64,000 nt of DNA, from positions 404,550,001 through 404,614,000 of the forward strand of contig OZ024741.1 in NCBI GenBank assembly GCA_964016885.1, in the 5' to 3' direction. Below are positions 1-64,000 of this stretch, in pieces (within the stretch, counting starts at the first letter, position 1; the number at the start of each line of letters is the position of its first letter). This DNA comes from Eledone cirrhosa (lineage: Eukaryota). Position numbers and translations under genes: made by a program. Under the pieces are notes generated by a model, which was given only the letters and a program-made list of their open reading frames with translations, was not told where the DNA came from and ran no database searches.

Positions 1-2240
1 TCACCTCGTTCCAGTTTTTCTCCCCGAGCTGCTTCACCGGTTCCTCCGTCCAGCGTCCGACAACGTCATCGGAAGGCATCGGTTTGCCTCTCCACGATCT
101 GAGTTGCAAACCGACGGACTTGTTCCGGTTCAGCTTCGCTCCTGTGAACCTTTCGTATTCCTTCAGTAAGGTGCCGACTTCCCCGATTTGCGAGGTGCTC
201 GACACCATTACTGTCATGTCCTCGGCGTAGGCCGACGCCACTTTTGGCAGTCCCGGTTCCAATGGGATGCCCTGCAACAGCTCCAACTTCCGCAGTAGTG
301 GGTCGAGAGTCAGTACGTACAGAAGGAAGGAGAGAGGGCATCCCTGTCGGATGGATCGCGTGATATGGAACGGCTCTGAGACGTAGCCGTTCACCTTGAC
401 CCTTGAGCAGTTGTTGCTGTTGTGCATTGCAGCAATCCAGCCCCTGAACACGGGACCGAAGCCTTCCGCCGCCAGCACCGCATTCAGGTAACGATGGTCA
501 ACCCTATCGAAAGCCTTAGACTGATCCAAGTTGATCAGGGCTCCACCGAAGCCGGGTTTACACATACCCTCTCTATGATGTATCGCATGAGGTGGAGGTT
601 GTCGTGTATGGACCTGGTCGGGATTGCGCATGTCTGCGCTTCTCCCACCAGGTTTTCGACGACAAGCGCCAGCCTCTTTGCCAACACCTTGGCCATAATC
701 TGTAACTCTGTGCTTAGCAGAGTTATGGGCCTGAGGTTATTAATGTCGTCCGCCTTGTTCTCGTCCTTCCTGACCAGCGTGACTACGCCCTTGATCACAG
801 AACTGTGAATTCTCCCGTTCTGCTGCCAATTGCAGTAGACCGCTTCCAGGAGATCGGAGAACAAGTCCGGCATTGCTACGTAAAATTCGTACGGTAGACC
901 GTCGAGACCTGGAGATTTGCGTTAGCCGTATTGGCTCAGTGCGCCCCGAAACTCAGCGGCCGAAATCGGCCTTTCGCAGAACTTCGCCTAGCTGTCCGAG
1001 AGTCACGGTAGGCCGTCGAGGTATGGACCGAAATCCATAGCCCCTCCCGGCGCGCCACCCTGCCCGAACAGTTGAGGAAAGTGCCGCTGAAAGGCCGCGC
1101 ATATTGGCTTCGGCTCACGTATCACGCGTCCGTCTTGCTCCTTCAAAGACCGAATCGTGGACTTGTTGCCACTTTTCGCCTCCGTCACTCGGGCCCAGCT
1201 AACAGCTTTGGCTCCCTCGTTTCCCAGAGCACGTATTTTGCTTCTGACAACGCAACCTTCATGCTTTGCGTCGAAGAACTGGTCCAAGGCCGTTCTCGTT
1301 GCTAGCACGCTGGCTACGTTGCCACTCCTAAGTGCCCCTTCTACTTTATCTACCAGTTCCTTTTCGGTCTTATTTCTATCTAACACCAATTCTTTACTGA
1401 AACCTATCGAGTCTAATCTAACTGCCCTCTTGAGAGAGTACCACCATCTGATGTTGACAATGGCCCCCGCCAAGTGCTGCTTAACTAAAGTGCTAATCCG
1501 TCCACTGTAGGTTTTGCATGTCGGTAGTAGCTGAGTCCCTGTCTATGGGTTTTGTCAAGGTTGACTAAGCAGGTCACTAATTTGTGATCTGAATAGGCAA
1601 CCATGAACATTTGTGGACAGCTTAACATGTCCATATCCTTCTTTCTAACTAGAACCCTATCTACGTGCGATCTAGATGTTCCGCTACGATTACTCCACGT
1701 CCACAGTGGCACAGTCGGAAAATCTAGTCGATATCTATCGGCCAGGTCAAATCGGCCGATTAACTGTTTGAGGCTGTTATACCCCCTTCTATCGGGACAT
1801 CCTCCCACATAGTCCCAACGTGCATTTGGATTCCAGTCCAGTCTCGCACTAACAGCAGGGAGCGGGACGTTCCCAGAAAAGTCTATAGACGTTTGAAGAA
1901 GTCTGGCCGCGTGTCCCGGATGGGGCATATGCGGCCACCAGCCTGAAGGCTCCACCTTCACTACCTTCAACGTCTAGAACCACCAGTACCGTCTGTGTTA
2001 CGAGGTCCAGGTGTTTCCGCAGCAAAACGGCAACCCAACCCCCACCTCCCGGCTGACAGTGAGATGCGTAGATCTAAAAGTCGTCGAAGATGGGGGCAGT
2101 TGTCGCTCGCTGTGGATCCTGGACTCGCACATGCCTACTACATCCATGCTGTGCGACCTGAGGTCGTTTAAGAGTTTGCCCTTTTTCTAGGGCATCCCCA
2201 GGCCGCGTACATTCACACATCCAACTCTTATATTGGCCAT
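1..2240 (-). pseudogene. Decayed Tx1/L1-clade non-LTR retrotransposon ORF2 (AP endonuclease + reverse transcriptase), running off the window start
   Basis: Minus strand starts MANIRVGCVNVRGL at 2240. APE motifs DWN, SHVDRVLV and SDHKLV lie in ORF 1485-1970. RT motifs NLRPITLL...AKVLAKRL (535-873), LDQSKAFDRV, RQGCPLSP and AYAED (YADD mutated) follow. Multiple stops and frameshifts. Confidence 0.9.
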
Positions 2241-2280
2241 GTTGGTGCTGAAAAGTTAACAGAAGAGGAAAAGAAATCAC

Positions 2281-3060
2281 TCACCTCTTCGTCTCTTGAG
2301 GACCAGGCTGCACAATTTCCATGGGGGTGTTGGAGGGGTTGTTTGGTGGGGTGGTGGTCTCTGGAGGGGTTTGGACAGAGATGTTTGGTGGGGAGGGGGT
2401 GTCTGGTGGGATGGGAGTGGGGGTGGGGAAACATTTTAATAGGACTCGATTGTAGGGTTTGATGCAGGGTTTAACTACGTCGTTAGGAAATGTTTCTTTT
2501 AACTGTTTATGTGTGTCCATGGAGGTCCTAATCATTTTAAGATTAGGATTCTCCGAAGAGTGTGTAAAAGTTTTCCCTTCGGTCTCCACCGAAGGGTTTT
2601 TATATATGGTGTCTGTTAAAGTTTTATTGTTAGTATTTATGTAGGTGTAACATTTTTGTTGTGTTGGGTTGCTTTTTATCTGTGGCTCTTGTGTGTGTTT
2701 ACATTTTGTAGTAGGTGTTTTGTTTTCAGGAGGGGGTGTTTTTGTTTGTGTTGTTTGCGTCGCTTGTGTTGGTGTTTGTGTTTGTTGCATTTTTGTTTGT
2801 GGTTTGTCTTTTCTTTTTTCTTTTTACTGGTCGGAAAGGCTCTCCCTCACTGGGTGACGATGATGAGGCCTCATCCGTGTTGTTGGGGAGGGTTACGTTT
2901 TGGGGGGCTGTTATGTGTGTGGGTGTTTATGGAGTTGTTTTAGGTGGGGAGGGGTTGGATGGGACTGTGTTTGTCGTTTGTCTTGTTGTCACTATTTTTT
3001 TTATGTTGTTGTTGTTGTGGTGGTGGTGGTGATTGGTTTGCTGATGTTGCAGGTGTTGGC
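2281..3060 (-). pseudogene. Low-complexity ORF1 C-terminal remnant of the same LINE
   Basis: Thr/Pro/Gln-rich coding-like sequence with DEASSSSPSEGEPFRPVKRKKKR, directly upstream of the ORF2 ATG on the same strand. Confidence 0.5.
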
Positions 3061-3061
3061 A

Positions 3062-3998
3062 GTAGATAGATAGATAGATAAATTTCTTTATTAGCCACAA
3101 GGGCACAAAAGAAGGGGACAAATACAAATGGGGAGTTTACATGCAGGTATATGAAAATAAAACTATTAATAAAATAACAAATAACAATTGATATCCCCAA
3201 TAGGGGGGAGGTGTTACACAGGGGTTGTACACACCCCGAAACAATGTACAACCCTCATCTCCAGGAGCACCAAGAGTGAGTACTCCCTTCCTCTCTTCCT
3301 CTTTTTCCTCAACCTACAGGCTTATATAGAGAGAAGACCCAATCACTTGGGCCATCTTTTCCTCATTCACCCCCACCTTTTATAAAATTTGCTGGGGTAC
3401 AGCACCGCTCTCTCCATCCTGATTCTTCTTCCAAAATGATATTTGAAAAAACGAATCAGTTGCTTGCCGGAGAGAAAGGTGTCTGACCTCAGATCTGTTA
3501 ACCTCGTCCACCATATAACCTCTTTCACCATAGCTATCACACGAAGGAAAACCGCCTCTCCCTCGTTTTTGAAGGAGGGTGGCGGTTTGATCATGACAAT
3601 AGACTTGGTGGTCAACTGGATTGGTCCCACCCGCAACAATAGTCGTTCTACATAGCCCCACAGGTCGGTCACGCCCAGGCAGTGTACAAATGTGTGCGCG
3701 ACGGTTTCCACGTCGCGCAGGCACCTCGGACAGATCTTTTTCGAAGTGTCCCTACCCGGGCGCCCGTGTCTGTAGGGCTTCTCTCGAACTGGTAGAGCTC
3801 CTCGGTAGCACTACCAGGCCAGGGACTTTTGGAAGTTGTCCATTGGTCCCAGGCGGAGGGTCCGACCGAACAGACTGGCCAGTTCGTCCTCCTCTACGCC
3901 TAGAGTTTCTCCGAGCGTGTCGTCGCACTTGCTGCGGACCAAACCTCTATAGAATGTCGAAGTGGAGTCTCCACTGATCGCCGAGCCCGTTTGCCAGA
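3062..3998 (-). mobile_element. 5'-truncated 3' end of a Tx1-type LINE (zf-RVT/CCHC C-terminus, 3'UTR, AATAAA, (TATC)n tail)
   Basis: Translation gives NFQKSLAW...CPRCLRDVETVAHTFVHC...FYKRW. The minus strand ends gctAATAAAgaaatt(tatc)n at ~3062-3095. Confidence 0.85.
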
Positions 3999-3999
3999 G

Positions 4000-4560
4000 G
4001 ACACACATATACACCCACATATATACACACACATATACACACACATATTTACACACACACATACGCACACACACACACATATATACACACACACATATAC
4101 ATACACACATATACACACATATACACACACATATACACACACACATATACACACACATTAAGACACACACCTATATACATACACACACATATACACACAT
4201 ATACACACGCATATACGCACACACATATACACAAATACACACACACAAACGCACACACATACACACACACATATACATATACACATATACACACACACAT
4301 ATACACACACACAAATGTATATATACATATGTACACACCTGTAAACATGCCAATATTGGGAAAAAATAAAAGGAAGCGTGCTGACACACATACACACACA
4401 CCATATATATGTGTGCGTGCGTATTTATATACATATAAACATGTATATATATATATATGTGTGTATGTGTGTATATGTATATATATGATATATATGTATG
4501 TGTGTATATATATATATATAGAGAGAGAGAGAGAAGGGGAGAGAGAGAGAGAGAGAGAGA
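4000..4560. repeat. Compound (CA)n/(TA)n/(GA)n microsatellite
   Basis: Directly visible. Confidence 0.97.
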
Positions 4561-4699
4561 AAACAAGTCAGGAAAGAGAGTCGTAGAGAAAATAAGTGAA
4601 GGGGCAATTTAATTTCCTTATAGATTGCTTCTTCATTTTAAATCCAAATAGAGAAAGAGCAACAATAACAAGATATTTTAGTCACATGTAGAGATCTTG

Positions 4700-5040
4700 A
4701 ACTGTGTGTGTATGACAGCCCACATCTATGTGTGTGTGTGTGTGTGTGACAGCTCACGCCTCTGTATGTGTGACAGCCCACGCCTATGTGTGTGTGAGAG
4801 CCCACACCTATGCAGGTTTAGCTGGCCTCCTCCAAGGTATATCTCGTTGGAGGTGTCTTTGGTAATTTAATGATAGGGACCCCAGTCCTATCATCTCTTT
4901 TCTACAGCTGAGTAAACTGGAACAACGTGAAATAAAGTGTCTTGCTCAAGGAAACAACACATCACCCGGTCCGAGAATTGAACTCACAACCTTTCGATTG
5001 CGAGCCCAATGCTCTAACCACTAAGCCATGCGCCTTCACA
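4700..5040 (-). mobile_element. tRNA-derived SINE (family A) with reiterated 3' terminal unit and (CA)n tail
   Basis: Minus strand reads gtgaaggcgcatggcttagtggttagagc (A box) ... gagttcaattctc (B box) ... ccttgagcaagacacttt. Similar copies at 10765, 19828, 26315 and 61333. Confidence 0.8.
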
Positions 5041-5194
5041 TGCTTGAAGTCTGTTTCATAATAATCTGCTAATTACATCTGGACTCTTCATATTCTACTA
5101 TTTTAATAAGAATAAACACAGAAATAGCAGAGAAAATCCTCCGTTAATATCTTACTATCATCAGAAAAGAAATTATTTTGCAGTAATAATTTTC

Positions 5195-5580
5195 AGTCGG
5201 CACCAGCTTCTTGGTATTGCTCAAATATGTTCCAGTTCAAGATCTCTCCTCCCCCCCCCCCTCTCTCTCGTTCTCTCTCTCTCTTTCTCACACACACATA
5301 CACACAGACACACACATACACACACTCTCTCCCTCTTTATCTCTCTCTCCTCTCTCTCTCTCTCCCTCTCTTTATCTCTCTCTCTCTTTCTCTTTCTCTT
5401 TCTCTCCCTCTCTTTATCTCTCTTTCTCCTCTCTCTCTCTCTTTCTCTTTCTCTCTTTCTTTCTCAGGAAGAAATCGATGATGTTAAAACCTGGAAAGGC
5501 ATGCCCTCCACTATGTTCAAAAGGCCCAAGTCACGTATGTCAGTCCGATGCCCCTACGACTCTATCAGGATTTACAGGCT
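5195..5580 (+). mobile_element. Degraded SINE family C relic with expanded internal (CT)n/(CA)n tract
   Basis: 5467-5580 (ggaagaaatc...acctgga...gcccctacgactctatcagga) matches the tails of the SINEs at 25478 and 62245. Confidence 0.6.
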
Positions 5581-5826
5581 GCTGCATATTTAGATATATG
5601 TATGTTTTATCAATGAATATGTACTGAACTCTTGTGGAAAAACAAGGTGAAATGATTAATAAGTTTGCAGTGATAGGTTCCTGGTTTGATACCACTGTGT
5701 TATCTTGAGCAGGTGCCACTTACCATAGCTTTGTATTTACTTAAGTTTTGGGTGTGGAAAGTGTTTGGATACTTATCAAATAGACTTTCTCTCAAATTGA
5801 GAGGGTCAACTTGTCACACTGTATTA

Positions 5827-6205
5827 TGCTGACTCACACTGAAAATTACGAAAGGTATATAGTGTACACGTGTATGTGGAAAGTTGAGTCACTTCCATTT
5901 CAATTTCACAAACAATATAAACAGTTATATTTAATGTTAATGGTGTGATATAAATATTAGATATTTCTTAACTTTACAAAGTTAAGAGAAAGAGGTGTGG
6001 GATCTTGTCAGTTGACTGTTGATATAGAACCTCATAGTATTTGAAGACGCAGAGGAGGGGCAGCTTAGCCTCACTTTGTTATGCTGAATCTCACTGAAAA
6101 TTACGAAAGGTATACATTGTACACGTGTCTGTGGAATATTGAGTCGCTTTCATTTTCACTTTGACAATAAAGATGACAAAGTTATATTGAATGATAATGG
6201 TGTGG
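5827..6205. repeat. Diverged direct duplication (~120-bp unit, copies at ~5827 and ~6082)
   Basis: cactgaaaattacgaaaggtata..tgtacacgtgt.tgtggaa.ttgagtc occurs twice. Confidence 0.8.
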
Positions 6206-6344
6206 TAGAAGATCCAGTCACACAGCAGTCGTAATCAAAATGGCTAATGTAAACCACGGGAAATGGACTATGTGAAGTCACAGATCCTTTGGCCGTCTAA
6301 AAACATCTGACTGATAAAATGACAAGTCAGTCAATCATATTGGT

Positions 6345-6650
6345 GGCCTCCCCACAGCCCCGGCGGACAGAATAGAGAAGGCGTTTCCTCAGGGGACGGC
6401 AAGGGAGACGTGCTGGAAAAGTCATTCCAGCTCACGGGGCTCAGACCTGCGGCTGACCAGCTCAGCGTCTATGGTGGTGAGTAGGGAAGTAGCCCTAGGA
6501 GCGAGGACACCAGAAGTCTCCACTGCCAAGGGTACAACCCCAAACCTGTCGGAGAGTGACCAGTATTTGAAGAGTTTGGCCTCCTCAGCCCGACGTGCAG
6601 CAGAACCTGGGTTAGTCGCAGACTGCACCAGGTTGCGGCTGAAGAACATA
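6345..6650 (-). mobile_element. CRE-type (RLE) non-LTR retrotransposon C-terminal relic
   Basis: AARRAEEAKLFKY...VVPLAVETSG...LFQHVSLAV..GNA is the typical end of a restriction-like endonuclease domain. Confidence 0.75.
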
Positions 6651-7254
6651 CTGGGTATTTCTAAACCTTACAAAGTCAAAAAGATTGACAAATATTTCTG
6701 TATGTTTTCCCTTTCTATTTCATTGTCTTTTCTATAACCAAAAATAACTAGAACCATATTTTTGTACATTTTTTCTAAGACTATTTTATTCATACAAATA
6801 GAAACTTTATTATTAATAATCTTTGAAGACGAAGGGGAGGAGAGTAGCCGTTAATGGATTACAAGAAATAGTTGAATGAAATATAATTGGTCTATTTTAG
6901 ATTCTAATTAAGCGAAAACGAAATTTTAATTAGTTCCCAACACGTATTCATTATCTGCTTAAAGTACTAACTATAAATATCTATGAGAAACTAGAAAAGA
7001 TATATTTTTTTCAGTTTTGAGTGGGTGGGGTTGTATTATTTATAATGATCCGTCTTATATATTTCAATAATTATTTGATCACTTGTTCATTTCATCTCAC
7101 TTTGTTTTATTTCAAGCCTATTGGCTTCAAAATATTGAAGAAAATACAAAACTAATTTACAATAAAAATTTGCAATGAAAATGTATTCAAAATTAAAGCT
7201 TCGGGTATAATTTAAAAGTGTGATATATATATATACATATACATAATGTCTCGC

Positions 7255-7297
<43 letters not shown>

Positions 7298-7343
7298 ATA
7301 CATATACATAGATACATTATATATATATATATATATATATATA

Positions 7344-8237
7344 CGAGGTGTGTCAGAAAAGTTCCAGGACTGATGTCACAAAAGATTTATCTCAAATCCA
7401 AACTTCACACTAAGAGTTTTCTCCTTCAAAGTAATCCCCCTGTAGTCTAATGCACTTTTCCATCTTTTTTGCCAGGCTTGCATGCACTCCTGGAAGGATT
7501 CTTCCGGGATCCTCCGCAGTTCCGTCGTCACGGTCTTTTTGATGTCGTCCACGTCTTCAAAACGGGTCCCCTTGATGACCCCCTTGAGCATCCATGACTC
7601 ATCACCGGTGATGACTGTCCTAGCAAGTCTGGTTCGGTTTCAAGACGATCGAGGATGTCCTGGCACACTTGTATGCGTCGACCCTTCTGGTCATCATTCA
7701 GCAGTTTTGGCACCATCTTCGCGCAAACTTTCCGCATGTCCAAATCTTCAGTGAGAATCTTCCAGACGCTGTCCCGATTCATGCCCAGCTCATTTGCCAC
7801 CAGTCGAACAGTCAACCGACGATTGCTACGCACCATCTGCCTGACGCGCTCAACGTTGACCTCAGTCCTGTTTGTTGAGGGCCTTCCGCTCCTGGGGTCA
7901 TCTTCCACGTCCTCGCGTCCTTCTTTAAACCTCTTTCACCACTCAGAAACACGTGAGCGTGACATCGTGTCATCTCCATACACTTGTTGCAGCAATCCCA
8001 GTGCTTCTGACAGAGTTTTCCCCAAAGGTTCGTTTCTCTGTGCTCATTGCTTGACGAACTGAAACAGAGGACATGTATATAAAATTATGAAGAAAAAAGT
8101 TTGAACGCTGCAGAGAGCTAAGATTACAGTTACATACTCCAGGGGGATTACTTTGAAGGAGAAAACTCTTAGTGTGAAGTTTGGGTTTCAAATAAATCAT
8201 TTGTGACATCAGTCCTGGAACTTTTCTGACACACTAG
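7344..8237 (-). mobile_element. Internally deleted mariner transposon with ~100-bp TIRs
   Basis: TIR cgaggtgtgtcagaaaagttccaggactgatgtcaca...gtaatcccc at 7344 and its reverse complement at ~8140-8237. The transposase HTH region (EDDPRSGRPST...RKVCAKMVPKLL) and first catalytic D (ITGDESW) are joined directly to the C-terminus (KGTRFEDVDDIK...WQKRW). Confidence 0.9.
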
Positions 8238-8376
8238 TCCAGAAATAGCCGTCGAAACGGCTTGAGCTCTGCCGTCGGGGTCTTGAACATTTCCCTACTA
8301 CCCACTCTACTACTCTAAGTACTGAGTACTCTGGTGCGTTATGGTCCATCTGGTTCCTTACCACAATTCCTTCGTT
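8238..8376 (+). mobile_element. Penelope-like terminal-repeat fragment with the 3' half of a hammerhead-like motif
   Basis: Homologous to 62700-62836. Contains agccgtc-GAAA-cggc..gccg-TC-ggggtc and is followed by (TA)n. Confidence 0.5.
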
Positions 8377-8381
8377 ATATA

Positions 8382-8434
<53 letters not shown>

Positions 8435-8987
8435 TTTATATATATATATATATATATAACATGTCTGTTGAGCACTCTGATTCGATATGTGATAATTTGT
8501 CTTGTTACATAATTTACACATTACCGAATTCTTTCGCTAAAATAAGGGTTCCCTCCCTTGCTGAATACCATGTGCGTCATTCGGCTTCGGGGCCTTTCTA
8601 TACTGTGGAACTAAAGACTCCTTGATAAAGCTTTCCTTGTTCCCCTCTTCTCTATGAGCCTTATATATCTTTTATTGGGCTGATGGTGTTCAGATTAAGG
8701 AATTGCAGAAACCCAAGAAGCTAGATTTACCATCATTCTAGCGGGTCCGGGAAAGTTTTACATTCATTTAATTTATTAATTTATTGATATTTTATTTGAT
8801 TGACCCGAATCTTCCTGGTCGTTTATTTTCGGCTGCATGGGTGATTTTAGGCATGACCTCTATGTGTTGGTATTTTAACGATAGTTATAGCTCTGATTTT
8901 TCCCAATTATTGAGCCCTCTGCCACATATATCGGATATTGTTTATCGTGATTTCGTGGGCTGAAATTCCGATTCTCGATTATTCTAC

Positions 8988-9012
8988 TATATATATATAT
9001 ATATATATATAT

Positions 9013-9100
<88 letters not shown>

Positions 9101-9140
9101 CATATATATATATATTTATATATACATATATATATATATT

Positions 9141-9172
<32 letters not shown>

Positions 9173-9173
9173 C

Positions 9174-9213
<40 letters not shown>

Positions 9214-9218
9214 TATAC

Positions 9219-9280
<62 letters not shown>
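8988..9280. repeat. (TA)n microsatellite
   Basis: Directly visible. Confidence 0.97.
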
Positions 9281-9494
9281 GGGAAGGGTATATATATCAT
9301 TTTTGGAAACTCTGCTTCGAAAGATCGAGACGTATCTGGGGACCTTCCAATTTCAGAGTCAGGTTCGATCATCGCATCGATTGTGCCTCGAGCTGGTCGC
9401 CAGAGAAACGATCGTAATATTTCTAATAAATGTTATTCGTCGCAACACTGATTCTCCGTTTCTTATGTGATACATATATATATATATATATATA

Positions 9495-9736
9495 CAATTC
9501 TAACTGTAAATTCTCAGCATGTATGCCCTTTGGTCGAAAAGGTATCCGTACACTGTCTGATGAACTTATGATAAACACGCGAAACTCCAGAGTAGCAATA
9601 CTCATTGTTTAGCCTTAATAAAATGAATAATTAAATATTTAAAACTATTTCGGTATTGAGTACTCTTTTCACTCAACTGTCTCCCACAAGCGGATTCCTA
9701 GGTACTTATTGAATATATAGTCGCAATAACGTGTAA

Positions 9737-9740
<4 letters not shown>
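9495..9740 (+). mobile_element. Short Penelope-like insert in (TA)n carrying a minimal type-I hammerhead-like motif
   Basis: CTGATGA at 9557-9563, cGAAA at 9580-9584, stem III ACTC/GAGT and a GTA triplet, flanked by TA tracts. Confidence 0.5.
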
Positions 9741-9801
<61 letters not shown>

Positions 9802-9837
9802 AAAGAATAGAGGTGTAACATACAAGTTATGATATAT

Positions 9838-10454
9838 TGGTAAACGGAAAAGAAAATGCTGACAAATTGTTCACAGTGAAAAATAGTTTAATTAGGAATA
9901 AGTGAGAATTAGTAATAGTATTGGTTAGTATTCAGTTTTGGTTTTAAGTTTTACCGGTTGCGCATTTCTAATGCTTTTCAAAAATAATTTTGAGATAGAG
10001 CGTCCGTGATGTTCGCTCTAATCTGATTAGTTTTGGAAATTCTACCTGTTTTTATGTTAAAAAAGTGGCTCTAACGGTATTAAAATAAGTTTTGCGCCAA
10101 TTCGTGTTGCAAAAATTCTTGTGGTCAAAACAATTTTGATTGGTCGGTAGAGGTCATGTGAATGTTAAAAATTGATTTTGCGCCAAATGTAGGTTTGTGT
10201 CGGCTGATTGAGAAGTCACTGAAAAAAAATGTTTTTAACATAAAAACAGGTAGAATTTCCAAAACTAATCAGATTAGAGCAAACATCACGGACGCTCTAT
10301 CTCAAAATTATTTTTGAAAAGCATTAGAAATGCGCAACCGGTAAAACTTAAAACCAAAACTGAATACTAACCAATACTATTACTAATCCTCACTTATTCC
10401 TAATTAAACTATTTTTCACTGTGAACAATTTGTCAGCATTTTCTTTTCCGTTTA

Positions 10455-10457
<3 letters not shown>
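9838..10457. repeat. Long near-perfect inverted repeat (226-bp arms, ~170-bp spacer) in (TA)n, probably a Penelope-type tail-to-tail structure
   Basis: 9838-10063 is the reverse complement of 10232-10457, with about 2 mismatches seen. Confidence 0.9.
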
Positions 10458-10521
<64 letters not shown>

Positions 10522-10764
10522 GGGTAAAATTCCCGAGACGGTCTCCCTCTTCTAGTGTGCATATAAATGTGTGTGTATATCATACTGAAACGAAGTTATC
10601 GAATAGAACTGTAAACTAAATGTGATCCTGGACCACATTATATATTCTAAAGAATCGCTTGATCCACAAAATCCCAGACCTCATTTGCTTACAGAGTGAG
10701 GTGGAATTCGTCAGGTCCTACCAAGGAAATAATATTTCCATTGGTCTTTCCATTGTTGATACTA

Positions 10765-10915
10765 TCTACCGGTTGGAATGCCTGGCAGAAAGGGCAGCTT
10801 GAAATAAAGTGTCTTGTTCAAGAACATAACGCATTTCTCGGTCCGGGAATCGAACTCGCAAATTTACGAACGATTGCGAATCCAATTCTCTAACCACTTA
10901 GCCACAGGCCTTCAC
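10765..10915 (-). mobile_element. tRNA-derived SINE family A (head)
   Basis: Minus strand reads gtgaaggcctgtggctaagtggttagag...gttcgattccc...cttgaacaagacacttt. Confidence 0.75.
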
Positions 10916-11066
10916 ATTTTAAAGTATGTGTGGATGCAAAAGCTTGTATGAAAACAATTTATACCTTTTCACAAAAGCGTCTCTTACATTTTGCTGGAAT
11001 AAACTCAATCTGGCATAATATATTAAACCTTTTCAGTAAATGTATATTTTTTTGTGTTTTACTTAG

Positions 11067-11149
11067 AATTAAGAAAGTGTATGGTGATGCCGAGAAACTG
11101 GTGGCTGGATATTTTGTACATAATCCGTTTCCATGAACCTTGGATAGAG
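11067..11149 (+). other. Candidate isolated exon (83 nt) of an unidentified transcript
   Basis: Acceptor ttttttgtgttttacttAG and consensus donor GAG|GTAAGT. One frame is open: LRKCMVMPRNWWLDILYIIRFHEPWIE. Confidence 0.4.
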
Positions 11150-11638
11150 GTAAGTACCCAATATTGTAGATTCTTTAATACTGGGAGAATATTTTGCGAA
11201 GTTTTATTACTTCCAGTCAATAAAGTCCTGAAATACGGCACGTGATTCGAATCAATAGGCAATGCTTTGAAGTATTTTCCAATCTATCTAAAGTCAGAAT
11301 AGAATCTATATGAATTCAGTTAAGCAAATAATGGGTTAGTGATCTGTGTGACGTCACCACCACCACACTGTTATACTCTGAAACATATTGATCGCTACTT
11401 TCAGAATACATTGTAATGGATATCTGTTTTGAAGTATTGTGGGTTTAATCTCGGATTTTCTCGTAGGACTGCGGAAACCAGGTGAAAATAGCCAGATTTC
11501 TTTTCACTTAAATCCCACACATTCATACAGTCATCATTCCTGACACCAAGATCCCATGAAGTTCTGGTAACCTTCTTTTCGTACCTCCTTCTTCTTCATT
11601 GTGTCATAACTTATTCGTTTAGAGCTGAAATATTACTA

Positions 11639-11835
11639 CGAGGGTCGGTTGAAATATTCAGAGGCTGGAAAGTCCATAGGCAGACCAAGATACTCTCATG
11701 GAATGATCGAATGAGGTTTATTTTTCAACATATTCCCTAGAAAGAAACAATGCAGTTATCAATAAGAAGAGTTGAAATTAATGCCTTCAAGATTTCACAG
11801 CCCTAGCATCACTCCTTCAAAGTCAGCCTAACTCG
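11639..11835. mobile_element. Mariner-type MITE (~200 bp), right TIR partly deleted
   Basis: TA-cgagggtcggttgaaa...ctcg-TA, with an internal match to 61785-61981. Confidence 0.75.
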
Positions 11836-12619
11836 TATATCTGTCTTCAGGAATTGTGATATTTCTTGTGACAATAACACTACAGAAAACACGTATCAAC
11901 ATGAGTCTAAGATCTCTATGAAATATTTAGTATTAGATTAAAAGTGAAATCTAAATATACTGGAAAATCGATGAAAACTAATTCAATTGAAAATGAAACT
12001 CTAGGATCCCCGAAATGCTGTATTGATCATCAACCCACTACAAAGGTGCTCGTATATTCCCTCCACTCCAGCCAATAACATCAAAAACAAACAATAACAA
12101 TGTAAAAAAGACTAGATTGAGACTCAACTGTAACATAGATCACACTAAAACAGAGAGATAGAAAGGAAAGGAATATAGAATATTTATTGATAAAAGCCAT
12201 GATCGACATTTTTATAGATTCTTTATGGAAGTCAAGAGATGGAGATATCCGTGGTTAAGTGATATTCTCCATTTGCAACATCGATAGGTCAGTCGTGGGG
12301 GGACATTTTGAGGTATTTAATGAAAGGAAGGTTTGGATGATTGCCATTAAACAGTCCTCAGGGAAGGAAGTGCAGCAGAATGTTTTGTTAAGTACTCCAC
12401 TGTTGTCAGAGTCAATTTTATTCAATGGGTTACCTTTATATCAGTGACTACATCTACGCCATTATAAAATATTTCGCCGGTTATAACATCGCTTTTATAT
12501 GACCATGGAGTTCTCTAAGCAAATTGAAATAATTTTCTTCCACAAATGATAATCCGTTGATAATAAATTAAGGACCAACAGGAATGAAACAAATAAAAGG
12601 GGTCAATAGTTCACCAGTA

Positions 12620-12687
<68 letters not shown>

Positions 12688-12857
12688 ATATATATAGGGG
12701 AGGGAGAGAGAAAGAGATAGAAAACGAATAAAGTTTCTTCGACCCCAATTATGTATGTTTTTATGTATTTATGTATGTGAGTAATATATGTATGTGTGTA
12801 TGTATATATGTATCTATGTATATATATATATATGTATGTATGTATATATGTATGTAT

Positions 12858-13461
12858 GGTCACCAGTTGGTGCTACTGGTAACATGTATCCCAGTACAAC
12901 CTGTCTCATGGTCGGGTCGTTGGCGACTAAACTGGCAAGCCCACCAAGGTTTCTTGGTGAGGAGGGTGACTTTGGACATCCTGCAGGACTAAAAACAAAA
13001 CCTGTCAAAGGGCAAAGGAGCTCTTAAGAGTTAATGGCCATCCAAAATCACCGGGAGAGATGACCCCTTAGCCTCTGTCAAGGCAGAATTCTAGGAGAAG
13101 GAAAACTCTGATATAACACCTGCAACCCTGATGGTATCCAATGATGTTGACTTGTTCTTCTTTTTGGTAAATATCATCTTGGTTAAGAGAGTGGGACTGG
13201 CTTTGTGCAGTGCCTTTGCTCACTATAAAAGCTTCACGGCACAGGCATTGCTTTATATCTGGAGATCTCTCTGCACTTCTCGTCACATGGTACCATATGC
13301 CCAGCACTATGTGTCAATAATTGTCACAAGTGTAGTGTTTGTACCAGAGTTTTCAAGTCACTGGCTGGACTAAAAAGTCACACTCGTTCAGCGCATCGGT
13401 AGGGGTTCTCCTACATGGATATAAAGTAGTGGCCGTACTCGAAAACGAGTTGGAAGCCACC
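12858..13461 (+). mobile_element. RTE-derived ~600-bp non-autonomous retroelement, copy 1
   Basis: 5' region has the RTE-like ggagaaggaaaactctga motif. The 3' region encodes a terminal zinc finger CSVCTRVFKSLAGLKSHTRSAHR* and ends in an (ATGT)n tail. Five copies in the window. Confidence 0.75.
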
Positions 13462-13500
13462 ATGTATGTATATATGTATATATGTATGTATATATGTATG

Positions 13501-13726
13501 TTCTTCTGGTTTTATAATTTCACAGATTTTTTCCCAATAGAGAGAGAGTCAGTTTCTAACATAGTTACAAGACTCTCTCATTAGAATTTACACATCAACT
13601 AGGTAGATTATGTATGTATGTCTGCATGTGTAGATATGGATGTTAGTGTATGAGTGGATGTGTATGTTTTGAGTTGTATGTGTGCATGTGTATATGTTTT
13701 GTATCTGTACATGTGTATATGCAGTA
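13501..13726 (-). mobile_element. R4/Dong-type LINE 3'UTR-only insertion
   Basis: Matches the 3' end of the 15028-19084 element (ttcttct.gttttataatttcaca...gactctctc...tgcagt). Confidence 0.8.
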
Positions 13727-13804
13727 ATTATGTATGCATGTATGTATGAATGTATGTACGTAAGTATGTTCGTGTGTATGTATGTATGTACGTATGTATA
13801 TATG

Positions 13805-14411
13805 CCAGGTCTCCAGTTGGTGCTACTGGTAACATGTATCCCAGTACAACCTGTCCCATGGTCGGGTCGTTGGCGACTAAACTGGCAACCCCACCAAGGT
13901 TTCTTGGTGAGGAGGGTGACTTTGGACATCCTGCAGGACTAAAAACAAAACCTGTCAAAGGGCAAAGGAGCTCTTAAGAGTCAATGGCCATCCAAAATCA
14001 CCGGGAGAGATGACTCCTTAGCCTTTGTCAAGGCAGAATTCTAGGAGAAGGAAAACTCTGATATAACACCTGCAACCCTGATGGTATCCAATGATGTTGA
14101 CTTGTTCTTCTTTTTGGTAAATATCATCTTGGTTAAGAGAGTGTGACTGGCTTTGTGCAGTGCCTTTGCTCACTATAAAAGCTTCACAGCACAGGCATTG
14201 CTTTATATCTGGAGATCTCTCTGCACTTGTCGTCACATGGTACCATGGGCCCAGCACTATGTGTCAATAATTGTCGCAAGTGTAGTGTTTGTACCAGAGT
14301 TTTCAAGTTGCTGGCTGGACTAAAAAGTCACACTCGTTCAGCGCATCGGTAGGGGTTCTCCTACATGGATATAAAGTAGTGGCCGTACTCGAAAACGAGT
14401 TGGCAGCCACC
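13805..14411 (+). mobile_element. RTE-derived non-autonomous element, copy 2
   Basis: Near-identical to copy 1. Confidence 0.75.
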
Positions 14412-14449
14412 ATGTATATATGTATGTATGTATGTCTTTATATATGTAT

Positions 14450-14745
14450 GTTTTCTCTTTCTCTTAATTTCGAGTATATTTTTTGACCGGCCACCTTCCT
14501 GGTGGCAAGGTTGTAAAAGAAAAGAAATTGGTCATCCATTGAATCGCAAGAATGTTTTGCAAATTTTGAAGGTGTCAGCTATCGCAGCCATTTGTAGACT
14601 ATGAATTAGGGAGCTGCGTTTTTTGTCCGCAAATCCAAGTTCAGTCATACTTTGCTCCAAGCGGGTTGGTATATAACCCGTAGCACCAATAACGATGGGT
14701 ATGAAGCTAAAGGTGTATCTTGGATACTGGATTTGTCAACTCCTC
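14450..14745 (-). mobile_element. 3' fragment of a second, related R4-type LINE family
   Basis: Minus translation ...YPRYTFSFIPIVIGATGYIPTRLEQSMTELGF...FKICKTFLRFNG* is paralogous to the C-terminus of the main R4 element but has a different 3'UTR. Confidence 0.75.
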
Positions 14746-15027
14746 ATGTATGTATATATGTATCTATGTATGCATATATGTATGTATTTATGAGTATAAG
14801 TATGTATTTATGTATGTAAGTATGATGTTTGTCTGTATGTTTATGTTTGTGTGTGTGTATGTATGTATATGTGTGTGTATAGATGTTATTGTATGTGTGG
14901 ATGTGTATGTTTTGAGTTGTATGTGTGCATGTGTATATGCTTTGTATCTGTACATGTGTATATGCAGTTAATATGTATGTATGTATGTATGTATGTATAC
15001 TTGTGTGTGAGTATGTATGTATGTATG

Positions 15028-18000
15028 TTCTTCTAGTTTTATAATTTCACAAATTTTACCAATAGAGAGAGAGTCGGTTTCTAACATAGACACAAGACTC
15101 TCTCATTGGAATTTACACAACATCAACTAGGTAGATATGTATGCATGCATGCATGTGTAGATATGGATGTTATTGTATGTGTGCATATGTATATGCTTTG
15201 CATCTGTACATGTGTATATGCAGTTATTGGATGCAAAATGTTTGGAATGTTTTACATATTTTTACTGTTCCATTAATGGATTGTACTTGTAATTTCCTAA
15301 ATAGTTGTGTTCTTTCTGTTCCTGTGAAGCCTAGCTTCGCAAGATTTGTATTGAGACAGTTACTAATATACCCCAGTGCCCCAATAATCACAGGCATAAA
15401 TCTGAAGGTGTAATCAGGGTGGAGTATCTGCAGATTTCTCATCAGCTCTGCATAAATATTCTCCTTTTCGCTAATCTTTGATATTATATTGGCATCTGCT
15501 GGGCAGCTAATTTCCACTACTGTGCATGCTTTCTTCTCCCTGTCCCATATCATAATATCTGGTCTGTTATGCCTGCATTTTATTGGGGTTTTTACTGGAA
15601 CATTCCACCAGTACTCTTTCATATTATGTACATGGATGTCTTCCACATTGCTGTAGTTTCAATGTGTTTATTATCGAGGCTATCTTTTTTACGAACTGCA
15701 TTGTACAGTGCTTTGGCCACTACATCATGCCTCATAAGTAGATAGTACCGCGATGACATCTTTGGACAGCTGCTGATGACATGGGTGATATCCTCGATGT
15801 TAGTTCTGCAGAGTCTGCACTTGTTATCACATGTAGGTGTTTTGCCTGCATCCCTATCTCTTTTGTGAATCAGGTATTTCGTGTTAATCTCCTGTTCTTG
15901 GATTGCAAAAGCGTATCCTTTAAAGTGGGAGCCAATATAGCGGTTGTTGGTCCAAGATAGACTACTTTCCTTATCTATATTACTCTCACTCTGGAGCTTC
16001 CTGGCAACATATCCATGCATGATTTTTTGCTGATAGGCATGCAGTTTTTCATCCATGGATTTACTGCGATACTGATGAGCGACTTCCCTGGGTGTGAGTT
16101 TTTTTATTATCACGCAGGCAATGTCTCTCCAGGAGTTCCTTCCCAACTCTCATGATCATATCTGTTTCATGCAGATAGACTTGCTTGAGAAACGGGCTCC
16201 TACGCTTCGAGGTTCGTAGATGTTGTCGGTGAGATATGATGCGACATTCAAATGTTGTCAGGACTGATGTTAGGCCTCTGCCTCCTTGCTTACGTTTCAA
16301 GTAAAGGCGGTCTATGTTACTGTTGATGTGGAAGTTTCCGGTGTTGTTTTAGTATTTTTCGAGTTCCAACATCAACTGCTCGGATTTCGTCTATCGTCCA
16401 ATTGAGTATTCCAAACGTTGGTGTTAGGACAGGCACAGCAAACACATTGTGAGCCTCTGTTTTGTTTTGTGCAGAGAGTTCCGATGACCAGATCTTTCTG
16501 AATCGGGTGTAGTATTCCCTGGTTACACGTTCTTTATTACAGATACCATTATAGGATATGTTCTCATCTATCACCAGGTATCTGTAGCCGTCCTCATCAG
16601 ATAACGGTGAAACAGTTAGACCATTGATGACAATGTTGCTAGATTGGGTTGTTTATTTCCCCGCTTTACAGTCATGTATGAGCATTTATCTTGGACAATC
16701 TCCATTCCTATGTTCTTTGAGAACGTTGTAACCAGGTCAAGATTTTTCTTCATCTCATCCATGTTCTTGGCATAGAATTTCAGATCGTCCACAAAGAAAT
16801 TATGGGTTAGGTTTGTATTTCTGTCCTCCTGTGAGCCAATGATGTATCCCTCACATTTCTTGAGCAGAAAGGCCAAGGGGTTTAATGACAAGATGAATAA
16901 TATCACAGAGAGACTGTCCCCCTGAAATTTACCCCTGCAATATTTTATTTTATCAGTGAAAATAGAGTCATCCTTCTCTGTCTTTAACCTTAGGATAGTA
17001 GCCCAACAAGAAGACAGCCTCTCTATGGCTCTGACAATAATGTCTGGGACTTTAGCAAGTTGGAGGGCCTCTATCATCCAAGAGTGGGGAACAGAATCGA
17101 AAGCTTTCCAGTAGTCCAGCCAGACTGTAGTCATATTCCTCCTAAGTTGTCGCACCTCCAACATCGCAGTTTTGTTGATTAGGAGTTGTTCAGCACATCC
17201 TCAAACCCTTTTTTTTCCAGCTGCTTGTTCATCTGTGATGATGTTATTATTTTCACAGTAATCTTGGAGGAATAGGTTCACGCAGGCTGTATATATCTTA
17301 TACATCAGGTTCTGGCATGCCATGGGTCGGTAGTTTTTGCCAAGTGGGTGTCTTTGTTCTTGGGGACCAGTAACGTTTGTGCTAATTTCTCCCATTCTGG
17401 TATAAGTGTATCTCTCTTAAGAACTTGTTGGTAGAGGTCAGTAAGATACCTCCGATAGAATATCAGTTTTTTGTACCAGTAGCCGACAATCATGTCTCTT
17501 CCTGGTGTTTTCTTATCTTGGAGTTTTCCTATCACAGTCTCAGGGGTACCCTCACTTATTTCGTATGTTTTTGTTGTAGTGTAGGAGCAATAGTTCTTTC
17601 GGATTTCTCTTAGCCACACTGCATCTTGGTTGAAATTCTTCTTTTCACCCCATATTTTGGATGGGGCCTCAGTGACACTTATTATTTTGTTCTTCATATC
17701 TCTATAGACTGATGTTTGGTTTCGTCTGAATCTTTTATTAAGCACTTTCCTCTCATCCACCTCCTTGCAAGTATCGGCGTTTTTCGCATACAGCTCTCAA
17801 TTCTTGTTTGAGGGTGATCAGCTTATATTGAAGAGTTCTGGTTCTACTGTTACCAAACATCGTCTCTATTTTATTTTTCACTCTTTGTTGGTGAGGAGTG
17901 AGTTTTTTTTTGTGTAAGGAGCATTGTCACATATCCTATGTTTTTTCGTAGGTCAGCAATCTTTTTTTCTATTTTAGTTATATATGATGGTATTTTTGGT

Positions 18001-19084
18001 GGTGTTCTGTTCTTGTTAATATCTCTGCTATCACCAAGATAATGCTTCACTATCGTTGCTAAAGCATATAAACAGGCGTTGATTTGTCAAAATGTTGGGG
18101 TTTTCATCCCTCCTAAATATTCATCCCCTATTTCATCAATAACACGTAATATTTCATTATTTGTTTTTCTATTGAACATTGTCGTTTTAACACGTTCAGC
18201 AAGAGAGATATTTATACATGAATTAATTTCTCTCTGGAAGATTTCGTTGAGGGAAATTTTCAATTGTTTATACTTTTGATTATTATCACTATCGATAGTA
18301 TTTTCCACAATAGTCGAGGTAGACTCGGATGGTACACGTGGCGTCAAATTTCTTCGATTATTATTATTATTTCTTCGATTATTATTATTATCGATAGTGT
18401 TTTCCCCAGCATTCGAGGTAGACTTAGATGGTACAGGTGGTGTCAAGTTTCTTACAGGCATAGTTTTTTCAATGTGCTGTTCGACCTGGCTGCTAGGAAG
18501 TCTAGTAGCATGGCGACCTGTAGCACGTGTTGTTGATTCCATGTTTGTTGTGGGGGACTTACAATTAATAATATTTATCTTATTTTTACGTTCAACAAAC
18601 GTCGGTTGTTGGCGTAAATGTTTCGCTGTGAAGTAATTTAGCTCTGGGTGCATTTCGTCCCAGTGTAGCTTCATTCTATTCATATAGCCAATGGAGGGAT
18701 TGTTTTTTGCCATTTTATAACAATTAAATAAAACATTATTAAGTTCGCAACTCCAAGAGAAATGCGATTTATAATTTCGGTCTCTTCTGTAGCTACAACT
18801 GAATAAAGTTTGATAACATTCTTGTTGGTTGTCCTCGGTACTTCCTTAATTTTGTTGTTGTTGTTGTGTTCAGCCATGCTGTTTGTAGCAAATCCTTGTA
18901 AAATGAATTATGTATTTAGTCGGATATCTCTACGAATTCGAATAAAAGGTGTCTTCAGTGGATATAGTTAGAAGAATAACCAGTTATTCAACCTAACTGT
19001 AGTTGCGGCATTACTGTCGGAGATGGTATTCATCTTAAATTTAATAGTCTCTCACGCCAAAATATGCGACTGATCGCGTTGACT
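15028..19084 (-). mobile_element. Near-full-length, frameshifted R4/Dong-clade RLE non-LTR retrotransposon embedded in (TATG)n
   Basis: N-terminus GYMNRMKLHWDEMHP. RT motifs NYRPMAC, WLDYWKAFDSVPH, FQGDSLS and FFVDDLK. CCHC finger CRLC..EDITHVISSC, then RHD and RLE motifs HNRPDIMIWD, VEISCP, KENIY. (CATA)n tail. Confidence 0.92.
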
Positions 19085-19825
19085 GTATGTATATGTATGT
19101 ATATATGTAAATACATATATATATGTATATGTATCTATGTATTTATGTAAGTATGTTTGTGTGTATGTATGTATGTATGTGTGTATGTATGTGTGTATGT
19201 ATGTATGTATGTATGTTTTTATATATGTATGTATGTATGTATCTATGTATGCATATATGTATGTATCTAAGTATGTATTTATGTATGTATGTATGTTTTT
19301 ATATATGTATGTATGTATGTATCTATGTATGCATATATGTATGTATCTAAGTATGATGTTTGTATGTATGTATATTTTGTGTGTGTGTATGTATGTATGT
19401 ATGTATGTATGTATGTATGTATGTATGTATATATATGTATATATGTATGTATGTATATATATATGTATGTATGTATGTATATATATATGTGTGTATATAT
19501 ATGTATGTATGTATATGTATGTATATGTGTGTGTATATATATATGTATGTATATATGTATGTATGTATATGTATATGTATGTATATATATATGTATGTAT
19601 ATGTATATGTGTATGTATATATATATATATGTATGTATGTATATATATATGTATGTATATATATATATATATGGGTATGTATGTATGTATGTATGTATGT
19701 ATGTATGTATGTATGTATGTATATATTTACTCTTTTACCTGTTTCAGCCATCCGGCTGAGGCCATGATGGGGCATGTATGTATGTATGTATATGTGTATG
19801 TATGTATGTATATATATATATATGT
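19085..19825. repeat. (TATG)n/(TA)n compound microsatellite
   Basis: Directly visible. Confidence 0.95.
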
Positions 19826-19827
19826 AT

Positions 19828-19950
19828 GTGAAGGCGTGTGGCTGAGTGGTTAGAGAATTGTATTCGCAATCGTAAGGTTGTGAGTTCGATTCCTGGACCA
19901 GGCGATGCGTTATGTCCTTGAGCAAGACACTTTATTTCACGTTGCTCCTT
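19828..19950 (+). mobile_element. tRNA-derived SINE family A (head)
   Basis: gtgaaggcgtgtggctgagtggttagag...gagttcgattcc...ccttgagcaagacacttt. Confidence 0.8.
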
Positions 19951-20100
19951 CTACCTGGAGTTGCGACCGATAGATAGTATTAGCAATTGGAAAGACCAAC
20001 GGAAACATTGTTCCCTCGGTCCGATTTGACAAAAAGTCGATCGTTCCTTTATTTTATATATGTATGTATATAAATATGTATATATGACATGTATGTATTA

Positions 20101-21000
20101 ATTAAAATAACAGATTAAAGTTTAAGCAAAGAATCGCTGCTTTCACCCTTAACGGGATCTTCTGAAACTAACAAAGTCAATCTGTAAACGCAGAACGTCT
20201 CCGAACCTTCATGTATTTATTTGTAGGTATGTGTGTGCGCTTGTTATATACGTATTTATTTACTTATATACGTTTATATAATTATTTATTTATTTGTACA
20301 CAAGCATACACACATACACATATTTATATGTGCGTGGTTTTGTATACCTATGGTAAGGTTTTGCGTATGCTTGTGTATGTACGTATCTGTTTGCGTGTAT
20401 GTATTTATTTGTTCCTATTACTTCTGTATTGTATTTATTTACTTTGTTCTTAACTCTGTAGCGGAGATTCATTCGGTCTCCTAGTTAGAATTTTAGTCTA
20501 CGACTTCTGCTATACCATTTACGTGGTTTCGTCTTTGCACGCTATTGTTCTCCACGCTCCACATATGACTTATTATCTTCGTTTTTTCGTTCATTGCCAG
20601 AGAACGTCTCTATGCACCACAACATAAGTCCACGACCTCTTTTATACCATAAACGTGGTTCTGTCCTTGCACGTAATTGTTTTTCACCGCTCCTATTAAT
20701 GACGTATTATTCGTTTTTTCCCGTTCTTTGCCAGCGAACGTTACCATGAACCAAAGTATCGTCTTCCTGTCTTCCTCCGGTTGCAACGTTTTTTGAAATA
20801 TCCAGTTCTGCGTTTACAGATTGACTTTGTTAGTTTCAGAAGATCCCGTAAAGGGTGAAAGCAGCGATTCTTTGCTTAAACTTTAATCTGTTATTTTAAT
20901 AAATATTTGCTCTTCGGTTCTTATATATTCGATATATATTTTCCTTATCGAGCCCTCTCTGGATTTTAGTCTTCAATTTTATTATTATTACTATGACATG
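20101..21000 (+). mobile_element. Penelope-like insert with 96-bp inverted repeats containing a hammerhead-like fold
   Basis: 20101-20196 is the reverse complement of 20805-20900, with an internal ~130-bp tandem duplication at ~20500-20750. Confidence 0.55.
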
Positions 21001-21040
21001 TATGTATATATGTATGTATGTATGTATGTATATGTATATA

Positions 21041-21598
21041 TGTCTCATGGTCGGGTCGTTGGCGACTAAACTGGCAACCCCACCAAGGTTTCTTGGTGAG
21101 GTGGGTGACTTTGGACATCCTGCAGGACTAAACACAAAACCTGTCAAAGGGCAAAGGAGCTCTTAAGAGTCAATGGCCATCCAAAATCACCGGGAGAGAT
21201 GACCCCTTAGCCTTTGTCAAGGCAGAATTCTAGGAGAAAGAAAACTCTGATATAACACCTGCAACCCTGATGGTATCCAATGATGTTGACTTGTTCTTCT
21301 TTTTGGTAAATATCATCTTGGTTAAGAGAGTGGGACTGGCTTTGTGCAGTGCCTTTGCTCACTATAAAAGCTTCACGGCACAGGCATTGCTTTATATCTG
21401 GAGATCTCAATACACTTGTCGTCACATGATACCATGGGCCCAGCACTATGTGCCAATAATTGTCACAAGTATAGTGTTTGTACCAGAGTTTTCAAGTCGC
21501 TGGCTGGACTAAAAAGTCACTCGTTCAGCGCATCGGTAGGGGTTCTCCTACATGGATATAAAGTAGTGGCCGTACTCGAAAACGAGTTGGCAGCCACC
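21041..21598 (+). mobile_element. RTE-derived non-autonomous element, copy 3 (slightly 5'-truncated)
   Basis: Near-identical to copy 1 from tgtctcatggtcgg onward. Confidence 0.75.
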
Positions 21599-21671
21599 AT
21601 GTATGTATGTATGTATAACCATACTCGATAGCGAGGGGGCAGCCATCATGTATGTATATATGTATGTATGT

Positions 21672-22287
21672 CAAGTCACCAGTTGGTGCTACTGTTAACA
21701 TGTATTCCAGTACACCCTGTCCCATGATCGGGTCACTGGCGACTAAACTGGCAACCACATCAAGGTTTCTTGGTGAGGAGGGTTACTTTGGATATCCTGC
21801 AGGAATAAAAACAAAACCTGTCAAAGGGCAAAGGAGCTCTTTAGAGTCAATGGCCATCCAAAATCACTGGGAGAGATGACCCCTTAGCCTTTGTCAAGGC
21901 CGAATTCTAGGAGAAGGAAAACTCTGATATAACACCTGCAACCCTGATGGTATCCAATGATGTTGACTTGTTCTTCTTTTTGGTAAATATTATCTTGGTT
22001 AAGAGAGTTGGGACTGGATTTGTGCAGTGCCTTTGCTCACTATAAAAGCTTCACGGCACAGGCATTGCTTATATCTGGAGATCTCTGATCTCTCTGCACT
22101 TGTCGTCACATGGTACCATGGGCCCAGCACTATGTGTCAATAATTGTCACAGGTGTTGTGTTTGTACCAGAGTTTTCAAGTCGCTGGCTGGACTAAAAAG
22201 TCACACTCGTTCAGCGCATTGGTAGGGGTTCTACTACATGGATATAAAGTAGTGGCCGTACTCGAAAACGAGTTGGCAGCCACCACC
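21672..22287 (+). mobile_element. RTE-derived non-autonomous element, copy 4
   Basis: Full-length, slightly more diverged copy with a long pure (ATGT)n tail to 22370. Confidence 0.75.
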
Positions 22288-22322
22288 ATGTATGTATGTA
22301 TGTATGTATGTATGTATGTATG

Positions 22323-22353
<31 letters not shown>

Positions 22354-22371
22354 TGTATGTATGTATGTATG

Positions 22372-23411
22372 TTCTTCTGGTTTTATAATTTCACAAAGAT
22401 TTACCAATAGAGAGAGAGTCGGTTTCTAACATAGACACAAGACTCTCTCATTGGAATTTACACAACATCAACTAGGTAGATTATGTATGCATGCATGTGT
22501 AGATATGGATGTTATTGTATGTGTGGATGTGGATGTTTTGAGTTGTATGCGTGCATGTGTATATGCTTTGTATCTGTACATGTGTATATGCAGTTATTAG
22601 ATGCAACATTTTTGGAATGTTTTACATAATTTTACTGTTCCATTAATGGATTGTACTTGTAATTTCCTAAGTAGTTGTGTTCTTTCTGTTCCTGTGAAGC
22701 CTTGCTTCTCAAGATTTGTATTGAGGCAGTTACTAACATACCCCAGTGCCCCAATAATCACAGGCATAAATCTGAATGGGTAATCAGGGTGGAGTATCTG
22801 CAGATTTCTCATCAGTTCTGCATAAATATTCTCCTTTTCACTAATATTTGATATTATATTGGCATCTGCTGGGCAGCTAATTTCCACTACTGTGCATGCT
22901 TTCTTCTCCCTGTCCCATATCATAATATCTGGTCTGTTATGCCTGCAGTTTATTGGGGTTTTTACTGGAACATTCCACCAGTACTCTTTCATATTATGTA
23001 TATGGATGTCTTCCACATTGTTGTAGCTTTTAATGTGTTTATTATCGAGGCTATATTTTTTACGAACTACATTGTACAGTGTTTTGGCCACTACATCATG
23101 CCTCATAGGTAGATAGTACCGCGATGACATCTTTGGACAGCTGCTGATGACATGAGTGATATCCTCGATGTTAGTTCTGCAGAGTCTGCACTTGTTATCA
23201 CATGTAGGTGTTTTGCCTGCATCCCTATCTCTTTTGTGAATCAGGTATTTCGTGTTAATCTCCTGTTCTTGGATTGCGAAAGCGTATCCTTGAAAGTGGG
23301 AGCCAATATAGCGGTTGTTGGTCCAAGATAGACTACTTTCCTTATCTATATTACTCTCACTCTGGAGCTTCCCGGCAACATATCCATGCATGATTTTTTG
23401 CTGATGTGCCT
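22372..23411 (-). mobile_element. 5'-truncated (~1 kb) copy of the R4/Dong-type LINE
   Basis: Open frame HQQKIMHGYV...CRLC..H...C...RHD...HNRPD...CKTFQKCCI* plus the shared 3'UTR. Confidence 0.9.
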
Positions 23412-23799
23412 GTATGTATGTAAGTATGCATGTATGTATGTACGTGTGTATGTTTGTGTGTATGTATATATGTATATATGTATGTATGTATGCATCTAAG
23501 TATGTATTTATGTTTGTATGAATGTATGTATGTATGTAAGTATGTTTGTATGTATGTATATGTTGTATGTATGTATGTTTGTATGTACGTAATATGTATA
23601 TGTTTGTGTGTATGTATGTAAGTATGTTTGTGTCTATGTATGGCTGTAAGTATGTATATGTGTGTGTGTATGTATGTATGTATATGTTTGTGTCTATGTA
23701 TATGTTTGTATGTGTATTTATATGTACGTACATGTTTGTGTGTATGTATGTATGTGTATGTTTGTGTCTATGTATGTATGTATGTATATGTTTGTATGT

Positions 23800-24254
23800 A
23801 AAGGGCAAAGGAGCTCTTAAGAGTCAATGGCCATCCAAAATCACCGGAAGAGATGACCCCTTAGCCTTTGTCAAGGCAGAATTCTAGGAGAAGGAAAACT
23901 CTGATATAACACCTGCAACCCTGATGGTAATCAATGATGTTTACTTGTTCTTCTTTTTGGTAAATATCATCTTGGTTCAGAGAGTGGGACTGGCTTTGTG
24001 CAGTGCCTTTGCTCACTATAAAAGCTTCATGGCACAGGCATTGCTTTATATCTGGAGATCTCTCTGCACTTGTCGTCACATGGTACCATGGGCCCAGCAC
24101 TATGTGTCAATAATTGTCACAAGTGAAGTGTTTGTACCAGAGTTTTCAAGTCGCTGGCTGAACTAAAAAGTCACACTCGTTCAGCGCATTGGTAGGGGTT
24201 CTCCTACATGGATATAAAGTAGTGGCCGTACTCGAAAACGAATTGGCAGCCACC
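23800..24254 (+). mobile_element. RTE-derived non-autonomous element, copy 5 (5'-truncated)
   Basis: Begins at aagggcaaaggagctc and ends ggcagccaccatgtat. Confidence 0.75.
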
Positions 24255-24514
24255 ATGTATTTATATGTTTATTGTATGTAAGTATGTTTGTGTCTATGTA
24301 CGCCTGTAAGTATGTCTGTATGATGTATGTACTATGTATGTACATTGTTAACGCAGAAAATCTACGTTATTTAATGGTTGATTTATTGCTGATATAAATC
24401 AATTATATGATAAATGTTAACATGTGTTTAAATTAGATTTGAAAGTGTCGTTTATCGTTCAGAAAATCTTTAGTATAAATATTTCATATTACATAGCTGT
24501 TTTGTATAGAATAT

Positions 24515-24700
24515 AATTGTTTCTACTTTTGGCACAAGGCCAGCAATTACCCAGTGCATTACTGGTACTTTATTTTATCGACCCCGTAAGGATGAAAGGC
24601 AAAGTTAATCTCGGCAGGATTTGAACTCAGATCAGAAAGGGGCGTAACTCTGTGCTACAAAGCATGGCGTCCGACCCTCTACCGATACTGCCAAACCACA
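24515..24700 (-). mobile_element. tRNA-derived SINE family B (Nin/Deu-like central domain)
   Basis: Minus strand reads gagttcaaatcc...tttcatccttacggggtcgataaaataaagtaccagt...ggccttgtgccaaaag, with a close copy at 49803. Confidence 0.8.
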
Positions 24701-25329
24701 ATATAATAAAATACAGGGATACTTTTAATAGTTAAAACTCCCTAAATAAAGAGAAATAAGGAGTGGTACGTTAATACCTTCGTAAAGGCATTAGTAATTT
24801 CAAGGAAGTGAACCTCAGCGGGGTGGACAGTTGCAAACGTGGGTTGTGGCGCAGTTACTGGGTAAATATTTGCTCCAACTTCGCATCTATAGTATCCAAC
24901 GTTGGAATAGCAACTGGCTGGCATCACCTTCGTCAAACGTGTGTGATCACCATGCAGTGGCCTTTTCTATTCGTGCTGCTGACAATACAATGTCTATTTG
25001 TATCTAAATTTAATCTCTATAATTTTAAATTTTAATTCATATTTAGAATCATAAAATATTTACATCCTTTAGTCTTTATTTTTTATCATCCATTATACTT
25101 CCTTTGATATATATTACCATAGGATGACTTCCATATCATGAAATATATTTAAACTTACTATATAGGACTTTTTGAAACGTAAATAATTTTCGTTAATGAA
25201 ATATTTTCTTCTGTACTGACTTTAGTTGTTTCTCTATACTCGGTAATGAGTAGAAGAATTCACAATAACAACCTATTAATACATATATACATATACACCA
25301 GCTCTGAACACGATGGTAACAAACTCCCA

Positions 25330-25477
25330 CTGTCACTGCCTCCGTCTCTCCCGTTCTCCCCCATCTCTCACTATTACACTGTATAAGCAAAAGGAGGGCG
25401 GACTGACTGGAGAAGGTTTTTCCCGGAGGATGGTGAAGGAGACGCGCTGGAAGAGCAATTCCTGCTCTGTGGTAAGA
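25330..25477 (-). mobile_element. CRE-type LINE 3' relic
   Basis: LLFQRVSFTILR plus a 3'UTR shared with 54000-54140. Confidence 0.6.
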
Positions 25478-25805
25478 TGGTGGATTAGCAGAGTCGTTAA
25501 AACGTCAGCTAGAATATTTTGTGGTATTTGTGCTGGTCCTCTGCACACTGAGTACAAACCCCACCGAGGTCAATTTTGCCTTTCATCTATTCGGGGTTCA
25601 TAAAATGTACCAGTCTAGTACTGGGTCGACATCTTCCTCTTTCTCAGTTCCTCTCTCTCACTTTCTATCATTCTCTGGAAGAAATCTACTGTAGTAAGGC
25701 CTGGAGAGAGATGGGCTCCGCCAGGCTTAAAATGTCCAAGACACGCCGTATGACAGTGGGCCTCCCCTACGACTCCATCAGTAGTTATGGGACCATGCCA
25801 TACTA
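25478..25805 (+). mobile_element. SINE family C (tRNA head, Nin-like core, CT tract, ~130-bp GC-richer tail)
   Basis: Same architecture as the copies at 57925, 58800 and 62245. Confidence 0.7.
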
Positions 25806-26239
25806 TGTAATGGCTGTATATTGCTATACATTGACCACTACTCAGTATTCCGATAGTAGCTATGATTTTGTATATGATGTTTTCCATATAGAGTTGATAG
25901 GATATGCTGTCAATTGTCGCCCTGAGTCACATCTTCTGACAGTTGTTGTAAATATAAATGTCTGAAGCCCGGAACCTCATTAGGCCGGTGCTGATCCTGA
26001 TTTCCCTGGCACTTAGTGACTGAGAGTACAAAACTTCCCTCTGGAAAAGACGCCAGACCTTCGCAGGTTTAAACTCCCAGATACTGCTGGAACCTATTTT
26101 CAACTGAGAATAATGAAACAACATAAAAAGAAGTGTTTTTCTCAAGAAGACAACACACAACTCCATCCAGGTATCGAAACCTCGACATTATGATCGTCTC
26201 CAACACCTTTACCTCTAGACCACGTATTAGCAATAACTT

Positions 26240-26314
<75 letters not shown>

Positions 26315-26317
<3 letters not shown>

Positions 26318-26530
26318 CAGCTCACACCTGTGTAGGTTTAGATGACCTTCTCTAAGGTATATCTCGTTGGAGGTGTCTTGGGTAATTTAATGATAGGGAC
26401 CCAGTCATCTCATTTCTACAGCTGAGTAAACTGGAACAACGTGAAACTAAGTGTCTTGAATTGGTCTGAGAATTGAACTCACAACCTTTCGATTGCAAGC
26501 CCAATGCTCTAACCACGAAGTCATGCGCCT
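26315..26530 (-). mobile_element. tRNA-derived SINE family A with (CA)n tail
   Basis: Close paralogue of 4790-5040, with the (TG)n tract at 26240-26315. Confidence 0.75.
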
Positions 26531-26756
26531 TAATAACTTGATGTGGCGTAAATGCCCAGCGCAACACGAACAAGACCTGGTTTCAAATCACGCGTTAAAA
26601 TGTTTCACCTAACTATGCAGACATATTCCTGTCAAAGGCCTAATTGACTAAATGACATTCTCTTTTTCTGTCACTTATTAAAGTATTGCACCGAGGCTTC
26701 ATTTTAGCTAGTAAAAAGTGTGAATGTCTGTGTGTCAGTCTGTGTATATGTCAACA

Positions 26757-29700
26757 TAAATCTGTATATATGTCTACATGAGTAAAAAGGTGTGAATGTT
26801 TGTGTGTCAGTCTGTGTATATGTCAACATAAATCTGTATATATGTCTACATGAGTCTGTATGTATTTCTACATGTGTCTGTATATATATATATCTACATG
26901 AGTGTGTATATATGTCTACATGAGCATGTGTATATGTCTACATGAGTCTTCATATATGTCTACATGAGTCTACATATATATGTCTACATGAGTCTATATA
27001 TGTCTATATGAGATGTATATATCTCTACATGAGTCTGTATATATGTCTACATGAGTCTACATATATATGTCTACATGAGTTTATATATGTCTAGATAAGT
27101 CAGTATATATATCTACATGTGTCTGTATATGAGTGTGTATATATGTCTACATGAGTATGTGTATATGTGTACATGAGTCAGTATATATGTCTACATGAGT
27201 CAGTATATATGTCTACACGAGTCTGTATATATATCTACATGTGTCTGTATATATGTCTACATAAGTCTATATATATGTCTACATGAGTCTACATAAGTCT
27301 ACATGAGTCTGTATATATGTCTACATGAGTCTGTATATATGTCTAAGTGAGTCTATATATATGTCTATATGAGTCTGTATATATGTCTACATGAGTCTGT
27401 ATACATGTCTACACGAGTATTTATATGTCTACATGAGTCTGAATATATATCTACATGAGCCTAAATATGTCTACATGATTCAATATATATTTATATGTCT
27501 ACATCAGTCTGTATCTATGTCTACATGTGTCTGTGTATATGTCTACATGAGTCTGTATATATGTCTACATAAGTGTGTGTATATGTCTACATGAGTCTGT
27601 ATATATGTCTACATGAGTCTATATGTATGTCTACATGAGTCTATATATGTCTACATGAGTCTGTATATATCTACATGAGTCTATATATGTCTACATAAGT
27701 CTGTATATTTGTCTACATGAATCTCTATATATGTCTACATGAGTCTGTATATATGTCTTCTTGTGTCTATGTATGTCTACTTGCGTCTATGTATGTCTAC
27801 ATGACTATGTATATATATATATGACTACATGAATCTTTATATATGTCTACATGAGTCTGTATATATGTATACATGTGTCTATATCTATATCTACATGAGT
27901 ATGTATATTTGTCTACATGAGTCTACATATATATGTCTACATGATGCTACATATGTCTATATGAGTCAGTATATATATATCTATATGAGTCAGTATATAT
28001 GTCTACATGAGTCTGTGTATATATCTACATGAGTCTGTATATATGTCTACATGAGTCTATATATGTCTACATGAGCCTGTATATATGTCTACTTGAATCA
28101 ATATATATGTCTACACGAGTCTATATATGTCTACATAAGTCTGTATATATGTCTACATGAGTCTATATATATGTCTACATGAGTCTATCTATTTCTACAT
28201 GAGTCTGTATATATATATCTACATGAGTCTATATATGTCTCCATAAGTCTGTATATATGTTTAAATGAGTCTGTATATATGTCTACATAGTCTATATATG
28301 TCTACATGAGTCTGTATCTATGTCTACATGAGTCTGTATATATGTCTACATAGTCTATATATGTCTACATGAGTCTGTATCTATGTCTACATGAGACTGT
28401 ATATATTTCTACATGAGTCTATATATGTCTACATGAGTATGTATATATATATATATTTGACTACATGAGTCTGTATATATGTCTACATGACTCTCATATA
28501 TATCTACATGTGTCTATATCTACATGTATATATAACTACATGACTCTTATATATATCTACATGAGTCTATATATGTGTGTCTACATGAGTCTGTATATAT
28601 GTCTACATGAGTCTTTATATATGTCTACGTGAGTTTGTATATATATCGACATGAGTCTATATATATGTCTACATGAGTCTATATTTGTCTACATAAGTCT
28701 GTATATATGTCTACATAGTCTATATAGGTCTACATGAGTGTGTATATCTATCTACATGAGTCTGTATATATGTATAAATGTCTTTGTATATATGTCTACA
28801 TGAGTCTATATATGTCTACATGAGTCTGTATCTATGTCTAAAATTGTCTGTGTATATGTATACATGAGTCTGTATATATGTCTACATGAGTCTATATATG
28901 TCTACATGAAACAGTATATATGTCTACATGAGTCTATATATATATCTACATGAGTCTGTATCTATGTCTACAAGTGTATTTGTGTATGTCTACATGAGTC
29001 TATATATAGCTTCATGAATCTGTATATATATCTACATGTGTCTGTATATATGTCTACACGAGTCTGTATATATGTCTACATGAGTCTGTATATATGTCTA
29101 CATGAGTCTGTATATGTGTCTACATGAGTCTGCATATGTCTACATTAGTCTGTATATAGATGTATACATGAGTCTGTATATATGTCTACATGAGTGTATA
29201 TATGTCTACATGAGTCTATATATGTCTACATTATTCTGTATCTATGTCTACATGTGTATGTACATATGTCTACATGAGTGTGTGTATATATGTACATGCG
29301 TCTGTATACATGTCCACATGTGTCTGTATACGTCTACATGACGTTGTATATATATCTACATGAGTCTGTATATATGTCTACGTGAGACTGTATATATGTC
29401 TACATGGGGTTTATATATATGTCTACATGAGACTGTATATACTCCTATGTCTACATAAGTCTAGATATATATATGTCTACATAAGTCTATATATGTGTGT
29501 ACATGAGTCTGTATATATGTCTACATGAGTCTGTATATATGTGTACATGAGTCTGTATATATGCCTACATGAGTCTGTATATATGTCTACATGTGTCTAT
29601 ATATGTCTACATGATTCTGTAACAATGTCTACATATGTATGTGTACATGTCGACATGAGTATGTATATATGTCTACATGAGTCTTTATATATGTGTACAT

Positions 29701-32700
29701 GAGTCTGTATATATGCCTACATGAGTTTGTATGTCTACATGAGTCTGTATATATGTCTACATGAGTCTATGTATGTCTACATTAGTATATATATGTCTAC
29801 ATGTGTCTATATATGTCTACATGATTCTGTATCAATGTCTACATGTGTCTGTGTATATGTAGGCATGAGTCTGTATATATGTCTACATGAGTGTGTGTAT
29901 ATGTGTACATGAGTCTGTATATGTTTACATGACTCTGTATATATCTATCTACATGAATTTGTATATATACCTACATGAGTGTGTATATATCTCTACACGA
30001 GTCTATATATATGTCTAAATGAGTCTGTATATACTCCTATGTCTACATGAACCTATATATATGTCTACATGAGTCTGTATATATGTCTACATGAGTCTAT
30101 ATATATATCTACATGAGTCTATATATATGTCTACATGAGTCTATATATGTCTACATACGTCTGTATATATGTCTACATGAGTATATATATATATGCCTAC
30201 ATAAGTATGTATATATATGTCTACATGTGTCTGTACATGAGTGTGTATATATGTCTACATGAGTATGTGTATATGTGTACATGAGTCGGTATATATGTCT
30301 ACATGAGTCAGTATATATGTCTACAGGTGTCTGTATATATATCTACATGTGTCTGTATATATGTCTACATAAGTCTATATATATGTCTACACAAGTCTAC
30401 ATATGTCTACACGAGTCTGTATATATGTCTACATGAGTCTGTATATATGTCTAAGTGAGTCTATGTATATGTCTATATGAGTCTGTATATATATCTAGAT
30501 GAGTCTGTATACATGTCTACATGAGTATTTATATGTCTACATGAGTCTGAATATATATCTACATGTGTCTGTGTATATGTCTACATGAGTCTGTATATAT
30601 GTCTACATGAGTGTGTGTATATGTCTACACGAGTCTGTATATATGTCTACATGAGTCTATATATATGTCTACATGAGTCTATATATATCTACATGAGTCT
30701 GTATATATATCTACATGAGTCTATATATGTCTACATGAGTCTATATATGTGTGTCTACATGAGTCTGTATATATGTCTACATGAGTCTTTATATATGTCT
30801 ACATGAGTTTGTATATATATCGACATGACTCTATATATACGTCTACATGAGTCTATATTTGTCTACATAAGTCTGTATATATGTCTACATAGTCTATATA
30901 GGTCTACATGAGTCTGTATATATGTTTACATGAGTCTGTATATATGTATACATGTCTTTGTATATATGTCTACATGAAACAGTATATATGTCTACATGAG
31001 TCTATATATATATCTACATGTGTCTGTATCTATGTCTACAAGTGTATGTGTGTATGTCTACATGAGTCTATATATAGCTACATGAATCTGTATATATATC
31101 TACATGAGTCTGTATATATGTCTACACGAGTCTGTATATATGTCTACATGAGTCTGTATATATGTCTACATGAGTCTGTATATGTGTCTACATGAGTCTG
31201 CATATGTCTACATGAGTCTGTATATATATGTATACATGAGTCTGTATATATGTCTACATGAGTGTATATATGTCTACATGAGTCTATATATGTCTACATT
31301 ATTCTGTATCTATGTCTACATGTGTATGTATATATGTCTACATGAGTGTGTGTATATGTCTACATGCGTCTGTATACATGTCTACATGTGTCTGTATACG
31401 TCTACATGACGCTGTATATATATCTACATGAGTCTGTATATATGTCTACGTGAGACTGTATATATGTCTACATGGGGTTTATATATATGTCTACATGAGA
31501 CTGTATATACTCCTATGTCTACATAAGTCTATATATATATATGTCTACATAAGTCTATATATGTGTGTACATGAGTCTGTATATATGTGTACATGAGTCT
31601 GTATATATGTGTACATGAGTCTGTATATATGCCTACATGAGTCTGTATATATGTCTACATGAGTCTATGTATGTCTACATTAGTATATATATGTCTACAT
31701 GTGTCTATATATGTCTACATGATTCTGTATCAATGTCTACATGTGTCTGTGTATATGTCGGCATGAGTCTGCATATATGTCTACATGAGTGTGTGTATAT
31801 GTGTACATGAGTCTGTATATGAGTACATGACTCTGTATATATCTATCTGCATGAATCTGTATATATACCTACATGAGTGTGTATATATGTCTACATGAGT
31901 CTAGATATATGTCTAAATGAGTCTGTATATACTCCTATGTCTACATGAACTTATATATATGTCTACATGAGTCTGTATATATGTCTACATGACTCTTATA
32001 TATATATATCTACATGAGTCTATATCTACATGTATATATAACTACATGAGTCTATATATGTCTACATGAGTCTATATATGTGTGTCTACATGAGTCTGTA
32101 TATATGTCTACATGAGTCTTTATATATGTCTACACGAGTTTGTATATATATCGACATGAGTCTATATATATGTCTACATGAGTCTATATTTGACAAAATA
32201 CGTCTGTATATATGTCTACATGAGTCTGTATATATGTATACATGTCTTTTTATATATGTCTACATGAGTCTATATATGTCTACATGAGTCTGTATCTATG
32301 TCTACATTGTCTGTGTATATGTCTACATGAGTCTGTATATATGTCTACATGAGTCTATATATGTCTACATGAATCAGTATATATGTCTACATGAGTCTAT
32401 ATATATATCTACATGAGTCTGTATCTATGTCTACAAGTGTAAATGTGTATGTTTACATGAGTCTATATATAGCTACATGAATCTGTATATATATCTACAT
32501 GAGTCTGTATATATGTCTACATGAGTCTGTATATATGTCTACATGAGTCTGTATATATGTCTACATGAGTCTGTATATGTGTCTACATGACTCTGCATAT
32601 GTCTACATGAGTCTGTATATATATATACATGAGACTGTATATATGTCTACATGAGTGTATATATGTCTACATGAGTGTGTATATGTCTACATGAGTCTAT

Positions 32701-35700
32701 ATATGTCTACATTATTCTGTATCTATGTCTACATGTGTATGTATATATGTCTACATGAGTGTGTGTATATGTGTACATGCGTCTGTATACATGTCTACAT
32801 GTGTCTGTATACGTCTACATGACTGTATATATATCTACATGAGTCTGTATATATGTCTACGTGAGTCTGTATATATGTCTACATGTGTTTATATATATGT
32901 CTACATGAGACTGTATATACTCCTATGTCTACATAAGTCTATATATATATATATGTCTACATAAGTCTATATAGGTGTGTACATGTGTCTATTTATATGT
33001 CTACATGAGTCTGTATATATGTGTACATGAGTCTGTATATATGCCTACATGAGTCTGTATGTCGACATGAGTCTGTATATATGTCTACATGAGTCTATGT
33101 ATGTCTACATGAGAACATATATGTCTACACGTGTCTATATATGTCTACATGATTCTGTAACAATGTCTACATATGTCTGTGTACATGTCGACATGAGTCT
33201 GTATATATGTGTACATGAGTCTGTATGTATGTGTACATGAGTCTGTATACATGCCTACATGAGTCTGTTTGTCTACATGAGTCTGTATATATGTCTACAT
33301 GAGTCTATGTATGTCTACATTAGTATATATATGTCTACATCTGTCTATATATGTCTACATGATCATGTATCAATGTCTACATGTCTCTCTGTGTATATGT
33401 CGGCATGAGTCTGTATATATGTCTACATGAGTGTGTGTATATGTGTACATGAGTCTGTATATGTGTACATGACTCTGTATATATCTATCTACATGAATCT
33501 GTATATATACCTATATGAGTGTGTATATATGTCTACATGAGTCTATATATATGTCTAAATGAGTCTGTATATACTCCTATGTCTACATGAACCTATATAT
33601 ATGTCTACATGAGTCTGTATATATGTCTACATGAGTCTATATATATATCTACGTGAGTCTATATATATGTCTACATGAGTCTATATATGTCTACATAAGT
33701 ATGTATATATGTCTACATGAGTATATATATATATGTCTACATAAGTATGTATATATATGTATACATGAGTCTGTATATTTGTCTACATGAGTCTGTATAT
33801 ATGTCTACATGAGTCTGTATAGATGTCTACATGTGTATCTCTATATATATATATATGACTACATGAGTCTGTATATATGTCTACATGACTTTGTATATAT
33901 ATATACATGAGTCTATATATGTCTACATGAGTCTGTATATATGTATACATGAGTCTACATATATATGTCTATATGAGTCAGTATATATGTCTACATGAGT
34001 ATGTGTATATGTCTACATGAGTCTGTATATGTGTACATGAGTCTATATATATGTCTACACGAGTCTATATATGTCTACATGAATCTGTATACATGTCTAC
34101 GTGAGTCTGTATATATAACTACATGAGTATATATTTATGTCTACATGAGTCTGTATATATATCTACATGAGTATATATATATATATATATATCAACATGG
34201 GTCTGTATATATGTCTATATGAGAATGTATATATGTCTACATGAGTCTTTATATGGCTACATGTATCTACATATATAACTACATTAGTCTATATATGTCT
34301 ACATGAGTCTATATATATATATGTCTACATGAGTCTGTATATACTCGTATGTCTAAATGACTCTATATATATGTCTACTTGAGTCTGTATATATCTCTAC
34401 ATGAGTCTGTATATGTCTACATGAGTCTGTATATATATCTACATGAGTCTATATATATATGTCTAAATGTCTCTATATATATTTCTACTTGAATCTATAT
34501 ATGTCTACACGAGTCTATATATGTCTACATAAGTCTGTATATATGTCTACATGAGTATGTATATATATGTCTACATGAGTCTATATATATGTCTACATGA
34601 GTCTATATATTTCTACATGAGTCTGTATATATATCTACGTGAGTCTATATATCTCTCCATAAGTCTGTATATTTGTCTACATGAGTCTGTATATATGTCT
34701 ACATAAGTCTGTATCTATGTCTACATGAGTCTGTATATATGTCTACCTGAGTCTATATATGTCTACGTGAGTATGTATATATATATATTTGACTACATGA
34801 GTCTGTATATATGTCTACATGACTCTTATATATATCTACATGAGTCTATATCTACATGTATATATAACTACATGAGTCTATATATGTCTACATGAGTCTA
34901 TATATGTGTGTCTACATGAGTCTGTATATATGTCTACATAGTCTATATAGGTCTACATGAGTGTGTATATATATCTACATGAGTCTGTATATATGTATAA
35001 ATGTCTTTGTATATATGTCTACATGAGTCTATATATGTCTACATGAGTCTGTATCTATGTCTAAAATTGTCTGTGTATATGTATACATGAGTCTGTATAT
35101 ATGTCTACATGAGTCTATATATGTCTACATGAAACAGTATATATGTCTACATGAGTCTATATATATATTTACATGAGTCTGTATCTATGTCTACAAGTGT
35201 ATTTGTGTATGTCTACATGAGTCTATATATAGCTTCATGAATCTGTATATATATCTACATGTGTCTGTATATATGTCTACACGAGTCTGTATATATGTCT
35301 ACATGAGTCTGTATATATGTCTACATGAGTCTGTATATGTGTCTACATGAGTCTGCATATGTCTACGTTAGTCTGTATATAGATGTATACATGAGTCTGT
35401 ATATATGTCTACATGAGTGTATATATGTCTACATGAGTCTATATATGTCTACATTATTCTGTATCTATGTCTACATGTGTATGTACATATGTCTACATGA
35501 GTGTGTGTATATATGTACATGCGTCTGTATACATGTCTACATGTGTCTGTATACGTCTACATGACGTTGTATATATATCTACATGAGTCTGTATATATGT
35601 CTACGTGAGACTGTATATATGTCTACATGGGGTTTATATATATGTCTACATGAGACTGTATATACTCCTATGTCTACATAAGTCTAGATATATATATGTC

Positions 35701-38700
35701 TACATAAGTCTATATATGTGTGTACATGAGTCTGTATATATGTCTACATGAGTCTGTATATATGTGTACATGAGTCTGTATATATGCCTACATGAGTCTG
35801 TATATATGTCTACATGTGTCTATATATGTCTACATGATTCTGTAACAATGTCTACATATGTATGTGTACATGTCGACATGAGTATGTATATATGTCTACA
35901 TGAGTCTTTATATATGTGTACATAAGTCTGTATATATGCCTACATGAGTTTGTATGTCTACATGAGTCTGTATATATGTCTACATGAGTCTATGTATGGC
36001 TACATTAGTATATATATGTCTACATGTGTCTATATATGTCTACATGATTCTGTATCAATGTCTACATGTGTCTGTGTATATGTAGGCATGAGTCTGTATA
36101 TATGTCTACATGAGTGTGTGTATATGTGTACATGAGTCTGTATATGTTTACATGACTCTGTATATATCTATCTACATGAATCTGTATATATACCTACATG
36201 AGTGTGTATATATCTCTACACGAGTCTATATATATGTCTAAATGAGTCTGTATATACTCCTATGTCTACATGAACCTATATATATGTCTACATGAGTCTG
36301 TATATATGTCTACATGAGTCTATATATATATCTACATGAGTCTATATATATGTCTACATGAGTCTATATATGTCTACATACGTCTGTATATATGTCTACA
36401 TGAGTATATATATATATGCCTACATAAGTATGTATATATATGTCTACATGAGTCTGTATATTTGTCAACATGAGTCTGTATATATGTCTACATGAGTCTA
36501 CATATATATGTCTACATGAGACTATATATGTCTAGATGAGTCAGTATATATGTCTACATGTGTCTGTACATGAGTGTGTATATATGTCTACATGAGTATG
36601 TGTATATGTGTACATGAGTCGGTATATATGTCTACATGAGTCAGTATATATGTCTACAGGTGTCTGTATATATATCTACATGTGTCTGTATATATGTCTA
36701 CATAAGTCTATATATATGTCTACACAAGTCTACATATGTCTACATGAGTCTGTATATATGTCTACATGAGTCTGTATATATGTCTAAGTGAGTCTATGTA
36801 TATGTCTATATGAGTCTGTATATATATCTAGATGAGTCTGTATACATGTCTACATGAGTATTTATATGTCTACATGAGTCTGAATATATATCTACATGTG
36901 TCTGTGTATATGTCTACATGAGTCTGTATATATGTCTACATGAGTGTGTGTATATGTCTACACGAGTCTGTATATATGTCTACATGAGTCTATATATATG
37001 TCTACATGAGTCTATATATATCTACATGAGTCTGTATATATATCTACATGAGTCTATATATGTCTACATGAGTCTATATATGTGTGTCTACATGAGTCTG
37101 TATATATGTCTACATGAGTCTTTATATATGTCTACATGAGTTTGTATATCTATCGACATGAGTCTATATATACGTCTACATGAGTCTATATTTGTCTACA
37201 TAAGTCTGTATATATGTCTACATAGTCTATATAGGTCTACATGAGTCTGTATATATGTTTACATGAGTCTGTATATATGTATACATGTCTTTGTATATAT
37301 GTCTACATGAAACAGTATATATGTCTACATGAGTCTATATATATATCTACATGTGTCTGTATCTATGTCTACAAGTGTATGTGTGTATGTCTACATGAGT
37401 CTATATATAGCTACATGAATCTGTATATATATCTACATGAGTCTGTATATATGTCTACACGAGTCTGTATATATGTCTACATGAGTCTGTATATATGTCT
37501 ACATGAGTCTGTATATGTGTCTACATGAGTCTGCATATGTCTACATGAGTCTGTATATATATGTATACATGAGTCTGTATATATGTCTACATGAGTGTAT
37601 ATATGTCTACATGAGTCTATATATGTCTACATTATTCTGTATCTATGTCTACATGTGTATGTATATATGTCTACATGAGTGTGTGTATATGTCTACATGC
37701 GTCTGTATACATGTCTACATGTGTCTGTATACGTCTACATGACGCTGTATATATATCTACATGAGTCTGTATATATGTCTACGTGAGACTGTATATATGT
37801 CTACATGGGGTTTATATATATGTCTACATGAGACTGTATATACTCCTATGTCTACATAAGTCTATATATATATATGTCTACATAAGTCTATATATGTGTG
37901 TACATGAGTCTGTATATATGTCTACATGAGTCTGTATATATGTGTACATGAGTCTGTATATATGCCTACATGAGTCTGTATATATGTCTACATGAGTCTG
38001 TATATATGTCTACATGAGTCTGTATATGTGTCTACATGACTCTGCATATGTCTACATGAGTCTGTATATATATATACATGAGACTGTATATATGTCTACA
38101 TGAGTGTATATATGTCTACATGAGTGTGTATATGTCTACATGAGTCTATATATGTCTACATTATTCTGTATCTATGTCTACATGTGTATGTATATATGTC
38201 TACATGAGTGTGTGTATATGTGTACATGCGTCTGTATACATGTCTACATGTGTCTGTATACGTCTACATGACTGTATATATATCTACATGAGTCTGTATA
38301 TATGTCTACGTGAGTCTGTATATATGTCTACATGTGTTTATATATATGTCTACATGAGACTGTATATACTCCTATGTCTACATAAGTCTATATATATATA
38401 TATGTCTACATAAGTCTATATAGGTGTGTACATGTGTCTATTTATATGTCTACATGAGTCTGTATATATGTGTACATGAGTCTGTATATATGCCTACATG
38501 AGTCTGTATGTCGACATGAGTCTGTATATATGTCTACATGAGTCTATGTATGTCTACATGAGAACATATATGTCTACACGTGTCTATATATGTCTACATG
38601 ATTCTGTAACAATGTCTACATGTGTCTGTGTACATGTCGACATGAGTCTGTATATATGTGTACATGAGTCTGTATGTATGTGTACATGAGTCTGTATACA

Positions 38701-41700
38701 TGCCTACATGAGTCTGTTTGTCTACATGAGTCTGTATATATGTCTACATGAGTCTATGTATGTCTACATTAGTATATATATGTCTACATCTGTCTATATA
38801 TGTCTACATGATCATGTATCAATGTCTACATGTCTCTCTGTGTATATGTCGGCATGAGTCTGTATATATGTCTACATGAGTGTGTGTATATGTGTACATG
38901 AGTCTGTATATGTGTACATGACTCTGTATATACCTATCTACATGAATCTGTATATATACCTATATGAGTGTGTATATATGTCTACATGAGTCTATATATA
39001 TGTCTAAATGAGTCTGTATATACTCCTATGTCTACATGAACCTATATATATGTCTACATGAGTCTGTATATATGTCTACATGAGTCTATATATATATCTA
39101 CGTGAGTCTATATATATGTCTACATGAGTCTATATATGTCTACATAAGTATGTATATATGTCTACATGAGTATATATATATATGTCTACATAAGTATGTA
39201 TATATATGTATACATGAGTCTGTATATTTGTCTACATGAGTCTGTATATATGTCTACATGAGTCTGTATAGATGTCTACATGTGTATCTCTATATATATA
39301 TATATGACTACATGAGTCTGTATATATGTCTACATGACTTTGTATATATATATACATGAGTCTATATATGTCTACATGAGTCTGTATATATGTATACATG
39401 AGTCTACATATATATGTCTATATGAGTCAGTATATATGTCTACATGAGTATGTGTATATGTCTACATGAGTCTGTATATGTGTACATGAGTCTATATATA
39501 TGTCTACACGAGTCTATATATGTCTACATGAATCTGTATACATGTCTACGTGAGTCTGTATATATAACTACATGAGTATATATTTATGTCTACATGAGTC
39601 TGTATATATATCTACATGAGTATATATATATATATATATATATCAACATGGGTCTGTATATATGTCTATATGAGACTGTATATATGTCTACATGAGTCTT
39701 TATATGGCTACATGTATCTACATATATAACTACATTAGTCTATATATGTCTACATGAGTCTATATATATATATGTCTACATGAGTCTGTATATACTCGTA
39801 TGTCTAAATGACTCTATATATATGTCTACTTGAGTCTGTATATATCTCTACATGAGTCTGTATATGTCTACATGAGTCTGTATATATATCTACATGAGTC
39901 TATATATATATGTCTAAATGTCTCTATATATATTTCTACTTGAATCTATATATGTCTACACGAGTCTATATATGTCTACATAAGTCTGTATATATGTCTA
40001 CATGAGTATGTATATATATGTCTACATGAGTCTATATATATGTCTACATGAGTCTATATATTTCTACATGAGTCTGTATATATATCTACGTGAGTCTATA
40101 TATCTCTCCATAAGTCTGTATATTTGTCTACATGAGTCTGTATATATGTCTACATGAGACTATATATGTCTAGATGAGTCAGTATATATGTCTACATGTG
40201 TCTGTACATGAGTGTGTATATATGTCTACATGAGTATGTGTATATGTGTACATGAGTCGGTATATATGTCTACATGAGTCAGTATATATGTCTACAGGTG
40301 TCTGTATATATATCTACATGTGTCTGTATATATGTCTACATAAGTCTATATATATGTCTACACAAGTCTACATATGTCTACATGAGTCTGTATATATGTC
40401 TACATGAGTCTGTATATATGTCTAAGTGAGTCTATGTATATGTCTATATGAGTCTGTATATATATCTAGATGAGTCTGTATACATGTCTACATGAGTATT
40501 TATATGTCTACATGAGTCTGAATATATATCTACATGTGTCTGTGTATATGTCTACATGAGTCTGTATATATGTCTACATGAGTGTGTGTATATGTCTACA
40601 CGAGTCTGTATATATGTCTACATGAGTCTATATATATGTCTACATGAGTCTATATATATCTACATGAGTCTGTATATATATCTACATGAGTCTATATATG
40701 TCTACATGAGTCTATATATGTGTGTCTACATGAGTCTGTATATATGTCTACATGAGTCTTTATATATGTCTACATGAGTTTGTATATCTATCGACATGAG
40801 TCTATATATACGTCTACATGAGTCTATATTTGTCTACATAAGTCTGTATATATGTCTACATAGTCTATATAGGTCTACATGAGTCTGTATATATGTTTAC
40901 ATGAGTCTGTATATATGTATACATGTCTTTGTATATATGTCTACATGAAACAGTATATATGTCTACATGAGTCTATATATATATCTACATGTGTCTGTAT
41001 CTATGTCTACAAGTGTATGTGTGTATGTCTACATGAGTCTATATATAGCTACATGAATCTGTATATATATCTACATGAGTCTGTATATATGTCTACACGA
41101 GTCTGTATATATGTCTACATGAGTCTGTATATATGTCTACATGAGTCTGTATATGTGTCTACATGAGTCTGCATATGTCTACATGAGTCTGTATATATAT
41201 GTATACATGAGTCTGTATATATGTCTACATGAGTGTATATATGTCTACATGAGTCTATATATGTCTACATTATTCTGTATCTATGTCTACATGTGTATGT
41301 ATATATGTCTACATGAGTGTGTGTATATGTCTACATGCGTCTGTATACATGTCTACATGTGTCTGTATACGTCTACATGACGCTGTATATATATCTACAT
41401 GAGTCTGTATATATGTCTACGTGAGACTGTATATATGTCTACATGGGGTTTATATATATGTCTACATGAGACTGTATATACTCCTATGTCTACATAAGTC
41501 TATATATATATATGCCTACATAAGTCTATATATGTGTGTACATGAGTCTGTATATATGTCTACATGAGTCTGTATATATGTGTACATGAGTCTGTATATA
41601 TGCCTACATGAGTCTGTATATATGTCTACATGAGTCTATGTATGTCTACATTAGTATATATATGTCTACATGTGTCTATATATGTCTACATGATTCTGTA

Positions 41701-44700
41701 TCAATGTCTACATGTGTCTGTGTATATGTCGGCATGAGTCTGCATATATGTCTACATGAGTGTGTGTATATGTGTACATGAGTCTGTATATGAGTACATG
41801 ACTCTGTATATATCTATCTGCATGAATCTGTATATATACCTACATGAGTGTGTATATATGTCTACATGAGTCTAGATATATGTCTAAATGAGTCTGTATA
41901 TACTCCTATGTCTACATGAACTTATATATATGTCTACATGAGTCTGTATATATGTCTACATGACTCTTATATATATATATCTACATGAGTCTATATCTAC
42001 ATGTATATATAACTACATGAGTCTATATATGTCTACATGAGTCTATATATGTGTGTCTACATGAGTCTGTATATATGTCTACATGAGTCTTTATATATGT
42101 CTACACGAGTTTGTATATATATCGACATGAGTCTATATATATGTCTACATGAGTCTATATTTGACAAAATACGTCTGTATATATGTCTACATGAGTCTGT
42201 ATATATGTATACATGTCTTTTTATATATGTCTACATGAGTCTATATATGTCTACATGAGTCTGTATCTATGTCTACATTGTCTGTGTATATGTCTACATG
42301 AGTCTGTATATATGTCTACATGAGTCTATATATGTCTACATGAATCAGTATATATGTCTACATGAGTCTATATATATATCTACATGAGTCTGTATCTATG
42401 TCTACAAGTGTAAATGTGTATGTTTACATGAGTCTATATATAGCTACATGAATCTGTATATATATCTACATGAGTCTGTATATATGTCTACATGAGTCTG
42501 TATATATGTCTACATGAGTCTGTATATATGTCTACATGAGTCTGTATATGTGTCTACATGACTCTGCATATGTCTACATGAGTCTGTATATATATATACA
42601 TGAGACTGTATATATGTCTACATGAGTGTATATATGTCTACATGAGTGTGTATATGTCTACATGAGTCTATATATGTCTACATTATTCTGTATCTATGTC
42701 TACATGTGTATGTATATATGTCTACATGAGTGTGTGTATATGTGTACATGCGTCTGTATACATGTCTACATGTGTCTGTATACGTCTACATGACTGTATA
42801 TATATCTACATGAGTCTGTATATATGTCTACGTGAGTCTGTATATATGTCTACATGTGTTTATATATATGTCTACATGAGACTGTATATACTCCTATGTC
42901 TACATAAGTCTATATATATATATATGTCTACATAAGTCTATATAGGTGTGTACATGTGTCTATTTATATGTCTACATGAGTCTGTATATATGTGTACATG
43001 AGTCTGTATATATGCCTACATGAGTCTGTATGTCGACATGAGTCTGTATATATGTATACATGAGTCTATGTATGTCTACATGAGAACATATATGTCTACA
43101 CGTGTCTATATATGTCTACATGATTCTGTAACAATGTCTACATGTGTCTGTGTACATGTCGACATGAGTCTGTATATATGTGTACATGAGTCTGTATGTA
43201 TGTGTACATGAGTCTGTATACATGCCTACATGAGTCTGTTTGTCTACATGAGTCTGTATATATGTCTACATGAGTCTATGTATGTCTACATTAGTATATA
43301 TATGTCTACATCTGTCTATATATGTCTACATGATCATGTATCAATGTCTACATGTCTCTCTGTGTATATGTCGGCATGAGTCTGTATATATGTCTACATG
43401 AGTGTGTGTATATGTGTACATGAGTCTGTATATGTGTACATGACTCTGTATATATCTATCTACATGAATCTGTATATATACCTATATGAGTGTGTATATA
43501 TGTCTACATGAGTCTATATATATGTCTAAATGAGTCTGTATATACTCCTATGTCTACATGAACCTATATATATGTCTACATGAGTCTGTATATATGTCTA
43601 CATGAGTCTATATATATATCTACGTGAGTCTATATATATGTCTACATGAGTCTATATATGTCTACATAAGTATGTATATATGTCTACATGAGTATATATA
43701 TATATGTCTACATAAGTATGTATATATATGTATACATGAGTCTGTATATTTGTCTACATGAGTCTGTATATATGTCTACATGAGTCTGTATAGATGTCTA
43801 CATGTGTATCTCTATATATATATATATGACTACATGAGTCTCTATATATGTCTACATGACTTTGTATATATATATACATGAGTCTATATATGTCTACATG
43901 AGTCTGTATATATGTATACATGAGTCTACATATATATGTCTATATGAGTCAGTATATATGTCTACATGAGTATGTGTATATGTCTACATGAGTCTGTATA
44001 TGTGTACATGAGTCTATATATATGTCTACACGAGTCTATATATGTCTACATGAATCTGTATACATGTCTACGTGAGTCTGTATATATAACTACATGAGTA
44101 TATATTTATGTCTACATGAGTCTGTATATATATCTACATGAGTATATATATATATATATATATCAACATGGGTCTGTATATATGTCTATATGAGACTGTA
44201 TATATGTCTACATGAGTCTTTATATGGCTACATGTATCTACATATATAACTACATTAGTCTATATATGTCTACATGAGTCTATATATATATATGTCTACA
44301 TGAGTCTGTATATACTCGTATGTCTAAATGACTCTATATATATGTCTACTTGAGTCTGTATATATCTCTACATGAGTCTGTATATGTCTACATGAGTCTG
44401 TATATATATCTACATGAGTCTATATATATATGTCTAAATGTCTCTATATATATTTCTACTTGAATCTATATATGTCTACACGAGTCTATATATGTCTACA
44501 TAAGTCTGTATATATGTCTACATGAGTATGTATATATATGTCTACATGAGTCTATATATATGTCTACATGAGTCTATATATTTCTACATGAGTCTGTATA
44601 TATATCTACGTGAGTCTATATATCTCTCCATAAGTCTGTATATTTGTCTACATGAGTCTGTATATATGTCTACATAAGTCTGTATCTATGTCTACATGAG

Positions 44701-47700
44701 TCTGTATATATGTCTACCTGAGTCTATATATGTCTACGTGAGTATGTATATATATATATTTGACTACATGAGTCTGTATATATGTCTACATGACTCTTAT
44801 ATATATCTACATGGGTCTATATATGTCTACATGAGTCTGTATATAGTCTACATGTGTCTCTATATATATCCAACATGAGTGTGTATATATGTCTACATGA
44901 GTATGTGTATATGTCTACATGAGTTTTTATATGTCTACATGTATCTGTATATATAACTACATGAGTCTGTATATATGTCTACATGAGTCTTTATATATGT
45001 CTACATAGTCTATATATGTCTACATGAGTCTGTATATATTTATACATGAGTCTGTATACATGTCTTCGTATATATGTCTACATGAGTCTATATATGTCTA
45101 CATGAGTCTATATATGTCTACATGGGTCTATATATATCTACATGAGTATGTATCTATGTCTACATTGTCTGTGTATATGTCTACATTAGTCTGTATATAT
45201 GTCTACATGAGTCCGTATATATGTTTACATGAGTGTGTGTATAAGTCTACATGAGTCTGTATATATATCTACATGAGTCTGTATATATGTCTACGTGAGT
45301 CTGTATATATGTCTACATGAGTCTAGATATATGTCTACATGAGTCTGTATATACTCCTATCTCTACATGAGTCTCTATATATATATATGTGTCTACATAA
45401 GTATATATATATGTCTACATGAGTCTGTATATATGTCTAAATGAGTATGTATATATGTGTACATGAATCTGTCTACATGAGTCTGTATGTCTACATGAGT
45501 CTATGTATGTCTACATGAGTCTATATATGTCTACATGTGTCTATATACGTCTACATGATTCTGTATCAATGTCTAAATGTGTCTGTGTATATGTAGACAT
45601 GAGTATGTATATATGTCTACATGAGTCTGTATATGTGTACATTACTATGTATATATATCTACATGAATCTGTATATATGCCTACATGAGTGTGTATATAT
45701 GTCTACATGTGTCTATATATATGTCTACATGAGTCTGTATATACTCCTATGTCTACATGAGTCTATATATATCTCTACATGTGTCTTTATATATGTCTAC
45801 ATGAGTCTATATATATATCTACATGAGTCTATATATATGTCTACATGAGTCTGTATATATGTCTACATGAGTATATATATATATGTTTACAAAAGTATGT
45901 ATATATATATGTCTACATGAATCTGTATATTTGTCTACATGAGTCTGTATATATATAACTACATGAGTCTGTATATATGTCTACATGAGTCTATCTTTGT
46001 CTACATTAGTCTATATATGTCTGCATGAGTGTGTATATATGTCTACATAAGTATGTGTATATGTCTACCTGAGTTTGTATCTATGTCTACATGAGTCTAT
46101 ATATGTCTACATGAGTCTGTACATGTCTACATGAGCCTGTATATATGTCTACATGAGTATATATATATGTCTACACTAGTCTGTATATATGACTACATGA
46201 GTCTATAAATGTCTATATGAGTATGTATATATATGTCTACATGAGTCTGTATATATGTCTACAAGAGTCTGTATACATGTCTATATATGTCTACATGAGT
46301 CTGTATCTATGTCTACATTGTCTGTGTATATGTCTACATGAGTCTGTATATATGTCTACATGAGTTTGTATATGTCTACATGAGTCTGTATATATATGTA
46401 CATGAGTCTGTATATATGTCTACATAAGTCCGTATATATTTCTACATGAGTCTATATATATGTCTACTTGAGTCTATATATATGTCTACATGAGTCTGTA
46501 TATATTGTATGTCTACATGAGTTTATATATATGTCTACATGATTCTGTGTAAATGTCTACATGAGTCTGTATATATGTCTACATGAGCCTCTATATATAT
46601 CTACATGAATCTCTATATATATCTACATGAGTCTATATAGATGTCTACATGAGTCTATATATGTCTACACAAGTCTGTATATATGTCTACATGAGTCTGT
46701 ATATATATATATGCCTACATGTATCTGTATATATGTCTACATGTCTCTGTATATATATCTACATGCGTGTGTATATATGTCTAAATGAGTCTATATATAT
46801 GTCTACATGAGTCTATATTTGTCTACATGAGTCAGTATATATGTCTACATGAGTCTATATATGTCTACACGATTCTGTATCTATGTCTACATGTGTCTGA
46901 GTATATGTCTACAAGAGTGTGTGTATATGTGTACATGAGTCTGTATATATGTCTAGATGAGTCTATGTATATATCTACATGAGTCTGTATATGTTTACAT
47001 GAGTCTGTATATATGTCTACATGAGTCTATATATATGTCTATATGAGTCTGTATGTACTCGTTTATTTACATGAGTCTATATATATGTATACATGAGTCT
47101 GTATATATGTCTACATGAGTCTATATATATATCTACATGGGTCTATATATGTCTACATGAGTCTGTATCTATGTCTATATGTGTATATATATGTCTACAT
47201 GAGTCTGTATATATGTCTATATAAGTCTGTATATATGTCTACATGAGTCTATATATATCTACATGAGTCTATATATAGGTCTACATCAGTCTGTATCTAT
47301 GTCTACATGTGTCTGTATATATGTCAAAATGAGTCTTATATATTTCTACATGAGTATGTGTATATGACTACACGAGTCTGTATATATGTCTACATGTTTC
47401 TATATATCTCTACATGAGTCTGTACATATCTACATGAGTCTGTATATATGTCTACATTAGTCTGTTTGTCTACATGAGTCTGTGCACATGTCTACATGAG
47501 TGTGTATGTCTGCATGAGTCTGTATGTCTACATGAGTCTGTATATGTCTACATGAATCTGTATATATGTCTACATGAGTCTGTATATAGCTCTACATGAG
47601 TCTGTATATATCTCTACATGCGTGTATATATATATGTCTATATGAGTCTGTATATATGTGTACATGAGTCTGTATATATGTATACATGCGTCTGTATGTC

Positions 47701-48137
47701 TAGATGAGTCTATACATGTCTACATGTGTCTGTATATATGTCTACATGATTCTATATATGTCTACATGAGTGTATATATGTTTACATGAGTCTGTATATA
47801 TGTCTACATGAATCTGTATGTGTCTACATGCGTTTTTATATGTCTACATGAGACTGTATATATGTCTACATGAGTCTGTATATATGTCTACATGAGTTTG
47901 TATATATGTCTACATGAGTCTATATATGTCTACATGTGTCTGTATATATGTCTACATAAGTCTCTATATATATATGTCTACATGAGTCTGTGTATATGTC
48001 TATATGAGTGTGTGTATATGTCTACATGCGTCTGTATTTCTGCATGAGTCTGTATATGTCTTCATGAATCTGTATATATGTTTACATGAGTCTGTATATA
48101 TGTCTACATGAGTCTGTATATATGTCTACATGAGTCT
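26757..48137. repeat. ~21.4-kb satellite array, consensus GTCTACATGAGTCT(G)TATATAT (~20-24 bp), with higher-order block duplications
   Basis: Continuous tandem units. Identical ORF-track peptides recur at offsets 9971, 6223/6333, 5449, 4522 and 3638 bp. Confidence 0.98.
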
Positions 48138-48639
48138 TATGTGTAGGAAAGTTGTGTTTTATTGTATGTAGGGACAGTAGCTGTATATTTGATCCGAGGA
48201 TTTAAACATACCCAGTCGATACCTTGTTTGGAGATATCCCTTCATGTCCACACGACAGATATCAAACATATTCCACGGGACACTGTATTTTTATTTTATC
48301 TGTCGGATTAAAATCCAATAAATTGATAGATATGGAAACGAAATTTTTATTATCGTCAGCTTTTCAGGTCATAACATAACTATATATTTAAATATTTTAC
48401 TGCGGTAGTTTGCGAAGTATTCACGTTTGAAATGTTGCCACATTTCAAATAATTCCGACTCAAATCTGTTGCCAAGTCTGTCCAAAATTATAAAAATATA
48501 GACAGGGGAAATCGAAGGGAGAGTTAGTTACCAGCCAAATTAACTTATAGTGCCTTTTTTATTATGTATATTGAATAAACTAAAATAAAGAAGTGTGTAG
48601 TTGTATAGATGGTTTTTATGGCAGAAGCAGACAAAGGCC

Positions 48640-49230
<591 letters not shown>

Positions 49231-49802
49231 GAACGATAATCACTAAAGCATTAAAATAAACAATGTTATTCGGCTGTTAGCCTATTCTCTTCATCATTTA
49301 ATAATTGATTTCGGGCTGTTTTGTTAAAGCCGGCAGCAGATATGTTGTCTGCTGTCAGCTTTCAACCTTCCATTTTATGAATTCCGTCCTTCGGGGGTCA
49401 CCTTTAAATGTGTTGCCTTCTAGACACAGTTAGTGGATCTTATTACCAACAACACCACCCTGGTAGTGTGGGTTGTAGTGGCAGAACGATAAGATAGCTA
49501 TAGTATCGGACAAAATACATGGATCGATGAAATAATTCCCAATCTATCTACTCACGATGAACGATATTTAAAAGTGTGTGCCTTTTCCCGATATAAATGT
49601 CTTCTTGGGCATCAATATGGAACAAAAGGAGAGCTCCCGACCAAGGCGGACAATTTCGTAATTTCAGTTATTTTCCCTTCATTCACGCTGGTAATATTTT
49701 AAGGAATAGAATAAGATTCCTACGATCATATTCCCGCATCTTTCTTTCCCCTAAATTGTATAATATTTTCAATAAGCGAAAAATCAAGCCAGTATTATTT
49801 CA

Positions 49803-49990
49803 GGTGGATTGGCAGTAACGATAGAGGGTCGGACACCATGCTTTGACGCATAGAGTTACGCCCCTTGCCATTCTGAGTTCAAATCCCAAAGAGGTTAACT
49901 TTGATTTTCATCCTTACGGGGTCGATAAAAGAAAGTGCCAGTAATGCACTGGGGAAATTGCTGGCCTTGTGCCAAAAGTATAAACATTTA
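49803..49990 (+). mobile_element. SINE family B
   Basis: ggtggattggcagtaacgatagagg...gagttcaaatcc...tcatccttacggggtcgataaaa...ggccttgtgccaaaag. Confidence 0.8.
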
Positions 49991-50064
49991 ATTCATTATT
50001 AATGTATTATTCTGCCAATTGGACCGTGTATATTTGAGAGTATAATAAACAAAATGGTGGTATC

Positions 50065-50270
50065 TGAATTAGGTACAAGGCCAAGAATTTGGGAGAAGGA
50101 GAAATTCGATTAAATCGACTCCAGTGCGTCACTGGTACTTTATTTTATCGATCCCGTAAGGATAAAAGGCGAAGCTAACCACGACGAGATTTGAACTCAG
50201 AATATAATGGGCAGTATCTATATGTTGAAAAGCATGTAGTCCGATGCTCTACTCTTCATAATAAACAAAG
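50065..50270 (-). mobile_element. SINE family B-related copy
   Basis: Plus strand ctggtactttattttatcgatcccgtaaggataaaaggc...tttgaactcag is the reverse complement of the core and B box. Confidence 0.7.
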
Positions 50271-50643
50271 TAATATATTTTCTTCATTCATAACTATGTG
50301 GCACTGCTGGGGTAGCTCTATCATCAACACCGGTATTTATATTATAAACTTGGGAAGAAAAACTGCATTGTAATGAATTTGGACAAAGTCTCTAGGGTCT
50401 ATCTGGAACACGAAGGTTCATCAGGCCTGGGCAACACACAACCCATTGTAGGAATCGAACCCACGACATTATGATCGTAAGCCAAACACCCTTACCAACA
50501 GGCCACACCTCTCCTCAAAAGAGAGCGTAAAAGGGCTGTAACCACATAAGTCGATGTGTTTTGTCAAAAACTCTATCGATTCTGAAAATCTAACTTGGCC
50601 AGTCAATAGAATTGCTAAACTATTAGAAATGTATGTTGGTATC

Positions 50644-51358
50644 CGATTGTTGTTTGTTGTTGTTGAGCCTCGGCTCATCAGATTGTTGTTTGTTGTTGAA
50701 TCTTGGCTCATCAGATTGTTGTTTGTAGTTGAATCTTGGCTCATCAGATTGTTGTTTGTTGTTGTTGAGCCTTGGCTCATCAGATTGTTGTTTGTAGTTG
50801 AATCTTGGCTCATCAGATTGCTGTTTGTTGTTGTTGAGTCTCGGCTCATGAGATTGTTGTTTGTTGTTGAGGCTCGGCTCATCAGATTGTTGTTTGTTGT
50901 TGAATATTGGCTCATCAGATTGTTGTTTGTTGTTGTTGAATCTCAGCTCATCAGATTGTTGTTTGTTGTTGAGGCTCGGTTCATCATATTGCTGTTTGTT
51001 GTTGTTGAGTCTCGGCTCATCAGATTGTTGTTTGTTGTTGAGGCTCGGCTCATCAGATTATTGTTTGTTGTTGAATCTTGGCTCATCAGATTGTTGTTTG
51101 TTGTTGAATCATGGCTCATCAGATTGTTGTTTGTTGTTGTTGAATCTCAGCTCATCAGATTGTTGTTTGTTGTTGAATCTTGGCTCATCAGATTGTTGTT
51201 TGTTGTTGTTGAGCCTCGGCTCATCAGATTGTTGTTTGTTGTTGATCCTCGGCTCATCAGATTGTTGTTTGTTGTTGAATCTCGGCTCATCAGATTGTTG
51301 TTTGTTGTTGATCCTCGGCTCATCAGATTGTTGTTTGTTGTTGAATCTCGGCTCATCA
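50644..51358. repeat. 33/36-bp minisatellite, about 21 units
   Basis: Unit ctcggctcatcagattgttgttt(gtt)2-3gaat, varying in length by one GTT. Confidence 0.95.
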
Positions 51359-51999
51359 ATATTAATGGATTAATTGAGCAAACTCATGATGAAAAGGATT
51401 CGAACCATAGCAATCCAGTGTTTTTAATTCTATATATTGTTACATTATCCAATGTCTCTGTCCGTTTTTAATATTGTGAAAATTCATTTCAGGAGGGAAA
51501 TTTGACTGCTACTTCTAGCAAGTCAGCCGACAACATATAGCAGTATAGATTAAAAATAAAGCTCATTTTATAAGCTGTGTCCATGTTATTAAGTGGAGAA
51601 TAATGTTTCCGGAAGTACATTTATTATTATACATTTAAGGGGTATTTTTATTTGCTTTATTTGTTAAAAGTTGTTGGAGTTTTTGTTGTTGCTTTTTACA
51701 TGAAACCCTGTTTACAGTGTTTATTTTATAACTTTGTTAAAGAATATTTATAAAGTCTGGTGGTTAACTTTGAAATATTTGCATATCTGCATGGTTTAAT
51801 GAACAGGGGTCTATAGAACAAATGAGGGGAGGCCTTATGCAGGTATATTTGTTTTACTAACAGAACTAATAAGTGTCAGTGATTGTTTTGCTCGTGTTTA
51901 TTGATATTCGGGATATGTGTAGGTGTGTGTGGGGGGGGGGGGGCGTAATTGTTTTGTTTTATTCTGTCTTTGTTTTTTTTATTTTCTTTGTTTTCTGAG

Positions 52000-52263
52000 A
52001 GGGGGGGGGGGGTTCTTTTTCTGTTTTCATTGTGGTTTTAGTATAGTTAGTTTTCTGGAGGGCGGGGGTTCTGTTTCTGTTGTCATTGTGGTTTTAGTAT
52101 AGTTAGTTTTCTGGGGGGGGGGGGGGGGGTTCTGTTGTCATTGTGGTTTTAGTATAGTTTTCTGGGGGGCGGGGGTTCTGTTGTCAGTGTGGTTTTAGTT
52201 TAGTTAGTTTTCTGGGTGGTGGTGTTCTGTTGTCATTGTGGTTTTAGTATAGTTAGTTTTCTG
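52000..52263. repeat. ~50-60-bp tandem repeat (about 5 units) with variable poly-G spacers
   Basis: gttctgttgtcattgtggttttagtatagttagttttctg(g)n is repeated. Confidence 0.85.
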
Positions 52264-52849
52264 TTCAATCAGGAACAGACGTCAGAGAAATACTTTTAAA
52301 AAAAACTATATAGTAGAATAGATCGATTTGTCTGCAGCAATCACTAACAGCTACTAGCACCTTATGATTATCGATCTGAATCTCTTACTGCAACAAATCA
52401 CCATCTTTGATTTACTTTCTCTTCACCTCGTCTATTTCATCATTTCTTAGTTTATTCTTTCCTTTTTTTGTTTTTGCGCCGACTTTTTAAATGTTTTTTT
52501 TTTTCATTCTACCATAATTTGTTGTAGTAGTTGTTGCTGTAGTTGTTGTTATTATTGTTGTTGTTCTTGTGGTATCCTTTCTAGCTTATCTATTTATCTA
52601 TGCTCATTATCTCCTTTACTGCTTTGTAGTCTGTCTGTTCGTTTCCATCTTTACTTGCCAGTCAGTCTGTCTGTCTGTCTATCACTGCTATATGTCTGTA
52701 ATGGCGGCTCTCACTATCATACACTCTATTTAACCATCTCAAGTAATTTGCTTATTTACATATAAATGTATATGAGGGTATTTATCTGCATGTTTGCAAG
52801 CATGTAAAATGTTGTATCCTACATATATAGGCACTCGTGCACACTCATA

Positions 52850-52968
52850 TACACATACATATATGTGTGTGTGTATAACTGTATATATATATGTGTGGGC
52901 TTATAGGTGTATATATATATATATATATATATTATAAATATAGTTTCCATTTATTAATATCGTACATA

Positions 52969-53027
<59 letters not shown>

Positions 53028-53319
53028 ATATATATATATGTGTGTGTGTGTGTATATGTAAATATGCATATAGACATGCATATACACATATAGATTTACC
53101 AATACATACACACTTATAGGCATAGATATACATACTTACTTACAAATGTACACATATCTATATACATATATATAAATACCTATATACATACAAACACACG
53201 CACACACACATACACAGACACACATACACACACACATATATATATACATATATATATATATATACATACATAAGACATACCTAGAAACATATATATATAT
53301 ATACATATATATATGTATA

Positions 53320-53392
<73 letters not shown>

Positions 53393-53403
53393 GTGTGTAT
53401 ATG

Positions 53404-53501
<98 letters not shown>

Positions 53502-53506
53502 CATAT

Positions 53507-53564
<58 letters not shown>

Positions 53565-53580
53565 ATATATACATATATGT
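52850..53580. repeat. (TA)n/(CA)n microsatellite
   Basis: Directly visible. Confidence 0.97.
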
Positions 53581-53897
53581 TCTAATATCAACAGTAAAAG
53601 AAAGATTATCATGTTTATCAATCTGTCGAAGTGGATTACTTTAGATTACTAGGTAAAATATATATTTAAACTACAGCCATCATGTTTCGTTTGAAAATAA
53701 TGTTTGATTGATCAGCTAATCCCTTTAATATATGATAAACATTGACATGTTGCGAGTTTATTTTATAACGAACTTCTATATGTCCCAATTTCGTTAGATA
53801 ATCCTTCGTGCCATCTTATTGCTTTTCTGGTAACTCTTATCTTGGTTGCAGCTAGATTTATAATTACAGACAACACCAGTTCTACTTTAAACTATGC

Positions 53898-54140
53898 ACT
53901 GGTGACTTCTGGTGCTCTTATCCCTAGGACAACCTCTCTACTCACCACCATCAGCACCGAGTTGGCTACCCACAGGTGTGAACCTCGCCAGTTGGAATGG
54001 CTCTTCCAACGCGTCTCCCTCACCATCGTCGGGGAAACGGATCCTCTATTCTGTCCATCAGGGCTTCGGGGCGGCAGCGCGTGGATCCCCATTTGTTTAT
54101 AATAGTGAGAGATGGGAGAGCGGGAGAGTCGGGAGCAGAG
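53898..54140 (+). mobile_element. CRE-type LINE 3' relic
   Basis: TSGALIPRTTSLLTTISTEL...EPRQLEWLFQRVSLTI is paralogous to 6345-6650. Confidence 0.7.
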
Positions 54141-54174
54141 ACTATACTAGCATTACTGTAGTACTGAGTACCTT

Positions 54175-55570
54175 TTTTTATTTCCATGTATCTACCACAC
54201 GTGCGCATGCCAACAAAGTCAGAAAACAGCACAGTTCCCATGACTTTCGGAAACATTTTTTAACACTCAGAGTTGCTGAAGCATGGAACAAACTACCTGC
54301 ATCAGTTGTTAGCTGTCGAGACACTGCATCCTTTAAAACCTCCATGGAACAAACTACCTGCATCAGTTGTTAGCTGTCGAGACACTGCATCCTTTAAAAC
54401 CTCCATGGAACAAACTACCTGCATCAGTTGTTAGCTGTCGAGACACTGCATCCTTTAAAACCTCCATGGAACAAACTACCTGCATCAGTTGTTAGCTGCT
54501 GAGACACTGCATCCTTTAAAACCTCCATGGAACAAACTACCTGCATCAGTGGTAGCTGTCGAGACACTGCATCCTTTAAAACCTCCATGGAACAAACTAC
54601 CTGCATCAGTTATTAGCTGTCGAGACACTGCATCCTTTAAAACCTCCATGGAACAAACTACCTGCATCAGTTGTTAGCTGCTGAGACACTGCATCCTTTA
54701 AAACCTCCATGGAACAAACTACCTGCATCAGTTGTTAGCTGTCGAGACACTGCATCCTTTAAAACCTCCATGGAACAAACCACCTGCATCAGTTGTTAGC
54801 TGCTGAGACACTGCATCCTTTAAAACCTCCATGGAACAAACTAACTGCATCAGTTGTTAGCTGTCGAGACACTGCATCCTTTAAAACCTCCATGGAACAA
54901 ACCACCTGCATCAGCTGTTAGCTGTCGAGACACTGCATCCTTTAAAACCTCCATGGAACAAACTACCTGCATCAGCTGTTAGCTGTCGAGACACTGCATC
55001 CTTTAAAACCTCCATGGAACAAACCACCTGCATCAGTTATTAGCTGTTGAGACACTGCATCCTTTAAAACCTCCATGGAACAAACCACCTGCATCAGTTG
55101 TTAGCTGGCGGGACACTGCATCCTTTAAAACCTCCATGGAACAAACTACCTGCATCAGTTGTTAGCTGCTGAGACACTGCATCCTTTAAAACCTCCATGG
55201 AACAAACTACCTGCATCAGTTATTAGCTGCCGAGACACTGCATCCTTTAAAACCTCCATGGAACAAACTACCTGCATCAGTTGTTAGCTGCTGAGACACT
55301 GCATCCTTTAAAACCTCCATGGAACAAACTACCTTCATCAGTTGTTAGCTGCCGAGACACTGCATCCTTTAAAACCTCCATGCTTCCTGAGATTCACCAA
55401 CACTACACCTGATATTCCCCCTCCATACACACGCACACATGTATATCATGACTCATACACTATTCACTTCCCTGACATTTGTATATTATTCTATGTACTA
55501 TACATGCATCTTTGATGAGTTGTAGTGCACCTGAGCACTGTACACAATAATTTCATTATTATTATTACTA
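54175..55570 (+). mobile_element. CR1-type LINE 3' end containing an 18 x 61-bp tandem amplification
   Basis: TRAHANKV...RKHFLTLRVAEAWNKLPASVV..FK is a CR1 ORF2 C-terminus. Tandem units span 54282-55378, then the ORF resumes (MLPEIHQHYT*) before a 3'UTR and (TTA)n tail. Confidence 0.88.
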
Positions 55571-55820
55571 TTTTGTAGAGTTAAAGATTAAGTGAATTTA
55601 CGGTAGAAGTTTTGCTAAGTTATCCTCCAAACACAACAAAACTTTAAACTATTGGAGAGAAATAACACAAATATACACTGGCCAAACTGGGGACATCTTA
55701 AACCAGAATTTCCAAAACGTATTTATCTGCTGCCCATTTCTAGTAAATATATTTCACCAAGCCGACTTCACGCACACTGTCAAATTTATCAAAAATTTAA
55801 ATTGTAGTTTTGGTATCTCC

Positions 55821-56543
55821 GAATTGAGAGATCACAGCTCCGATACTATGGACTTGTGGTTAGAATGTCTCGAGAAAGAATCAGTGGACAGATTTGTAGC
55901 TCTGAGATTAAAGATTCCCGATAGAGCTGCTACTTCTCAGAATTGAGAGATTACAACTCCGATACTATGACCATGTGGTTAAAATGACCTGGGAAAGAAT
56001 CTCTGGACATATTTTAAGTGCAAAACCAATCGAGAAGAATTGAATACTTAGATTTCTGAGATAAATTCGAATCCTATAAACAAACCTTGATGCAGTAACA
56101 ATGAGTTGAGAGCAGCAAGAGTTGTTGTTTCTATCCTTAATTTTCTACCGTTCCAGAGCTTGTCAAAATGATTAGTTGAAAGGAAATAGATAAGGGAGAG
56201 CTCTTTTGTGTTCCTGACAAAAACAAAAACACACCAGGGAGCGAGACCCTACATCGTTTATATATTTACTAGAAATAGCTGTCAAATCTCTTGCGACAAA
56301 CAACAGGTTTAAAGTAGAAAGATATTCTATATAATGTAGTTTTATATTTTCAATATGTTACTTCAATCAAAGCTGGTCTAATGTTACCAATAACAATGCA
56401 ACCATTTACGGTTTCAGACTTGTTACACATCTCAATATGTTTTAATTGATTTTAATCCGGAAACAGAGATATTCCGATTATTTCTAACTGAATTTAAAAT
56501 GAAAGAATCACCATCCACCCCCCTCTCTCTCTATATATATATG

Positions 56544-56629
<86 letters not shown>

Positions 56630-57665
56630 AAGAGTGAAGAATACCATATATATATATATCTCACTCTCGCTCTCTATCTCTCTCTCTCTCTCTCTCTCAT
56701 TATATATATATATATATATCCCTCTATCTATCTATACATTTATTGGTGTCTTAGCAAGACTAAACTATACAATTGATAACTGAGACGGTTACTCAATATG
56801 TTAGTAATTTATTTCATATCGGGGTAGTTATGCTTTAAATATCGAACATTTCTTTATTTCATCTTTTGAAATTTGTTCTCTATTTTGATTTCAGGACAAA
56901 AAAAATGGTAAAAAGGAACAGAAAAAAAGGATAAATAAAAATCGTGTATGATAACTGCTGAAAATGTACTTAAAAATGTATCATAAAACTATAATATACT
57001 TTGTAAATGGAGTAATATATTGTGTGGCTGTTATCTAAACGAAACAAAGAAAAATGGAAATGTTTTATTAATACAATGCAGTAGACACGAGAGAAAAGAT
57101 TGTAAAAAAAAACCAGTTAAGTCGATAGAAAATAATCTAGAATCAAATATACTTTTCTCTTGGGATGCGAAGGAATTAGCAAATAACCAGATAGAAAAAA
57201 GAAGCTCAATGTTTTAAAACTCGTCATAAAACTAATGGTCAACTATACAATTCTATATAGAAAAAAATCGACAACTTGAGAAGTAAATATTTTCTATGTT
57301 GTTGTAAAAGAAGAAAGTATGTTGTTTTGTGGGTTAGGATAATTGATTTGGGAGTTGTGCGCAAACGTGTGATTATATTAGTTTTTAGTGCATTTCATTT
57401 CATCCACAGCTCCGTCCATTGTTCCTTGTTCTGTTACATAAGTGTACAAACCAATGTTAGTATATGAACGTATTTACTTTAATGTGTAGTTATTGAAAAC
57501 TTGTCTTATTCTCGTCAGTGTTTCTAATTCTTCTACTTTTCGTTCTTTCTTCCGATGAAGGACTAACTTTGCCTCAAAATCTGTCCAGTGATTCTTTTCT
57601 GAGACATTCTAACCTTATGCCCATAGTATCGGAACTGTGCTTTCTCAATTCGGGAAAGTAGCAGC
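55821..57665. repeat. ~80-90-bp unit present twice in tandem (55821, 55940) and once inverted (57577-57665)
   Basis: gaattgagagatcacagctccgatactatgg...gtggacagattt versus aaatctgtccagtg...catagtatcggaactgtgctttctcaattc. Confidence 0.7.
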
Positions 57666-57924
57666 AGAACCTAGTGACTTTACTCCAAAGACCCTTCGGA
57701 GAAACTCAATATATCTTATTAATCCTGCATCAATAAAACCAGCAAATACTCAAGAAGAACCTTATATATATCAATCTCACTGTCCTCCGAGAACTACAAA
57801 GGGTTAGAGCACAATCCCTTGCTCCAAACCATTAAAAATCGTAGTTGTTCGCCGCAACAATTTATTGCCAAATATATTCCATGTCTTAATTTAAATTACA
57901 TATTGTATGTATAGTCATATAGAC

Positions 57925-58250
57925 AAGTAACTCCTGATGGAGCCGTAGAGGTAGGGTCATGATATAAGGGATGTCTTTGGCATTTAAACGTTGTGGAGCC
58001 TATCCCCTCGTCAGACAGGAGCAGCTGACCTTTTTCCAAAGAAAGACAGAGAAAAATAGTGGTAAAAAGGGAGTGAGACGGCGCTATAGAGGAGAAATTG
58101 ACCCCAGTACTTGACTGGTAAGTTTTTATCGTCCATGGAGTATGAAAGGCAAGGTTGGTTTCGGCGGGATTTGAACTCAGATCGTGCAGACAGTCGTCAC
58201 AAATATCGCATAACATTCTACTCGACGCTCTGTCGACTCTACCAATTTGC
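57925..58250 (-). mobile_element. SINE family C
   Basis: Reverse complement of head, core and tail seen at 25478-25805. Confidence 0.65.
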
Positions 58251-58799
58251 CACATAAATGACACAAACATATTTATCATGTGTCTTAAATAATAAAATAA
58301 AACTGATATTTTGTTGTGAAACTAATGTTTGTTCATTGTCTCACTATCAAATATGCATTACAAAATTAACAGAAATTCTAGTCTAGTCGCATTCATCAAA
58401 ATATGTGTTTGTAAAGAAACATAGACGAATATTTATTTTTTAGTGATAAAAAATAAAAAAACAACATCCCTATCGTTTGAGACTGGGTGAAGCGCTAGGG
58501 GGAACTCACAGCAGTCTAATTAACCATCATAATATCTTTTCAAATATAGTTTCAGAAGTTATATGAAAGAGAGCAGTGTGCAGGATATTAGCCAGGAGAT
58601 TCATGTGTTGTTGTATGGCGTTGTCTTCAGACAACTAGCCTATTTATTTGCAACAAAGTCTGCTCCGTTAAGATGACCTAAGATGCTGATGTTGATGTTG
58701 GATGTGCATCTAATGCATTCCGTTGCCTTGAAAGAGAAAGACCTGTCCCTTACTTAGTGGACGTACACGCAAAGTTTGTCTTCTAATTTATAAGGTACC

Positions 58800-59145
58800 A
58801 TATGTATGGTATGGTACCGTAACTCTTAATGAAGATGTAAGGGCGCCGTAGTGGCATGCTGTGTTTCTTGAGTAGTTTAAACCTGGTGGAGTCCATCTCA
58901 CTCCTCCAGGACTAAACACAGCAGAGTTATTCCAGTATAGGATAGATAATAGGGGAAGAAGTGACAAAGAGATACAGAGGAAGAATCTAACCAAGTCTTA
59001 GAGAGGTACATTTTTTTATCGACCCCGAAAGGATGAAAGGCAAAGTTGACCTTGATGGGATCGAACTCAGGGATCAGTGAGCTGGAACGAATACTGTAAA
59101 TCATTCTCTCCGACGTTGTAATGACTCTGACAATTTGTCGCCGTC
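58800..59145 (-). mobile_element. SINE family C
   Basis: ttttatcgaccccgaaaggatgaaaggcaaagttgacc core, plus the tail at 58800-58915. Confidence 0.7.
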
Positions 59146-59699
59146 ATCAACAACAGACAGGAGTTTAATTCTTAAACTATGACAGTTTATAATCTAATGA
59201 CATTTATATTGTTGATTGAGTTAGTTTTATTTCACTTTGGTTCTTAAGATTAGTTTTCACATGGAACTAAATCAGGAGATAACCAAAGAATTTAGCAATT
59301 AAAAAATGCGTGCAGAAATAATTTCAGTAGTTCAATTGTAGCCATATGTTGATCAGTCGATAACTAGGCTATCGTTTTACAATACCCACGAGATAAGGAG
59401 ACGTTTCTGTATAGTTTCAGTTTTTATTGAATCTGTATAATCAATACATTTATTTTATTAACTAATATTGAAACTATTAAAAATAAATCAAATAATGTAA
59501 TGAAAGACAATTATAAAAATCAAACAAGAAATATAAAGAAGAAATTAAAACAATAAAAATTTCGAGACAAGATCGACAACATTTCCAATTTTTTCAGGGA
59601 GGAAAAGATTTCATCTCGAAATTTCACTTTCATTTTAAACGTAACGAATTCAACTACTTTTACGGTGTTAGCCGCCATTTTTTCTATTTCATTCAAACG

Positions 59700-59960
<261 letters not shown>

Positions 59961-61332
59961 AAATATATTTGAAATGATCAAAGAATCCAACTATAAACAA
60001 CTGACAAATTGTCGGTTATTGATTATCTTCTTTGAAGTTGAAACACTAAACACCAATTATAAAGTGTGCTTCTCTCTCTCTCTCACTCTCACTCTCTCTC
60101 TCACTCTCTCTCTCACACACACACACTCTACCCAGCCTCACATTGCCCCCTTTCTCCACCTCTTCCTCTCTACTTATCTATCTTCTCTCCCACTTCAACT
60201 TACAAGCGAGTTTTTCGGGATGAAATATTACAATGATAAATGTACAGTAACGTTACAAATAATTCAGACCTTTGAACATGCAACATTCGGATCATTCATT
60301 AATCTTAGCTATGTTGAATTACATGACAACTCAACCGGAATAACACAATTTCTCTGAAATAGATATTAACCTAACATATTCTTTTTGTAGTTACCAAAAA
60401 TATGTTTCTCCTTCTATAACATCTATTTTGTTATTCTTTTTATTGTCCTTTTTTATTATTCTTTTTATGTTTGTCAGATCAGATAATGTTTTTCTGTTAC
60501 TGATCAGTCATATAAGTGGGTGAGAAACAAAAGTATAAGATTATAAAATACAAAGACTAGAATATAGAGTCATGAACTTTGTTCATTGGGAGCTTTATCT
60601 GTGGCTATATGCTAGTCACTCTAGAGGATAAAAGGGATTTACATTGATAAAGAATCATTTTAATAAAGATCTCAATATGGCCGTTTCGAATATTGAGAGA
60701 AAACATCTAACAACTAAAACTACATTACTTCTTCCTTTCTCTACCACATAACACCAACATAATTCATTTCACTGGTTTCAGGGAGATCGCACAACCGGCA
60801 AAAGGACTCAATGAAATATCGTCTACGATGATATCTCGACAGGATAGACATGGCTACTGAATCTCTATTGAAATCACACTAATGCGCTGCCGTACCTAAA
60901 CGACAGACACATTACATATATAAATAAACTACATAGACAATGTGATTGTTGATGTGGTATAAATGACTTTCTATTTTATCTCATCCTCTCCCTTTCTCTT
61001 CGCATCTTTTTTGATCAAATGAAGGATGCAATCCTAATGAGTTGCAATCAAAAGCGAAACTGTCTTATCCTACAGTCATATACTACATCATTCCTAATAA
61101 ATAGAAAAATATGAAAATTAGAACACGTGTTTTCAATTGAAATTGTAAGAGCTAAAGTAGGAATTCCTATGTTGTAGTTTGCCATGCAAGAAATAGCTGT
61201 TAAATCACCCTCAAACCACACTTTTGTTCTATAAAAGTCAAACTCATATTTGATAATGTGATAATCATAAATACAAGGAAATATCACTCAAAATTATCAA
61301 AATATTTGCAACTGTATAACGTATTGTACAAC

Positions 61333-61500
61333 GAAGGTAGGTAGCGTAGTGGCAAGGGTGTTGAAATTACGATCATAACGTTGAGTTCGATTCGTGGACT
61401 AGGTTCTGTTTTGCATTCTTGAGCAAAAGATTTCATTTCACGTTGCTCCAGAATACTCAGCTGAATATGAGTACCAGCCGTAGCTGGGAGTTTAACCCTG
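61333..61500 (+). mobile_element. tRNA-derived SINE family A, diverged
   Basis: gaaggtaggtagcgtagtgg...gagttcgattc...cttgagcaaaagatttcatttcacgttgctccag. Confidence 0.6.
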
Positions 61501-61784
61501 CAAAGGACTGATATAAGCATCGACCTGGTGTGCTTCCAGACTGGAAACAAACTTTAGACTAACTGTGTGTAGTTGAGAATAAATGTAACGTCATTAACCA
61601 TTGATCTACTTGCACCTGTCTGAGTATCACTGGAGCAAACCAATAAAATCTAAAACAACTAAGGTGCCCTAATTAGGAAAATCATTCTTGCAAAGCAGCA
61701 AGAAATTGTAGCCATATTTTCCTTAATTGCTTCACTGCCATCTTGAAAATATTAAAGGTGCATCTTAAATAAAGTCTGAATATA

Positions 61785-61981
61785 CGAGTGTCGGTTGAAA
61801 GGTTCATAGGCTGACTAAGATACTCTCATGGAATGATCAAGTGAGGTTTATTTTTCACATAGTCCTTAGAAAGAAACAATGCAGTTATTAATAAGAAGAG
61901 TTGAAATTAATGTATGTAAGATTTCACAGCACTAGCATCACTCCTTCATAGTCAGCCTATGGATTTTTCAACCGACCCTCG
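61785..61981. mobile_element. Mariner-type MITE with ~30-bp TIRs and TA target-site duplication
   Basis: TA-cgagtgtcggttgaaaggttcataggctgac ... gtcagcctatggatttttcaaccgaccctcg-TA. Confidence 0.85.
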
Positions 61982-62244
61982 TAGTATGTATGTCAGAAAG
62001 AAAGAGGATGTATTTAGGTCTTGAATGAGGATTGTGTGTACACAGAAACACATGTCCCAACCCATGCAAACGCTATCAGAGAACAACAGAATTCATCTCT
62101 CTTATATAAACATGTTTGAATTGGCAGTGTCTTTATCATTTATGTTCATATTATCACAGATCCGAATAAAATCTATTTTAAAATACACTTCAAACTAAAT
62201 CTGGGAGAAAATCTCATAAAATTCTACAATGTAATATTTACTGG

Positions 62245-62575
62245 AAGGCGGCGAATGTGCAGAGTCGTTCTAACGTCAGATACAATGCACTGCGGTATTA
62301 ATTTCGGATCTCTGCCCTCTGAGTTCAAATTCCGCTGACGTCATCTTTGTCTTTCATCAATTTGAGGTCGTTAAAAAAGTACCAGTCAAGTACTGGGATA
62401 GATGTTTCCACTATATCTTTCTCGAATTCTTTCTCTCACTCTCTGTCTTTCTCTGGAAGAAATCTGGTGTGTTGAGACCTGGAGAGGAGATGGGCTCCCC
62501 TAGGTTTGAAAAATGGCATTGAAACACCGTATAGCAATATGGCGCCCCTACGACACCCTCAGGAGTTACGGGTCA
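62245..62575 (+). mobile_element. SINE family C
   Basis: gaaggcggcgaatgtgcagagtcgtt...gagttcaaattcc...tttcatc...gtaccagtc, then CT tract and shared tail. Confidence 0.7.
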
Positions 62576-62581
62576 ACACAA

Positions 62582-62641
<60 letters not shown>

Positions 62642-62646
<5 letters not shown>

Positions 62647-62833
62647 AACAAGTAAGACCCCGACGGCTGAGCTCAAGCCGTTTCGACGGCTAATTCAGTA
62701 CAGAATTAGCCGTCGAAACGGCTTGAGCTCAGCCGTCGGGGTCTTACTTGTTCCTATTACCCACTCTACTACCCTAAGTATTGAGTACTTTGGTGCGTTA
62801 TGGTCCACCTGGTTCCTTACCACATTTCCTTCG

Positions 62834-62836
<3 letters not shown>
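62642..62836 (+). mobile_element. Penelope-like insert in (TA)n beginning with a perfect 55-bp-arm palindrome
   Basis: 62642-62696 is the exact reverse complement of 62703-62757. The rest is homologous to 8241-8376. Confidence 0.6.
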
Positions 62837-62874
<38 letters not shown>

Positions 62875-62887
62875 GATTTATGAATGT

Positions 62888-62931
<44 letters not shown>

Positions 62932-63860
62932 AATATAAACTGTATGCCACAAAAACAACGTTTATGGAACGAGAAGATTTTATCATCACATCCGATCACA
63001 ACCGACAACCATATAGCGATAATTTACCAATTTACCAACATAGACTCTGCAGTACTTATAACCAACAGAATAATTATAAATACATCCAAATTACATATCA
63101 TGCAAACGAACATATGGCGTCACTGATCTACTAGAAATAGCCACAGTCATAAAAACTAGGAACAACCTGAAACATAAAACGCAACTGAAATAATAGCTAA
63201 ACAAATATAAACAAATTTACAGGCTTATAAATAAACGGAACATATAGCGAATATTCGTAGTCAATAAAAAGCAAAAGTCTATCAGTAAATCAGTTTAGAA
63301 TATTATCAAGAACATCAATAATAACAGAGAAATGGTCTGACTGTATCCAATGTCCCAATATCAAACCACATGCGATGCCAAGGAAATAAATCTGTTGGAT
63401 ATTTTCAAAACGTTTACATCAAAAACTTCTTAAAAACAGAAACAGAAACCTAGAGACACTCACCTTTGCCTTGACCAGGTTATTACCCGTTCCTACCATT
63501 AGCACCCGAAATGTAATATAGGGGGGGGGTCTAGAATCTTAAATTCATCGCAACCAGCAAAATTCCTAACATACATCTAATTAACCGATATTTAAAATTG
63601 ATCATACTAAAACTGTCAAATTTCTAGAATTTTTATTTGACCCAATTCATAATATTTCTAAGGCTGAACAAAAATGAGTGACATAGCATTACACCATCTC
63701 ATCATCTCGATGCAACCCCTTCACCATCTAAAAGTGTTAACCCTTGACAATACTAACCAACTTATTATCATTGTCAAAGTAACACACAGCAAATCTGTAT
63801 GTCTTCTTACGAGCAACACCAGAAAACATCAACTACGAGCAACCATGCCACAGAAACATA

Positions 63861-63862
<2 letters not shown>

Positions 63863-63912
<50 letters not shown>

Positions 63913-63957
63913 CAGATACACATACACATACACACACAAGTACAACACACACACAAA
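63863..63957. repeat. (CA)n microsatellite
   Basis: Directly visible. Confidence 0.95.
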
Positions 63958-64000
63958 TATAGGAGCAGTTACATACAACACCGGTACAATAATTCCAACA

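What the first reader, a model, noticed from the sequence alone, without database searches (positions are those of the whole stretch)
12858..24254. Two retroelement families appear coupled through a (TATG)n landing pad: RTE-type tails host oppositely oriented R4/Dong-type LINEs
Seen: within 11.4 kb there are five plus-strand RTE-derived elements ending in (ATGT)n and four minus-strand R4-type insertions ending in (CATA)n. Every one is flanked by TATG-type repeat. Three times an R4-type 3' end abuts an RTE-element tail (13461/13501, 14411/14450, 22287/22372). Orientation is fixed within each family, with no exception. Known: R4/Dong-clade RLE elements are often sequence-specific (Dong inserts in TAA repeats), and RTE elements end in short tandem repeats. 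Inference: both families target the same tetranucleotide repeat with opposite polarity and each insertion adds new target sequence, giving a self-growing retroelement/microsatellite island.
Basis: partly seen in the sequence, partly recalled or inferred. Interest (0 to 1): 0.75.

Follow-up and report, generated by a model that had tools for sequence, protein, structure and literature searches.

The report
Two retrotransposons share one TATG repeat
Two unrelated kinds of jumping gene sit in the same TATG/CATA microsatellites across this animal genome, almost always facing opposite ways, likely because each cuts a different strand of a repeat that was already there rather than because one builds landing sites for the other.

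Summary
Five plus-strand 604-bp elements are internal-deletion derivatives of a 4.07-kb RTE-like LINE. The four minus-strand pieces belong to two Dong/R4-like families. All sit in (TATG)n, and the five RTE copies are not local duplicates. The pattern is genome-wide: at least 27,863 RTE and 5,669 R4A 3' ends, 131 short tail-to-tail junctions, and 16 of 16 consecutive chromosome-1 pairs opposite.

The 'RTE tails host R4' coupling is not supported. R4 ends have RTE neighbours no more often than random TATG arrays do (21/87 vs 16/58). Head-to-head is as common as tail-to-tail. 30% of RTE ends run straight into (AT)n, so the tail is largely target DNA. A distant R4 relative (48% protein identity) from a metagenome contig sits in (CATA)n with the same polarity, and six others sit in (CTTA)n.

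Best reading: two independent, strand-specific uses of a pre-existing microsatellite; self-growth is at most modest. Not found in the papers searched: a CATA/CTTA-targeting Dong-like lineage and a microsatellite-preferring RTE. This scan has noted the same system before at other places in this genome.

The parts
12750..12857 (+). (TATG)n/(TA)n array, left edge of the island
   Evidence: TRF period 4, 27 copies
12858..13461 (+). E1: full 604-bp bipartite non-autonomous RTE-like element; 18-nt TSD-like match
13462..13501 (+). TATG spacer between the E1 3' end and the D1 3' end
13502..13730 (-). D1: 229-bp 3' end of R4A, the most diverged copy here (median 8% from other copies)
13808..14411 (+). 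E2: full bipartite RTE-like element; 11-nt TSD-like match
14452..14745 (-). D2: 5'-truncated 3' end of the second RLE family R4B (end of ORF plus 3' UTR)
14858..14973 (-). fragment like the degenerate CATA-rich tract of the R4A 3' UTR, inside TATG repeat
15029..19083 (-). D3: near full-length R4A, ORF broken into pieces; 19083 is the family's 5' end
   Evidence: RVT_1 E=3e-17; 29 of 29 other loci start at nt 1-3
19084..19726 (+). long (TATG)n array, ~163 units
21041..21598 (+). E3: RTE-like element truncated at nt 45
21620..21648 (+). ~30-bp 3' end of a second RTE-like family, same polarity
   Evidence: the same 3' motif occurs in background loci L091, L102, L152, L162
21675..22287 (+). E4: full bipartite RTE-like element, most diverged of the five (median 4.7%)
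22288..22372 (+). (ATGT)21 spacer between E4 and D4
22373..23410 (-). D4: 5'-truncated R4A with open CCHC knuckle and RLE domain (270 aa)
23411..23799 (+). degenerate (TATG)n array, ~100 units
23800..24254 (+). E5: RTE-like element truncated at nt 150

Best explanation
An RTE-like LINE with its 604-bp derivative and two Dong/R4-like LINEs sit in (TATG)n arrays on opposite strands throughout this genome, likely because each family independently nicks and primes on a different strand of a repeat that was already there. Shown: the junctions are RTE...GCCACC|AT(G/A)TAT and R4A...CCAGAAGA|ACATAC, both at the T|A step of the repeat, and the repeat lies on both sides even of 5'-truncated copies. Inferred from the standard target-primed reverse transcription model: the R4 protein (Myb/SANT-like N-terminus plus RLE nuclease) recognises CATA/TATG and nicks the TATG strand. 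The RTE APE nuclease nicks alternating purine-pyrimidine tracts and uses only primers ending in AT, which fixes its polarity in TATG and also lets it use (TA)n. TATG arrays are scarce (~45 islands per Mb), so tens of thousands of insertions pile into the same long arrays and give polarised stacks like this one. Target duplications and slippage would add a little repeat, but neither family needs the other.
For: Polarity: the 3' flank is CATA-sense in 56 of 58 R4A and 48 of 48 R4B ends and TATG-sense in 110 of 119 RTE ends. The 5' flank is TATG in 68 of 81 RTE copies (37 of 48 truncated) and CATA in none; it is CATA in 27 of 29 full-length R4A. Genome-wide, 4,706 of 5,669 R4A ends abut RTATGT and 24,380 of 27,863 RTE ends abut ATRTRT. 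R4 avoids the commoner (TA)n, 751 arrays against 73 per Mb. No excess RTE-R4 association beyond the shared array. A 48%-identical full-length relative on a metagenome contig lies in (CATA)n on both sides with the same polarity and a similar 3' junction (L292). RTE-RTE clustering of 13 of 99 is within the 7-28% expected from array availability. Base-pairing of LINE RNA ends with the nicked strand is proposed for RTE in PMC6007223 (Discussion).
Against: Short tail-to-tail junctions are 131 against 5,669 R4A ends (at most 2.3%), versus 7 of 908 background TATG sites near an RTE end (0.8%). This possible 2-3-fold excess rests on small background numbers and on two insertion orders both giving the junction. 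18 of 53 RTE-anchored loci had an R4 end nearby against 9 of 58 arrays and 1 of 8 background RTE; those anchors are top-scoring hits and an unbiased listing gave 10 of 100 for R4A alone. 15 of 49 truncated R4 copies had a non-repeat 5' flank, mostly internal deletions by eye. Five of 39 mixed loci break the polarity. No nicking was measured and exact cut sites are blurred by microhomology. Survival bias after insertion was not tested.
Confidence: 0.72

Rival explanations
1. One reading: RTE lays down (ATGT)n tails from its own RNA, R4 then targets those tails, and the island grows by feedback.
For: 131 exact short tail-to-tail junctions genome-wide, with spacers down to a few bases; 0 same-strand RTE-to-R4A-5' junctions within 14 nt. 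Possible 2-3-fold excess of short junctions. R4 ends also abut other RTE subfamilies. Lepidopteran RTEs do seed microsatellites between their TSDs (PMC2887409 passages). TSD-like matches of 10 nt or more in 9 of 81 RTE copies against 4.2% in swapped flanks.
Against: 30% of RTE ends have no ATGT in the first 8 nt. RTE 5' flanks are already TATG. Only 9 of 70 background arrays follow an RTE end. No enrichment over random arrays, and head-to-head is as common. D1 is more diverged than its RTE neighbour E1 (8% against 3%). The CATA target is kept by a distant relative.
Confidence: 0.17
2. Passive accumulation: the elements insert loosely, carry or later grow repeat tails, and survive preferentially in repeat-rich neutral regions.
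For: RTE also uses (TA)n. Passive accumulation near CA repeats is proposed for Drosophila Waldo-A/B (PMC3812793 passage). The R4A 3' UTR contains a degenerate CATA-rich tract of its own.
Against: The repeat lies in fixed phase and strand at variable 5' truncation points. R4 avoids the tenfold commoner (TA)n arrays. Sister RLE families in the same genome end in (TAA)n instead.
Confidence: 0.07
3. The cluster is a local tandem duplication of one RTE+R4 composite unit, or an assembly artefact.
For: 12836-13730 aligns with 21648-22599 at 88%. Tandem R4 repeats with identical spacers do occur at other loci (L059, L104, L074).
Against: The five RTE copies differ by 2.5-4.9%, like random pairs (3.4%). 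Each has its nearest relative and tree sister elsewhere, and only one rare allele is shared. Truncation points differ and D2 is another family.
Confidence: 0.03

Closest known systems
Dong (Bombyx mori), DongAg, DongBg, Darwinula Dong1/2; R4 clade
   Same: Single-ORF architecture with RT, CCHC knuckle and RLE nuclease, Myb/SANT-like N-terminus without zinc fingers, microsatellite target, fixed polarity (PMC7998251 and PMC3812793 passages).
   Different: The target is (CATA)n, and (CTTA)n in relatives, not (TAA)n. R4A is only 31-33% identical to the TAA-ending RLE elements of the same genome and groups apart from them with metagenome relatives.
RTE clade LINEs, including RTE-2_OV of Octopus vulgaris, and bipartite non-autonomous RTEs (RTESINE, MAR4, WALLSI3, Bov-A)
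   Same: APE directly after the 5' UTR, RT, C2H2 fingers, short 3' UTR, microsatellite at the 3' end; derivative made of 5' and 3' ends (PMC9115989 and PMC5786205 passages).
   Different: The repeat is on both sides and mirrors the local target. In lepidopteran RTEs it lies between the TSDs and is newly made. RTE is not among the groups named as holding most target-specific families (PMC4640811 passage). Identity to RTE-2_OV was not tested.
Waldo (R1 clade; WaldoAg1/2, WaldoFs1)
   Same: Targets ACAY microsatellites, which include ACAT (PMC3812793 passage).
   Different: An R1-clade APE element. The repeat target itself is therefore known, but not for R4 or RTE in the papers seen.
TRAS/SART on telomeric (TTAGG)n (opposite orientation recalled from memory; TRAS target)
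   Same: Two families use one repeat on opposite strands.
   Different: Both are R1-clade APE elements at telomeres. Here an RLE and an APE element from distant clades share an interstitial microsatellite.

Membership tests
R4 clade (Dong-like) | Reverse transcriptase domain | tested here: met
   RVT_1 E=3e-17 in the window, 2e-24 in L212
R4 clade (Dong-like) | C-terminal CCHC knuckle, RHD motif and PD-(D/E)xK RLE | tested here: met
   CRLC..EDITHVISSC, MRHD and RPDIMIWD..VVEISCP; the best solved relatives are R2 proteins, E=1e-13
R4 clade (Dong-like) | No N-terminal zinc fingers (unlike R2; NeSL, CRE and HERO recalled) | tested here: met
   381-aa N-terminal frame of L214 shows no zinc-finger motif and no Pfam finger hit
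R4 clade (Dong-like) | Divergent N-terminal Myb/SANT-like domain | tested here: inconclusive
   Residues 50-117 model as three helices, pLDDT 78-92. Match to the ISWI nucleosome-recognition module Z=6.8, rmsd 2.4, 72 aligned; ZZZ3 Myb E=2.7; both weak; no Pfam hit. The motif is homologous to that of TAA-ending elements in the same genome, E=7e-10.
R4 clade (Dong-like) | RT phylogeny with named R4/Dong references | not testable with these tools
   No labelled R4/Dong sequences were available; homologues were unnamed; the tree has only unlabelled rows
R4 clade (Dong-like) | 5' HDV-like ribozyme (reported for some R4 and RTE elements) | tested here: inconclusive
   No Rfam ribozyme hit; own descriptor found 0 hits in three 5' ends and had no positive control
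Dong proper | (TAA)n target | tested here: not met
   104 of 106 R4A/B 3' ends are in CATA-sense repeat; so filed as Dong-like, not Dong
RTE clade | No ORF1; APE then RT in one ORF after the 5' UTR | tested here: met
   In L255 the APE frame (E=5e-13) begins ~455 nt after the 5' end; RVT_1 E=3e-21 in L254; copies are broken, so the domains were read from different copies
RTE clade | RT phylogeny with named RTE references | not tested
   Assignment rests on architecture and on a C-terminal pattern recalled from memory
RTE clade (lepidopteran paradigm) | Self-made microsatellite tail inside the TSDs at non-repeat sites | tested here: not met
   Repeat on both sides in 72 of 81 copies; 30% of ends run into pure (AT)n
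Bipartite non-autonomous LINE | Only the 5' and 3' parts of an autonomous partner in the same genome | tested here: met
   nt 1-427 and 425-604 match the two ends of ~4.07-kb elements L250, L254, L255 at 95.6-98.6%

The most novel reading that the evidence does not exclude
A previously undescribed, widespread Dong-like lineage has switched from TAA to four-base C(A/T)TA targets through its Myb-like N-terminus, which carries a lineage-specific YRRNRxY-type motif. In this genome it shares CATA arrays with a target-selective RTE, and their strand-opposed insertions, duplications and slippage feed back to build and rearrange multi-kilobase islands, helping to explain the genome's microsatellite load.
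Probability: 0.3. Interest if true: 0.72.

Novelty: new variant of a known kind. Interest (0 to 1): 0.52.

Why it matters
Microsatellite targeting by Dong is known, but only for (TAA)n in the papers seen. Related elements on TAA (this genome), CATA (this genome and one distant relative) and CTTA (other organisms) form a natural series for finding what sets RLE target choice, which bears on R2-type gene-insertion tools. An RTE that lands in, rather than makes, its microsatellite would add RTE to the target-selective LINE groups and tests the RNA-primer pairing model. Both groups are reported as recently active in Octopus vulgaris (PMC13282606 passages). Knowing their landing sites would change how polymorphic or somatic insertions and microsatellite markers are read in such genomes.

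Tried and rejected
Rfam over the island: only sub-threshold low-complexity miRNA and similar matches, no ribozyme. HDV-like descriptor scan: no hit, no positive control. Homologue names: none useful. Single-sequence fold of the N-terminal domain: pLDDT 50, not searched; whole-model fold searches were dominated by generic helices. Empty-site test with public runs: contigs were short and repeat-collapsed and none spanned the island, so nothing was concluded. One motif hit (L044) was dropped as spurious before the tail-to-tail count (11 to 10 of 58). L079 in the tree is a mixed R4A/R4B projection and was ignored; rows under 250 positions (L144) were left out. My first estimate of the RTE preference for TATG (110 of 119) came from top-scoring loci and overstates it; the whole-genome count gives 30% pure (AT)n. 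The order of insertion could not be settled for E2/D2 and E4/D4. PMC3124438 passages were not relevant; PMC4400214 is not held; paper searches returned mostly unrelated papers. Supplements, Repbase entries and Kojima & Fujiwara 2004 were not seen and could already list these targets.
Full report
1. What is in the window. The window lies at G000:C2:404,550,001-404,614,000 of a 3.0-Gb animal genome; that it is octopus-like is my inference from repeat content and was not tested. Between 12,750 and 24,350 there are 140 perfect TATG units on the plus strand and no CATA units. Five copies of a 604-bp element lie on plus and four RLE-LINE pieces on minus, at the coordinates given, with three tail-to-tail junctions. 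A 1-Mb evenly spaced background held 12 young RTE, 1 R4A and 4 R4B 3' ends, so the cluster is far beyond uniform chance.

2. Identity of the plus-strand element. Its 3' part encodes the last C2H2 finger of a longer ORF. A protein search found the partner family. Three ~4.07-kb copies (L250, L254, L255) carry element nt 1-427 at their start and nt 425-604 at their end at 95.6-98.6% identity, with APE (E=5e-13), RT (E=3e-21) and C2H2 fingers and no ORF1. It is therefore a bipartite internal-deletion derivative of an RTE-like LINE, a known class (PMC5786205 passages). An Octopus RTE with a C2H2 finger and a microsatellite 3' UTR is described (PMC9115989 passages); identity with it was not tested.

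3. Identity of the minus-strand elements. 15029-19083 is near full length: 29 of 29 other loci start at its nt 1-3. The family protein has RT, a CCHC knuckle, RHD and a PD..E RLE, no N-terminal zinc finger, and a three-helix N-terminal domain with weak Myb/SANT-type matches. 14452-14745 is a second family, 53% identical in protein. The background also holds RLE elements only 25-37% identical that end in (TAA)n, the canonical Dong target, and they share the N-terminal motif. I file R4A and R4B as Dong-like R4-clade elements, not Dong proper; a tree with named references could not be made.

4. Not a local duplication. The window's RTE copies differ by 2.5-4.9% (other pairs 3.4%), each has its nearest relative and tree sister elsewhere among 54 copies, and truncation points differ.

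5. The pattern is genome-wide. 3' flanks: CATA-sense in 56 of 58 R4A and 48 of 48 R4B ends, TATG-sense in 110 of 119 RTE ends (anchors are top-scoring hits, window loci excluded). 5' flanks: RTE 68 TATG, 4 TA, 9 other, 0 CATA of 81; R4 33 CATA, 15 other, 1 TATG of 49 truncated copies and 27 of 29 full-length. Exact counts: 5,669 R4A ends, 4,706 abutting RTATGT; 27,863 RTE ends, 24,380 abutting ATRTRT and 8,395 abutting ATATATAT; 131 tail-to-tail junctions within 16 nt; 0 same-strand RTE-to-R4A-5' junctions. In the consecutive chromosome-1 listing, 8 of 23 R4A ends have an RTE end within 1.5 kb (1.5% expected), and 11 of 11 pairs (16 of 16 within 5 kb) are opposite. Among fetched loci 34 of 39 mixed loci are wholly opposite. 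At least three of the five exceptions (L175, L180, L196) show inverted flanks by eye.

6. Is there coupling beyond the shared target? Given a TATG array, a young RTE end lies within 1.55 kb in 16 of 58 background cases; for R4 anchors it is 21 of 87 (p=0.70). Tail-to-tail within 120 nt is 10 of 58 against 10 of 75 (p=0.63; one spurious motif hit dropped). Head-to-head is 6 of 29. Only 9 of 70 background arrays follow an RTE end. RTE-RTE neighbours (13 of 99) fall within the 7-28% expected if insertions are spread over about 45 islands per Mb. Against this reading, short junctions are up to 2.3% of R4A ends versus 0.8% of background sites (7 of 908), and RTE-anchored loci had R4 neighbours in 18 of 53 cases. 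A weak excess is not excluded.

7. Does each insertion add target? The RTE tail mirrors the local target: 30% run into pure (AT)n, and tails can be 6-7 nt. This differs from lepidopteran RTEs, whose repeat is newly made between the TSDs (PMC2887409 passages). TSD-like matches of 10 nt or more occur in 9 of 81 copies against 4.2% in swapped flanks; E1 has 18 nt and E2 11 nt. Growth by duplication is real but small; slippage is inferred. In E1/D1 the R4 piece is the more diverged (8% against 3%), the reverse of 'RTE hosts R4'.

8. Outside evidence. A metagenome scan returned 25 loci, of which I examined 11 near-complete ones for repeats. L292 (48% aa) is flanked on both sides by (CATA)n in the same polarity, with a similar 3' junction and 5' motif. 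Six (L286, L287, L288, L290, L291, L293) touch (CTTA)n, three had no repeat in the contig, and L300, which groups with the TAA type, has (AAT)n upstream. The four-base-target elements group apart from the TAA type. Four-base targeting is thus a property of the lineage and does not appear to depend on this RTE, although RTE content of those organisms was not examined.

9. Mechanism. Shown: junction phase at T|A, opposite strands, repeat on both sides. From established target-primed reverse transcription (own knowledge): the nicked strand is the one opposite the element's sense, so R4 primes on the TATG strand and RTE on the CATA strand. Inferred: R4 reads the repeat through its Myb-like and RLE domains, as argued for Dong (PMC7998251 passages). 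RTE needs a primer ending in AT that pairs with its RNA end (model in PMC6007223, abstract and Discussion read), which explains both its polarity in TATG and its use of (TA)n. All three opposite RTE-RTE pairs within 5 kb on chromosome 1 include a copy without an ATGTAT junction (read). Per available base, TATG is still strongly preferred: 2,348 bp of TATG against 50,738 bp of TA per Mb.

10. Novelty. Dong's listed target is (TAA)n, and ACAY is listed for R1-clade Waldo (PMC3812793 passages). Most target-specific families are placed in the early-branched, Tx1 and R1 groups (PMC4640811 passages). Both Dong-R4 and RTE are listed as recently active in O. vulgaris, with no target given in the passages seen (PMC13282606). 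Eight searches found no paper on CATA/CTTA-targeting R4 elements or on this pairing; Repbase, subscription papers and supplements were not seen. This scan's earlier unreviewed notes describe the same system at other places in this genome; they are not counted as support. Verdict: real, a new variant of known target-specific LINEs, with the coupling claim reduced to a shared target; interest 0.52.

Noticed in passing
window 26809-48137: 21-kb satellite of a 22-bp unit, TATG-skewed on the same strand as the island, with higher-order periods of about 4.5, 5.4, 3.6, 6.3 and 10 kb.
   Followed up: partly
window 20096-20905: 810-bp element with 101-bp inverted repeats at 98%; very abundant (61 hits in 800 kb of background); other runs show many internal deletions. 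MITE-like by appearance.
   Followed up: partly
window 19826-20033: Plus-strand SINE-like repeat inside the TATG island, with about 80% copies elsewhere in the window; looks tRNA-derived from memory, ARAGORN finds no tRNA.
   Followed up: partly
RTE element nt 194-203 (window ~14001-14010): 5' truncations cluster here (12 of 81 copies) and related families share only nt ~13-190, suggesting a module boundary or an RNA structure or cleavage site; no HDV-like fold was found.
   Followed up: partly
window 13730 and 14973; L011, L069, L193, L242: Many R4A pieces stop about 210-240 nt from the 3' end, at the edge of an internal degenerate CATA tract; possibly a short derivative family or an internal target.
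   Followed up: no
L059, L074, L085, L104, L216: Head-to-tail tandem R4 copies, several with identical spacers, so local duplication does occur at other islands.
   Followed up: no
L107, L113, L147, L155, L277, L284: RLE relatives ending in (TAA)n in the background sample; L277 holds three.
   Followed up: partly
L189/L217: Full-length R4A preceded by (CAGT)n, a repeat of its own first bases; shorter CAGT repeats occur at L179, L186 and L193.
   Followed up: no
window 50542-51471 and 54282-55382: A 309-codon open frame made of a ~33-36-bp tandem repeat with no Pfam hit, and a 61-bp tandem repeat of about 18 copies at 96%.
   Followed up: no
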